Below, one piece after another: positions 1 through 64,000 of a DNA stretch of 64,000 bases. This DNA is from Octopus bimaculoides (lineage: Eukaryota), in contig NC_068987.1 in assembly GCF_001194135.2 (NCBI RefSeq), forward strand, positions 10,905,191 through 10,969,190. Direction: 5' to 3'. Numbering within the stretch: the first letter of the stretch is position 1; every line of letters starts with the position of its first letter. The notes beneath the pieces were generated by a model. The model was not told the origin of the DNA. It was given only the letters and a program-made list of their open reading frames with translations, and did no database searches. Both the position numbers and the translations under genes were made by a program.

Positions 1-340
1 TGTGTCTGTATGCATATATATGTAAATATGTGTGTGTGTGTGTATTTATATACAGGTATGTGTGTATATATGTATGCAAGTGTGTATATGTATATATATA
101 TGTGGATATATATATATATATGTGTGTGTGTGGATATATATATATGTGTGTAAATATATATCTATATGTGTGTGTGTGTGTATATATATACAGGTGTATG
201 TGTATATATGTATGTGTATGTATGCATGTTTGTGTGTATGCATGCATGTATGTATGTATGTGTGTGTGTGTGTGAATATATATATGAGTGTATACATATG
301 TATATGTGTGTGTGTATATATATATATATATGTATATGTA

Positions 341-407
<67 letters not shown>

Positions 408-737
408 ATATGTAGNNNNNNNNNNNNNNNNNNNNNNNNNNNNNNNNNNNNNNNNNNNNNNNNNNNNNNNNNNNNAGTGTGTATATGTATATATATATGT
501 GGATATATATATATATATATGTGTGTGTGGATATATATATATGTGTGTAAATATATATCTATATGTGTGTGTGTGTGTATATATATACAGGTGTATGTGT
601 ATATATGTATGTGTATGTATGCATGTTTGTGTGTATGCATGCATGTATGTATGTATGTGTGTGTGTGTGTGAATATATATATGAGTGTATACATATGTAT
701 ATGTGTGTGTGTATATATATATATATATGTATATGTA

Positions 738-804
<67 letters not shown>

Positions 805-850
805 ATATGTAGATGTATATGTGTGTGTGTGTGCGTGCTTGTATATATGA
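1..850. repeat. Compound (TG)/(TA) microsatellite block; 79-415 is repeated at 476-812 across an N gap
   Basis: Only dinucleotide-type repeats; the ORFs at 166/563 and 288/685 have identical translations offset by 397 bp. Confidence 0.95.
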
Positions 851-1749
851 AATCTGTGCATGTGAAAAGTGGCAATATAGTGGTTGGCAGTGATGGTGGA
901 GGTGGGTATACTACGTTTTCTTCTGTGAATTGAAATAATGAAATAAGACGCTTTTTACATTTTGCTATTAATCATTTCACAGAAATGGATGTTTTCACAA
1001 AAGTTACTCGTGTTAGCAACAGCGATTTTATTATTGCCTCCCTAGTTTATATTATAATATTTTGAATTTTATTTTGTTTTCAACATAAGAGTTGAAATAA
1101 AATTGGTCTTTTTTTTTGTTTTTTTTTCAGTTTTCTCATTTTTTTTTTTTGCGGTATTTTCGTTTTTTCTGTATCTAAATTCTTAGTATTTCATTCTATT
1201 TTTCTTTGTGCATCTGAATTTTTTTCAATTAGTCTTCTGGTTATTTTTTTTTTTGTTATGTACTAAATTTTTGTTTTCTAGGAATTTTTTTTTTCATTTA
1301 GCTTATACGCTTCTCGTAATCTGTTTCATAAAATATCTCTATTTTCTGAATCAGTTTCAAAGTTTTGAAGTCTTATTTTAGCACACACGCTGATACGCAT
1401 GTGCACATGTTACTCGCATGCATGCATGTATGCATGTGATTATTTGGTCATCTTCTAAAATGTTTTTGTTATTAAAATTCCGAGGGAGACTGTGTGTGTC
1501 TGACAGATAATTGATCATAATTTTTCATCAGGCTGCATGTTAGGCAGTGAAGGTAGGATTGTGCTCGGACTTCAGTCAGATCATATATATATCATCATCA
1601 TCTTCATCATCATCATTGTAGTGCCTACCTTTCCATGCTTGCATTGGTTCTACAAAGTTTTATCGAAGCAGATTTTTTTCACACAGCTATCCTCGTCCAT
1701 TCTCACCAAATGACCATACGAGAGACGATTGCACTGGTATGGTCATTTG

Positions 1750-2360
1750 GCGAGAATAGCTGTGTGGAAAAGTGCCACAGCCTTGCGGTTGAGGGTGCCT
1801 GTGGAAGAGGTAGACCCAGAAAGACCTGGGATGAGGTGGTGAAGCACGACCTTCAAACATTAGGCCTCACTGAGGCAATGACTTGTGACCGAGACCTTTG
1901 GAAATATGCTGTGTGAGAAGACCCAACAAGACAATTGAGACCATAACCCGTGGCCTTTACCAGGGGTGTAGCCAGCCCACTTATGCGTACCTTTCCTTCT
2001 TTGGACACAAAACCCTGCTTGCGAAGACCTGTTGAGACAAGTGGAATCAAAATCGTAAATTGAACCAAATCCGTTGACTGGCACCCATGCCAGTGGAGTG
2101 CTAACAGCACCATCCGAGCAGGATTACTGCCAGAGCAGCAGTCTTACTCCTGTGCCGGTGGCACGTAAAAAGCACCATTTGAGCACGATCGTTTCCAGCT
2201 TCGCCTTACTGGCACTTGTGCCAGTGGCATGTAACCAGAACATTGGACTGACTCCTGTGCAGGTGGCATGTAAAAAACACCATTTGAGCGTGGCCGTTGC
2301 CAGTACCGCCGGACTGGCCCTTGTGCCGGTGGTACGTAAAAAGCACCCACTACACTCTCG
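1750..2360 (+). mobile_element. RTE-clade LINE fragment: ORF2 C-terminus plus 3' UTR with ~66-bp subrepeats
   Basis: Translation ENSCVEKCHSLAVEGACGRGRPRKTWDEVVKHDLQTLGLTEAMTCDRDLWKYAV* fits the RTE C-terminal RGRPRKTW..V..DL...DR..W motif; the UTR overlaps the (GAT)n-tailed copies at 6.6, 49.6 and 60.9 kb. Confidence 0.85.
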
Positions 2361-2486
2361 CACACCCTCACTTGTAGACGTGATCACCAATTCACAAGCA
2401 CTTGTAGATGGATTTGTAGATTCCTTTTTAAAAAACAAGTCTGGAGTTGTTTGCTTAGAAGAAGCTTTTCTTTGCTCTCTCTCTCT

Positions 2487-2619
2487 CTTTTTACTCTTTT
2501 CCTTATTTCAGTCATTTGACTGTGGCCATGCTGGAGCACTGCCTTTTAGTCGAGCAAATCGACCCCAGGACTTATTCTTTGTAAGCCTAGTACTTATTCT
2601 ATCGGTCTCTTTTGCCAAC
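2487..2619 (-). mobile_element. SINE family A, 3' fragment
   Basis: Matches the tail (cagtcatttgactgcggccatgctggagcac...) of full copies at 20.1 and 56.5 kb. Confidence 0.85.
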
Positions 2620-3049
2620 CAGGACCACAAAAAAAGATAAATAAACTCAAAACGTTAAGATCATTATTAGTTTCACTTTCTAAAGGTATCGTGTATTAGT
2701 TTTGCTAATTTAGTGATGTATTTGTCTAATGATTCTTAAAATCACTTAAAAATGATAGCTACAGTTATCCCCCCCCCCCCCGCCTGTAATCTGACTGTTT
2801 ATTCTCATTCTGTAGAAACCCTGGTTAGTTCTTGGAAAGATATCACGTTATAAACAACTCTTCAAATTACATTAAAAAAATACAAGAACAACACTTATAT
2901 ATTATTAAATCTGAATTACATGGCAGCATTGTGTTAATTTTTGATAAGAGGTGTGAAGTGTAGACGTGTGGAAAACCAAATAACTTGTGCCAAGTTAGGT
3001 GCTTTAAACGAATGATTGATGGAGATATGAAGTAACAGGTGATATCGTC

Positions 3050-3290
3050 GTCATCATCATCATCATTATGTAGCATGTAACATCCATTTTCCATGCTGGC
3101 ATGGGTTGGATGGTTTGAAAGGATCTTACAACCTGCAAGGGTGTGTTGAGCTCCAGTATCAGCTTTGGCAAGGTTTTTACAGGTGGATGCCCTTCCTAAT
3201 TAATGCCAACCACTTTTCTGTGTGTACCAAATGCTTTTTTTTTGTTTTTCATGCCGTCAACACTAGTGAGGTTGCCAAATAACTTATGAG
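3050..3290 (-). mobile_element. Older RTE-type 3' end with (CAT)n tail
   Basis: ccatgctggcatgggttgga and ggatgcccttcctaa motifs are the reverse complement of the RTE 3' end. Confidence 0.7.
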
Positions 3291-3424
3291 GCAAGAAATG
3301 GAAAAAAGAAAAATCCCCTTTACCAAGTGTGGGGGGGGGGTATTTAAGGGCAGGGAGGTACTTCTTCCAAATATTCTTCGTTATGATTATATATTTTTTA
3401 TATAGAATTATAAATATATATGTA

Positions 3425-3578
3425 GTGGTTGACGTTAGGAAGGGCATCCAGCTGTAGAAACTGCCAAATCAGATTGGAGCCTGGTGTTGCCATCTGGTTT
3501 CACCAGTCCTCAGTCAGATCGTCCAACCCATGCTAGCATGGAAAGCGGACATTAAATGATGATGATGATGATGATGAT
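3425..3578 (+). mobile_element. RTE 3' end, 5'-truncated, (GAT)n tail
   Basis: gttaggaagggcatccagctgtagaaa...ggaaagcggacattaaatgatgatgat, near-identical to 6.7, 43.9, 49.8 and 61.1 kb. Confidence 0.9.
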
Positions 3579-3887
3579 NNNNNNNNNNNNNNNNNNNNNN
3601 NNNNNNNNNNNNNNNNNNNNNNNNNNNNNNNNNNNNNNNNNNNNNNNNNNNNNNNNNNNNNNNNNNNNNNNNNNNNNNNNNNNNNNNNNNNNNNNNNNNN
3701 NNNNNNNNNNNNNNNNNNNNNNNNNNNNNNNNNNNNNNNNNNNNNNNNNNNNNNNNNNNNNNNNNNNNNNNNNNNNNNNNNNNNNNNNNNNNNNNNNNNN
3801 NNNNNNNNNNNNNNNNNNNNNNNNNNNNNNNNNNNNNNNNNNNNNNNNNNNNNNNNNNNNNNNNNNNNNNNNNNNNNNNNNNNNNNN

Positions 3888-3926
<39 letters not shown>

Positions 3927-4136
3927 TATAGAGTGTTAAACATTTTTGGTATGCAAATTAGGGACTCCTTCATAGAGTAACTACTGTATTTGTTGAGTAT
4001 ATAAACAGTTTGGTTGCTTGTTTCTGTGGAGACTGTCAGAGTGATGTAGATACCTCTGATGAGAAATCAATTAAGGTTGTTCATAATTTTTTTTCAATCT
4101 GCTGAGAAATGGCTAAAATTTGCCCTGTTTATAATT

Positions 4137-4520
4137 CGTTGGCACTCCGTCAATTACGATGATGAGGGTTCCAGTTGATCTGATCAACAGAACAACCTGC
4201 TCATGAAATTAACATGCAAGTGGCTGAGCACTCCACAGACACGTGTACCCTTAACGTAGTTCTCGGGGAGATTCATTGTGACACAGAGTGTGACAAGGCT
4301 GGCCCTTTGAAATACAGGCACAACAGAAACAGGAAGAAAGAGTGAGAGAAAGTTGTGGTGAAAGAGTACAGCAGCGTTCGCCACCACCCCTTGCCGGAGC
4401 CTCGTGGAACTTTAGGTGTTTATGCTCAATAAGCACCCACAAACGCCTGATCTAGGAATCGAAACCACGATCCTTTGACTGTGGGTCCGCTGCCCTAACC
4501 ACTGGGCCATTGCGCCTCCA
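4137..4520 (-). mobile_element. tRNA-derived SINE family E, full length
   Basis: Minus-strand head with A-box TGGCCCAGTGG and B-box GTTTCGATTCC; 12-bp TSD ctgtttataatt at 4125-4136 and 4521-4532. Confidence 0.92.
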
Positions 4521-4589
4521 CTGTTTATAATTATACCATATCTTGCATATCTATATACAATCATACATACATACACACATATACACACA

Positions 4590-4744
4590 ATGGTCTTTTT
4601 TCTGTTTCCATGTACGAAATCCGCTCACAAGGCTTTGGTCAGCCCGAGACTATAGTAGAAGACACATGCCCAAGATGCCACACAGTGGGACTGAACCCAG
4701 AACCATGTGGTTGGGAAACTAGCTTCTTACCACACAGCCATGCC
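4590..4744 (-). mobile_element. SINE family A/A2 5' half (tRNA-like head plus CORE-like segment)
   Basis: gtgggactgaaccc (B-box) and cttaccacacagcca (A-box) on the minus strand. Confidence 0.8.
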
Positions 4745-5231
4745 TTTTGTTGATTATTGTAAAACATACCGTCAGTATTCATACACAACATGGTCTTTTT
4801 CTTTCACCTAACAGCTTGAAGCTTTGATTGTTGATTGGGGCTGTGTTATCAGGTGGTATTGGTTACACAGCTCTCCTTTATACTTGGCTATTCACTTAGA
4901 AAGAAAAGAAAGAAAGAAGAAAAAAAATCATACCCTTTGTTAGGATTAAACCTGTTCTGTAGCTTTTTTATAATTTGTTCAAATGTGTGAGCTTGTCTTT
5001 TTCTGGGAAGCAACTAGACTGAGGGGGGAAAAACGGAAAAACAAAAGCTATCAAGTGGTGAGGATCTGAAGATTTGTTTATACATTGCTGTGCTTGTTGA
5101 CTTGCTAGTGAAACAAGTACTGACCTGTAATGAGGTTAGAGTTGTGGACTAGGCTTTCAACATGAATAACTGGTCTTTTTTTTAATTTAAATTTTTATTT
5201 TTTTTCAATAAAGACAGTGATTTTATTCATA

Positions 5232-5617
5232 TACTCTTTTACTTGTTTCAGTCATTTGACTGCGGCCATGCTGGAGCACCGCCTTTAGTTGAGAAAATCG
5301 GCCCCCAGGACTTATTCTTTGTAAGCCTAGTACTTATTCTATCAGTCTCTTTTTGCCGAAAAACACACCAGCATCGTTTGACAAGCGATGGTGGGGGGGG
5401 GGGACAAACATAGACACACAAACACACATACATATGTATATATATATATATATATATACATATATACGACGGGCTTCTTTCAGTTTCCGTCTACTAAATC
5501 CATTGACAAGGATTTTGATGGCCCAGAGTTGTGGTAAGAAGACACTTGCCCAATGGATCACACGGTTGGACTGAACAAGAAACCTTGTGATTGGGAGACA
5601 AACTTCCGAACCACACA
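5232..5617 (-). mobile_element. SINE family A, near full length with internal (TA/CA) microsatellite
   Basis: Colinear with copies at 13.4, 20.1 and 56.5 kb. Confidence 0.88.
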
Positions 5618-5858
5618 TATTTATAGTTTGCCTTAAGCCTGCAGGAATATGAAGTGGGGAGGAACTACTTGGATTTTCAAGATACCTGTATTTAGTACGG
5701 TACCACTGGCATTCATTTTTGGCAACATGAAACGTCTTGCCGAAGGACACAATGTATCAAATCCACAGCCTACCAGTTGTGCTCCCAACACCTTTAACCA
5801 CAAAGCCCTAAAGCTTTCATATATGTGTTTGTAAGTGTGTGTGTGTGTGTGTATTCAG

Positions 5859-6011
5859 TTGTCACTAATTGTGACTAAGGTTGCAGGGTAGGTTGCTAGA
5901 AATAAGTGTTAAAAACTCTTAGAATCACAAAAAAGCACTAAGGTTTTTTTTTAACTCTTATTTCTAGCAATGTAGGTGCTACCCTGCATCCTCAGTCACA
6001 ATTAGCGACAA
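5859..6011. mobile_element. Foldback MITE-like element, ~153 bp
   Basis: Left arm ttgtcactaattgtgactaaggttgcagggtag...ttgctagaaataagtgttaaaaa pairs with the right arm (about 4 mismatches in 56 bp plus one bulge). Confidence 0.7.
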
Positions 6012-6567
6012 TTTTAATTTTCTTTTTTCAGTTTATATTGCGTATAGCTGACTTCATTATTTCACACACACACACACACACAGACACACACACACACACA
6101 CNNNNNNNNNNTTTTTTTTTTGTGTGTTATTCAGTAGAATATTAATTTAAGTGTCGCCATGTATGATTACAAGGTTTTCTTCTGTGAAACAATCTCGCTG
6201 TTTAACTGGGTTAAGTAAGGTATTACTTCATGCCAGGTCCTATTTCAGTCAGTGATATTACATCATCATCCAATTTTCTATGCTTTTTCCATGCTTGCAT
6301 CAGTTCCTCACCTTATTGAAGTCTTCCGTCGTCTCCTCTGTGAAACTTGACATCGTGAGATCAGTTTTCATTACATCTGTCAATGTCTTCCTTGCTTATT
6401 TCCTTTTTTTTACTTTGTCCTTTCTCTTGAATCTTTTTGCACTTCTTTAACCAACTGTCATCCTTCGTATCAGTGCAGTTTCTGCTTTGAATCCTCCATC
6501 TGATTTCTCTTCTACCCAGTTTTTTTTTTTTTTCTCAGTTCATTTGTTCTTCATTGTTTATACCCAC

Positions 6568-6848
6568 AGTGCCCCTGGACTGGCTCTTGTGCGGGTGGCA
6601 CATAAAATACACCATTTTGAGCGTGGCCATTGCCAGTACCGCTTGACTGGCCTTCGTGCGGGTGACACATAAAAGCACCCACTACACTCTCTGAGTGGTT
6701 GGCGTTAGGAAGGGCATCCAGCTGTAGAAACTCTGCCAAATCAGATTGGAGCCTGGTGTAGCCATCTGGTTTCACCAGTCCTCAGTCAAATCGTCCAACC
6801 CATGCTAGCATGGAAAGCGGACGTTAAACGATGATGATGATGATGATG
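6568..6848 (+). mobile_element. RTE 3' UTR (two subrepeats plus terminus), (GAT)n tail
   Basis: Shares subrepeats with 2140-2360 and the terminus with 3425-3578. Confidence 0.9.
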
Positions 6849-7640
6849 TGTCTTCTCAAGCACTGTGTATCACCCATCATTTCGGTCCTTCGTCATCTTT
6901 TCCACGAAGCACTCAGCATTCCTCACCTCATCCTGCATCTTCCTGAGTTTTCCTTTCCCACAAGTTCTCTGTACCATAAGCGACTGGCACATCTTTACCC
7001 AACTATCCTTCTCCAGTTACATCACCTGCACAAACCAACGTAACCTTCCCTTTTGCACACAACTTACACTTCTTATTCTCAATTTGTCTCTCAACACACC
7101 TGTGCTTTGTTTTTTCCTGGACACAGTTATTGCACATCCAGCAGAGCATACTTCCTTTATTTTTAATTTCTTTCTTGTCTTTGCCGTTCCTCTGCATTGA
7201 GGAACTACCATGTAGGATTGCAGTTTGTACACAGGGATCATGCGGCATGGCTTTCACACTGTTCAAGAAACACCTTTTGTTACCAACAGAGGTTGTACCT
7301 CTCTGAACTTTCTCCGGCTTATACTATACTTTCAAAACATCCACCACATCTAGGTAACAGAAATTATCTACTACCCCTAAGGATTCCCCTGGGCAATCGA
7401 GAGTATCTGTTTCCCTAATTGGTTATTAATCCTGGGTATCTGCTACATTAAAGAATCTGCTTTCTCTGGTAATCTACCAATATTCCACTGTACCTCTTGT
7501 GTGACTCAAGTTTGTACTGTATTCATCATATGAACCATGTAACAGCCGCAAGCCATTTGTCTAAACTCAACTACCTCAGTCCCCAGCAGATCACTAAGAA
7601 AGGAGAAGAGGGGCCATGTTGAAGGCTTTCTCTAGGTTGA
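6849..7640 (-). pseudogene. Decayed RTE ORF2 (post-RT region and C-terminus)
   Basis: Frameshifted minus-strand peptides DTLDCPGESLGVVDNFCYL, CVQTAILHGS, SMLCWMCN, LRDKLRIRSVSCVQKGRLRWFVQVM and SWVKMCQSLMVQRTCGKGK resemble the RTE motifs FCYLG, AMLHGSETW and RLRWFGHV. Confidence 0.8.
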
Positions 7641-7812
7641 TGAATATGGGTACAGCGGTTTACTTTTAGCTAAGTACTTCTCTTGCAGTTGTCTAATTAG
7701 AAAGATGGAATCAATAGTGCTTCTGATAGGTGAGTGTGTGTATGTTTATATATATATATGTGTGTGTGTGTGTGCGTGTGTGTATGTGCATATATATGTA
7801 TATGTATGTATG

Positions 7813-8560
7813 GCGCAGGAGTGGCTGTATGGTAAGTAGCTTGCTTACCAACCACATGGTTCCGGGTTCAGTCCCACTGCGTGGCACCTTGGGCAAGTGT
7901 CTTCTACTATAGCCTTGGGCCAACCAAAGCCTTGTGAGTGGATTTGGTAGACGGAAACTGAAAGAAGCCCGTCGTATATATGTATGTATGGCGCAGGAGN
8001 NNNNNNNNNNNNNNNNNNNNNNNNNNNNNNNNNNNNNNNNNNNNNNNNNNNNNNNNNNNNNNNNNNNNNNNNNNNNNNNNNNNNNNNNNNNNNNNNNNNN
8101 NNNNNNNNNNNNNNNNNNNNNNNNNNNNNNNNNNNNNNNNNNNNNNNNNNNNNNNNNNNNNNNNNNNNNNNNNNNNNNNNNNNNNNNNNNNNNNNNNNNN
8201 NNNNNNNNNNNNNNNNNNNNNNNNNNNNNNNNNNNNNNNNNNNNNNNNNNNNNNNNNNNNNNNNNNNNNNNNNNNNNNNNNNNNNNNNNNNNNNNNNNNN
8301 NNNNNNNNNNNNNNNNNNNNNNNNNNNNNNNNNNNNNNNNNNNNNNNTTTGTGTGTTTGTGTTTGTACCGCCACCATCGCTTGACAACCGATGCTAGTGT
8401 GTTTACGTCCCTGTAACTTAGCGGTTCGGCAAAAAGAGACCAGTAGAATAAGTAGTACTAGGCTTACAAAGAATAAGTCCTGGGGGTCGATTTTCTCGAC
8501 TAAAGGCGGTGCTCCAGCATGGCCAGAGTCAAATGACTGAAACAAGTAAAACAGAGAAAA
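7813..8560 (+). mobile_element. SINE family A spanning an N gap
   Basis: Head ggagtggctgtatggtaag...ggttcagtcccactgcgtggcaccttgggcaagtgtc; tail ...ctccagcatggcc...gactgaaacaagtaaaa. Confidence 0.9.
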
Positions 8561-9433
8561 GAGACAATACCTATGTGTGTGTGTGCATAATATGTGTGTG
8601 TAAATGCATTTCTGAGCAGTACTGAAGGTGGTTCGTTAAAGTTAACTGTAAACTTAGAATTGGTAAATTTATCAATTAAAGTGGTTGCATGAATAGTGCG
8701 CATACATGTATGTGTGTGTGTGTGTATTATATTATATTATATGTACGTATACACACGCACGCATATGAATTAGAAATAGACAAACTCGTTTATTGGATAT
8801 TTGATCGGTGTACTTCAGCTGCATCTCAATATTCTAAAATTGTAACTTGAGGCTGGTAAATTTAAGTTTCATTGCAAATACTTTTATTCTCTTCATAAAC
8901 AAAATTATGACTGCGATAAAAATAACACACACACACACACACACANNNNNNNNNNNNNNNNNNNNNNNNNNNNNNNNNNNNNNNNNNNNNNNNNNNNNNN
9001 NNNNNNNNNNNNNNNNNNNNNNNNNNNNNNNNNNNNNNNNNNNNNNNNNNNNNNNNNNNNNNNNNNNNNNNNNNNNNNNNNNNNNNNNNNNNNNNNNNNN
9101 NNNNNNNNNNNNNNNNNNNNNNNNNNNNNNNNNNNNNNNNNNNNNNNNNNNNNNNNNNNNNNNNNNNNNNNNNNNNNNNNNNNNNNNNNNNNNNNNNNNN
9201 NNNNNNNNNNNNNNNNNNNNNNNNNNNNNNNNNNNNNNNNNNNNNNNNNNNNNNNNNNNNNNNNNNNNNNNNNNNNNNNNNNNNNNNNNNNNNNNNNNNN
9301 NNNNNNNNNNNNNNNNNNNNNNNNNNNNNNNNNNNNNNNNNNNNNNNNNNNNNNNNNNNNNNNNNNNNNNNNNNNNNNNNNNNNNNNNNNNNNNNNNNNN
9401 NNNNNNNNNNNNNNNNNNNNNNNNNNNNNNNNN

Positions 9434-9466
<33 letters not shown>

Positions 9467-9802
9467 AAAACCAATTTGCTTAGTTATCTCTTTCTTAACA
9501 CCTTGTACTCTCCGTTTCCTTTAGTGTGAAATTCTATGAAATAGAAATAAAACGAAACTTTAATTTAATACAACTGCTCCCAACCCCCTACACACATTCC
9601 CCACACTAAACCGTACTTATACTTACATTGATATATGGCTGTCATTTGGGGCTGAAGCTTCCCTGAAGCCTCTTGTATCTTGGCGGAAATTCACGATCAC
9701 AATAAATATAGGAAATGATTTTTAATTACATAAATCAACAGCATATTTCTTTTCTCTATCATTTGTTCCAGTCGTTAGACTGCGGCCATACTGGGGCATC
9801 TG

Positions 9803-10655
9803 CCCTTTCCATTTTTCTCCCATATGTAAGGAGCCTGTGTTGAATGTTATTCAGCATGCTCCCTTCCAAGGCAATAAGCTTTGATTTGAGGAGGGTTTAG
9901 CTCCTCTTTTTAGCTAGCAGTCTGAGCAATCACGTAAATGTTCCCTTATTGGCTTTTCCATCTTTCTCTCTTATTTAGGGACCTCAGGTTGAACCTTATT
10001 CAATGTGTTCTTTTCCAAGACTATAAAATTTAATTTGAGGGAGATTTGGCTGCTATTTCTTACTAGCAAGCTGAGCAATCACATGGATGTCCCCTTATTT
10101 GCTTTTCCATCTTTTTCTCATGTAGGGACCCCAGGTCAAACCTTACCCAATGTATTCTTTTCTTAGACAATAGTTTGATTTAAGGGAGATTTTGCTGCTA
10201 TTTCTAGCAAGTGGTTGAGCAATTGCATAGGTGTTTCCACACTGGCTTCTCCATATTTTTCTCATATGTAGGGACTCCAGGTTGAACTCTATTGAACATG
10301 GTTTGAAGGAGATTTGGTTGCTATTTCTAGCTAGCAGGCTGAGCAGTCACAAGGATGTTTTCTCAATGGCTTTTCCGTCTTTCCCTTATATGTAGGTACC
10401 CCAGGTTGAATGTTATTCATGTTCTTTTCCAAGACAATGATTTGAGGGAAATTGAACTGCTATTTCTAGCTAGTGACCTGAGCAATCACATATTTTCTCA
10501 GTGGCTTTTCCATTTTTTTCCCCTTATGTAAGGATCCTAGATTGAACCTTATTCAAAGTTCTTTTCTAAGACAATAGTGTTTGAATCGATGGCAATTTGG
10601 CTGCTATTTCTAGCTAGCTGGTTGAGCAGTCACATAGATGCTACTTCATTGGCTT
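9803..10655. repeat. Tandem array of about 6 diverged ~125-150-bp units
   Basis: Recurrent ggcttttccat...atgtagggaccccaggttgaaccttattcaa...gagggagatttggctgctatttctagc; units start near 9805, 9952, 10101, 10245, 10368 and 10503. Confidence 0.9.
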
Positions 10656-10927
10656 GTTTAGTGAAGCGTTTGTTCATTTTGTGACATAATTAGCGCTGAG
10701 TGTGGAGCCATGGGTAGTGTATTTATGAGGGTTTGGATTTAAAGAATGTCTTTGTTTGCAACAAAAGGTTTTTCTTTCCATACAAAGAAAGAAGAAGGAA
10801 AGCACAGACTTTTGTGAGGTGTACGGAGAATGTGTGTCTGTTACTGTACGGGTGTATGGGAGACATGAATAGCAAAAGGCATAAAATGCCCTGTGAGTGA
10901 ACTTGGTTGGCAGAAACTGTATGGAAG

Positions 10928-11346
10928 GCAGCGAGCTGGCAGAAACGTTAGCACGCTGGGCGAAATGCTTAGCGGTATTACGTCTGCCATTACATTCTGA
11001 GTTCAAATTCCGCTGAGGTTGACTTTGCCTTTCATCCGTTTGGGTTTGATAAATTAAGTACCAGTTACGCACTGGGGTCGATGTAATCAACTTAATCCCT
11101 TTGTCTGTCCTTGTTTGTCCCCTCTATGTCTAGCCCCTTGTGGGCAATAAAGCAATAAGAAACGTTAGCATGCCGGGTGAAATGATTAGCGGTATTTCGT
11201 CTGCTGCTTCGTTCTGAGTTCAAATTCCGCCTGGGTCAACTTTGCCTTTCATCCTTTCGGGGGTCGATTAAATAAGTACCAGTTGTGCACTGGAGTCGAT
11301 GTAATCGACTTAATCCCTTTGTCTGTCCTTGTTTGTCCCCTCTATG
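10928..11346 (+). mobile_element. SINE family B1 tandem dimer following a family A fragment
   Basis: Head gcagcgagctggcagaaacgttagc, B-box ttctgagttcaaattcc, central gcctttcatcctttcggggtcgat; the second monomer is joined at AGAAAC (11158). Confidence 0.88.
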
Positions 11347-11599
11347 AAATACTGTTTAAGGCATACAAATTATTCACTTTGAATTTTTTCTTTGCAGCTA
11401 TTTAATAGAAACCTAAAATAAATTTCAATATATCTTAGATTATTTTTAGCGTTGAATATCTCATTGGTGTGTTTAAACAAATCAACCGTCATTTATTTCC
11501 ATTTCATATTTGAAATTTGCTATGAGAACACAATAGTTATATTTGCAATTAAAGAAATGGATTTGCTTCTATTCTTGGTTAATGATAAGCATAATCCTT

Positions 11600-12195
11600 T
11601 ATCTTTTAATCTCTTATTGTTTTAGTCATTGGACTGCAACCTTGCTGGCACTTATTTTTTTCAAACCTGGTTCTTATTCTCTTGATCTCTTTTGCTGAAC
11701 TGCTAATTTATGAGGACATAAACAAAACAATACCTGTTGTCAAGTAGTGGTGAAGGACAAACACAAAAATAAGCACACACATGTGTGATGGGCTTCTTTA
11801 AGTTTCTTATTCCTTTCTTGCTCACAAGGGGCTAAACATAAAGGAGACAAACAAGGACAGACAAAGGGATTAAGTTGATTACATCGACCCCAGTGCGTAA
11901 CTGGTACTTAATTTATCGACCCCGAAAGGATGAAAGGCAAAGTCGACCTCGGTGGAATTTGAACTCAGAACGTAAAGATAGACGAAATACCGCTAAGCAT
12001 TTCGCCCGGCGTACTAACATTTCTGCCAGCTCGCCCCCTTCTTTCAGTTTCTGCCCACCAAATGCACTCACAAGGCATTGGTTGACCTGGAGCTTATAGT
12101 AGAAGACACTTGCCCAAGGTGCCACTCAGTGGAACTGAACCCAAAACTAGGTACTTGGGAAGTTAATTTCTTACCACACAACCACACTTGCACCT
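11600..12195 (-). mobile_element. Diverged family A SINE interrupted by SINE B1 (11808-12037)
   Basis: 15-bp TSD cttcttt(a/c)agtttct at 11793-11807 and 12038-12052. Confidence 0.9.
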
Positions 12196-13449
12196 AAAAT
12201 GTTAAAAATTTTTTTTTACTTGTCTAAATCTTTCTAAATTGCTGCCTTTCTCAGGTATTTTTATACCTGGATACATCCCTCTTTCAGTATCTTTAAGTTC
12301 ACTGTTACGACTTGGCCTTGCAGCCTGCCAGCTCTACTGAAGATAATTTTCAACCATACCCTTTCTGAGTCAATGATTCTAGCCTGCATAAACGTAGACT
12401 GCCTTCTATAGAAGTGTTTCTCTGATATCTATGAAAAGAGATTCTATCGAGATTATCTGCTCTAATAATTTTCTAAGAAGTCACCATGCCTGCTTGGCCT
12501 GATCCTGGGAAACTTCTTTCACGATGAAATAGCTAAGTGATGGCTTGAATAATTGTGGGTTCTTCCTGGTAATAAACAGATATATATATTTTTTTTTCTT
12601 TCTTTGACACTAGCTACTTGCATACAAAAATTTTCTTTTCAGTAAATCTGTGTTTGATCTGAAAGGAATTGCTATCAAAAGCGTAATTAATGCTTGCACA
12701 TCATTGAATCCACTATCTTAACTTTCTTTTATCATAAACACCCAGATATCTAAGTACATGAATGAATACATACACAAACATGTCTGCATAATTGGGCATG
12801 TATGTTAATTCTTTGTGTTCTACAACAGCTGAAAACAACTATGTATTTTTAAGGGGTAAATTGTAAGTATTTGTTTTCATAGTTGATATTTCAGACATAA
12901 AGAAAATTATCTTTAGAGCATTCTTTGGCATCATTATTAATTCTTTACGGTAAATAGGGTTTTTGTCTCATGAAAATGTTTTAGAAAAATAATGTCTATT
13001 GTTAATATTTATTCCCTACACCTATTTCTATAAAGTATAATTTGTGGGTTATTTTAGATTGTAGATTATATTAACTCTTAAATCCTTATAGTGCATATGT
13101 TTTATAACTCTTTGGCTCCTGATAGAAACTGGGGATTATATTTAGATGCAGTTGGTCCAGTATAAATCATGAAAAATAGTTACTGAGAGTCATTGTGAGT
13201 CAACAACTATTTAAATGTTTGCAAGACTCAACGAAAATTTTAAAAAACAATCAATAAGTAAATGAGTGGAAAGCAAATCGGTGAGTGTGTTAAATAATAA
13301 GGCACTAAAAGAGAACGACTCTCCCCAAACACAATAAAATATGCTTCAACACACAAGTTCACATAAAGAATTTTGCAAACCAAATACAAAGACGAAATTA
13401 ATATAACTGAATTCTATCAAAGGAAGGAAAAGAAAATCTGGAGAAGTTC

Positions 13450-13828
13450 ATTTACTCTTTTACTTGTTTCAGTCATTTGACTGCGGCCATGCTGGAGCAC
13501 CGTCTTTAGTCGAGCAAATCGACCCCAGGACTTATTCTTTGTAAGCCTAGTATTTATTCTATCAGTCTCTTTTGCCAAACCGCTAAGTTACGGGGACATA
13601 AACACACCATCATCGGTTGTCAAGTGATGTTGGGGGAACACAGACACACAAACATATACACACACATATATACATATATGTATATGATGGGCTTCTTTCA
13701 GTTTCCGTCTACCAAATCCACTCACAAGGCTTTGGTCGGCCCAAGGCTATAGCAGAAGATACTTGCCCAAGGGGCTACGCAGTGGGACTGAACCCGGAAC
13801 CAAGCTTACCACACAGCCACTCCTACGT
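13450..13828 (-). mobile_element. SINE family A with a small head deletion
   Basis: Colinear with 20123-20517. Confidence 0.9.
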
Positions 13829-14574
13829 CTATGTTTATCTTAGTTTTAACATCTTTATTTTGCGAGAGGCATTTTTTCTGAAATATAAGCAATTGAACCT
13901 GGACATACAAGACAGCAAATAGGAGGTTGATATATTCATAAAACTTTACCTGTTGTATTGATAACCACACCCTACTGCATAGCTTGAGACGCATCATTAT
14001 CACTTTCTACTTGAAAGCTTTCATCTTCAACTGATATCTTCTAGTCATCTTCTAGATATGTTTGATCAAACTCTCATTGATCTTGATCAGAATCTTTCAA
14101 ACTTTGCTGTATCTTATCATTTATTAATAATCTACACATTTGTCTTTTCTCCCCAGAAGTGTTTGTGTGCAGTGAACTTTACGGTTGAAAACATGAGGGG
14201 TGGGGAAAAATAAACTAAAAATAACAGTTAAAATAGTACTTATCTGTGAACAGACATTTATTTGTAAACTGCCTTAATTCTTCACTGATGACCTGTCTTT
14301 ATTCTGATTAGCTGATCTATTTTTAATTTGACCTTATTTTATCATGAAGTTTACCAATTCCTGCTCTGTTGGGAATTTAACTGAGCATTAAGTCTGTAAC
14401 TCCCAGCAAACTTGGAATATGGCTCAAATGGGTTTTGATTTGTTTAGACTGTGAGATGTTCATTATTATAGATTAAATATTTAAATCTTTTATGCCTTAA
14501 AAGTTCATTAATAAATTGATTAATAGCATTTAACTGTTTTTTACTTAATGAAAATAAAAATTATTTCCACTTTC

Positions 14575-15629
14575 GTTTTGCGTGTTTGTCCCCCAACATC
14601 GCTTGACAACCGATGCTGGTGTGCTTACGCGCCCGTAACTTAGTGGTTCGGTAAAAGAGAGCTGACAGAATAAGTACTAGGCTTACGAGTGGCTGTGTGG
14701 TAAGTAGCTTGCTTACCAACCACATGGTTCCAGGTTCAGTCCCACTGCGTGGCACCTTGGACATGTGTCTTCTACTATAGCCTCGGGCCGACCAAAGCCT
14801 TGTGAGTGGATTTGGTAGATGGAAACTGAAAGAAGCCCGTCGTATATCTGNNNNNNNNNNNNNNNNNNNNNNNNNNNNNNNNNNNNNNNNNNNNNNNNNN
14901 NNNNNNNNNNNNNNNNNNNNNNNNNNNNNNNNNNNNNNNNNNNNNNNNNNNNNNNNNNNNNNNNNNNNNNNNNNNNNNNNNNNNNNNNNNNNNNNNNNNN
15001 NNNNNNNNNNNNNNNNNNNNNNNNNNNNNNNNNNNNNNNNNNNNNNNNNNNNNNNNNNNNNNNNNNNNNNNNNNNNNNNNNNNNNNNNNNNNNNNNNNNN
15101 NNNNNNNNNNNNNNNNNNNNNNNNNNNNNNNNNNNNNNNNNNNNNNNNNNNNNNNNNNNNNNNNNNNNNNNNNNNNNNNNNNNNNNNNNNNNNNNNNNNN
15201 NNNNNNNNNNNNNNNNNNNNNNNNNNNNNNNNNNNNNNNNNNNNNNNNNNNNNNNNNNNNNNNNNNNNNNNNNNNNNNNNNNNNNNNNNNNNNNNNNNNN
15301 NNNNNNNNNNNNNNNNNNNNNNNNNNNNNNNNNNNNNNNNNNNNNNNNNNNNNNNNNNNNNNNNNNNNNNNNNNNNNNNNNGTGTGCTTACGTCCCCGTA
15401 ACTTAGCGGTTCGGCAAAAAAAAGAGACCCATAGAATAAGTACTAGGCTTCCAAAGAATAAGTCCTGGGGTCGATTTACTCGACTAAAGGCGGTGCTCCA
15501 GCATGGCCGCAGTCAAATGACTGAAACAAGTAAAAGAGTAAAAGAATAAGTCTTGGGGTCGATTTGCTTGACTAAAGGCGGTGCTCCAGCATGGCCGCAG
15601 TCAAATGACTGAAACAAGTAAAAGAGTAT
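14575..15629 (+). mobile_element. Family A SINE (14687-15540) nested in another family A SINE (14575-14686 plus 15541-15629)
   Basis: The host breaks at ggcttac and resumes at aaagaataag, which explains the doubled 88-bp tail. Confidence 0.85.
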
Positions 15630-16154
15630 CTAAGTATAATGAAAACTGGGTCAAATTTGAAAGCTTCTTGCTTCTTGCCTCCATAAATTGTCTGTATTTA
15701 TTCCGCTAGTGCTGGAAGAGAAACTCTTGCCTACATGCTAAATAACGTTTTGGTGAAATGCATTTGATAATAGCAACAAGCAGCACTACAATAGCCAGCC
15801 TTATTTTGGGAAAGTCAATTCCTGATTGCATTCTTCTTCTGCTTTAGTTTTCGCTGTGTGTAGTGATAGCTGATGCCATGTATAGGCTGACTATAAAATT
15901 CCCAAGACTTTGGAGATTTGGAATAAGAATCTTATGACTGCTAATTATATTCCTCTTTGCCATTGAATGAAATTCTCTGTGTGGCCCTTTTATACATTAA
16001 TCTGATAATTACTTCTTCATTCCTTTAATCTACGACTATCTTGCAAGTTTTTCATTTAATCAAATTTATCAAAATAATAATAATAATAATAACAATAATA
16101 AAAAAAATTTGAAATATTCATTGGTTACAAAAGTGTTTTGACTCTACAAATAGT

Positions 16155-16525
16155 TTGTTGTTGGCACTCTGTCGCTTATGACGTCGAGGGTTCCAGTTGA
16201 TCCGATCAACGGAAAAGCCTGCTTGTGAAATTAACGTGTAAGTGGCTGAGCACTCCACAGACATGTGTACCCTTAACGTAGTTTTCGGGGATATTCAGCG
16301 TGACACAGTGTGACAAGGCTGACCCTTTGAATTACAGGCACAACAGAAACAGGAAGAAAGAGTGAGAAAAAGTACAGCAGGGTTTGCCACCATCCCCTGC
16401 CGGAGTCTCATGGAGCTTTAGGTGTTTTTGCTCAATAAACACTCACAACGCCCGGTCTGGGAATCGAAACCGTGATCCTATGACCGCGAGTCCACTGCCC
16501 TAACCACTGGGCCATTGCGCCTCCA
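16155..16525 (-). mobile_element. SINE family E, full length
   Basis: 13-bp TSD ctctacaaatagt at 16142-16154 and 16526-16538. Confidence 0.93.
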
Positions 16526-17138
16526 CTCTACAAATAGTAGACAAAAATGAAAAACATTGTTAACATTTTATTCTTCTGTAAAATTTTGTCTATTATCTCT
16601 CTCGCAATATAAGCTCTATTTTTCTTTTTTTTTTTGTTTTTAAATTCAATTTTTCAATATCAGTTGTCTTTTATCTTTTGCTTGTTTCAGTCATTAGACT
16701 GTGGCCGTGCTGGAGCACTGTCTTGAAGGGTTTTAATTGAACAAATCAACCTCAGGATTTTTTTGTTTTTTTTTGTTTTTTAAAGTCTGGTACTTATTCT
16801 ATCTCTGTCTTTTGGCGAATTGCTAAGTTACAGGGACGTAAACACACCAACAGAAATCGTCCAATAATTGCCATTTGAAGGGAAATGTTGTTTTCACTAT
16901 AAAACACATATTGCTAGGTTTGTCCCACCCCATTGAGCCCCAACTACACTCTAGCTGAAAAATATAGAATACCTCACAAGTAATATAAAGGTAGCGTTAA
17001 TTAAGATGTTACCTGTTATTTAGTGTCTTAAACTTATCTTTATTAATGCATATCGAATTATACATGGATATATACAAGATTTACACGGGTATAAGAGTTA
17101 GAACTTGTGATCTGCCTGCGAACCTTTTTCTTACGGAA

Positions 17139-17187
<49 letters not shown>

Positions 17188-17907
17188 NNNNNNNNNNNNN
17201 NNNNNNNNNNNNNNNNNNNNNNNNNNNNNNNNNNNNNNNNNNNNNNNNNNNNNNNNNNNNNNNNNNNNNNNNNNNNNNNNNNNNNNNNNNNNNNNNNNNN
17301 NNNNNNNNNNNNNNNNNNNNNNNNNNNNNNNNNNNNNNNNNNNNNNNNNNNNNNNNNNNNNNNNNNNNNNNNNNNNNNNNNNNNNNNNNNNNNNNNNNNN
17401 NNNNNNNNNNNNNNNNNNNNNNNNNNNNNNNNNNNNNNNNNNNNNNNNNNNNNNNNNNNNNNNNNNNNNNNNNNNNNNNNNNNNNNNNNNNNNNNNNNNN
17501 NNNNNNNNNNNNNNNNNNNNNNNNNNNNNNNNNNNNNNNNNNNNNNNNNNNNNNNNNNNNNNNNNNNNNNNNNNNNNNNNNNNNNNNNNNNNNNNNNNNN
17601 NNNNNNNNNNNNNNNNNNNNNNNNNNNNNNNNNNNNNNNNNNNNNNNNNNNNNNNNNNNNNNNNNNNNNNNNNNNNNNNNNNNNNNNNNNNNNNNNNNNN
17701 NNNNNNNNNNNNNNNNNNNNNNNNNNNNNNNNNNNNNNNNNNNNNNNNNNNNNNNNNNNNNNNNNNNNNNNNNNNNNNNNNNNNNNNNNNNNNNNNNNNN
17801 NNNNNNNNNNNNNNNNNNNNNNNNNNNNNNNNNNNNNNNNNNNNNNNNNNNNNNNNATGTATGTATATATGTGCCTCTCTCTCTCTCTTTCTCTCTCTCT
17901 CTTTCCC

Positions 17908-17943
<36 letters not shown>

Positions 17944-18499
17944 CATACTGATTTATTATATTGTATTATTCTGATTGTTAAAGCTCATATATTATGACTG
18001 CAACAGAATCGATAATTATATTTATTTAAATTACAATTCTATTTCTTATAAAGCCAGTTCGCTTGTCACTTAGAGCTTAAATTCTTATTTATTTCATTTC
18101 CGTTTTTTGTCTTTTTTTTTTTTGTTCTAAAATTTTCTGACAACATATTCCTTCTAGAATTTAAATCATTTCCCATAGTTGTGCATTTCCTTCAATTTGT
18201 GCCAGTGATGGACCATGTATGCATTTGCTCAGCATGCTAGAAATAGCAACCAAATCTTGCTCAGTCATATATATGACTGTCTTAAAAGAAAAGAAGGGTG
18301 AAATGCACTTTAGACAATGTGGTCCCAAGTATTATCATACCTGGAAATAAAATCCTGTTCATCATAGATCTACCTGAGCAAGACTTACCTGCAGCTAAGA
18401 AAAACAATAATAGTTGGAACTAGTATTGTCAGTTAGTATGAATGAAAATGTGTAAGAGAGAAGACTTTGTTGCTATGGTTATGTCATGAAGACAGTGCA

Positions 18500-18636
18500 T
18501 CAAGAAATGCTGAAGTCTAACTGTGGAGGGGATGTGTGGAAAGGGTAGACCTAGAAAGATGTGGGACAAGGGATCTTCAGATGTTGGGCCTTACAGAGGA
18601 GATGACAAAGGTCTGAAACTTCTGGTGGTTTGCTGT
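18500..18636 (+). pseudogene. Decayed RTE ORF2 C-terminus
   Basis: SLTVEGMCGKGRPRKMWDK and DLQMLGLTEEMTK parallel the 1750-1916 peptide. Confidence 0.75.
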
Positions 18637-18692
18637 ATAAGATATTATAATTTTCCTTATATAATATATTATATAATGTCAAGATATGGGTA

Positions 18693-18754
<62 letters not shown>

Positions 18755-19282
18755 ATGGGCCTCTTTCAGTTTCCATCTACCAAATCCACTCACAGAGTTT
18801 TGGTCAGCCTGGGGCTATAATAGAAGATATTTGATCAAGGTGCCACATGTGGGACTGAACCCAAAATTACATGACTGGAAAACAAGCTTCTTAATAACAT
18901 CACAACCATATCTACAGGGTGTCCACAAAGTCTGGCTACATGGAGTAAATAAAATCATAACATAAACAATTAAATATAAGAAATAGTAATTTCTTAAAGT
19001 ATGTGTTAATCCCCATGTAGGTACATGGAGTAAATAAAATCATAACATAAACAATTAAATATAAGGAATAATAATTTCTTAAAGTATGTGTTAATCCCCA
19101 TGTACCCAGACTTTGTGGACATCTTGTATATCTACTACGAAATATTACAATATATTATAAAACCAAAATTACATTATATTATATTATAAAATATTATAAT
19201 ATATTATAAAATATTATAATATATTATAAAATATTATAATATATTATAAATATATTATATAAGGAAAATTATAATATCTTAT
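18637..19282. mobile_element. AT-rich foldback element with perfect 32-bp inverted ends and nested insertions
   Basis: 18637-18668 ataagatattataattttccttatataatata is the exact reverse complement of 19251-19282. Confidence 0.65.
18915..19126. mobile_element. Tc1/mariner-type MITE with an internal 85-bp tandem duplication
   Basis: TIRs cagggtgtccacaaagtctgg / ccagactttgtggacatcttg, TA on both flanks; monomeric relative at 29182-29308. Confidence 0.85.
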
Positions 19283-20122
19283 GCAAACAAAATTTTGTTA
19301 ACATTGTAATGGAAGCAATAATGTTCATACTCAAATGAGAATACATAACTAACAAAAAAAGATGTCACTAATCCTGTATACATTTGGATGGAACTAAATC
19401 TGATGACAAAGATGAAGAATTTGTGATGACATTGTCAACAGTATTACACAATATTGAAAAAAAGACCTAGTTTATCCTTCAATCTCCTCCTTAAGCAGAA
19501 TTTCAAACTGCATATTAGCTGGTAGTTTTCAAACTTAAGTCTACTCAGCACCGAGCTGCATTTATCGTGATGTCATATTCCTACATTTTTATCTTAAACT
19601 GAATGACATTTTTGACAATAACAGAGTGAAAACAAACACGTAAGCATGAAAAAAAAAAGGAAATAACGAACAAAAAAACAAAAAAAAGTGAGGAACTCAC
19701 AGATAAAAGGGGAGTGAAAAAAAATAAATGTTGACAAGTTTAATAAAATACAATCAGCAGATAACCCCCGTGAAAACTATAAAGATTAAAACAAACAATA
19801 AATGCATTTTACTCTGAAAAATTCCGTGAAGAGCTTTCAAGCCAAGTTACATAACAAAACTACAAAACTATAAATTCTGTCAACTTATTGTAAATACAAT
19901 TCAGGCCATAACTTATGGCATGCATGGGCAACCTGCGGCCCTCAATGAGTTTCTTGGTTACTAATTTGCAGCATGACCTAAGAGTAGTGACATCTCAAAT
20001 TCTACCTAATATTGAAAATATGGTAAAGAGTGTGAATGGGCTAAAATCTCATTGATACAAATAATGAAATTTGTACTTTAATAAAATATCGATTAATTTT
20101 CTTTCTTTTTTTTTTTTACCTA

Positions 20123-20517
20123 CTTTTTTACTCTTTTACTTGTTTCAGTCATTTGACTGCGGCCATGCTGGAGCACTGCCTTTAGTCGAGCAAATCGACC
20201 CCCAGGACTTATTCTTTGGAAACCTAGTACTTATTCTATCGGTCTCTTTTGCCAAACCACTAAGTTACAGAGACGTAAACACACCAGCATCGGTTGTCAA
20301 GCGATGTTGGGGGGACAAATACAGACACACACACATACATATATATACATATATATATGACGGGCTCCTTTCAGTTTCCGTCTACCAAATCCATTCACAA
20401 GACTTTGGTCAGCCCGAGGCTATAGCAGAAGACACTTACCGAAGGTGCCACGCAGTGGGACTGAACCTGGAACCATGTGGTTGGTAAGCAAGCTACTTAC
20501 CACACAGCCACTCCCGC
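20123..20517 (-). mobile_element. SINE family A, full length
   Basis: Complete head, microsatellite spacer and tail. Confidence 0.92.
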
Positions 20518-21039
20518 GCCTCAATATTTTAAACTATAATTTATTTACAGTAGTACACATCAATTTATCTGTCTGTCAATCCATCCATCCATCTGTGTGT
20601 GTGTGTGTGAACAAACAGCAGGCTTCCACATAGTTTCCATAATTTGCTCACAAGGCATGGATTAGCCCCGGGCTATAGTAGAAGACACTTGCCCAAGGTG
20701 TCAGGCAGTGGGTCTGAACCTGGAACCATGTGGTTGGTAAGCAAGCTGACACCAGAAGGACAAAAGTTTTAGTTAACTCCAAAAGGATTTGAACTCTGAC
20801 CAGTGAGGTACCAGCTGCCATTATGAACTGTATATTCAGGTATTCAGAAGTCTTGGCTTCTTTCCACGGTGTTCTTCATTAACCGTGTATAGTGAGAAAG
20901 TAGCAATGAGTTGTTGAATGCTGGTTTAATGAACACATCATGCTGGTTTTCTTCGTTTAAATGAAAAGTTGCTTAATTGTGGATAATGATCATATTAATT
21001 GAGTCGATCGGCAAAACAAGAAATTTAACGTCATGTCAA

Positions 21040-21235
21040 GTAACTGAAGTGAAAGTCAAGATTACAGTTATAGGCATGCAAACATTCACACATACACACA
21101 CACACACACACACAAACAGATATACATATATGCATACAAATATGTATGCATATATATACACACACATACACGCATATATACACATATATATATAAGATGT
21201 ATATATACATACATATGAATATATATATGTGTGTG

Positions 21236-21266
<31 letters not shown>

Positions 21267-21385
21267 ATACATGTAGATATATATGTGTATATATATATAT
21301 AGATGTATATGTATATATATATGTATATGTGTGTGTGCATATATATATATATATACACACATGCACTCACATATATATACATGCA

Positions 21386-21445
<60 letters not shown>

Positions 21446-21482
21446 CACATGCACTCACATATATATACATGCACACACACAC

Positions 21483-21513
<31 letters not shown>

Positions 21514-21518
21514 CACAT

Positions 21519-21602
<84 letters not shown>

Positions 21603-21615
21603 GTATATATGCATT
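21040..21615. repeat. Compound (CA)/(TA) microsatellite with higher-order repeats
   Basis: Recurring acacatgcactcacatatatatacatgcacacac blocks. Confidence 0.95.
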
Positions 21616-22111
21616 CATTCAGTGTATAGGACAAATTGGTTGACTAATTAAAAATCATAAACTTTGATCTTTGTAAGCTCAATGTTTCACATAGTGATAA
21701 ATTAGCCTTTAGATGAACATAAAAAAAGAAAATCAAGAAGAAAGCTGAAACATTACTGAATGCACTGCTTACTATATTTACCATTGAGCAATTAGCCAAC
21801 TTGGTGGAATATAGTGAGAAAATATTTATAAATCTTATTATGTGGATAATGAATCTCATATGTGAGGCTGGTTATCAAAAACTAAATAATAACCGCATAA
21901 TTATTACTTAAGTCCTTTGTTCTCTAATGAGCGTAGGTGTTTGATGATTTATCTCCCCTTAGTACAGTTCTAGTTCTTGACTCTGAACTAAGATCTCCCT
22001 TTTTTTTTTTTGTTTTTCTTGGTAACTTTCTCTGTGAAACAAATAACTTGGTTGTATATGACAATGTTGCTCTTTCCAACCATCGAATGATGTCAAGCTA
22101 AGGGTACCTAC

Positions 22112-22533
22112 CAGGGCCGTGGAGCTGGAGTCAGAGTCGTGAAGTCAGAATTAGAGTCATGGATTGGAGTCAGAGTTGTGGAGTCAGAATTAGAGTCATG
22201 GATTTAGAGTCAGTCGTGGAGTCGGAGTCGGAAACAATTAAGGGGTAGCTGGAATCGGAGTCAGTAAAACTCAGACTCTGACTCACAGTATCTTTATTCT
22301 TTAATATAAACCAGTTATAACATATAGGCCTACTCAAAATACAAGCATATGCATATGCTTTATGAGATATGTAGACCACAATCACTTTAATTACATAAAG
22401 AGGAGTCAGAGTCAGAGGTACCAATAGTAGATGAGTCAGAGTTGGAGGTACCAATAGTAGATGAGTCAGAGTCGGAGGTACCAATAGTAGATGAGTCAGA
22501 GTCAAAGTTTTTTGTTTCGACTCCACAGCCCTG
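22112..22533. mobile_element. hAT-type non-autonomous element rich in GAGTC repeats
   Basis: TIR cagggccgtggag / ctccacagccctg; 8-bp flanks gtacctac and gtacatac (7/8 match); internal 30-bp unit x3. Confidence 0.8.
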
Positions 22534-24073
22534 GTACATACAGGAACACACACATATACATGACTGGTTTCTTTCAATTTCCATCTACCAAATCCACTCA
22601 TAAAGTTTTGATCAGCCTGGGGCTCAAATAGAAGACTCTTGATCAAGGTACCACATGTGGGACTGAACTCGCTTTAAATTGTCATTGATACTTTGGTAAC
22701 TTTGCTTTTCTCATAGTGGAGGTGCTGGCCCTTCAAAAAACCCATTTTTATCTCTGGGAAAGGGTGATCCATATTAGTCTTTCCCCTGTCCTTTGAGTTG
22801 TCCTGCATGGAAGCTTGTGCTCTTCAGGTCACTGATGCACAAGGGCAACCACAACACAGCTGGACCTTGTGGTGGATATCCTATTAATCTTATCTCTGTC
22901 CTTTGAGCTGTCCAGCGCAGAGGTCCATGCCAAGAGCTTGTGCTTTGCTCACATAGCTCTCAGGTTCACCAGGGCACACAAACCATCACACCACAACTGG
23001 ACCCTATGGTGGTTATCTCCATTTTGGTCCTATAAAATAAGCCTGGGCTTATGATAATGCATCCCTGATCTCAACTTATAGAAATTAAGTCCCTTTTGTG
23101 CTCATGTGTGCATTAAACTTTTAGTTCTAAAATAGGACATTGCAAAGAAAGTTACCATCATGATACAGGATTAACCATCAACTTACAACAGACTCAAAAT
23201 TCATGTGTGAGAATGGCTAGTCATAGAAAATGATTGGTGTTTAACGTAGAGTTAATCTCGATGTATGACATGACAGAAAAGGCTCTGAAGTATGTTTGTA
23301 TTATGCAAAACATGCTGCTTAGCCTATCAATGATTAATACAGACTAATCATCTGCTTATTGCAGAGCTGTTATAATATAAAGGGAGACATCGAGTGTATC
23401 TGGTGAGTTGATCTGCAATATGTGTTCAGACAGCCTGCTTGAGTGTAGGTACTATAGATGTCCTTCAGAATACTGTTGTTGGTGTTTGGTACTGAGCCAG
23501 TCCTTAATTGAGCAAACCTATATAATGTAAAGTGGTTGGCTTTTGGAAGGGCATCCAGCTGTAAAAATCATACCAAAACTGACCACGCCTGTTCTAGTGC
23601 AATGTAAAAAGTACCGAGTCTGCTCTCTGGAGTGGTTGGTGTTAGGAAGAGCATCCAGCTGTAAAAATTACTGCCAAAACCGATAGAATAGCATAGGGTA
23701 GTTTTTCTACCTGGCTAGCTCCTGTGAACCGTCCTACCCATGCATGCATGGAAGATGGATGTTAAACAATGATGATGATGATACTATGGCAAAGATGATA
23801 TGAGGGGAATATAGTTGAGATGGCTGAGGATGAGATATTGGAACTGCCTGTTGACAGGTTTCTGAGAAGAGTACTTTGTATTGAATCCCATTTGTCTTTG
23901 TTCGCCGTAACTATTGAGAATAAGTATCAGGTCATCTAGTGCGATTTATTCCTCATCTACTTCAGGCCATAATAAGTTTTGTTGAGCTTCTGAGGCATTA
24001 CATCTCTTTTGCCCCCCTTATTAAAGGACCATGAGAAATCACCAGTAATCGTGTTAAGAAAAATAACAATTTT

Positions 24074-24230
24074 CATCATCATCATCATCATCATGACCTG
24101 GTCAAGCTTGCTTGGACACTTTTTTAACTTGCGTATGCCATCCATCAGTCCTGCATTAGCTGAGGGAGGTCTTCTGGGCGGCATCCAGTCTCTCTGGTCA
24201 TTTGATCTACATACATTGTGTCCAGACAAC
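24074..24230 (-). mobile_element. Decayed RTE-type 3' end with (GAT)n tail
   Basis: Minus peptide RDWMPPRRPPS...MDGIRKL running directly into (GAT)n. Confidence 0.5.
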
Positions 24231-24977
24231 CTGTTTGAGTATAGGTACTATAAATGTCTTTTAGGATATTGTTGTTGGTGTTTGGCCCTTAGCCAGTCCT
24301 TAATTGAGCAAACCTATAATGGAATCAATTCAAATCCTAACCATCCTCTTTCTTTTGTGTTGCTTTGGCACAGCCCTTTTGGCACCACTGATGCTGACTT
24401 GTTTGACATAAGACGTTTTTAATGTTACTCTTGTTTCTTTTTTTCCTTTCCTCTCTTTCTCTCTGTTTATGTGTCTGAGCATATTTCTGTTCATGTGTAT
24501 GAAGAGACGGAAGGTTTTTTTTTCTTTTATCAGTTGTGTTCAATTAATAATTCCGAATTATTTTCATTCTGTAAAGCAATTTTAATAAATTGTCTTTTTA
24601 ATTCATCAATTTACAATTGTTTCGGGAAGAAAAGACAAAAAGAAAAAAAAAACAGCGTTAAAAGAATATAAAGTTAAACTATCAAGAACAAAACCCAGAA
24701 TTCAGTGAGAAAAGAAAGAAAAAAATAAGGGAGTGGATTAAGCAACAAAAGATGGTAGGGGGTGGGAGCGATTGCACAACCCAGTCGAAATGGTGTGTTC
24801 AGCTATGCCCTGCAGACATAACTGGAAGGGCATTGCTGTGGAGAATGGCCAGCAACACTTGCTGCAACAACCACCCCATCATATGTGGTTCACTTCTCAG
24901 ATGAATGTCTGTTATTCTGATTTTCTTGAGGAGATCAGCAATGAGAGATCAAAGAACACTTGAAATCTTGATGGCAG

Positions 24978-25052
<75 letters not shown>

Positions 25053-25907
25053 TTATATGTGCACTTCTCTGCACATGTGCAGGTGTATGTTTATCTCCAG
25101 CATTAAAAATTACTGTTATCATAACAGGATGACCGTTCTGTCAGCGGTGCCAAATTGTCATCATCCTAAACAGCTCCAACCAACCGTCTCATTCCAGCAT
25201 CCATGACCCCTACTATTCAATGTGCTCTTCATCTTCCAAGACAGTAGGGTGTGATTTCTATTAGGCGAGTAACAAGTAACCACATAGAGTACCCCTTCCC
25301 TCTTTGGCTTGTATTGGTAGATTTCCACCTTTTCTAAGCATTATTATTGAGATTGTACCTTTAATTCTTTGCAATGATTCGGTCGACCCCCCCCCCCCCA
25401 AAAAAAAAATGGTGGCACATACAGACTTTGATTTTTTAATTTTAAATTTTACAACCATATCTAAAGTTGGTTGAGCTTTCAATTACAAAAATCAGGCTTT
25501 CATTTCTGTGATTTTTCCATTGTAAGCATCAGCTATTATTCTTAAGAATTTCATAGAAGGTCGTAATATTGAGGATTTTAAAGAATCGCCCAACCATTGC
25601 AAATGCATTCAATATAACTCTTAATTAAAATTTTAATTTAATTGTACATGTATTGATTATAAATGTTGGAAGAAGTAAATTCATTCTTAAGACTAAGAAC
25701 AAGAACAACTACTTTGTTATTAATTAACTTCTAAATAACAAAATCAGTTCAAATATTTGAAAGTTCTACAAGGCTGCAGAGATTAATAACGCTGCTTTGA
25801 TGGTTCTATACAGAAAATTACATGATATTAGAAATGTACTTAGTCTTGCTGTTATAATAATGTTTGAGAAATAATTTTCATTTTCTCTTTTTTTTTTTCT
25901 CTCACAG

Positions 25908-26204
25908 TTCCTTGCAAAATCATTCCCTCCACCATCTTTTTATTTATATCATATAAAATTGTCTCGTAATATTCAAAGTTTATTTCCATAGCTTATTATT
26001 TTTTTATTTTTATTTAAATAATTAACTCGTAGAGTCATGGCATTGTTCTTCTCCCGACAGTTTGGTTAACTTAACCATTTCAGACGTCTCATGGTTCGAG
26101 ACGCCATGTGAATTTTTGCTTATTAAGTTACCTACTGGAGATTGATTCTCAGACACTGCCTTCAAACATACATAGATTTAATGGTTCCATCATCGGAATT
26201 TATG
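25908..26204 (+). other. Candidate host-gene exon (mostly 5' UTR)
   Basis: Very strong acceptor ttttctctttttttttttctctcacag|, donor ATG|gtaaaa, SINE-poor context; no recognisable protein. Confidence 0.3.
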
Positions 26205-27554
26205 GTAAAAAACACAAAAAAAAATTTTTTTTTTTTTTTTAGAAAAAATCTAAAGAATATTTATTGCTAAAACAATAATACTACATTACACTACTGAAAT
26301 AAATTTTCTTACTTTTCACATATCTACTTTGTATTGATCATATAAGGTCGAAATAATCATTTCATGTTGTGTTCTTTAGTCATGCTTGCTTTAAAAGATA
26401 TAGCTTCTATTAAAAAAAACCCCACAAAAAAACTACTATTAGCTTTCTTTTCCGATCAGTATCGCTATTGGTAACATTTTATCTATTTTTTTTTTTTAAG
26501 TATGGCTATCTTAAACTATAAGGCTGTTCAGACAGGTTTGTGTGCTATAAAACAATTCTGTTAAGCTACATATACACTTTGCCTTTTTTATTTTTTAAAT
26601 AGACAAGCATTTACTTTTTGTCTGGTTGGTTTGAAATTTAAACGAATCTGGCATATCATTAGAGACCTTTCAATTATTTTGTTTTTATTAGCAACTTAAC
26701 TTGAGAAAAGGGATATCTTTGTAAATTTGTCTAGCATTAGTTTTTTCCCATGCTAGCATGGGTTAGTCAAGGATGTATTTGAGGTAAGGATTTCACAACT
26801 GGATGCTCTTCCAGTTTACCAACCAATACCTGTTGTTCAAGTAAGAGATTTCTTATTCCACAGGCCTTCAAAAGCACAGAGCAACCAGTCATAATGCCAA
26901 CAAAGAATGTCAATATATTACTGTTTCACTCATGTGATGACAGCACTTGTGCATATTTGCACACAGGAGTGGCTGTGTGGTAAGTAGCTTACTTACAAAC
27001 CACATGATTCTGGGTTCAGTCCCAGTGCGTGGCACCTTGGGCAAGTGTCTTCTATCATAGCCTCGGGCCAATCAAAGCCTTGTGAGTTGATTTGGTAGAT
27101 GGAAACTGAAAGGAGCCTGTTGTGTGTGTGTATATATATATATATAATAATAATAATATTAAGGTAAAAACTCAATTTAATTCAATTTATCAAAAATTTG
27201 AATTAAATTAAGTTTCAGAGTATATAATATATAAATATATAATTTAGAGAAAAGAACCACAATTCTTGAACTCATCCATGAAAATCCACAGTCACATACA
27301 GAAAAAATTAATAAGTAAATACACTAAAAAGACTTATAATAAAAATGCTAAGTAATTCAAAACTTAAGTTCTGAATTAAAATCTTCCACCAAACCTTAGT
27401 CACAATTTATGTTCCTAACACTAGGTAAATGATAACCAAGTTATTTTACTGAATTCTTTGTTATATTTAAAATTAATTGAAAGAAACACAGAGCGTCTCA
27501 ACAGAAATATGGTAACAAAAGGGTTAAAATATATAATAGAGAAACAATTCTTAA

Positions 27555-27775
27555 CCCTTTTGATACTAACCTGGCTGAAACTGTCTCTGGTTCTGTAGTA
27601 CAAATGTCTTGTTTTCATAAGTTCTGAATTAAAATCTTCCACCAAACCTTAGTCACAATTTATGTTCCTAACACTAGGTAAATGATAGCCAAGTTATTTT
27701 ACTGAATTCTTTGTTATATTTAAAGTAATCGAAAGAAACACAGAGCATTTCTAAATAAATATGGGAACGAAAGGG
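27555..27775. mobile_element. piggyBac-like MITE (TTAA|CCCTT...AAGGG|TTAA); partial tandem copy at 27366-27527
   Basis: TTAA at 27551-54 and 27776-79; about 160 bp duplicated upstream. Confidence 0.8.
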
Positions 27776-28376
27776 TTAAATCTGTTTTTTAAGTGTTGCA
27801 ATAATATGTATAATGATTTAAATGTGCAAAACTCTCCAACCCTTATCAGTATCTTAAGCTGAAATTAAAAACAAAAAAGAGTTAATGATGACAAGACATC
27901 GTTAAAATTCAGCAATAAGTTGAGATTATTCAGGATTTGAGATTTAGTCGTGATTTTAATGTGATACCCTGCTTATATCTTGAAAACGAAATGAAAAAGT
28001 AAATTAATTTTGCACTAATCTAGAGTAGAGAATCGTATCTTTTCTCATGTTTTTTAATCCTTTCTATTGTTTTGGTGCAGCTGTGTCATGTAAAACCGAT
28101 TCCAAATTCCTGGTGTTCGTCCTTTTTTTTTTCCAGCACTATTTCTTTCTCTCACTTCCCTGAAAAAAAAAAAAAACCCAACATATCAAGGATAACAATA
28201 TGATCAATGAATATTTGGAATATTTCCAAAGATTTTAGATTTGAGAATCTCTATCAAACATAAATCTGGAGACAATATGACATGCTCATATCACTGCAAC
28301 ACACAAATATCTAGTATATATATTGATGGATCATAGAAAATTGTTTCAGACACCAAGAATTTTAGTTTGCCATAAA

Positions 28377-28411
<35 letters not shown>

Positions 28412-29181
28412 TGTGAAAGGAAAAAAAATCTCTAGATTCACATTCTTTAGTGAATTATTGTGGTAATCCTACAATTCTAAATCAATGTTGTGGCTTTTTT
28501 TTATTTATGCAGAAAAAAAGTTTAAAACCCAAAAAAAACTCAGAAAAAAAAGCCATCTTATTTTAATGTAACATTTTTTCTTTGTAAACTTCTTTTTTTT
28601 TGTTTGTTTCCTCCTTCCTAATTTACATGAATTCTTTTCAGTACATTCAAGGGTATGAGGGTACTTCATTGTATTGTCCCCAATGTATTAATAACGCTTA
28701 GTTTAAACGACCTTGGAGGGATGAAAAGCAGAACCAAATCTGGCGAGACTTCAACTCAGAACTTTCATTAACGAAACTCGATATTTCACTTCTCTATTGT
28801 GTCTGCTATCTCAGACCCTTGGTCCTGCAGTCAGCATTGTATTGTTTGTAATTCTTTTCATGAAATCTTTATAGGATGCGGAAGTGTATTAAATTTCATC
28901 ATCATCATCATCACCATTATTATTATTATTAAAGGTGGTGGTGGTGGTGGGGAAACGGGCAGAATTGTTAGGATGCCTGACAAAATGTTTAGCAGCATTT
29001 TTACACTTTGCACTCTGAGTTCAAATTCTGCTGAGGTGGACTTTGCCTTTCAACTGACCTTTTGGAGTTGATATAATTGACTAGTTTCCTTCCACAAAAT
29101 TTCGGGCCTTGAACTCCTTATATTCTGAGTAGACCCTATGACAGACAATGGCTCAGGAAGGACCTTTGATTTATATATGCA

Positions 29182-29308
29182 CAGGGTGTCCACAAGGTCT
29201 GGGTACATGGAGTAAATAAAATCATAATATAAACGATTTAATATAAGAAATAATAATTTCTTAAAGTATGTGTTAATTCTCATGTACCCAGACTTTGTGG
29301 ACACCCTC
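29182..29308. mobile_element. Tc1/mariner-type MITE, monomer
   Basis: Same TIRs and body as 18915-19126. Confidence 0.85.
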
Positions 29309-29354
<46 letters not shown>

Positions 29355-29357
<3 letters not shown>

Positions 29358-29647
29358 CTCAACTCCATCAGTCACAAATGACCATGAGTGTATGTAACAG
29401 GTTCCCCTCTGGGGTACAAGTCTAGACGGAAAGTCGCCTCACTGGCGAGCACACAACCTAGGGATGTTTTTATGGAAGACCACCAGTCACCCATGTATAC
29501 CAGCCTCTCCTCTCCCCATGCCACCGATGTTATCCAAGGGAAAGGCAAAGGGGCCGATACAACTTGGCACCAGTGATGTCACAACTCATTTCTACAGCTG
29601 AGTGAACTGAAGCAACTTGAAAATAAAGTGTCTTGCTCAAGAACACA
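29355..29647 (-). mobile_element. CORE-like SINE fragment (family F), lacking its head
   Basis: Minus strand cttgagcaagacacttta...cagttcactcagctgtagaaatgagt resembles the MIR/CORE domain. Confidence 0.65.
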
Positions 29648-30377
29648 TTGTCTATTTTATTTTATTTTATTTTATTTTTATTTCTATTTTTACCGTTTCC
29701 TTGTTTTTCAAATCTTGCAAGATATGAATTTTTTTTTTTTAAATATAATTTCCTTTCCCAACATTTCATTCTAATTTCATAACTTTGTAGAAGGTTTTTG
29801 AAAGAAATTAGGTTATTGACCAAGAGTTCATGTACTGGAATGACACTGTTTCTATTCTGTTGTATGTGTCCTTACAGAAACACATTACTTGCTTCAGTTT
29901 ATCTGATTAGAAAAATAGGTGCTACTTTGGTATCCTGATCAATTATGAATGTCTGTCATTAAAAAAGAACTTGCTAAGCTAATTCTTATCAAATCAAGGA
30001 AGTAACAGAGCCAATATTCATCCCTAATTACTTCTGCCTTATTGAATGATGGAAAGAGAGTTATCTCATTCTCTTGAGACGTTGCTTCTCTATTGTAAGT
30101 AAGTTTTTATTGGAAGTCAGGAAAACCATCATTATTTCTACAGTACTTACAACTACTTATAATGGTAAATTAACCCTCTGTGACATCGACTTAGAATTAC
30201 TAGGGATTCTTTACCTGGTTGCTTGAATTACGAGAAATAGCAACCACATCTCTGTCAAATTGTTCATACTGCCTCGAAAAACCAATATGACACATTGCAG
30301 ATGTCTTAGAGACTGCTAAAAAGAATACAGGACGGTTCTGGCTGAAACACTGTTTGCTCATTGGCCTGGTCTGTCAG

Positions 30378-30810
30378 TTAGGGCTTGCTTCCCATCCATG
30401 TGGTTTTGGGTTCAGTCCCATTGCACAGCAACTTAGGCCAACCAAAGCCTCGCGAATGAATTTGGTAGAATGAATTTTTTCGATCAGTTAAAAAACCCAT
30501 TTGATGTGTGTTTGTGTGCAAGTGTGTGTGTGTGTATATCTATCTATCTATCTATATAATGTATATATATGTGTATGTTTGTGTTGTGCCCTTGTCTTGA
30601 CATCACATGATGGTTGTAAGTGAGTGTCATCATCATACAAGTAAGGTTATTCCTTTCCATTCTTCTGTGGAGAACATGTCTTCTGGCCATGGGGAGCTAT
30701 TACCTTGCTTGGAAACAAGAAGGGCATCCAGCTGTAGAAAATTTACCTCAACCAATTCCATCTGACCCATGCAAGCACGAAAAGTGGACGTTAAATGATA
30801 ATGATGTCAT
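30378..30810 (+). mobile_element. SINE family A2 (A-type head, microsatellite, RTE-like tail)
   Basis: Head gggttcagtcccattgc; tail gaagggcatccagctgtagaaa...ggacgttaaatgataatgatg. Confidence 0.8.
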
Positions 30811-30820
30811 ACACACATCA

Positions 30821-30861
<41 letters not shown>

Positions 30862-31449
30862 CTTTTCGATCAAACCTCTTGCCATTTAACATGGTGTCAC
30901 TTGATGACAATGTAACCTTCATTAGACTAAGGTATCTTTGGCCTGATGAATATCTAGTGGAGTACCGCTCATTGAATAATTACTACTTCTGAGGTTCTGC
31001 TAGGTAGGAAACATATGTAGCCTGGATTTTATCTACTCCATCCCCTAAATTTGGATATGTATGTTGTCCACAGTATAAAGATTAGAGCTACTAATAGTTT
31101 CTTGTTATGAAGACGTGTGGTTAGGTAAGGTTTTTTTATAATGCACTTTGTGTCTCTTAGCAATCTTCAGTTAACAAAACACTGAATAATATATCACACA
31201 CACACACACACACGTATATTACAAAAAGGAGAGATATTTTGATAGTTCTTTGATTTGGGAAATAGCTAAAGAGATATAATACTGAAATAAGTATTACCAG
31301 ATTTAGACAATTCTTGTGGCATTTCGAAAAGAAACACTTTTATCTTTTTACATTAAAAATCCAAAGTTCCAATATTCCAACCATACCTACTTTAGACACG
31401 GCTCATTTGCTTTCACTCAGATTTGGCCTGTGTCATATTGAAAAGCTAC

Positions 31450-31490
31450 CTGTACAGATGCATAATGCTTGCATCTCTGCGAAACACTAT
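31450..31490 (-). other. Candidate 41-nt internal exon
   Basis: Minus strand ctttccatttttcag|ATAGTG...GTACAG|gtagct; two open frames (IVFRRDASIMHLY or SVSQRCKHYASVQ). Confidence 0.25.
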
Positions 31491-32939
31491 CTGAAAAATG
31501 GAAAGCGTTATGTACTTTCGCTATATACCTCTTGACCTATTAAATTGATACTAAATTCTTTCATAAAACATTGATTTATGCTAGTTTTCTGAACTTTGGT
31601 ATTTCATTTGCAATTTTTGCTAAGATATTTCTAATAGTTCATCTGTAGCATCTCTTGGAATAGATATTTCTTTCCTAAATAGCATTAGAGTGATTTAAAC
31701 TAATATTCTTGGAAAAGGTCATATTAAGCACAATGATAGAGCAATAATTTAATACCTGAATCATCCGCTTATTTTTCTTGGTTTATTAAAAAATATATAA
31801 CAATGCTTTAAAAGACAGCTTATAGCTATAAGCTTGATGTAAGATTAAGAACATATTCCTGCACCTTCAGGCTATTACTGCCGTGTCCTTTGTTTTTGGT
31901 TTGTGTGTGTATCTTTCTTTTTATAACAATATGACAAGGACTCATTGATATGACAATTTTTATCTTCTCTTCCTCACTTAATTGCCTTCAACATGAGGAT
32001 AAAATCTTTAAATGAATTGACACACACACATATACATACATACATGCATACGTACATATATACATACATTTATAACTTTATATATATATGTATATATATA
32101 TATATATATATATANNNNNNNNNNNNNNNNNNNNNNNNNNNNNNNNNNNNNNNNNNNNNNNNNNNNNNNNNNNNNNNNNNNNNNNNNNNNNNNNNNNNNN
32201 NNNNNNNNNNNNNNNNNNNNNNNNNNNNNNNNNNNNNNNNNNNNNNNNNNNNNNNNNNNNNNNNNNNNNNNNNNNNNNNNNNNNNNNNNNNNNNNNNNNN
32301 NNNNNNNNNNNNNNNNNNNNNNNNNNNNNNNNNNNNNNNNNNNNNNNNNNNNNNNNNNNNNNNNNNNNNNNNNNNNNNNNNNNNNNNNNNNNNNNNNNNN
32401 NNNNNNNNNNNNNNNNNNNNNNNNNNNNAGAGAGAGAGAGAGAGAGAGAGAAAGCTAATTTATTTATCTTCCTTTTAGCAATTTCAAATTTAGTTGAATG
32501 ATTGAAGTCTTGGAGTTATTTGTTAAATTAAAAAAAAGAAAAATGGAAAATTTTATCGCTTTGTGCATTATCACATGTTAGCTTCATACGTCAACTAGAT
32601 TTAACTTGTTAGTCTGTTTGTAAGAAAGTATAAGACATATAATTGCTATGAAAATTATTTTGTTACATATTGAAAGTTAATACTTTCTTCATGTTGGTAT
32701 TATATCGTATTTCATGCATGTTTATACAATTAATATTTTTGCCTCATTGCTTCTCATTTTTTGCTTTATGCTCCAGCATTAAAGGCGGTCCTCCAGCATG
32801 GCCGCAGTCAAATGACTGAAACAAGTAAAAGAGTAATATATTCTTCCATAGTTTCTTTTGTCGATGTCATTGTCACCATCATAATTCTATGTCCACTTTT
32901 CCAAGCTGGTGTGGGTTAGATGAGTTGTCATAGTTTAAG

Positions 32940-33312
32940 TTATTACCTCCACATTTGCTAAGGCAGAGGTATTGTTGTCAGTTGTGTTTGTTTGTTTGTC
33001 CATGGACAAGATATCTCAAGAACTGCTGGATAGATTTGGATGAAACTTTTAGGGATGTTTGGCCTCATGACTGGCATGAACTGATTAAATTTTGGGATCG
33101 ATCTGGTACCGGTCAAGGATTCTGGATTATTTTCCTTTCATTTTTTTTTACTTAATTTTTAAGAGCGGTCAGATTCATTTTTAGTATTCTCGTTTGTGAG
33201 AGCAGTCGAGTTTATTTCAGATATTCTTATTTTAAAAATCATCTCCGGCTAATCGTTGAGAGGACATTTGTGTTGCCATGGCAGAGGTTTGTGCTCTCTG
33301 AGTGCTCTCGTT
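32940..33312 (+). mobile_element. Helentron-associated non-autonomous element (HINE/DINE-1-like)
   Basis: 5' ttattacctcc...ggcagaggtatt hairpin, 3' subterminal ggcagaggt plus gtgctctctgagtgc stem-loop and T-rich end; second copy at 42872-43211. Confidence 0.75.
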
Positions 33313-33933
33313 TCTTATTAAGAACTGCTGCTCACATGCATTGAGGTTCTCATGTATTATTTGGCTTGGTTTCTATGAATAGATGCCTTTCCTATTGCCA
33401 ACCAGTTTACAGAGATTTACAAACAGTTTGCTTGTGCAAGTGCTGCCAACCGAAAGCCCCACATACAAATGTAAGTAGGTTTCAAGGCCCAGCATACCAT
33501 TTTTTGGAGTGGGTGGGGCAGGGTTTCTTGATAGGTTTATAACACATTAATCCTTCACACCGATGTGAGGCCCCGCCTACTGGATGAGCTAACTTCTCTT
33601 TAACCATCTTCTCATGGCACCCACACAAGGGAGTTTGATAGGCCCTCAAAAGGACATGACTAACAGGACCTCACACACCTACAGTTTCCCTTCTCATTAG
33701 TCCTCCTCGTTATGGTGTACATCAGGTACATTTTTTAGAGCATCAACACTTGTGGGTTTGGCTTTCAACCGTGGCATGAGCACAGGAAGAGAGTGCTTTG
33801 TACACCGTTAAATGCAGAGACTACTTAGTAATCTAAGATGTAGACCAAAGAGGACAATTACTGCGGAAAGGCTTGAAATTGGAGGTTAGGAAGAACAAGG
33901 GTGGAAGTGTAGAAAATGCTCCATAATCTAGAG

Positions 33934-34220
33934 CAATGGTTCTCAATTAGGGGTCCATATGACCCTTAGGGGTCCATATAAGATTTTGTTGTTAAAAATT
34001 TGTGCTATAAGTTGATTATGATTCTACAATTCACAAAATATTTTAACAATTTTTTATATAGTCCTCTAATGATATTTAATTATAAACATCCAATAAGATT
34101 TTTTTAAATATTGGCTATAAGGGTCCAATAAGATTTTAAAAAATAATGGCTATAAGGGTCCACCTGAGTAAAATAGAAATCAAAGGGGTCCTTAGAAAAA
34201 AAAATGGTTGAGAAACACTG
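33934..34220. mobile_element. hAT (Charlie-like) MITE
   Basis: TIRs caatggttctcaa / ttgagaaacactg; exact 8-bp TSD atctagag at 33926-33933 and 34221-34228. Confidence 0.93.
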
Positions 34221-34427
34221 ATCTAGAGCATGTACATATGCTCTCTGGGCCAAGGAGGGGAATGTTCCATTTGTAATTCTTCCATCAAAAATGCATAGTC
34301 TAAGGATGCAATAGTTACACGGCATTGTGTACCTACAACATCCTTTGGTCGATAACCTGAAGGTGTCTGCCTTCTCTTCGCATACGGTTGGCTGTTAGTT
34401 TCTCTGTGGTATGATTAGCTGTTGGAT

Positions 34428-34630
34428 TCATCATCATCATCATTGTCAGTTAATGTCCATTTTCCATGCTGGCATGGGTTAGATAGCTTGACAGGAGCTG
34501 GCAAGACCAGGGGCTCACACCAAGTTCCACAGTCTGTTTTGGCTTGGTTTCTATGGCTGGATGCCCTTCATAATACCAACCACTTTACAGAATGTATTGG
34601 GTGCTTTTTATGTGGCACCAGCACCAGTGT
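34428..34630 (-). mobile_element. Older RTE-type 3' end
   Basis: (CAT)n tail, ccatgctggcatgggtt and ggatgccctt motifs. Confidence 0.75.
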
Positions 34631-36212
34631 GTTTCAGTATGCCTCCGCCACCATTTGATATTTAATATTGGTTTGTTTACATCCTTGTAGCTTAGCAGTT
34701 TAGCAGAAAAAAAAAAATGAGACTGATAAAGTAAGCAGCAGACTTTTTTAAAAATGAGTACTGGGGTGGGGGTTCGGTTTGTTCCACTAAAACCCTTCAG
34801 AGCAGTACCCCAGCATAGCTGCAGTCCAATAACTGAACCAAATAAAAGACAAAGATCTTCATTAAAATCTCGAGTATTGAATTGAAACTAACATGATGTT
34901 TTTATGTTATGTAAGGGTGATGATAATGGTGGTAGTGGTGGTGGTAGGGGTGGGGGTGACAAATCTGCTTTAATAGGAGTTTAGCATCCTATTCATTGGG
35001 AAGCACGCTTCTTGTAATTCAACGTGTAATCTGAGATAAGCCGACAACTTTGAGTCGAAAACCTGATGTATGTAAAACGAAAATTTAAGTTAAACCAATG
35101 ACCTTCAGGTCAGCATTCTAATACTTGAACCACTTAACCACATTTTTTATGACTGCACAACTAATTGATACTGTAATCACTAGTGCTTATCAGATTACTA
35201 AAAGTTAAGACAGAAACATAGGTAGGCACATAATTAAATGACCATTTGAGAAACATAATCTGAAGGGCTGTCAGTAGCTGTAACTCTTAACCTACTTGGG
35301 ATTGAGTGAGCAGAGACTGAACAAAACTCATGCAGTGTTTCATGCTTTTCTTGCATTTACTAAATATCATTTCTTTGCCAGGTGTACTTTGTCTATTACA
35401 AGAGTCTGATACGCATTAGTTTGTCTTTAACTCTCAAGAGCATAGCTTCTATTCGTATTTATTAACCGCTGTGAAAAATAAGTAACTGAATTTGCCTGTT
35501 AATAAGGAGCCTTAAAACCAAGTAGTCAAGTACTTAGTAGGGAGTCAAAACCTACTTAGTTACGTTTTGGAGTATCTGTTGGCTCTTGGGAGGAAGATAG
35601 GTTTTTCTTGTCTCCTTTAAGCAAAGTTTAAACTGAAATACTTGTAGCAGAAGTAACTGTAGATGATTCTGCATAGCATGTACCAACTTATGTAGTGAAG
35701 GAGATCTTGGAAGATGGGAGAGAGGGTACAGATGATTTTTCTTGAAATGAATAATGCTTCTATTTATTTATTTATTTATTTATTTATTGGAATCATTAAA
35801 TATTGCCAGATGTTACAGTAATTGTTGCTTCAGAAATATTGTTCAATTTACCACTCTAGAGTAGTTTAGGTTTTGCAGCATGTGACCGACATTGAGACGG
35901 GTTTCCCAAATATTTGTCGATCTCGGTAACCAGATATAAGGTTTAAAAAAAACAACAAATTTTTTTGCTGTTCCCAGAACTTGGCAGCACCATTATTTAG
36001 TGAAACTGAATTCTCAACCAAGCAGAAAGTGGATAGTATCTTAATATATAAAATACTAAGTCACATGTTATTTTATTTATTTATTTATTTATTCATGTTT
36101 GGTTGCTTAGTTGGTTCCTTCTTTCTGTCTCACTGTAAGGAGAAAGTAGTGGCTATGCTGAGAGAGGTGAGATAGAGAGATAGAGAGAGAAAGTATTATA
36201 AGGAGCAGTAGG

Positions 36213-36442
36213 TTAACCATTTTGTTACTATATTTGTTGAAATTCACTGCCCTTGTTTCAATTCATTTTGAAAATAATGAAGAATTTAGTAAAATAACGT
36301 TGTCCTTATTCAGATGGTGTTTTTAGAACATGAATTAACATGAAATTTTGATGGTGGGTTTTAATTTAGATCATTTTAAGACAGGAAATTTGAATCATAG
36401 AGCCATAGACTGTTTCAAGTAGGTTGGTATCAAAAGGGCTAA
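36213..36442. mobile_element. Diverged piggyBac-like MITE, inverted relative of 27555-27775
   Basis: ttaaccattttgttactatattt...ggtatcaaaagggctaa. Confidence 0.65.
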
Positions 36443-36760
36443 ACAGATAAATAGATAGGTGGAAGATGAAAGTCAATACTGGTAGGGATGTAGAAAAAAG
36501 GAAGAGATAGTGTGTGTAAGAGAGTTGTGGACAGAAAATAAAGCTTTACAATCGAGAGAGAAAATTAGGTAACATGATAAAATAACAGGTATAGAGAATG
36601 AGTGAATGGGGGAGAGAGAGAGAAATTTCTATATGATATTAAAGTGGAAGAGTGTCATTGGAAATTAAGAGTTGGGGGAGAATTTGGTTGAGAGAAAAAA
36701 GAAAGGGATTTAATACAGTTTCTGAAGTCTAAAAGTAATTTTTCTATTAAAAAAAAAAAG

Positions 36761-36809
<49 letters not shown>

Positions 36810-37147
36810 GTACATAGGTACATGGTCAGACCTCTTAGAATAAAGCATTGTGGGTGTCACTATGAAACTGACAAAAATATTTTTGTTTCACAAACTTCAA
36901 GCTTTTTAGCAAAACAGAGAGAGGGGGGAGGAGAGTGGGGCAAGAGGAAATAATGAAGTATGTGAGTTAATATCAGTAATGAGTGGAGGTTAAAAAATAT
37001 AACTGAAAGAAGACAAAATGAAACACGAGAAGAAAATGGGACCAGGTTAGAAACAAACAGAATGACTGAAAAGAGGTGTCAATAATCCCATCGATTTTGA
37101 CAGGTACTGTGCCACTCATTATATAAAGATATACAATGGAAAGTACT

Positions 37148-37348
37148 TACTGTATTTAGTGGGATTTAAAAAGGTCCACAGGTATGTTAGGTGGACCCAA
37201 ATTTCAGCTGCTCGTTTTTGGGAAAAATTGTTTTTAGTGCATGAAAACATGTAACATAGGCTCAATGCTGGATATAGGGTCTGGAGTGATATTTTGTGAG
37301 ATACCTTTTGGGGGAAAAAAGTGCATCTTATATGCCATGAAATACAGT
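37148..37348. mobile_element. Old pogo/Tc1-type non-autonomous element
   Basis: Ends tactgtattt / aaatacagt with subterminal gtgcatcttata. Confidence 0.45.
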
Positions 37349-38024
37349 GCCGCAAAGGCAAATGTAAGAGGAATTGAAAAGAAACTGTAAAGCCAGATTT
37401 CAGAATATTAGATTTCATTGGACAAATGACACTAGACTGGAATATTTTGAAACCTGGTGTAATATAGTCTATGTTTTGTAACCCATGGCTTCACAAAAAT
37501 AAATGAATAAACAAGTAAAAGCCACGATGATGGTGGTGATGAACTTAACTTCACCAGAGATACTATATTATTTCATTTTTGAAACATGCCCTTCTGTCTG
37601 TAGCCTGTATACATTTACCAATTCTATCATTGTATGAATGTAATAAGCAGTTTATATTTTTCTGATTGTCTTGAAACAACTGTTTGTTGTTATTATCTAG
37701 TAAAACAAAAAGCCGTCTAGACAGGCAAGCAGATAAATCAATGCAGCCTCTTGATAATGCCAGAGACAATTGTAGTTTGATTGCATATGTCTAATCATTT
37801 TTGATGTCAAAAAGCTAACAATAACTACCTTCCTCTCCCTCCCCTACCCCTCCCCTCGAACCACAGAAGACTAGGAAACTAACTGATTTTCGTTCAGAAA
37901 TTGGATGAACGTTATGCATAAAATTTTAAAATTTGTTCATTATTATTTTTCATGAAATGCCAGGTCTCAAATATGATTTATATATGTAATTAGAGACACT
38001 CTTCTCCATTGTTTTCTACAAGTA

Positions 38025-38055
<31 letters not shown>

Positions 38056-38264
38056 AGTGCTTTGATATAGTTTGCCCATGATTAAAATCATACAAATAGT
38101 ATTGTGAATTATTCTGTGTTTGTGAATGTTGGGTGGGGGGGAACTCCATCTGATCTATTGGTGGTTTAATTTTTGTGTGTGTGTGAGTGTGTGAGGATGG
38201 AATCGGTTGACTAGCAATTAAATCTACATTAAGTACTGGGTCACATGATGCTTTTTCTACTTCA

Positions 38265-38738
38265 ACTTTTTCTTTTTCTTTTATTTGTTTCAGTCATTTG
38301 ACTACGGCCATGCTGTAGCACCGCCTTTAGTCGAACAAATTGACCCCACGACTTACTCTTTGTAAGCTTAGTAGTTATTCTATTGGTCTCTTTTGCCGAA
38401 CCGCTAATTGATGGGGACGTAAACACACCAGCATCGATTGTCAAGCGATGTTGGAGGGACAAACACACACACAAACATACATATACATACATANNNNNNN
38501 NNNNNNNNNNNNNNNNNNNNNNNNNNNNNNNNNNNNNNNNNNNNNNNNNNNNNNNNNNNNNNNNNNNNNNNNNNNNNNNNNNNNNNNNNNNNNNNNNNNN
38601 NNNNNNNNNNNNNNNNNNNNNNNNNNNNNNNNNNNNNNNNNNNNNNNNNNNNNNNNNNTATATATATATATATATATATATACACGATGGGCTTCTTTCA
38701 GGTTCCATCTTCCAAATCCACTCACAAGGCTTTGGTCC
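38265..38738 (-). mobile_element. SINE family A, head truncated, spans a gap
   Basis: Tail and body match family A. Confidence 0.88.
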
Positions 38739-38747
38739 TCTTAGGAA

Positions 38748-38985
38748 AACAAATATAGATGGGCTGGCCACATCATGCGGCTGAGGGGCAGTAAGTAGAT
38801 GGACAATCAGGTGGATGAAATGTACACCAAGACTATGGACAAGATCAAGAAGTTGACCAAAGACAAGACAGCGAGATGATCTCACCCACTACCTGGGGCC
38901 TACATGGCTACAACTGGCCAGAGACAGCTAGTGGTAGGAGTCCAGGAAGAGTTTCTCCTTCAGGAGTAATAAAGTCCTGGATAAA
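38748..38985 (+). pseudogene. RTE ORF2 C-terminal fragment (second lineage)
   Basis: KYRWAGHIMRL, then frameshifted TPRLWTRSRS*PKTR..DDLTHYLGPTWLQLARD, matching the RTE RWAGH...R..GRP..RW.DD...W...A.DR pattern. Confidence 0.75.
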
Positions 38986-39019
38986 GACGAGGATGAAACA
39001 CATACACACGCACACACAC

Positions 39020-39415
39020 ATGACAAGCTTCTTTCAGTTTCTTATTTCTTTATTGCCCCACAAGGGGCTAAACGTAGAGGGGACAAACCAGGACAGTCAA
39101 AGGGATTAAGTCAATTACATCGACCCCCAGCACTCAACTGGTGCTTAATTTATTGACTCCGAAAGGATAAAAGGCAAAGTCGACCTCGGTGGAATTTGAA
39201 CTCAGAACGTAGCAGCAGACGAAATACCACTAAGCATTTCACCCAGCATGCTAACACTTTTGCCAGCTCGCTGCCTTCTTTCAGTTTCTGTCTATCAAAA
39301 TTGTTCACAAGGTTTTGGTCAGTTTAGAGCTATAGAAGAAAACGCTTGGCTTGCAAGGATTGAAACTGAAACCACATAGGTAGAAAGCAAGCTCTTTAAC
39401 CACACAGCCATGCCT
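39020..39415 (-). mobile_element. Family A head interrupted by SINE B1 (39043-39274)
   Basis: Perfect 15-bp TSD cttctttcagtttct at 39028-39042 and 39275-39289. Confidence 0.92.
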
Positions 39416-39743
39416 GTATCTTTCTAAATAATCAACGAAAATATGTTGAAAATAGAAATGAGAAAAAAATTTAACTTTTAATAATAAATGAATTTCAAAG
39501 GACTGAATTGGTCAATTTATTAAATTTATTTATGAAATTAGCTAATAGTCAATTTAAACCATTTTCATATGATGGCCTTCTTTCACACAATTTATGTATT
39601 CCTAATCATTATTTCAAAGTGTTATTTCACTAATTGAGAATTATTAAAGAGCAGAATCCTTTGTAGATTTTGTCAAAATATATATTCAGTATGAAAATAA
39701 AGCTCTACATGAATTTCATATATATAAATTTATATTTATATAT

Positions 39744-39787
<44 letters not shown>

Positions 39788-39994
39788 NNNNNNNNNNNNN
39801 NNNNNNNNNNNNNNNNNNNNNNNNNNNNNNNNNNNNNNNNNNNNNNNNNNNNNNNNNNNNNNNNNNNNNNNNNNNNNNNNNNNNNNNNNNNNNNNNNNNN
39901 NNNNNNNNNNNNNNNNNNNNNNNNNNNNNNNNNNNNNNNNNNNNNNNNNNNNNNNNNNNNNNNNNNNNNNNNNNNNNNNNNNNNNNNNNNNNNN

Positions 39995-40062
<68 letters not shown>

Positions 40063-40423
40063 GTTAATGTTTATCTTTATGTCAAATTATATATTAAAGA
40101 TAAAAATACATTTTAATGGAGTTCAGATTTAATAATTTTTACAAGGAAAACATTGACAGTGAGTTCGAAGTTTCAGCTTCTTTCGTTCTGACAGCAAGTA
40201 AGTCAAAACTTCAAAACCACTATTACCCTTTTCTTTTTGTGTGTGTGTGTGTGTGTAAGTTATAATAATAGAAACATTTTTTCTATTATATATTACACAG
40301 GCCTGAAACATATGTTTTGAATGATTTCAAAATATCACTATTTGGTTTGATTTCATTATTACAACTTATATATGTTGATGCCAGGACAAACTAGCTGGTT
40401 TAGATTCTCCTTATGTAGATAAC

Positions 40424-40786
40424 GTGGCACTCTGTCGGTTGCGACGACAAGAGTTCCAGTTGATCCAATCAACGGAACAGCCTGCTCATGACTGAGCCAT
40501 CCACAGACACATGTACCCTTAATGTAGTTCTTGGGGAGATTCAGCATGACACAGAGTGTGACAAGGCTGGTCTTTGAAATACAGGTACAACAGAAACAGG
40601 AAGAAAGAGTTAGAGAAAGTTGTGGTGAAAGAGTACAGCAGGGATCGCCAGCATCTCTTGCTGGAGTCTCCTGGAGATTTAGGTCTTTTTGTTCAATAAA
40701 CACTCGCAACGCCCAGTCTGGGAATCAAAACTATGATCCTATAACTGCGAGTCCGCTGCCCTAACCACTGGGCCATTGTGCCTCTA
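40424..40786 (-). mobile_element. SINE family E with a small internal deletion
   Basis: Colinear with the 4.1, 16.2 and 52.9 kb copies; TSD degenerate. Confidence 0.88.
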
Positions 40787-41147
40787 CTATATGGATATAC
40801 TAATAATGATTTGGAGTAGTTTGTTTTATACATATATATATATAATAATATTAGGGACAAAATCCAAAATTACAGGTAAAAACTCAATATAATTACACCA
40901 AGGTAGAGATATAGAAAAAAGATGTTGAAAATGCACTAGGATTCATTTAGATTTTGTATCTTTTACTATTGAAAGACTTAACCAGTTTCATAGATTTTTC
41001 TGATTTTCAAAAGTTGAGGGGTTCAATCCCACTGCATGTCACCTTGGGCAAGTGTCTTCTACTATAGCCTCGGGCCGACCAAAGCCTTGTGAGCGGATTT
41101 GCTAGACAGAAACTGAAAGAAGCCCATCGTGTATATATATATATATG

Positions 41148-41184
<37 letters not shown>

Positions 41185-42696
41185 TGGTAATTAGTAAGGG
41201 ATTTCTCCCTGACTAACTTTTTAAAAATTGACTGCTTAGTTTATAATCACAAAGTAATTCCCCATCTCCAAAACAATTTGTGCTTTTTGGCTAGAATGTA
41301 AGATTCTGACAGCTTTAGGCTATTACTCTTCCTCGTTCATTGTTTAAAAGATACACATTTCTTGTCGGTTCTATTAACTTGTAATATGATGTTTAGTATC
41401 CAAGCTCAATCTCTTAGTTTTGAGGCTTGATTGTGTAATTATGTGATATACTTGCTCATTGCTTTAGAAAGAAAGTTTATAAAAATAGAATGTAAGAAAG
41501 CAGTAAACAAATCTCATATAAACAAGGGGCAACTCGTTGAAGACTCAAACATTAACATTTTATTTGTATATATGTAGATCTTGTTGAATAACATTAACAG
41601 CTATTCAAATGTGCACAGTTGGTGCATCTTTCCTGTTTGTATAACACGTTTCCGATGCGAGCATGAATTTTTTTTTTTATGATTCGAACAAATGCACTCT
41701 GTTCTTCAGGTTTTGGTTTTTTAATGTTACCATGATAAATATATACCTGGTGCAACGTCAGCTTTTAGGAATGCAGTAAATATAATAATCCATTTGGCTT
41801 GTTGTTGAAGTTAGTTTTCGTATCAAGCTACAAAAATGATAGTGTATTAGATGTACTGATTAACTGGTATGTTTTTCTCAAAACACTTTCTAGCTCATGT
41901 TACAAAAAAATACCTTTGTAAAATTTGGTTAAACATCAATTAGTATCTGTTTTACTGTATGGTTTTATAACCTGCAATGTTTTGTTTAGATTCTGCTGGA
42001 TTTCAACTGTATTATAAGCTAAATTTTTCATCAAAATTTTTCATCGTTTAACATCATCATTACCACTATTTAACATCTATTCTCCATACTGGCATAGGTT
42101 GGAATGATTCGAGAGAGCCTAGTGAGCCAGAGGTTTGCACTGAATTCCAATATCTACTTTGGCATGGTTTCTACTATTAGATGCCCATCCTAATGCCAAC
42201 CACTTTACAGAGTGTACTGGGTGCTTTTTACAGGGTCACTGGCTCCAGTGAGGTCACAAAGTAACTTGTAAGACAAGAAGATCCCTTGACTGAGGCAGTA
42301 GTGGGGGCTGGGGTATGGAGGGAAGTGGCTTTGTGCCAGGTGATGAGATACTAAAATATGATAGGGAGACAGGAACAGGTGTCTTGCTGTTGGGGAGATA
42401 CATAGTTAATTCAGTTAGAAGAGGAGGATGCTGGTGAAGATGTTATAGGAATCAATTAACCAAATGAAAAAAAAAGAAGTTTTTTTGTTTATAGGTAAAG
42501 TGATTTTATTAAAGAATTTCATAACTTGTATTAATTTTGGATGATATGTGTGGTTAAGAAGCTTGTGGTTTTGGGTTCAGTCTCATTGCATAGCACCTTG
42601 GACAAGTATATTCTACTATAGCCCAAGGTCAATCAATGCCTTGTGAGTGAATTTAGTAGAGAGAAACTGAGAGAAGCTTGTGTACACGCATATATA

Positions 42697-43224
42697 CAAG
42701 GTGGGCCAAAAGTCATGCACGTATGTTCAATGTGCTCAGGAATTGTCAAAGATATGCTTTAGTTTTTCTAAAATTGGATAAAAATAAATAAAATAATGAT
42801 GGATACACATGTATTTGTACAGGATGAACAAAATACATGATGATAATAATAATAATAATAATAACAACAACAAGAACACTCAGAGACAGCAAACATCTGC
42901 CAAGGCAACACCAACGATTAGCTGGGGATGATTTTTAAAATGGGAATATCTGAAATAAACTCGACTGCTCTCACAAATGAGAATACTAAAAATGAACATG
43001 ACCACTCTCAAATATTAAGTAAAAAAAAAACAAGAAAACTAATCCAGAATCGATTCCAAAATCTAATCAGTTTGTGCCAGTCACGAGGCCAAACATCCCT
43101 GAAAGTCTCATCCGAATCCATCCAGCACTTCATGAAATATCTTGTCCAGAGACAAACAAACAGACATGACTGAAAACAATACCTCTGCCCTCGCTAAGGC
43201 AGAGGTAATAATAATAATAATAAC

Positions 43225-43266
<42 letters not shown>

Positions 43267-43329
43267 CATAATAATAACGTAATATATAATGTCAAATACT
43301 TTGGTGCGTGACTTTTAGTCCACCCTTTG
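42697..43329. mobile_element. Tc1/mariner-type element containing a HINE insertion (42872-43211, minus) inside (AAT)n
   Basis: TIRs caaggtgggccaaaagtcatgcac / gtgcgtgacttttagtccaccctttg with TA flanks. Confidence 0.75.
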
Positions 43330-43419
43330 TATATCTGTGTGTGTTTGTATATGTATGTGTGTGTGTGTGTGTGCGCATGTGAATGTGTGTGTGTGCATGT
43401 GAATGTGTGNNNNNNNNNN

Positions 43420-43471
<52 letters not shown>

Positions 43472-43648
43472 ATGTATGATAATTCCTGTCACAGCTGGAA
43501 TAACCTTGATCATAGGTTTGTTTGTGGAAAGTTGATTCAAGACAACACAGTTTTTCCAAATCTTTCAAATTAGTCAACTACTTCCAAATCTGAATGGCCG
43601 TATATGCAGCTATTAATATATGCAGTAACTTTTAGAACAAACATACTT

Positions 43649-44041
43649 CTAACCCTTTAACATTTAAACCAGCCAATTCCGACCTAGTCCAGCCAAAATA
43701 ATCTACCTGTTTTATGCTCAAATAGGCCAGATCTGGCCTCGAGAATTTAACAGCTACCTCATCAAACTCTCAAAGCTACAAAATAATACATGATTAATTC
43801 AAAACAATGTGAATAAATAGGCATCACATTTACACTCTCTGAGATACTACACTCTCTGAGTGGTTGGCGTTAGGAAGGGCATCCAGCTGTAGAAACTCTG
43901 CCAAATCAGATTGGAGCCTGGTGTTGCTATCCGGTTTCACCAGTCCTCAGTCAAATCGTCCAACCCATGCTAGCATGGAAAGCAGACGTTAAACGATGAT
44001 GATGATGATTTAACAGAATAATTTAAATGCTAAAGGGTTAA
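43649..44041 (+). mobile_element. TTAA-type MITE (second family) interrupted by an RTE 3' end (about 43831-44009)
   Basis: Ends aaccctttaacatt / aatgctaaagggttaa; same family at 44921, 45717 and 58715. Confidence 0.8.
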
Positions 44042-44920
44042 ACAACCTGTCCTCAATGTTATTCCTATTTAGACTTTTCTCTTCCTCAACAATTCATATT
44101 CCTGCTGAAAATTTCATTTACATTTATGCTAGCAATTACCTAAAATATATTTTCTTCTTTCTGCAAAATATGGCACAAAAAACATCATCATTGGTATTTC
44201 AGAACAATATCTGAATAGAATTCCAACAAATTTGCTTACATTTGACTAAGTGAATTTAAATCTCCTCATGAGAGAACTTCAAAACTCTAAGATCTTACCT
44301 AGAAAAAGTCGCTGTTAATTTCAAAAATGCATTTTTGTGCAATATGCACTTGTATGTGTGCTTGTTGTATTTTTCATTAAATACTAATCTTCACAGATGT
44401 ATGACAAGGAACTTTCGTAAAGCTACATTCCTAATTTAAAATTCCACCAAATTGTCTATGTGTTCAATATCTATTATCTACCACACCTGAAATTCTATAA
44501 GCGGAATTCATCTACAATTCACAGTAAAAACAAAATAACAAAACAAAGCACAACAATGAAAATAAAACGATGTTCTAATATATTTCATTTCATATATTTG
44601 AATGGAATTCTTTCGGTCCTCTATTGAACCAAGCCGAATCCTAATAGCACTTTATTCTTTGAGATAAAGCTGTAAATGAAAACATTAGCCCATAAACCTT
44701 TTTTTAAACATTTTTAACATTACCAATCAATTTCATCAAAAAAAAAATAAAGACATTTCTTTTGTTTTGTCTTCCTTTTTATTTTATTATCAGCAATTTT
44801 CCTTTGAAATGTTCAACAAAACACAGAGCATCAGAAAACAACAATAAAATTCTCCTATTCACTGTAATTCACTGTTACTGCCAAAAGTCACATACTGTGT
44901 CTTACCTAACCCTGTACCAT

Positions 44921-45322
44921 TTAACCCATTAGCATTTAAACTGGCCAAATTTGGCCAAAATATTCTGGACATAGTTGTCTAGTTGTTCTAAATCAACTTT
45001 CCTCAAATAGACCTATGATCGAGGGTATTCCAGCTGTGGCCATCCTATCTTATATAGGGATGTTTAGAACTGTAATATTTAATGTGTCTTGTTCCTTAAT
45101 CAAAATAGCAGGTTGCTGTATCAGGTCAAAATATTTAATCTGTTTTATGTTGAAACTGGCCAGATCAGGCCTTTCACCTCAACCCTACAATGTCATTCTA
45201 AAATATAAAATTAATCACATCATCGAAATCTTTAAGCTACAAGATAATGCATGATTAATTCATAACAATATAAATAAACGAACATTATATTTGAAAGAAT
45301 AATCTAAATAGTAAAAGGTTAA
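44921..45322 (+). mobile_element. TTAA-type MITE with an internal insertion
   Basis: ttaacccattagcatttaaactggcc...aaaaggttaa. Confidence 0.7.
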
Positions 45323-45716
45323 TGGAAATTTGGTTGCTATTTCTAGCAGTTTGAGTGACTTTCTAGATGCTCATATATAATGTGTGTGTATGTATCTTTT
45401 GCCAAAATACACATTGGAGGGTGAAAATTCATACATAAGCTGGTGTGTCTGAACAAAAATACTTGTAGCATTCTCTTTAGCATTACTTAATGTGGATATA
45501 TTATAGAAAACTGCAGTATTCATCTCAAGAAAGCATCTCATATAGACATATAGTGCTAAAAAGTACAGAATTATCCACTATCAGTCACATGCTAACAAAT
45601 TTCTCTTCTGTTGATATTCAAAAACAGTGATTAATAAATCACTGGTATCGCAATTAACTGGCAAGCTGGGTAAATATTTTGTTATTAGCGATAGGCTTCA
45701 GATTCCCTTATCCCAC

Positions 45717-45952
45717 TTAACCATTTGAATCCCTCTGCATTCAAATTTCTTTGTCAAATGTATTGCCTATTTATTCACATTGTTTTGAATTAATCACGTA
45801 TTATCTCACAGCTTCAAGATTTCAATGGTGTGTTTGTATATTTTTAGAATGGCATTGTTGGGTAGGTGTAAGAGGCTGGATCTGGTCAGCTTTAACATGA
45901 ACCAGGTAGAATGTTTGGGATGGATGTGGCCAGAATAAATGTTACGGGTTAA
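45717..45952 (-). mobile_element. TTAA-type MITE, inverted copy
   Basis: Reverse complement of the 43649/58715 family body. Confidence 0.7.
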
Positions 45953-46124
45953 ATGTAGCGAGACAGTGATTGGCCTATCAGAGACCTGTAACTGTTGATG
46001 CTCTTGTCCACAAAATGCATGATACAAATATCTAGAAATTGAAAAAAGAATCCTTGGCTTACAAATATAAACATTTTAACTAATATTTTCTTTAAAATGA
46101 ACAAATATAAATATGGCTTTGAAA

Positions 46125-46330
46125 ATATTTATATTTTCAAATATATATATATATATTTTAAAATATATTTCATATTTGCAAATATATTTTAAAATATATT
46201 TCATATTTGCAAATATATATTTTAAAATTTATATATATTTGCAAATATATATTTTATATTTTCAGATATATATTTTAAAATTTGTATATATTTTATATTT
46301 TCAAATATACATTTTGTATTTTAAAAAAAA
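46125..46330. repeat. AT-rich ~31-bp tandem repeat
   Basis: atatattttaaaatatatttcatatttgcaa repeated and decaying. Confidence 0.8.
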
Positions 46331-46444
46331 AGTATTTTGTATTTTCAATGAGAATAAAATAATTTATTTTAGAATTGAATGACAAATAAAAGTTGGCTCA
46401 TTACATTTTCTCCTGTTTTTTTTTGTTTTTTTTTTCTATTCCAG

Positions 46445-46539
46445 TAGGATATTTTGCAGGAAAAGACCAAAAGTAAAAGAATAAAAATATGAACGAAAAA
46501 TTATAATAATGGATGGATTATTGGCGTGTATTTTTGTAG
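46445..46539 (+). other. Candidate exon with a possible start codon (MDGLLACIFV, ATG at 46509)
   Basis: Long poly-T acceptor with tandem CAG/TAG, donor TAG|gtaagg. Confidence 0.3.
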
Positions 46540-47199
46540 GTAAGGTATCTTGTTATTTCTACAGAGTGCATATATACTAATTCAGAATCATAGTTTTTCT
46601 TTTAAGTATACATTTCTTCTGCTTTCTTTCTTTCACCAAACATATTAGAAGATCTTAGCCAAGCTGCTCAGATAAGATAAAAGTTGTTGTGTTCGTGCAT
46701 TCTTCTTTTGTTGTTGTTGTAAAGATGAATAAAGCCATGATATTCCTAAAATACCTGTAACCTATTGGCTCTGTACGGCTTTCAGAATGTCCAAATACAT
46801 TAGTCCTATATANNNNNNNNNNNNNNNNNNNNNNNNNNNNNNNNNNNNNNNNNNNNNNNNNNNNNNNNNNNNNNNNNNNNNNNNNNNNNNNNNNNNNNNN
46901 NNNNNNNNNNNNNNNNNNNNNNNNNNNNNNNNNNNNNNNNNNNNNNNNNNNNNNNNNNNNNNNNNNNNNNNNNNNNNNNNNNNNNNNNNNNNNNNNNNNN
47001 NNNNNNNNNNNNNNNNNNNNNNNNNNNNNNNNNNNNNNNNNNNNNNNNNNNNNNNNNNNNNNNNNNNNNNNNNNNNNNNNNNNNNNNNNNNNNNNNNNNN
47101 NNNNNNNNNNNNNNNNNNNNNNNNNNNNNNNNNNNNNNNNNNNNNNNNNNNNNNNNNNNNNNNNNNNNNNNNNNNNNNNNNNNNNNNNNNNNNNNNNNN

Positions 47200-47500
47200 T
47201 ATATATAAGGATTTACTTTTCGTAATGAGATGAAAAACCAAGGTTGTGTATAATATCGAACATTTATAAATAGGTCTTACAGCTGTTTCCAGGATATTTA
47301 TTATATCCCTTCATCGGATACGGTGTGAGAGGATCATTAAATAATAGTTAGTTTAGATAAGATAGGAAATAGAGAGTGAATGCAGGGAATATTGTATTTG
47401 TAAATCCATTGTTTAGGCAGAATGGTATACATATAAGATTCCAATACCTTCACAAGGTATTGGAATCTTATATGTATACCATTCTGCCTAAACAATGGAT
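47200..47500 (-). mobile_element. Penelope-like terminal repeat fragment in a (TA)n site
   Basis: Minus strand gatgaagg...gaaacagctgtaagac motif typical of PLE pseudo-LTR ends; (TA)n on both flanks; 47-bp foldback at its 5' end. Confidence 0.6.
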
Positions 47501-47519
47501 ATATATATATAAAATGGAG

Positions 47520-47770
47520 ACTGTTGTGTCAAAATGGTATTAAAAACTTTGTTGCAACTAGCATGAACGACTTTGAGATGCAGGGCAAAGGAGAAAAGTT
47601 GCCGCAAATATACCACCTGCACTGATCTATAATCCTCATGCTTGCCGGATCTGTGGGCTTTTTTGCAAATCGTTTGTGGGACTGAAATGTTACATTCGAC
47701 ATAAGCATTTTGACTGACAAAGAAAGAGTAGATTGTTGGATCCTCATACATCAAAATTGATGGGAGAGTC
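47520..47770 (+). pseudogene. Decayed LINE C-terminus with a CCHH-like finger (RTE-BovB-like)
   Basis: GIKNF...CRICGLFCKSFVGLKCYIRHKHFD*. Confidence 0.5.
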
Positions 47771-47972
47771 CAGCACCAATACACACACACACATATTCGT
47801 ATATATATTTGTATAATTTCAATAATACGTAAAAAAGTGTGTTACTGTCTGGGAGATCTTTATGGTAGTAGAAAAGGCATTTAGCTCCTATTTCTAAACT
47901 CAGTGTGCAACGAAGCAATTAGCTGATCCCTGATTATAATTATGTTTATAATTATAGAATATTTGTATATAT

Positions 47973-48013
<41 letters not shown>

Positions 48014-48409
48014 TGCGTGCACACATATAGTTCACACCTTATTCCAGTTTATTGTCAGATCCTCAAGGATTGTAGATTGTGTTACGTACACATCAAGTGC
48101 CTTTCCTGTCCACGTTTTTCACATTTTATGCATTAATAAGAAAAGAAAGAAAGAAACAAGCAAAAAAATAAGAAAAGAACAGATAAGAAAACTTGGCTAA
48201 TAGCATTATAGTAAGTTGCCAAATTCAAATGTGAAGAAATTCATAATTTAATTCTCTACGGAGAATGCTTCAGCATAATTTATTTGCCATATCTACAATT
48301 TTTATTTACACTTAAAAATTTCAACAAATTTCCCTCTGAGGGTTTGAATATAAAATCTCTTTGGATTTTTTTGTTAATCGTTTATTTTCTAAAATCCTCC
48401 CCTTTCTAA

Positions 48410-48838
48410 TAATAGGAATAATGGTTTTATATTTTGGTACAAAGACAGAAATTTTGGGGAGGGGGTGAGTCAATTACATTGATGCCAGCGCTCAACTGGT
48501 ATTTGTTTTATTGACCTTGAGAGGGGGGAAAGGTGGAATTTGAACTCTGATGGGTGAAATAGTTACCGCTAAGCACAGTAACTATTCTGCTGGCTCGCCG
48601 CCTTAATTATAATAATAATAACCCTTTCTACTACACGCACAAGGCCTGAAATTTGGATAGGAGTGGGGGGAAGTCGGTTATATCGGCCCCAGTACTTAAC
48701 TGGTATTTAATTTATTGACCCTGAAAGGATGAAAGGCAAAGTCGACCATGGTGGAATTTGAACTCAGAACGTAGCGACGGGCAAAGTTCTGCTAAGCATT
48801 CCACCCAGTGTGCTAATGATTCTGCCAGCTTGCCACCC

Positions 48839-48839
<1 letters not shown>
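48410..48839 (-). mobile_element. Two tandem SINE B2 copies separated and followed by (AAT)n
   Basis: gaaaggatgaaaggcaaagtcgac...ggaatttgaactcagaac; tail ctactacacgcacaaggcctgaaattt. Confidence 0.85.
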
Positions 48840-48870
<31 letters not shown>

Positions 48871-48871
48871 T

Positions 48872-49465
48872 GCAGTATCAGGTAGTGTCTTTCGTGGCTT
48901 CTGATCTTAACTGATTGGAAGTGTTATCATGTACATTGTTTTGTCTTGGTATAAAATATGGGCTACGGCAAATATTCTACTCAATAATGCCCTGATGCAG
49001 TACCAAGCAGTGACTCCCATGGCTTCTCATTTTAACTGATTTGAAGTGTTATCATGTCCATTGTTTTGTCTTGGTATAAAAAGATGGGCTACAGCAAATA
49101 TTCTGCTTAATACCACAGATTTGCTTGTCAGTGGTTTGACCGTAACCAGTTGAGCATGTCCCTTGGTGGCTGACAAATATGTGCATCTCTGATCATGAGC
49201 AGAAGTATTTGGAGAGCATCATAGCCATGTGTTGAGAGGAGTTCTTTGGGGTTTGAATAATTCACCTTTGGAAACATGGGTGTTTTGCTCAACATCCTTA
49301 AACAACCCTTATTCAGGGAACTTTTGAGCAGGATGGGCTACTCAACCTGAAAAAAATTCTAACTGGGCCCCACCTGCAAAGTCATGCACTATTTGTTGTG
49401 ATATAAGATCACCATGTCGTGCACATATGGTTGTGATGCATGTGCCTGTTATATCCTTATTAGAT
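48872..49465. mobile_element. Interspersed-repeat fragment with two tandem ~125-bp units (probably LINE UTR)
   Basis: gcagtatcagg...ttaactgattggaagtgttatcatg...ggtataaaa...gggcta repeats at 48872 and 48997; the family assignment is inference. Confidence 0.5.
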
Positions 49466-49571
49466 GTGGTTGGTAAGCAAGCTACTTACCACACAGCCAC
49501 TCCTGTGCCTATATATAAGATTTCATCGTTAAAATTTAACTGCAATTAATTGGTTATACTTCTATAATGCA

Positions 49572-49973
49572 CGATGGCACCACCTTTCAAGCGTGATCGT
49601 TACCAGCGTCGCCTTCCTGGCACTTGTGCCGCAGCTTCGCGTTCCTGGCACTTGTGCCGGTGGAACGTGAAAAGTCATTCGAGTGACATCGTTGCCAGTG
49701 CTGCTGGACTGGCTCCTGTGCGGATGGCACATAAAATACACCATTTCTAGCGTGGCCGTTGCCAATACCGCCTGACTGGCCTTCGTGCCAGTGGCACGTA
49801 AAAGCACCCACTACACTCTCGGAGTGGTTGGTGTTAGGAAGGGCATCCAGCTGTAGAAACTCTGCCAAATCAGATTGGAGCCTGGTGTAGCCATCTGGTT
49901 TCACCAGTCCTCAGTCAAATCATCCAACCCATGCTAGCATGGAAAGCAGACGTTAAATGATGATGATGATGAA
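49572..49973 (+). mobile_element. RTE 3' UTR with subrepeats and (GAT)n tail
   Basis: Colinear with 60830-61230. Confidence 0.9.
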
Positions 49974-50599
49974 GAATTCCTTTTGGAGGTTGATAAAATA
50001 ATCACCAGTTGATACTGAGAGCGATGTAATCAACCTACCTCTTCCCCAAAATTGCTGGCCTTGTGCTAGAATTTGAAATCAGTTTTTAATTAATAAAATA
50101 AGGTAATGAGCTGGCAGAATCCTTAGCATGCTGGATGAAATGCTTAGCAGCATTTTGTTCTTTGCTTTCTGTGTTCAGATTCTGCCGAGGCTGACACTGC
50201 CTTGGGGTCAATAAAACATGTACCTGTTGAGCACTTGGGTCAATCTAACCTGTAATCAACTTAGCCGCTTCCTTGGAATTGGTGGCCTTGTGCCAGATTT
50301 TGGAATCAGTTTTGAGTTACCAAAATATAATGGGATTTTTTCAAAACATCATATGTTTATTAGGGTCCAGTCGAGTAAAACAGGAATGAAAGGGGTCCAT
50401 AGACAAAATAACAGTTAAGAATCACTGGTATAAATAATCATATGCAAATAGCTAAGTAACAAATAACAATAAAAAAAAAAATTCATGGTCTAATCATAAT
50501 TTTCTCATCTTTCTGCTCCATTCCATTAAAAAACACTGGATTAAAACTAGGAATAAAACCATTTTTTTCTTTCTTTCTTTCGATATGTACCAAACACCT

Positions 50600-51450
50600 C
50601 AAAGAGGATTGGACTTTTTAACATTTATTCATTATTTATTTATTCATTTATTTATGCTGCTATACCAATATACTTAACTGCGACGTAAACCAAGTACTAG
50701 TTTATTCTCCACCTCGCTCTCGAGTTGTTGACTTTTATGTACTATTTTCATGTCGATAATAGGAAATTGGATGTGATTAAATTAAACATTTCTCCTATTA
50801 GTTGAGAGATCTGATAGTAGTTCTTCTCGGTTTTCTGTGACTGGAATATTAAAAATAAGGAAATGTGGTTTCTGGTTTTCTCTGGTTTATCTTGATTCTC
50901 TCTCTCTCTCTCTTTCGCTTTCTCTTTCTCTTTCTCTGGTTATCTTGATTTCCCCTCCAAAGTTAGCTTTGGGAATTTCACTTTTATTCCATCTCTTTGA
51001 TTTGGGTTTGATTTTATTCTGTTTCATAAAGATAGATAGATTGCTTTTCATGAGTACCAGCGCCGACAATATTAACTGCACTTGCATTTGATGTTAATGT
51101 GACTCTAGCACAGAGTTTTCTGGAAATATTACTTTGCTTCATGTTTTCGCTCTGACTTCATTTTCGAATCCTGTTTATTGATGGATTATTTAGTTCCATC
51201 TGAAGTAGTTAGTGTTTGAGTAAGAAATAAAGAAGAACAAGTGTGTGTGTGTGTGTGTTTGAGTAAGCGAGCGAGGAGGAGAGAGAGAGAGCGAGAACAA
51301 GAAAAGATAGGGAGAAAAAAAGTGAGAGGAGAGCAAAATGCAATGTAGTGGGAGGCGAAAGAAATGGAAATGAAACCAATGCTTTCTGATATTTTCTCAA
51401 GCAATTGGACATTTCAATCAGCATTCAGTAACAACTTCCCCTGAGTTTCC
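50600..51450 (-). promoter_or_regulatory. Candidate promoter/first exon (SINE-free, CpG-retaining, GA/CT tracts)
   Basis: No SINE between about 50420 and 52170; multiple CpGs and (GA)n/(GT)n tracts; strand inferred only. Confidence 0.3.
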
Positions 51451-52354
51451 AATAAAACTTAGCAAACATCATTTGCAATATAAGTGAAAAGTGCTGTTGA
51501 TATTGGTACAGAGAATGAAAAGTTTCTTTAGCCTTCTTGCCGAAGTAAATACTATATATATATATTTTTTATATGTATTTATATATGTTTGTATCTTTTT
51601 AATTTTTTTTTTTTTTAATCTTTGAAACGAAGTTTTTCCACTAATTCTTACTTAAATTGGTATGTAAGAAGAGATCAGTAAGAAAAGTTAACCAGAAATT
51701 TTTTTTCTGCTTGGCTAAGATTACTTAATGAAAATCTTATATTAGTCAGAAAAGCAGTATAAACCGCTGTTAGCGCCGAAGAAAGAACACTTGCTAAAGA
51801 CGAATTTCAATTGATTCTCCAGTTAATCGTTCCTTCGTATGAATCTGCACTAGTTTTTAGCAGTGAACTAAATAAGAATAAGCTCCTTTGAGCTGATTGG
51901 AATTTCAGATTCTGACGAAATAAAACATTCCATGCATGATGCCACATGTTTCATCCAAACTGTACTTTCTATGACTCTTTCCAATCTTCAATTTGGTCCG
52001 TTTAATCTTTGATTTTGCATGTGTGTGCGTGTGCATAAGCTATGTATCTGTGTGTGCAAATATAGATATATATACATACATACATGCATCTATATATATA
52101 TGTATATGTGTTTGTATATCTATGTGTCTGTCTGTCTCTCTGTCTATTTATCTGTCTATCTATCTGTCTGTCTAGGTGTGGCTTTGTGGTAAGAAGTTTG
52201 GTTTTAAACCACATAGTTTTGGGTTCAGTCCTACTGAATGGAAGACTGACATTAATTGATGAAGATGATGATTGAAGGGCTATTTACAGTGTTTTGTGAC
52301 TGTATGAGGCCCTATTTTCTGAACAGTTTTACATATTAATATTCTAACATATAT

Positions 52355-52790
52355 TCTACTCTAAGCACAAAGCCCGAAATTTTGGGGGAGGGGGCCAGTT
52401 GATTAGATCGACTCCAGTACACAACTGGTGCTTAATTTATTTGACTTTGAAAGGATGAAAGGCAAAGTCGACCTCGGTGGAATTTGAACTCAGAACATAA
52501 AAAGACAGATAAAATACCACTAAGCATTTCAGCCGGTGTGCTAACATTTCTGCCATCTCGTTGCCTTAATATTCTAACATATATCAAAGGTGGTGAGCTG
52601 GCAGAATCGTTAACAAAACCAAACTAGATGTTAAGCAGTATTTCATTTGTATTAACATACTGAGTTCAAGTATGGCGAAGGTCGACTTTGCCTTTCTTCC
52701 TTTCAGGATCAATAAAATAAGTACCAGTTGGTCATTGAAGATGCCGGCCTTGTGCCAAAATTCGAAACCATTATTCTAGCATATATTACT
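52355..52790. mobile_element. Head-to-head SINE B2 pair (minus 52355-52565, plus about 52587-52790)
   Basis: The first copy has a 19-bp TSD ttaatattctaacatatat at 52336-52354 and 52566-52584. Confidence 0.88.
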
Positions 52791-52885
52791 TTCAATATTG
52801 AAGATTTTATCTTCTTAAAGAAACTAGTAAAACAAATTTTTTTTTGCAAGCTATTTAATCATGGCATCGTTCATCTTTTCCCACA

Positions 52886-53273
52886 TGTTGTTGTTGGCAC
52901 TCCATCGCTTACGATGTCGAGGGTTCCAGTTGATCCGATCAACGGAACAGCCTGCTCGTGGAATTAACGTGCAAGTGGCTGAGCACTCCACAGACACGTG
53001 TACCCCTAACATAGTTCACGGGGATATTCAGCGTGACACAATGTGACAAGGCTGACCCTTTGAATTACAGGCACAACAGAAACAGGAAGTAAGAGTGAGA
53101 GAAAATTGTGGTGGAAGAGTACAGCAGGGTTCGCCACCATCCCCTGCCGGAGCCTCGTGGAACTTTAGGTGTTTTCGCTCAATAAACACTCACAACGCCC
53201 GGTCTGGGAATCGAAACCGCGATCCTATGACCGCAAGTCTGCTGCCCTAACCACTGGGCCATTGCGCCTCCAC
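52886..53273 (-). mobile_element. SINE family E, full length
   Basis: 11-bp TSD cttttcccaca at 52875-52885 and 53274-53284. Confidence 0.93.
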
Positions 53274-53861
53274 CTTTTCCCACAACTACCCGGTTATTTG
53301 CATCAATTTTGCTATAGTTGTTATAGTGAGATGTAAGGGTTTTTACTATAAAATTTCATCTAAATGAAACTATATATTTCTGACAATCCTTTAAACTCCT
53401 CATGCAAACCCATTCTCTCATTTCTTTTCTCTCTTTTTTGTTTTATCGTTTGTTTTTGTTTTCACTTCAACTGCTAGCATAATAATAATAATAACAGACC
53501 ACGACTACGATCACTACCGTCTTGTATCCATGGCTACTGTTAACTACTTACATTGTACCTTTTCGCCTTTGTTTGCTGTAGCCCTTAAGTTTTATACTTA
53601 CTTGTATCTGTTGTCCTGACCTGAATATCATTTATCTACACAGTCCTTTCTTGATTTCAGGTTTTTAGTTTTTTTCTTCTTCACTTTTTCCGTTCACTTG
53701 ACTCAAGAAATTTCAAATAAGGATAAGCTATGAAAATCTTTATTGCAATTATTCAATCTTATTAAAATTCTAAACCCACAAAATTAAGGCTTCAACATCA
53801 TCATCATCATCATCACCACCACCACTGTCACCATCATCATCATCATCATTAATATTGCAGC

Positions 53862-54060
53862 AAGCTGGCGGAAATGTTAGCACACCAGGCGAATTGCCTT
53901 AACGGCATTTCGTCTGTTTTTATGTTCTGAGTTCAAATTCTGCCAAGGTCGACTTTGTTGATAAATTAAGTACCAGTAAAACACTGGAGTTGATGTAATT
54001 GACTATCCCCCTCCCACCAAATTTCAGGCTTTGTGTCTTTAGTAGAAAGGATTATTATTA

Positions 54061-54128
<68 letters not shown>

Positions 54129-54410
54129 GGCGGTGAGTTGGCAGAATCGTTAGCACACTGGAAGAAATGCTTAGTGGTATTTCACCCATTGCTACATTCT
54201 GATTTCAAATTCTGCTGAGGTCAGCTTTGTCTTACATCCTTTCAGGGTTGATAAATTAAGTACCAGTAAAACACTGGGGTCAATGTGATTGACTCATCAC
54301 CTGCCCTCCAAATTGCTGCCCTTGTGGCAGAATTTGAAACCATTACGCCGGGCGAAATGCTTAGCAGTATTTCGTCTGTCTTTACGTTCTGAGTTCAAAT
54401 TCCGCCCAGG
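53862..54410 (+). mobile_element. Cluster of two full and one partial SINE B copies around (ATT)n
   Basis: Repeated ttctgagttcaaatt and gataaattaagtaccag motifs. Confidence 0.85.
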
Positions 54411-54850
54411 TCTGCATGGGTCAGACGGAATTTGTTGAGGCAGATTTTCCATGACCTGATGCCCTTCCTGTCACCAATCCTCAACTCTTTCCAAGCAATG
54501 TAATATTTTTTCCATAGTGAGAGCTAGACATGTTTTCTCACAGAAGACTGGAGATGAACACCCCTGCTTGTATAAGGGTGATGCTCATTTACAACCACTG
54601 TGTGATGTCCAGACATAGATGCACACAAACATACACACACACATCATTGTATGTATATACACATACGTATATGTGTCACTGTGTGTATCTGCATGATAGG
54701 CTTCTTTCACTTTCCATCTGCCAAATCCACTCACGAGGCTTTGATTGGTCCAGAGCTATAATATAAGACATTTCCCCAAGTTAATGCACAATGGGACTGA
54801 ACCCTAGACCACATGTTTGGGAAGCAAACTTCTTAACTGCTGAACCATGT
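54411..54850 (-). mobile_element. SINE family A2
   Basis: gatgcccttcc tail motif plus A-type head gggactgaacc. Confidence 0.78.
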
Positions 54851-55029
54851 CTGCCTATGAATTTATGCAAATTCTAAATTGTAAAGGAAGAAAGAGTACC
54901 TCTCTTGTAGTGATCAATTGCTCTCATTGAATGCATCTCATTGCTGGCTGAATTGACCATTTACATTTCCAGTAAAACCCAGAAACCCAACCAAAAACTA
55001 TCATATATCAGATATTCCCTAGAATGACA

Positions 55030-55372
55030 CTTTCAAGTCCCTGTCAAATCACACCCTCAACTCCCCATTAAATCACACCCTCAAGTCCCAGTCGAATCAC
55101 ACCCTCATGTCTCCTTCAAATTACACCTTCAAGTCCCCACCATATTACATACCCTCAAGTCTTAATCAAATCACACCCTCAACTTCCCATTAAATCACAC
55201 GCTCAAATCCCTGTCCAATCACACCCTCAAGTCCTGTCAAATCACACCCTCAAGTCCTGTCAAATCATGCCTTCAAGTCCCCGTCAAATACACACCCTCA
55301 AGTCCCAGTCTAATACACACCGTCAAGTCCTTGTTAACTCACACTGCCAATTCTCCGTCAAATCCCACTCTA
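55030..55372. repeat. ~24-bp minisatellite, about 14 units
   Basis: Consensus aaatcacaccctcaagtccctgtc with 22-25-bp variants. Confidence 0.92.
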
Positions 55373-56534
55373 CCAACTTAAAAATAGGACTCTTTAAATA
55401 GTACAGTCAGAGGTATGTATGGCATGAACAAAGTTGGAATGGTCATGGCTAGAATGTCTTTAACCATAGGTCTGCTTGATCATGGTTGATCAGGGGAACA
55501 AACAACAACAGTAACAACACAAAAAGATGCACAACCCTTCAACACTTCCCTCTCCTACCACCCCTGCACACGATGATCGTGTATTCAATCTGAATTATTT
55601 ATTGTTCCTGTTTTATAATACATTGACTGTTAATTGTTGCCAGGTGCTGTTATTCACTTGGATAAATAAATTATACAATCATTAGCAATAGTCACATGAC
55701 ATAAGTCTGAAATTACTTCCAAACCACTGTTTACAATGACTCTGTATATATATATATATTGATTATAGGCATTACCATCATCATCGTCATCATCGTCATC
55801 ATTTTGCATTTAGAGGTTATTCGAATGAACAGTGATGTTTCTTTCTCCCTTGTAACAAAAGAGAGAGAGGAGACAGAGAGAGAGGAGACAGAGAGAGAAG
55901 GGGGGAGGACGGGAGGGTGGGAGATCTTAGCTGTGTTAAAGTCATCTCCGAGATTTTGTGTCTTTCTTTGTCTATTTGTCACCCTGGGTAACTGTCGGCC
56001 ACAGGTGTCTCCTCTATTAATTCTTTCTCTCTATGTTCCTACTACCCATTACCACTCTCTCTTAGATACCTTTAAACATGTTACTGTCCTCTTTGTCTAA
56101 TGGAGTTTATTCTAGCCGTTGTATTTTCTGTATTTGTGTGTGTGTATGTGTGGTTTTTTTTCTTCAGTAAATCACTCGTCTTTCTCATAAACAGGTCCAC
56201 TGCTGGGAGAATATATACTCATTCCTTCTGGATTGTCATTGTGTATACTCCTTTCTCAACCTCTCTGACACCATAATAAATTACAAATTATCTATAAGCC
56301 AACAAGAGAGCTTTCTATGCAGTTACCTGCCTGCTTGACCAGCTAAAATAGCAACCAAATCTCATTCAAATCACATCATACACTAATAATAAAAAAAGAA
56401 AGGAAAGTCACTTTAAATATTCTGTTGTGTCTGGGGAGGGTCATTATATCAATATTATTAACACACACACTGGTTCAATTCCACTCTTTTATTATTAGTC
56501 AATTGGTTAATTATTCAACTAAGTAACTGATTAC

Positions 56535-56742
56535 TCTCTCTTTTACTTCTTTCAGTCATTTGGCTGCGGCCATGCTGGAGCACCGCCTTTAGTCGAGCAA
56601 ATCGACCCCAGGACTTATTCTTTGTAAGCCTAGTACTTATTCTATCGGTCACTTTCGCCGAACTGCTAAGTTACGGGGACGTAAACACACCAGCATCGGT
56701 TGTCAAGCGATGTTGGGGGCACAAACATATACACACACACGC

Positions 56743-56773
<31 letters not shown>

Positions 56774-56936
56774 CGACGGGCTTCTTTCAGTTTCCATCTA
56801 CCAAATCCACTCACAAAGCTTTGGTCGGCCCAAGGCTATAGTAGAAGACACTTGCCCAAGGTGCCACGCAGTGGGACTGAACCCGGAACCATGCAGTTGG
56901 GAAGCAAGCTTCTTACCCACACAGCCACTCCTGCAC
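56535..56936 (-). mobile_element. SINE family A, full length
   Basis: Complete and close to the family consensus. Confidence 0.93.
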
Positions 56937-58714
56937 CTATATTTTCAACAATTTTAAAAACATTCACAAATTAACATGATTATGTATTAGTTTGGACAGC
57001 ATGGATTAAATATAAGTTGATAATTTCAGTGCCAAGATTTTACAGTATTTTTCATGTTCTAATGATATTCAGATGACATATTATTCCCATGTCTATTTTT
57101 ATTTATTTTAATGTTCTTTCTTTTAGTTCCATAGCTTGGCTCTTAAATCTGAGCCTTTATGTAGCAGTAGCCACTAATAACACATTTCCTTAAACAACCT
57201 GGTCTAATATTGGTTCTTAATACTAAAGTACATTTTCTCTCACCGAAATGCTTTTTAGCAATTTCAACACTTTTCTTTTCCCTTTTGTTTACGATCAAAT
57301 TCTGATATCCTCGAATAGAAGCACACTTCATTTCGTTGTTGTTTGATATCTTTTTTAAGCTCTTATCTCTGTCTTTCCCCCCGCTGTTCTCGTTCCTCCT
57401 GGATATTATGTTGTCAAATAAGATTTGCACTATTCTGGATCTGTAAGAGCTCCATCGTCGATCTTTATGTCTTACTAACTAATAATTTCATACTGTATCG
57501 CAAGCGAGTTGCTCTCATAAATGAATATTTCTAACTTCTTTTTTTTTTTTTTTTTAGATGGCTATTTTAAGTACTCAGCTATTTCTACACCTATCTATCA
57601 TAATTTAAATGTTTAGAATAACTAGTTTGATTTCCCTTTCTTTTCTTGTATTTTTTAAAAGGAATCTTTCACATTTTTGGGTATTTTTTCCCTTAAATAA
57701 TCTACAGCCAGTTGTCAAAATTTTGAGTATTTCATTTCATATGTATGTCTTCTTCTAAACGTATTCTAATTCCTATTATCAGTTAACTTAACTTAGTGTC
57801 CACCACACTTTATAAACCATTAACAACACGGATCTTATCACTTGGTCTTCATATTCTATGTCTTGAACATGTATTTAAGAACATTATCTTTCATAGGTTG
57901 GTTTGACTGCTTTATAGAAGTCTCAAGAATAGGTGGATATTAAAGCACTTCTTTTTCTTTTCCCTCCAACACCTCCTTTGTCGTGATGGGTTTAATAGTT
58001 GTGCAAATTTTTATATTTTTCATTTCATGCAACTGAAGCAAATGGAGTAATACACTAAAAGCTTTGGTGATGAGAGAAGAACTTAAACTCATGGCATTTC
58101 AGACACTCTTTGTCTTTTACTGTTTCTCTTTTACTTCTTTCTGTCATTGGACTGTGGCCATACTGGAGCATCACCTTAACAGTTTTAGTCGAACACATCA
58201 ACTCCAATGCTTTTTTTTTAAAGTTATCCTGTTGGTCTCTTTTGCTGAACCACAAGGTTACCTAGACATAAACAAACTAACAGCAGTTGTCAAGCAGAGC
58301 AAGGGAGGGTAAACACATAGGCACAAAGACACACACACACACACAAACAACAGGCTTCCACACAGTTTCCATCATAAGGCATTGGTCAGCTCCACTGTCT
58401 GCTTCAATATGGCCTCTATATTTGGATGCCCTTTCTAATGCCAATCACTTCATAACCTTTACTGGATGTTTTTTCTTTTGTGCCACCTAGCACTAACGAG
58501 TATTGAAATTGCTAAACACCTCGCAAGACTATGAACACTTAGCAGGGTTGGATCAGCTTTATGCCAGGGGTGAGGGTATAAAATATGATAGAAGCAGTAG
58601 GGGCAGAGCAAATTCTTGTTGGATCTCAAATTCTGATCATTGGAGACTGTTGACTACCATATTAATCATTCTATCATTGTCTATGTGCACACAATGCACA
58701 TATTACGCACTTAC

Positions 58715-59145
58715 TTAACTCTTTAGCATTCAAACTGGCCATATCTGGCCCCAAATATGTAACCTGTTTTATGTTGAAATTTGGCCAGATCTGGCCTCTC
58801 ACCCCAACCCTGCATTGTCAGTCTAAAACTAAACAATCACACCGTTGAAATCTTTAAACTACAAGATGATGCACGATTAATTAAATGTGAATTGATAAGC
58901 ATTACATTCGACAGAATTGTAGTAGGCATCCACTGATCTCGAGAGACCATGGATCTATGCCTGAGGAAATTGCGTCAGCTGCCGATGGTGGTGCAATGTC
59001 TGCTATGGCTGTAGAGGCCCACATGGGAGTGGCAGTACACATACAGCAACTGCGTTTGAAGGAACTCTCTACCGGCGCTATTGGTTTCCTTTCGTTGAGT
59101 ACATTTTTCTGTGGTGAGAAAATAATCTGAATACTAAAGGGGTAA
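58715..59145 (+). mobile_element. TTAA-type MITE interrupted by a minus-strand RTE-BovB-like 3' end (about 58918-59115)
   Basis: The insert encodes CHSHVGLYSHSRHC (BovB-type terminal finger) and ends ...gagatcagtggatgcctactac. Confidence 0.75.
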
Positions 59146-59455
59146 GCCTTTCACTCTCTCCAGAATACAGAGCATTGATGACTTTCCCCCTACTGTTCTG
59201 GAATCTGGTCTGTTTTCCCTGATGGTAGACCTTCCTCTCCCAGGTTTTGTTGGTTCTGAATTGTCATCAATCCTGCTGTAACTTTGCTTTCTTCTAGGTA
59301 GGAGTATTGACCCTACACAAACCGATTCTTACCTCTGGGAAGAGGCAGTCCATATTTGTCTGGTTTGTATCCTTTTCATCTATCCAGCATGGGGATGCCT
59401 TTCATGAGCTTGTGCTCCACTAGCACAACTCAGAGGGTCACTGAGACACACGTCA
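59146..59455 (-). mobile_element. Decayed RTE-type 5' UTR fragment
   Basis: tatccagcatggggatgcc...gagggtcactgagacacacg resembles RTE 5' UTR motifs as I recall them; not verified by search. Confidence 0.45.
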
Positions 59456-59845
59456 TTTCACTGCAGGACAAACTGGATCTTGTGCTGAACATACTGCAAC
59501 ATATTAAGTCATAAATCCATATCAAAAGCAGTGATTTAACAAGTCTGTAGCTGTATAAACCTGAAAAGGGGGGGAAGAAAATCAACATTGAACATTTGTA
59601 TTTAATGAAGCAATGCTGAATGTAAAAAACCGGGTTTGTGAGGTAAAATATAAGCTGCCCTGTTAAGTTACGCTGTTGTTTTGAGTGTGTCAAACCTGTG
59701 TGAAGGTGACGGCATGTTTGAGTGGAATGTCATAAGTTTGGTACAACTGCTTGATTGATTCTTTTTCGTGATACTGTTGGGTTTAATTACGCAATTGAAG
59801 TGTGCTGGTATTACTTATATTGTGCAATCGAGACATGAGACCACT

Positions 59846-59858
59846 GTTGCCTAGCAAC
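59846..59858. promoter_or_regulatory. RFX X-box motif
   Basis: GTTGCCTAGCAAC fits GTNRCC(N0-3)RGYAAC; it lies in unique, CpG-bearing sequence. Confidence 0.55.
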
Positions 59859-60017
59859 AGCTGTGGCAATATATTGTGTGCGCAGACACGCGCGCGTGTG
59901 TACATTTGTGTTGTGTGTGTGTGTATGTATGTGTGTGTGTTGTGTGTACGTGTATATATGTGTGTGCGTGTGTGTCTGTGTGTGCGTGTATGTATGTATG
60001 AGTGTATGTATGTGTGA

Positions 60018-60088
<71 letters not shown>

Positions 60089-60130
60089 AGAAGGGATATA
60101 GATATGGGTATTTGTGTGTATATATATATA

Positions 60131-60165
<35 letters not shown>

Positions 60166-60354
60166 GTTATATATTTACATACATATATATAGGGTTATAT
60201 ATATTTATGTACACATATATATACATACATACATATTTATTTATTTATGGGTTTCAGCCAAGTGGCTGTGGTCATGCTGGAGCACCACCGTATATCTGTA
60301 CACACATATATATACATATATGCATGCATACATACATGCATGCATACATACATG

Positions 60355-60393
<39 letters not shown>

Positions 60394-60519
60394 ACATACT
60401 TTTACCTTCTATTTCTTTCAGAGGCATAGAATAAGTACCCAAACTTTAAAAAAAAGGAAGCACTGGTGTTGAGGCTGTGCTCCAGCATGGCCAGAGTTTA
60501 ATGGACTGAAAACAAGTAA

Positions 60520-60578
60520 TACAAAACAAAACAAAACAAAACAAAACAAAACAAAACAAAACAAAACAAAACAAAACA
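60520..60578. repeat. (AAAAC)n microsatellite
   Basis: About 11 perfect units. Confidence 0.95.
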
Positions 60579-60829
60579 TAAAGACCCCACCACAATGAAT
60601 GATGAACTCTCCTGTTGATTTCGATGTATGGGTGTCAACAGGATAACCTAACTTGTTGAAAGAGCATGTGAAATATAAGTGCATTTCTGGGTTAACCCAG
60701 GACTGTAGTAAAAGGCAACCCCACTCCATGGCCTAAAGTGCCATGCAGTGGGATTGAACCTGGAAGTTTTCCAATATTGCAAAGAGAATTTCTTAACCAC
60801 TTTGTTATGCCAGTGTATATATCATTACC

Positions 60830-61230
60830 TCGGCTTGCAAAGATCTGTTGGGGCAAGCAAAAGCAAAATTGTGATGGCACCTGTGCCCAGCATTGCCTTC
60901 CTGGCACTTGTGCCTGTGACACGTGTAAAGGAATTCGAGCGAGATCGTTGCCAGTGCCGCTGGACTGGTTCCTGTGCAAGTGGAATGTAAGATATACCAT
61001 TTTGAGCATGGCCGTTGACAGTACCGCCTGACTGGCCTTCGTGCCGGTGGCACGTAAAAGCACCCACTACACTCTCGGAGTGATTGGCATTAGGAAGGGC
61101 ATCCAGCTGTAGAAACTCTGCCAAATCAGATTGGAGCCTGGTGTAGCCACCTGGTTCACCAGTCCTCAGTCAAATCATCAAACCCATGCTAGCATGGAAA
61201 GCGGACGTTAAACGATGATGATGATGATGA
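60830..61230 (+). mobile_element. RTE 3' UTR, longest (GAT)n-tailed copy
   Basis: Starts at cttgcaaagatctgttggggcaag, matching about 2020 of the ORF-linked copy. Confidence 0.9.
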
Positions 61231-61387
61231 ATCATTTCCTTAGTGTTCTTTGCTTCGGATAAATTCACAAAACAACTCTACACAATCTTCCATTTTATCC
61301 AAGACACTCCATTATCCAAGAGTGGATCTAACAATTGTTCCTTGAAATGTAATAAAATATATTTCTGCTATAATAATATTAATATCA

Positions 61388-61442
<55 letters not shown>

Positions 61443-62065
61443 TAATAATAATGAAAGAAAATCATTAAATATTTAACGCTTAAATAGTATTAAAAAAATA
61501 ACAGAAGTGATCAATCAGAGAGATAAATAGTTTTGTTCCGTGTAGAAAAAAATTATATATAAATAATTTCGTTGTATGTAGAAAAATATATACGAGATGA
61601 CAAATTTTCATTCCCTAAAGGAAAAAGAAAAAAGAAAAAAAAAAACGTAGCAAAATAATTGTTGAATATAAATGTTGTGAATATTAAGTGGGATTGTAAT
61701 TAATTACATTTTTAAAGAATATATATATATGTGTTTTAAGGAATATATATATTTCCAGGAATCACAAAAGCTTTGCAAGGATCTATAAGGCAGGGGACAT
61801 GGGGGTAGGGATTCTTAGAGAAGTTTCCCCTTCGGATTACATATTCGTGTAAAGATTAAAAGGAAAACAAAAGAAAGAAAAAAAATTTAATTGGGATTGG
61901 TGGGTCTTTCTCATAATTACTAACACCTTCTTCGTTTTAATCTGCTTTTTCTTAATTTGCATGAATTAAATCTTTGGGGTTTCGCCTGAGTTCTGCTATA
62001 TTTCAACATCTGGACAGATATAATTATAAAGGTTGTGGCAAAGAAATTATTCTTGTCACTGCTAC

Positions 62066-62066
62066 T

Positions 62067-62097
<31 letters not shown>

Positions 62098-62300
62098 TGG
62101 TGTTTCTTACATGCCACCTGCACAGGAGCCAGTCCAGCGGCACTGGCAACGACCTCGCTCGAATGTTTTTTCACATGCCACCGGCACAAGTGCCAGTAAG
62201 GCAACGCTGGTAACGATAACGCTCAAATGGTGCTATTTACGTGCCACCGGCACAGAAGCCAGACAGCTGCTCTGGCAATGATCACTCTCGGACGGTGCTA
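62066..62300 (-). mobile_element. RTE 3' UTR subrepeat region directly abutting (CAT)n, terminus deleted
   Basis: Reverse complement of the 2100-2300 subrepeats. Confidence 0.8.
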
Positions 62301-62994
62301 TTATATATATATATATATTGTATGTATGTATATTACTAACCACTTTACAGAGTGTACTGGGTGCTTTTTATGTGGAACCACCACCGATGGTTTTAATATG
62401 GCACCAGCACCATATAATTTTATATACGAAGTCAAAGAAGCATCATGTTCTTCATCAGATTTCTTTTGCCTCAGGTGACTTGTATAAAACGTGATTTGTT
62501 TTTTTACCTTCTGTTGATATGGAGCAATTGACTAACGATGGCCCTTACAGGCTCTCCAGTCACAATTATGAATACAAATTAAATTGTATTAGAATGTTAA
62601 AAGAAAAATCTATAGCTGGTGTTGTGATATTCTTTTAACTATTTCTTTTTTATTTATTTAGGTTTAATTACCTGGTACTCATCAAATTAATCTCACTAAA
62701 GTCACTGAAGCTAGATTATATTGTCCATTGTAATGTAGTGATGTGAAAATTAACTAAAAATTGTTTATCACCACAAGTTAGTCATGTGTTAACACTGGTT
62801 TTATTCTTTTAAATCAACTAAATTCCTTTCAGAATTAAAAACAGGATATATGATATTGTTTATTCAACATTATGTTCTGCCTGCGGGCTATTCTTTCCTA
62901 TCTTTGTTGTGAGTATACTGTCATCTTAATTCTGGATATTATACACAAAATCCATTGTGATCATCGTTTTAAAGAAGTTAACCTTGTGCAACTA

Positions 62995-63255
62995 TCATCA
63001 TCTAATGTCCGTTTCTTTTTCCATGCTTGCTTGAGTCAAATGAAATCTGTTGAAGCAAATGCTCCGTGGTTGGATGCTCATCCTGTTGACAACCCTCGCT
63101 TGTTTTCAAGCAAGTTAATGTTTTCTCATAAGCTAGACGTGTTTTTCTTTTTGTTTTGGAAGATTGGAACAAACAACTTCTCTTGTATGATGATGATGAT
63201 GATGATGATGCTCATTTACGACCATCGTGTGATATCTAGACAAGAGTACACACAT

Positions 63256-63290
<35 letters not shown>

Positions 63291-63352
63291 ATGGGCTTCT
63301 CTCAATTTTTACCAAATCCACTCACAAAAGCTTTGGTCAGCCCAAGGGGTTG
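62995..63352 (-). mobile_element. SINE family A2, diverged
   Basis: ttccatgcttg...ggatgctcatcc tail and caaatccactcacaa head segment. Confidence 0.7.
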
Positions 63353-63639
63353 TAAAATATAATTATTTAAAACAAATTTCCCATTTATATGCACAATGGG
63401 CTTCAATTTATACATGTATGAGTGTGTGTGTGTGTGTGTGTTTGCGTTTATCCCCACCCCATCATCATTTGACAATTGGTGTTGGTTGATTTATGTCCCT
63501 GTAACTTAACAAAAAAATAAGTACTTGTGTTAATTTGTTCAACTAAACTCTTCAAGACAGCTTCCCAGCATGGATGCAGTCCCATGAATAACCAAAAGCT
63601 AAAAAGATAAAAATTCATGTTTCTATGAGGACATTATTT

Positions 63640-63780
63640 ATTTTTTTCTACTCTAAGCACAAGGCCCCAAATTTTTTTTTGTCGGGGGTGCAGTCGATTA
63701 GATTGACTCCAGTACACAACTGGTACTTAATTTATCAACCCTGAAAGGATGAAAGGCAAAGTCGACCTCAGTGGAATTTA
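63640..63780 (-). mobile_element. SINE B2, 5'-truncated
   Basis: ctactctaagcacaaggccc...gaaaggatgaaaggcaaagtcgacctc. Confidence 0.85.
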
Positions 63781-64000
63781 AAGACATAATTTATTGAAAA
63801 AACAAGAATTAAAAAAAAAATTCCCCCCAAAAAACATCTATTGTCGTGTTATTTTTCTTTGCTTTCTGACATTGTACTAGCTCTGTCTCTCTCTTTCAGC
63901 ATCTAACATAGCTACTTCCTAAATACTAATACCTAAACAGTGGATTTCAATTTTTAAAGTTGAACCAAATTTAGATTTAACTTAACACCATTATACTAAA

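What the first reader, a model, noticed from the sequence alone, without database searches (positions are those of the whole stretch)
39020..39300. SINE B1 repeatedly inserts at one exact nucleotide inside SINE A (SINE-on-SINE targeting)
Seen: at 39.0 kb and 11.8 kb a full B1 copy interrupts a family A copy with the same 15-bp TSD (AGAAACTGAAAGAAG in element orientation). At 10928 a third B1 starts at the same junction (...agaaactgtatggaag|gcagcgagc). Every B1 copy in the window is at this site or joined to such a copy, whereas B2 copies sit in (ATT)n or AT-rich sites. The A hosts differ strongly from each other while the B1 copies are well preserved. Inference: sequence-specific targeting, perhaps because the B1 tail (aaagaaataagaa) anneals to the nicked AGAAAC target. 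This would let one SINE parasitise the most abundant SINE as a safe harbour. A composite A[B1] element amplifying as a unit is the alternative.
Basis: partly seen in the sequence, partly recalled or inferred. Interest (0 to 1): 0.8.

Follow-up and report, generated by a model that had tools for sequence, protein, structure and literature searches.

The report
One SINE repeatedly nested inside another
A short retrotransposon (B1) sits at exactly the same nucleotide of an older, very abundant one (A) three times in 64 kb; at least two of these look like separate insertions, so B1 probably homes to that site, which is a known kind of behaviour with a new target.

Summary
The window is SINE-rich eukaryotic DNA; I think it is octopus, from memory only. 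B1 occurs four times and nowhere else. Three full copies lie in the same orientation directly after ...CAGAAACTG(A)AAGAAG of family A: 39039-39274(-), 11804-12037(-) and 10928-11161(+). A fourth, truncated copy is fused to the tail of the third.

The two copies that can be checked carry the 15-bp direct repeat AGAAACTGAAAGAAG. Four of those bases are ambiguous with the B1 tail. Uninterrupted A copies carry the motif once.

Independent insertion is supported for 39k versus 12k:
- The hosts are 60-75% identical while the inserts are 86% identical.
- Similarity drops exactly at the repeat on both sides.
- Host 12k is closer to uninterrupted A copies than to host 39k.

The 10.9k and 12k copies share 89% identity from 43 nt inside A through B1. 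They could be copies of one composite or carry a 5' extension.

The best reading is target-site-specific retrotransposition. The endonuclease of an unidentified partner LINE probably sets the site, helped by 4-6 nt of tail-to-target pairing. The closest precedent is SINEU-3 in Mariner-N4_AMi of crocodilians.

I could not run the genome-wide test because no collection here holds this genome. One outside B1-like copy is not in A. Interest is moderate.

The parts
39039..39274 (-). Full-length B1 SINE copy. It runs from the head gcagcgagctggca... to the tail ...gggcaataaagaaataagaa and is nested in an A copy.
   Evidence: Junctions located. BLAST inventory. The B1-specific 3' region matched.
39275..39289 (-). 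Upstream copy of the 15-bp direct repeat AGAAACTGAAAGAAG. This is host A sequence.
   Evidence: Exact match. Junction.
39028..39042 (-). Downstream copy of the direct repeat. Its first 4 nt (39039-39042) double as the end of the B1 tail.
   Evidence: Exact match. Junction.
39275..39425 (-). 5' part of the old, strongly diverged host A copy. It has the tRNA-like head and the CORE-like region and ends in the motif.
   Evidence: Alignments. It is about 62-75% identical to every other A copy.
38995..39038 (-). 3' continuation of host A (actgaaagaagcttgtcatgtgtgtg...(TG)n). It abuts a LINE 3' fragment that lies on the + strand.
   Evidence: The variant 'gaagcttgt' is shared with the uninterrupted copy A42568.
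11804..12037 (-). Full-length B1 copy nested in a long-form A copy.
12038..12052 (-). Upstream copy of the direct repeat AGAAACTGAAAGAAG.
11793..11807 (-). Downstream copy of the direct repeat, AGAAACTTAAAGAAG (1 mismatch). It overlaps the B1 tail by 4 nt.
12038..12196 (-). 5' part of host A. It is 83% identical to the uninterrupted copy at 7812.
11650..11803 (-). 3' part of host A: ...gaagcccatcaca(TG)n followed by the 'D' region of long-form A.
   Evidence: the D query matches 11781-11650.
10869..10927 (+). A-derived segment that ends ...ggcagaaactgtatggaag, directly upstream of the third B1. It is either a decayed or truncated host, or a 5' extension carried along with B1.
10928..11161 (+). 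Full-length B1 copy, the least diverged of the three.
11162..11346 (+). B1 copy lacking its first ~18 nt and its last ~35 nt. It is fused to the tail of the preceding B1 at aataagaa|acgttagc. The unbroken B1 head reads ggcagaa|acgtt at that point.
41108..41122 (+). An unoccupied, exact AGAAACTGAAAGAAG site in an uninterrupted A copy (...gctagacagaaactgaaagaagcccatcgtg). It serves as a paralogous 'empty site'.

Best explanation
B1 is a subfamily of the tRNA-like B SINEs. It has the same head as B2 and a different 3' end, ...ccccttgtgggcaataaagaaataagaa. It integrates by target-primed reverse transcription at one defined site of the older A SINE, which looks like a CORE-SINE.

Proposed steps:
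- The bottom strand is nicked opposite C|AGAAACTG.
- The exposed ...TTCT-3' end can pair with the terminal AGAA (possibly AGAAAC) of the B1 RNA.
- The top strand is nicked 15 nt downstream, after ...AAAGAAG.
- This produces the constant 11-15 bp duplication and the constant orientation.

Shown: the nested anatomy, the duplication, the constant site and orientation, and that at least two hosts were already different A copies when B1 arrived.

Inferred: the specificity comes mainly from the endonuclease or DNA-binding part of an unidentified partner LINE, with tail-to-target pairing as a helper. Also inferred: only old A copies that read AGAA rather than GGAA at the site were hit. Either B1 was active before the young A burst, or AGAA is required.
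For: Site and distribution:
- There are four B1 copies in the window. Three are at the identical A position in the same orientation, and the fourth is joined to one of them.
- The 15-mer is exact on both sides at 39k and differs by 1 mismatch at 12k. Uninterrupted A copies carry it once.

Hosts are older than inserts (12k versus 39k):
- B1 is 86.3% identical (K2P 0.156). The host 5' parts are 75.5% identical with 21 gap columns (K2P 0.31).
- Fisher test on mismatches gives p=0.0018, or 3e-7 when gaps are counted.
- Stepwise identities: host 40 nt upstream 60%, 15-mer 100%, B1 ends 80-83%, host 40 nt downstream 64%.
- Host 12k is 83% identical to the uninterrupted A7812 but only 71% to host 39k. 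The hosts therefore do not form one lineage.
- B1 is at least as CpG-rich as A: 14 CpG in 234 nt against 4 in the 155-nt copy A7812. Slower decay of B1 is therefore not expected.

Where B1 ends:
- The B1 3' end is fixed independently of A by the B1|B1 junction (aataagaa|acgttagc) and by the outside copy L001 (...cgaaataa|atatatt).
- All four window 3' junctions read AGAA|AC, and the unbroken targets read CAGAA|AC.

Tail and target change together:
- The sister subfamily B2 ends in (ATT)n and sits in (ATT)n or AT-rich DNA.

Precedent:
- SINEU-3 inserts into Mariner-N4_AMi with a fixed 16-bp duplication (PMC4494074).
- Tail-to-target pairing is described for RTE, R1Bm, I factor and R2Ol (PMC6007223).
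Against: - Only three junctions from one 64-kb window were available. No genome-wide sample could be obtained.
- The 10.9k and 12k copies align continuously at 89% from 43 nt inside A to the B1 tail, and they lie about 640 bp apart in inverted orientation. This pair may share a composite ancestor.
- All three hosts share the minority state AGAA, against GGAA in 11 of 13 other A copies. Common descent would also explain that.
- The only B1-like copy found outside the window (L001) is flanked by (ATT/GTT)n and a B2 3' fragment, not by A.
- No partner LINE with the B1 tail was found in the window.
- Microhomology is only 4-6 nt, and other CAGAAAC(TG) sites are empty.
- The window is a gapped draft assembly. 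Collapse of young repeats could make the B1 copies look slightly more alike than they are.
Confidence: 0.55

Rival explanations
1. Hitch-hiking composite. B1 entered one A master copy once (or very few times), and the unit A[B1] was then amplified from the A promoter. The shared site and the shared 'duplication' would then be inherited, not re-created.
For: - 10.9k versus 12k gives one continuous alignment of 279 nt at 89% that crosses the A/B1 junction.
- All hosts have the rare AGAA state, and the 12k and 10.9k hosts share AATGCC and GGCAG.
- Orientation is always the same.
- Composite SINEs are common (general knowledge). Kojima had to test exactly this alternative for SINEU-3.
Against: - The 12k and 39k hosts are 60-75% identical against 86% for their B1 inserts (p=0.0018).
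- Host 12k is closer to uninterrupted A copies (83%) than to host 39k (71%).
- The sequence just 3' of the repeat differs in ways that match other A variants: cccatc against cttgtc.
- The 43-nt similarity of the 10.9k and 12k hosts is no higher than that of host 12k to the uninterrupted A42568, about 83%.
- The B1|B1 junction and L001 show that B1 moves without A flanks.
Confidence: 0.27
2. RNA-level or recombinational chimeras. The A and B1 sequences would be joined by reverse-transcriptase template switching, or by ectopic recombination or gene conversion, at the short identity GGCAGAAAC shared by the A site, the B1 head and the B1 tail/flank. No endonuclease-directed insertion into genomic A copies would be involved.
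For: - The string (g)gcagaaac occurs in the 12k and 10.9k hosts and at B1 positions 11-19.
- The B1|B1 fusion lies exactly at agaa|ac, as expected for a microhomology-guided switch.
- L001 joins the B1 tail to an internal point of a B2 at ataa|at.
Against: - A template switch gives one junction, not an interruption with both A halves present and an 11-15 bp direct repeat.
- There is no homology between the B1 5' end (gcagcgagc) and ...aaagaag to guide the upstream junction, yet it is identical in three copies.
- Gene conversion would homogenise adjacent A sequence, but similarity stops at the repeat.
Confidence: 0.1
3. Coincidence or assembly artefact. The junctions would be chance placements of B1 in a genome saturated with A, or chimeric contigs of a gapped short-read assembly.
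For: - The window has 12 N gaps.
- The 39k composite lies on a 1.1-kb contig between two gaps.
- A is very dense, about 17 copies in 60 kb.
Against: - The same nucleotide, the same orientation and a matching duplication are seen in separate contigs with different flanks.
- The chance per random oriented insertion is about 1.3e-4.
- A and B1 share at most 9-10 nt, which is too little to mis-join reads.
Confidence: 0.03

Closest known systems
SINEU-3 (and SINEU-1/2) inserting into the DNA transposon Mariner-N4_AMi in crocodilians, mobilised by Tx1-Mar LINEs (Kojima 2015, PMC4494074)
   Same: - A SINE is found almost only inside one other abundant transposable-element family.
- It sits at a fixed position and in a fixed orientation, with a fixed long duplication (16 bp there, 11-15 bp here).
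- Tandem SINE copies occur at the site.
- Some copies carry a 5' extension of host sequence.
- The same rival, hitch-hiking on the host, had to be excluded.
   Different: - The host there is a DNA transposon. Here it is another SINE.
- The SINE heads there derive from snRNA. Here they are tRNA-like.
- The partner LINE is known there (Tx1-Mar, same target). Here it is unknown.
- That case rests on hundreds of copies (313 of 347). This one rests on four copies in one window.
Target-specific non-LTR retrotransposons that use other transposons or microsatellites as targets: Tx1 in Tx1D, Tx1-9_AMi in Harbinger elements, Kibi/Koshi in (TC)n/(TTC)n, and the R4 clade (PMC4494074 and PMC4640811)
   Same: - Integration is into a defined sequence of a multicopy, dispensable target.
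- Specificity is attributed mainly to the element's endonuclease.
- A repeat annotation of Octopus vulgaris lists recently active L1-Tx1 and Dong-R4 families (PMC13282606).
   Different: - Those are autonomous LINEs. No such LINE was seen at the A site in this window.
- That B2 in (ATT)n reflects a Dong-like partner is only a lead from my memory of Dong's (TAA)n target.
RTE-type integration, in which the microsatellite-like 3' end of the RNA pairs with the nicked target (Nishiyama and Ohshima 2018, PMC6007223)
   Same: - The first bases of the duplication equal the last bases of the element.
- A change of tail (B2 against B1) goes with a change of target.
   Different: - Pairing there is 1-2 nt in animals and gives a loose preference, not one site.
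- The T-stretch signature about 10 nt upstream is only weakly visible here (ttt/tttt at -12 to -8).
Composite or dimeric SINE families, and insertion of Alu into the A-rich tails or linkers of older Alus (general knowledge, not checked here)
   Same: Two SINE modules lie in one unit, and SINE-into-SINE insertion is frequent.
   Different: - In a composite family both modules have one age. Here the hosts are about twice as diverged as the inserts.
- Alu-in-Alu insertion follows a loose TTAAAA preference, not one nucleotide with a 15-bp motif.

Membership tests
Target-site-specific SINE (SINEU-3 type) | The large majority of copies genome-wide are flanked by the same host element at the same position. 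| tested here: inconclusive
   In the window 4 of 4 copies fit. The one outside copy (L001) is not in A. No genome collection with this organism was reachable.
Target-site-specific SINE (SINEU-3 type) | Constant target-site duplication and constant orientation relative to the host. | tested here: met
   AGAAACTGAAAGAAG lies on both sides at 39k (exact) and at 12k (1 mismatch). Orientation is the same in all three copies. The third copy has lost its 3' side.
Target-site-specific SINE (SINEU-3 type) | Insertions are independent events, not hitch-hiking with the host. | tested here: met
   Met for 39k against 12k: hosts 60-75% identical against 86% for the inserts, and the hosts do not group together. 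Not settled for 10.9k against 12k.
Target-site-specific SINE (SINEU-3 type) | A partner LINE with the same 3' tail and the same target preference. | tested here: not met
   The B1-specific 3' region occurs only in the four B1 copies. The LINE fragments in the window (1635-1916, 18523-18600, 38741-39000) have other 3' ends. A 64-kb window is a very weak test.
Composite (dimeric) SINE family A[B1] | Both modules have the same age, and the flanking modules form one lineage. | tested here: not met
   K2P is 0.31 for hosts against 0.156 for B1. Host 12k is nearer to uninterrupted A copies than to host 39k.
tRNA-derived SINE (families A and B) | A head with a tRNA-like sequence or fold and pol III A and B boxes. 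| tested here: inconclusive
   Box-like motifs are visible by eye: A has tggctgtgtgg...ggttcagtccc, and B has gctggcagaa...gagttcaaattcc. ARAGORN and Rfam found nothing, even at E<=1.
CORE-SINE (family A) | A central CORE domain shared with MIR, OR1/OR2 and others. | not tested
   The stretch ccttgggcaagtgtcttc resembles the MIR core as I remember it. The papers name an octopus CORE-SINE (OR1 in one, OR2 in the other). No reference sequence was available to align.

The most novel reading that the evidence does not exclude
B1 is an obligate homing SINE. Its still unidentified partner LINE, Tx1-like or of another sequence-specific type, cuts a ~15-bp site that exists almost only inside the most abundant SINE of the genome. 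One SINE lineage would then live inside another. This would be the first SINE-in-SINE site-specific system, and the first target-specific SINE/LINE pair described in a mollusc.
Probability: 0.35. Interest if true: 0.6.

Novelty: new member of a known kind. Interest (0 to 1): 0.4.

Why it matters
If it holds genome-wide, it points to a sequence-specific LINE in cephalopods that nobody has pinned down. Its recognition site would be a defined 15-bp motif.

It would add a case in which a SINE uses another SINE as a harmless landing pad. That bears on how a genome with more than 10% SINEs tolerates continued retrotransposition.

It also has a practical side. Repeat libraries may wrongly list A[B1] as a separate family. 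Nested copies also give a relative dating of SINE bursts.

It does not open a new field, because target-specific SINEs inside other transposons are already documented (SINEU-3).

Tried and rejected
Attempts to get more genomic copies:
1. I searched the protein collections with peptides from spurious reading frames across B1. The antisense-frame profile gave one hit (P0001, contig L001). The sense-frame profile gave none.
2. I used a LINE C-terminal reading frame of the window to reach annotated loci. It gave one hit (P0002, L002), which holds no A or B1.
3. Pattern scans of metagenome contigs (twice) and genome contigs (once) with B1-specific and B-head patterns gave 0 hits.
4. A full-text search for five SINE k-mers in the paper library gave 0 papers.
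5. Literature searches for nested SINE targeting in octopus found nothing specific.

Other checks:
6. ARAGORN and Rfam on the window and on 10.7-12.3 kb found no tRNA or other family.
7. Pfam on ten window reading frames found no real gene.

Readings considered and rejected:
- That B1 carries an A-like tail of its own (...actgaaagaagccc...). The B1|B1 junction and L001 both end B1 at ...ataa(gaa).
- That a simple CAGAAAC(TG) motif is sufficient. There are 13 and 3 empty sites respectively.
- That the end of long-form A (aaatgACTGAAAGAAGtaaaag), which has the same 11-mer, is also a target. None of about 10 such ends carries B1.
- An 8-nt repeat (aaggcata, 10876-10883 and 11358-11365) as a duplication flanking the whole 10.9k unit. 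The upstream copy lies inside A-homologous sequence, so this is probably chance.

Full report
WHAT THE WINDOW IS. The 64 kb are AT-rich (about 21-42% GC) and broken by 12 runs of N. They are packed with short interspersed repeats, microsatellites and LINE fragments. Ten reading frames tested against Pfam gave no real gene. The repeat sequences look to me like those of an octopus genome. That is my recollection and I did not verify it. It fits published reports of about 11.6% SINEs and of active Dong-R4, CR1, L1-Tx1 and RTE LINEs in Octopus vulgaris (PMC13282606).

THE THREE REPEAT FAMILIES.
- Family A has about 17 copies. It has a tRNA-like head and a stretch resembling the CORE domain, then ...gccttgtgagtggatttggtagacGGAAACTGAAAGAAGcccgtcgta, then a (TA/TG)n run.
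- In many A copies a further ~200-nt part follows, ending ...aaatgactgaaagaagtaaaagag. I call this 'long-form A'.
- Family B has another tRNA-like head.
- Subfamily B2 ends ...gccttgtgcctagagtagaaagg(ATT)n.
- Subfamily B1 has a different 3' region of about 70 nt, ending ...ccccttgtgggcaataaagaaataagaa.
- ARAGORN and Rfam do not recognise either head.

CHECK OF THE OBSERVATION. The B1-specific region occurs at four places only.
- At 39039-39274 (-) and at 11804-12037 (-), a full B1 interrupts an A copy in the same orientation. The A sequence resumes on the far side.
- AGAAACTGAAAGAAG is present on both sides. It is exact twice at 39k and has one mismatch in the downstream copy at 12k.
- The last four bases of the B1 tail (AGAA) are also the first four of the downstream repeat. 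The duplication is therefore 11-15 bp.
- Uninterrupted A copies have the motif once. One of them, at 41108-41122, has it exactly and serves as a paralogous empty site.
- At 10928-11161 (+) a third full B1 starts after ...ggcagaaactgtatggaag, the same relative position in an A-derived segment.
- That third copy is followed directly by a B1 lacking its first ~18 nt (aataagaa|acgttagc) and, at 11346, its tail. No downstream A part remains.
- B2 copies lie in (ATT)n or AT-rich DNA. One has an exact 19-bp duplication.

With about 16 A sites in 60.5 kb, the chance that a random oriented insertion hits the site is about 1.3e-4.

INDEPENDENT INSERTIONS OR ONE COMPOSITE? This is the key question. The window gives a partial answer.

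For 12k against 39k:
- The B1 inserts are 86.3% identical (K2P 0.156).
- The host 5' parts are 75.5% identical with 21 gap columns (K2P 0.31), and the host 3' parts are 67% identical.
- The difference is significant: p=0.0018 on mismatches with the motif excluded, and 3e-7 when gap columns are counted.
- In 40-nt steps the identity runs 60% (host), 100% (15-mer), 80% and 83% (B1 ends), 10/11 (downstream repeat) and 64% (host). Similarity drops exactly at the edges of the repeat on both sides.
- Just 3' of the repeat the two hosts read cccatc and cttgtc. Each variant is also found in uninterrupted A copies.
- Host 12k is 83% identical to the uninterrupted copy at 7812 but only 71% (plus 14 gaps) to host 39k. 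The hosts do not form a lineage of their own.
- B1 has at least as many CpG sites as A, so it should not decay more slowly.

A single composite ancestor is therefore rejected for this pair. At least two separate B1 acquisitions occurred at the same nucleotide.

For 10.9k against 12k the picture differs:
- One continuous alignment of 279 nt at 89% runs from 43 nt inside A through the whole B1.
- The two copies lie about 640 bp apart in inverted orientation.
- The 43-nt host similarity is no higher than that between host 12k and the uninterrupted copy at 42568, about 83%. An independent hit in the same old A subfamily therefore remains possible.
- A copy of a composite, or of a master read from inside A, cannot be excluded. 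Kojima describes such 5' extensions for SINEU-2B.

WHERE B1 ENDS, AND WHAT THE JUNCTIONS SHARE.
- Two junctions that do not involve A fix the B1 3' end at ...aataa(gaa). One is the B1|B1 fusion in the window. The other is a B1-like copy on an ENA metagenome contig (L001), which ends ...cgaaataa|atatattaagt and continues into a B2 3' fragment. The A-like sequence after B1 is therefore host, not part of B1.
- All four 3' junctions in the window read AGAA|AC.
- The corresponding unbroken targets read CAGAA|AC, both in the three A hosts and in the B1 head itself (ctggcagaa|acgtt).
- All three hosts have AGAA where 11 of 13 other A copies have GGAA. By my own count, a Fisher test on this gives p about 0.02. 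It is confounded with age, because the young A copies all read GGAA.
- The end of long-form A carries the same 11-mer ACTGAAAGAAG but is preceded by aaatg. None of about 10 such ends holds a B1.
- Thirteen other CAGAAAC sites and three other CAGAAACTG sites are empty.
- The short pairing between the B1 tail and the nicked target is thus consistently present. It cannot by itself explain the choice of one site.

MECHANISM.
- Shown: nested insertion with a duplication of constant sequence, constant orientation, and at least two independent events.
- Inferred: target-primed reverse transcription, with the first nick opposite C|AGAA and the second 15 nt downstream after AAAGAAG.
- Precise nicks on both strands are typical of sequence-specific LINE endonucleases. 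PMC4494074 and PMC4640811 say that target choice is mainly set by the endonuclease.
- The terminal AGAA(AC) of the RNA probably helps priming, as described for RTE, R1Bm, I factor and R2Ol (PMC6007223).
- The sister subfamily B2, with an (ATT)n tail in (ATT)n targets, shows tail and target changing together.
- The B1 tail (AAAGAAaTAAgAa) resembles the end of long-form A (AAAGAAgTAAaAg). The two may share a LINE partner.
- No LINE with that tail is in the window.

COMPARISON WITH WHAT IS KNOWN. The nearest precedent is SINEU-3 of crocodilians (PMC4494074).
- There, 313 of 347 copies lie in the DNA transposon Mariner-N4_AMi with a 16-bp duplication.
- Tandem copies occur at the site.
- The partner is the Tx1-Mar LINE group, which has the same target.
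- The hitch-hiking alternative was excluded with 5'-truncated copies.

Tx1 in Tx1D and Tx1-9_AMi in Harbinger elements are autonomous examples. The present case works like these but differs in host (another SINE), SINE type (tRNA-like) and phylum. Its partner LINE is unknown. I file it as a probable new member of the known kind 'target-specific SINE', not as a new kind.

LIMITS.
- The decisive genome-wide table could not be made.
- Two peptide searches built from B1 reading frames gave one and no hit. A LINE reading frame gave one irrelevant contig. Three DNA scans of public collections gave nothing.
- The one outside copy is not in A, which warns against reading 'always in A' from four copies.
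- The window is a gapped draft assembly.

VERDICT.
Recurrent, site-specific insertion of B1 into A is the best explanation (about 0.55).
- Composite amplification remains a serious rival for part of the copies (about 0.27).
- Interest is moderate (0.4). It is a neat case that can be checked in an afternoon with the genome in hand, and it has a clear published precedent.

Noticed in passing
window 56450-56943 (-); also 13455-13830 (-), 20131-20526 (-), 5234-5640 (-), 38269-38493 (-): Many A copies continue past their internal (TA/TG)n run into a further ~200-nt conserved part, ending ...aaatgactgaaagaagtaaaagag. Other A copies stop at the microsatellite. Either A is a two-part SINE with an internal microsatellite, or a second element regularly joins the A tail. 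The end of the long form repeats the 11-mer of the B1 target.
   Followed up: partly
window 52355-52565 (-), flanks 52336-52354 and 52566-52584: A B2 copy without an (ATT)n tail is flanked by an exact 19-bp target-site duplication (TTAATATTCTAACATATAT on the + strand). This fixes the B2 ends and shows that B2 is not strictly confined to (ATT)n.
   Followed up: yes
window 48460-48836 (-) and 53857-54412 (+): B2 copies stand head to tail, joined only by (ATT)n. At 54330-54412 a 5'-truncated B head follows directly after a B2 3' end. B elements appear to insert repeatedly into the tails of earlier B elements.
   Followed up: partly
window 10885-11163 (+) versus 11802-12079 (-): The two neighbouring A/B1 units form an inverted repeat of 279 nt at 89% identity with a spacer of about 640 bp. 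If transcribed, it could fold into a long double-stranded RNA.
   Followed up: no
window 1635-1916 (+), 18523-18600 (+), 38741-39000 (+): These are fragments of LINE C-terminal reading frames (...GRGRPRKTWDEVVKHDL...DRDLWKYAV; ...WAGHIMRL...). The one at 38.7-39.0 kb ends ...ggataaagacgaggatgaaac and abuts, in opposite orientation, the (TG)n of the A host that carries B1.
   Followed up: partly
window 49709-49967, 6574-6838, 60965-61222, 43846-44003; L002 1155-1402: A further repeat family (...ggaagggcatccagctgtagaaa...catgctagcatggaaagcagacgttaaatgatgatgatga) ends in (GAT)n. On the outside contig L002 it lies about 240 nt downstream of the LINE 3' end that matches window 1720-2071. It may be the tail of that LINE or a SINE derived from it.
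   Followed up: partly
L001 1-543 (ENA metagenome contig): This is a B1-like copy (84.6-85.4% identical to the window copies) outside A. Upstream lie (ATT/GTT)n and then an inverted A head. Downstream the B1 tail is joined to the 3' half of a B2 at ataa|atatattaagt. This suggests that B1 also joins to other B elements by short homology.
   Followed up: partly
window 10876-10883 and 11358-11365: The 8-mer aaggcata occurs just upstream of the clearest A homology and again 11 nt after the truncated end of the second B1. It is probably chance, because the upstream copy lies within weaker A homology. It could be a trace of how the 10.9k unit arose.
   Followed up: partly
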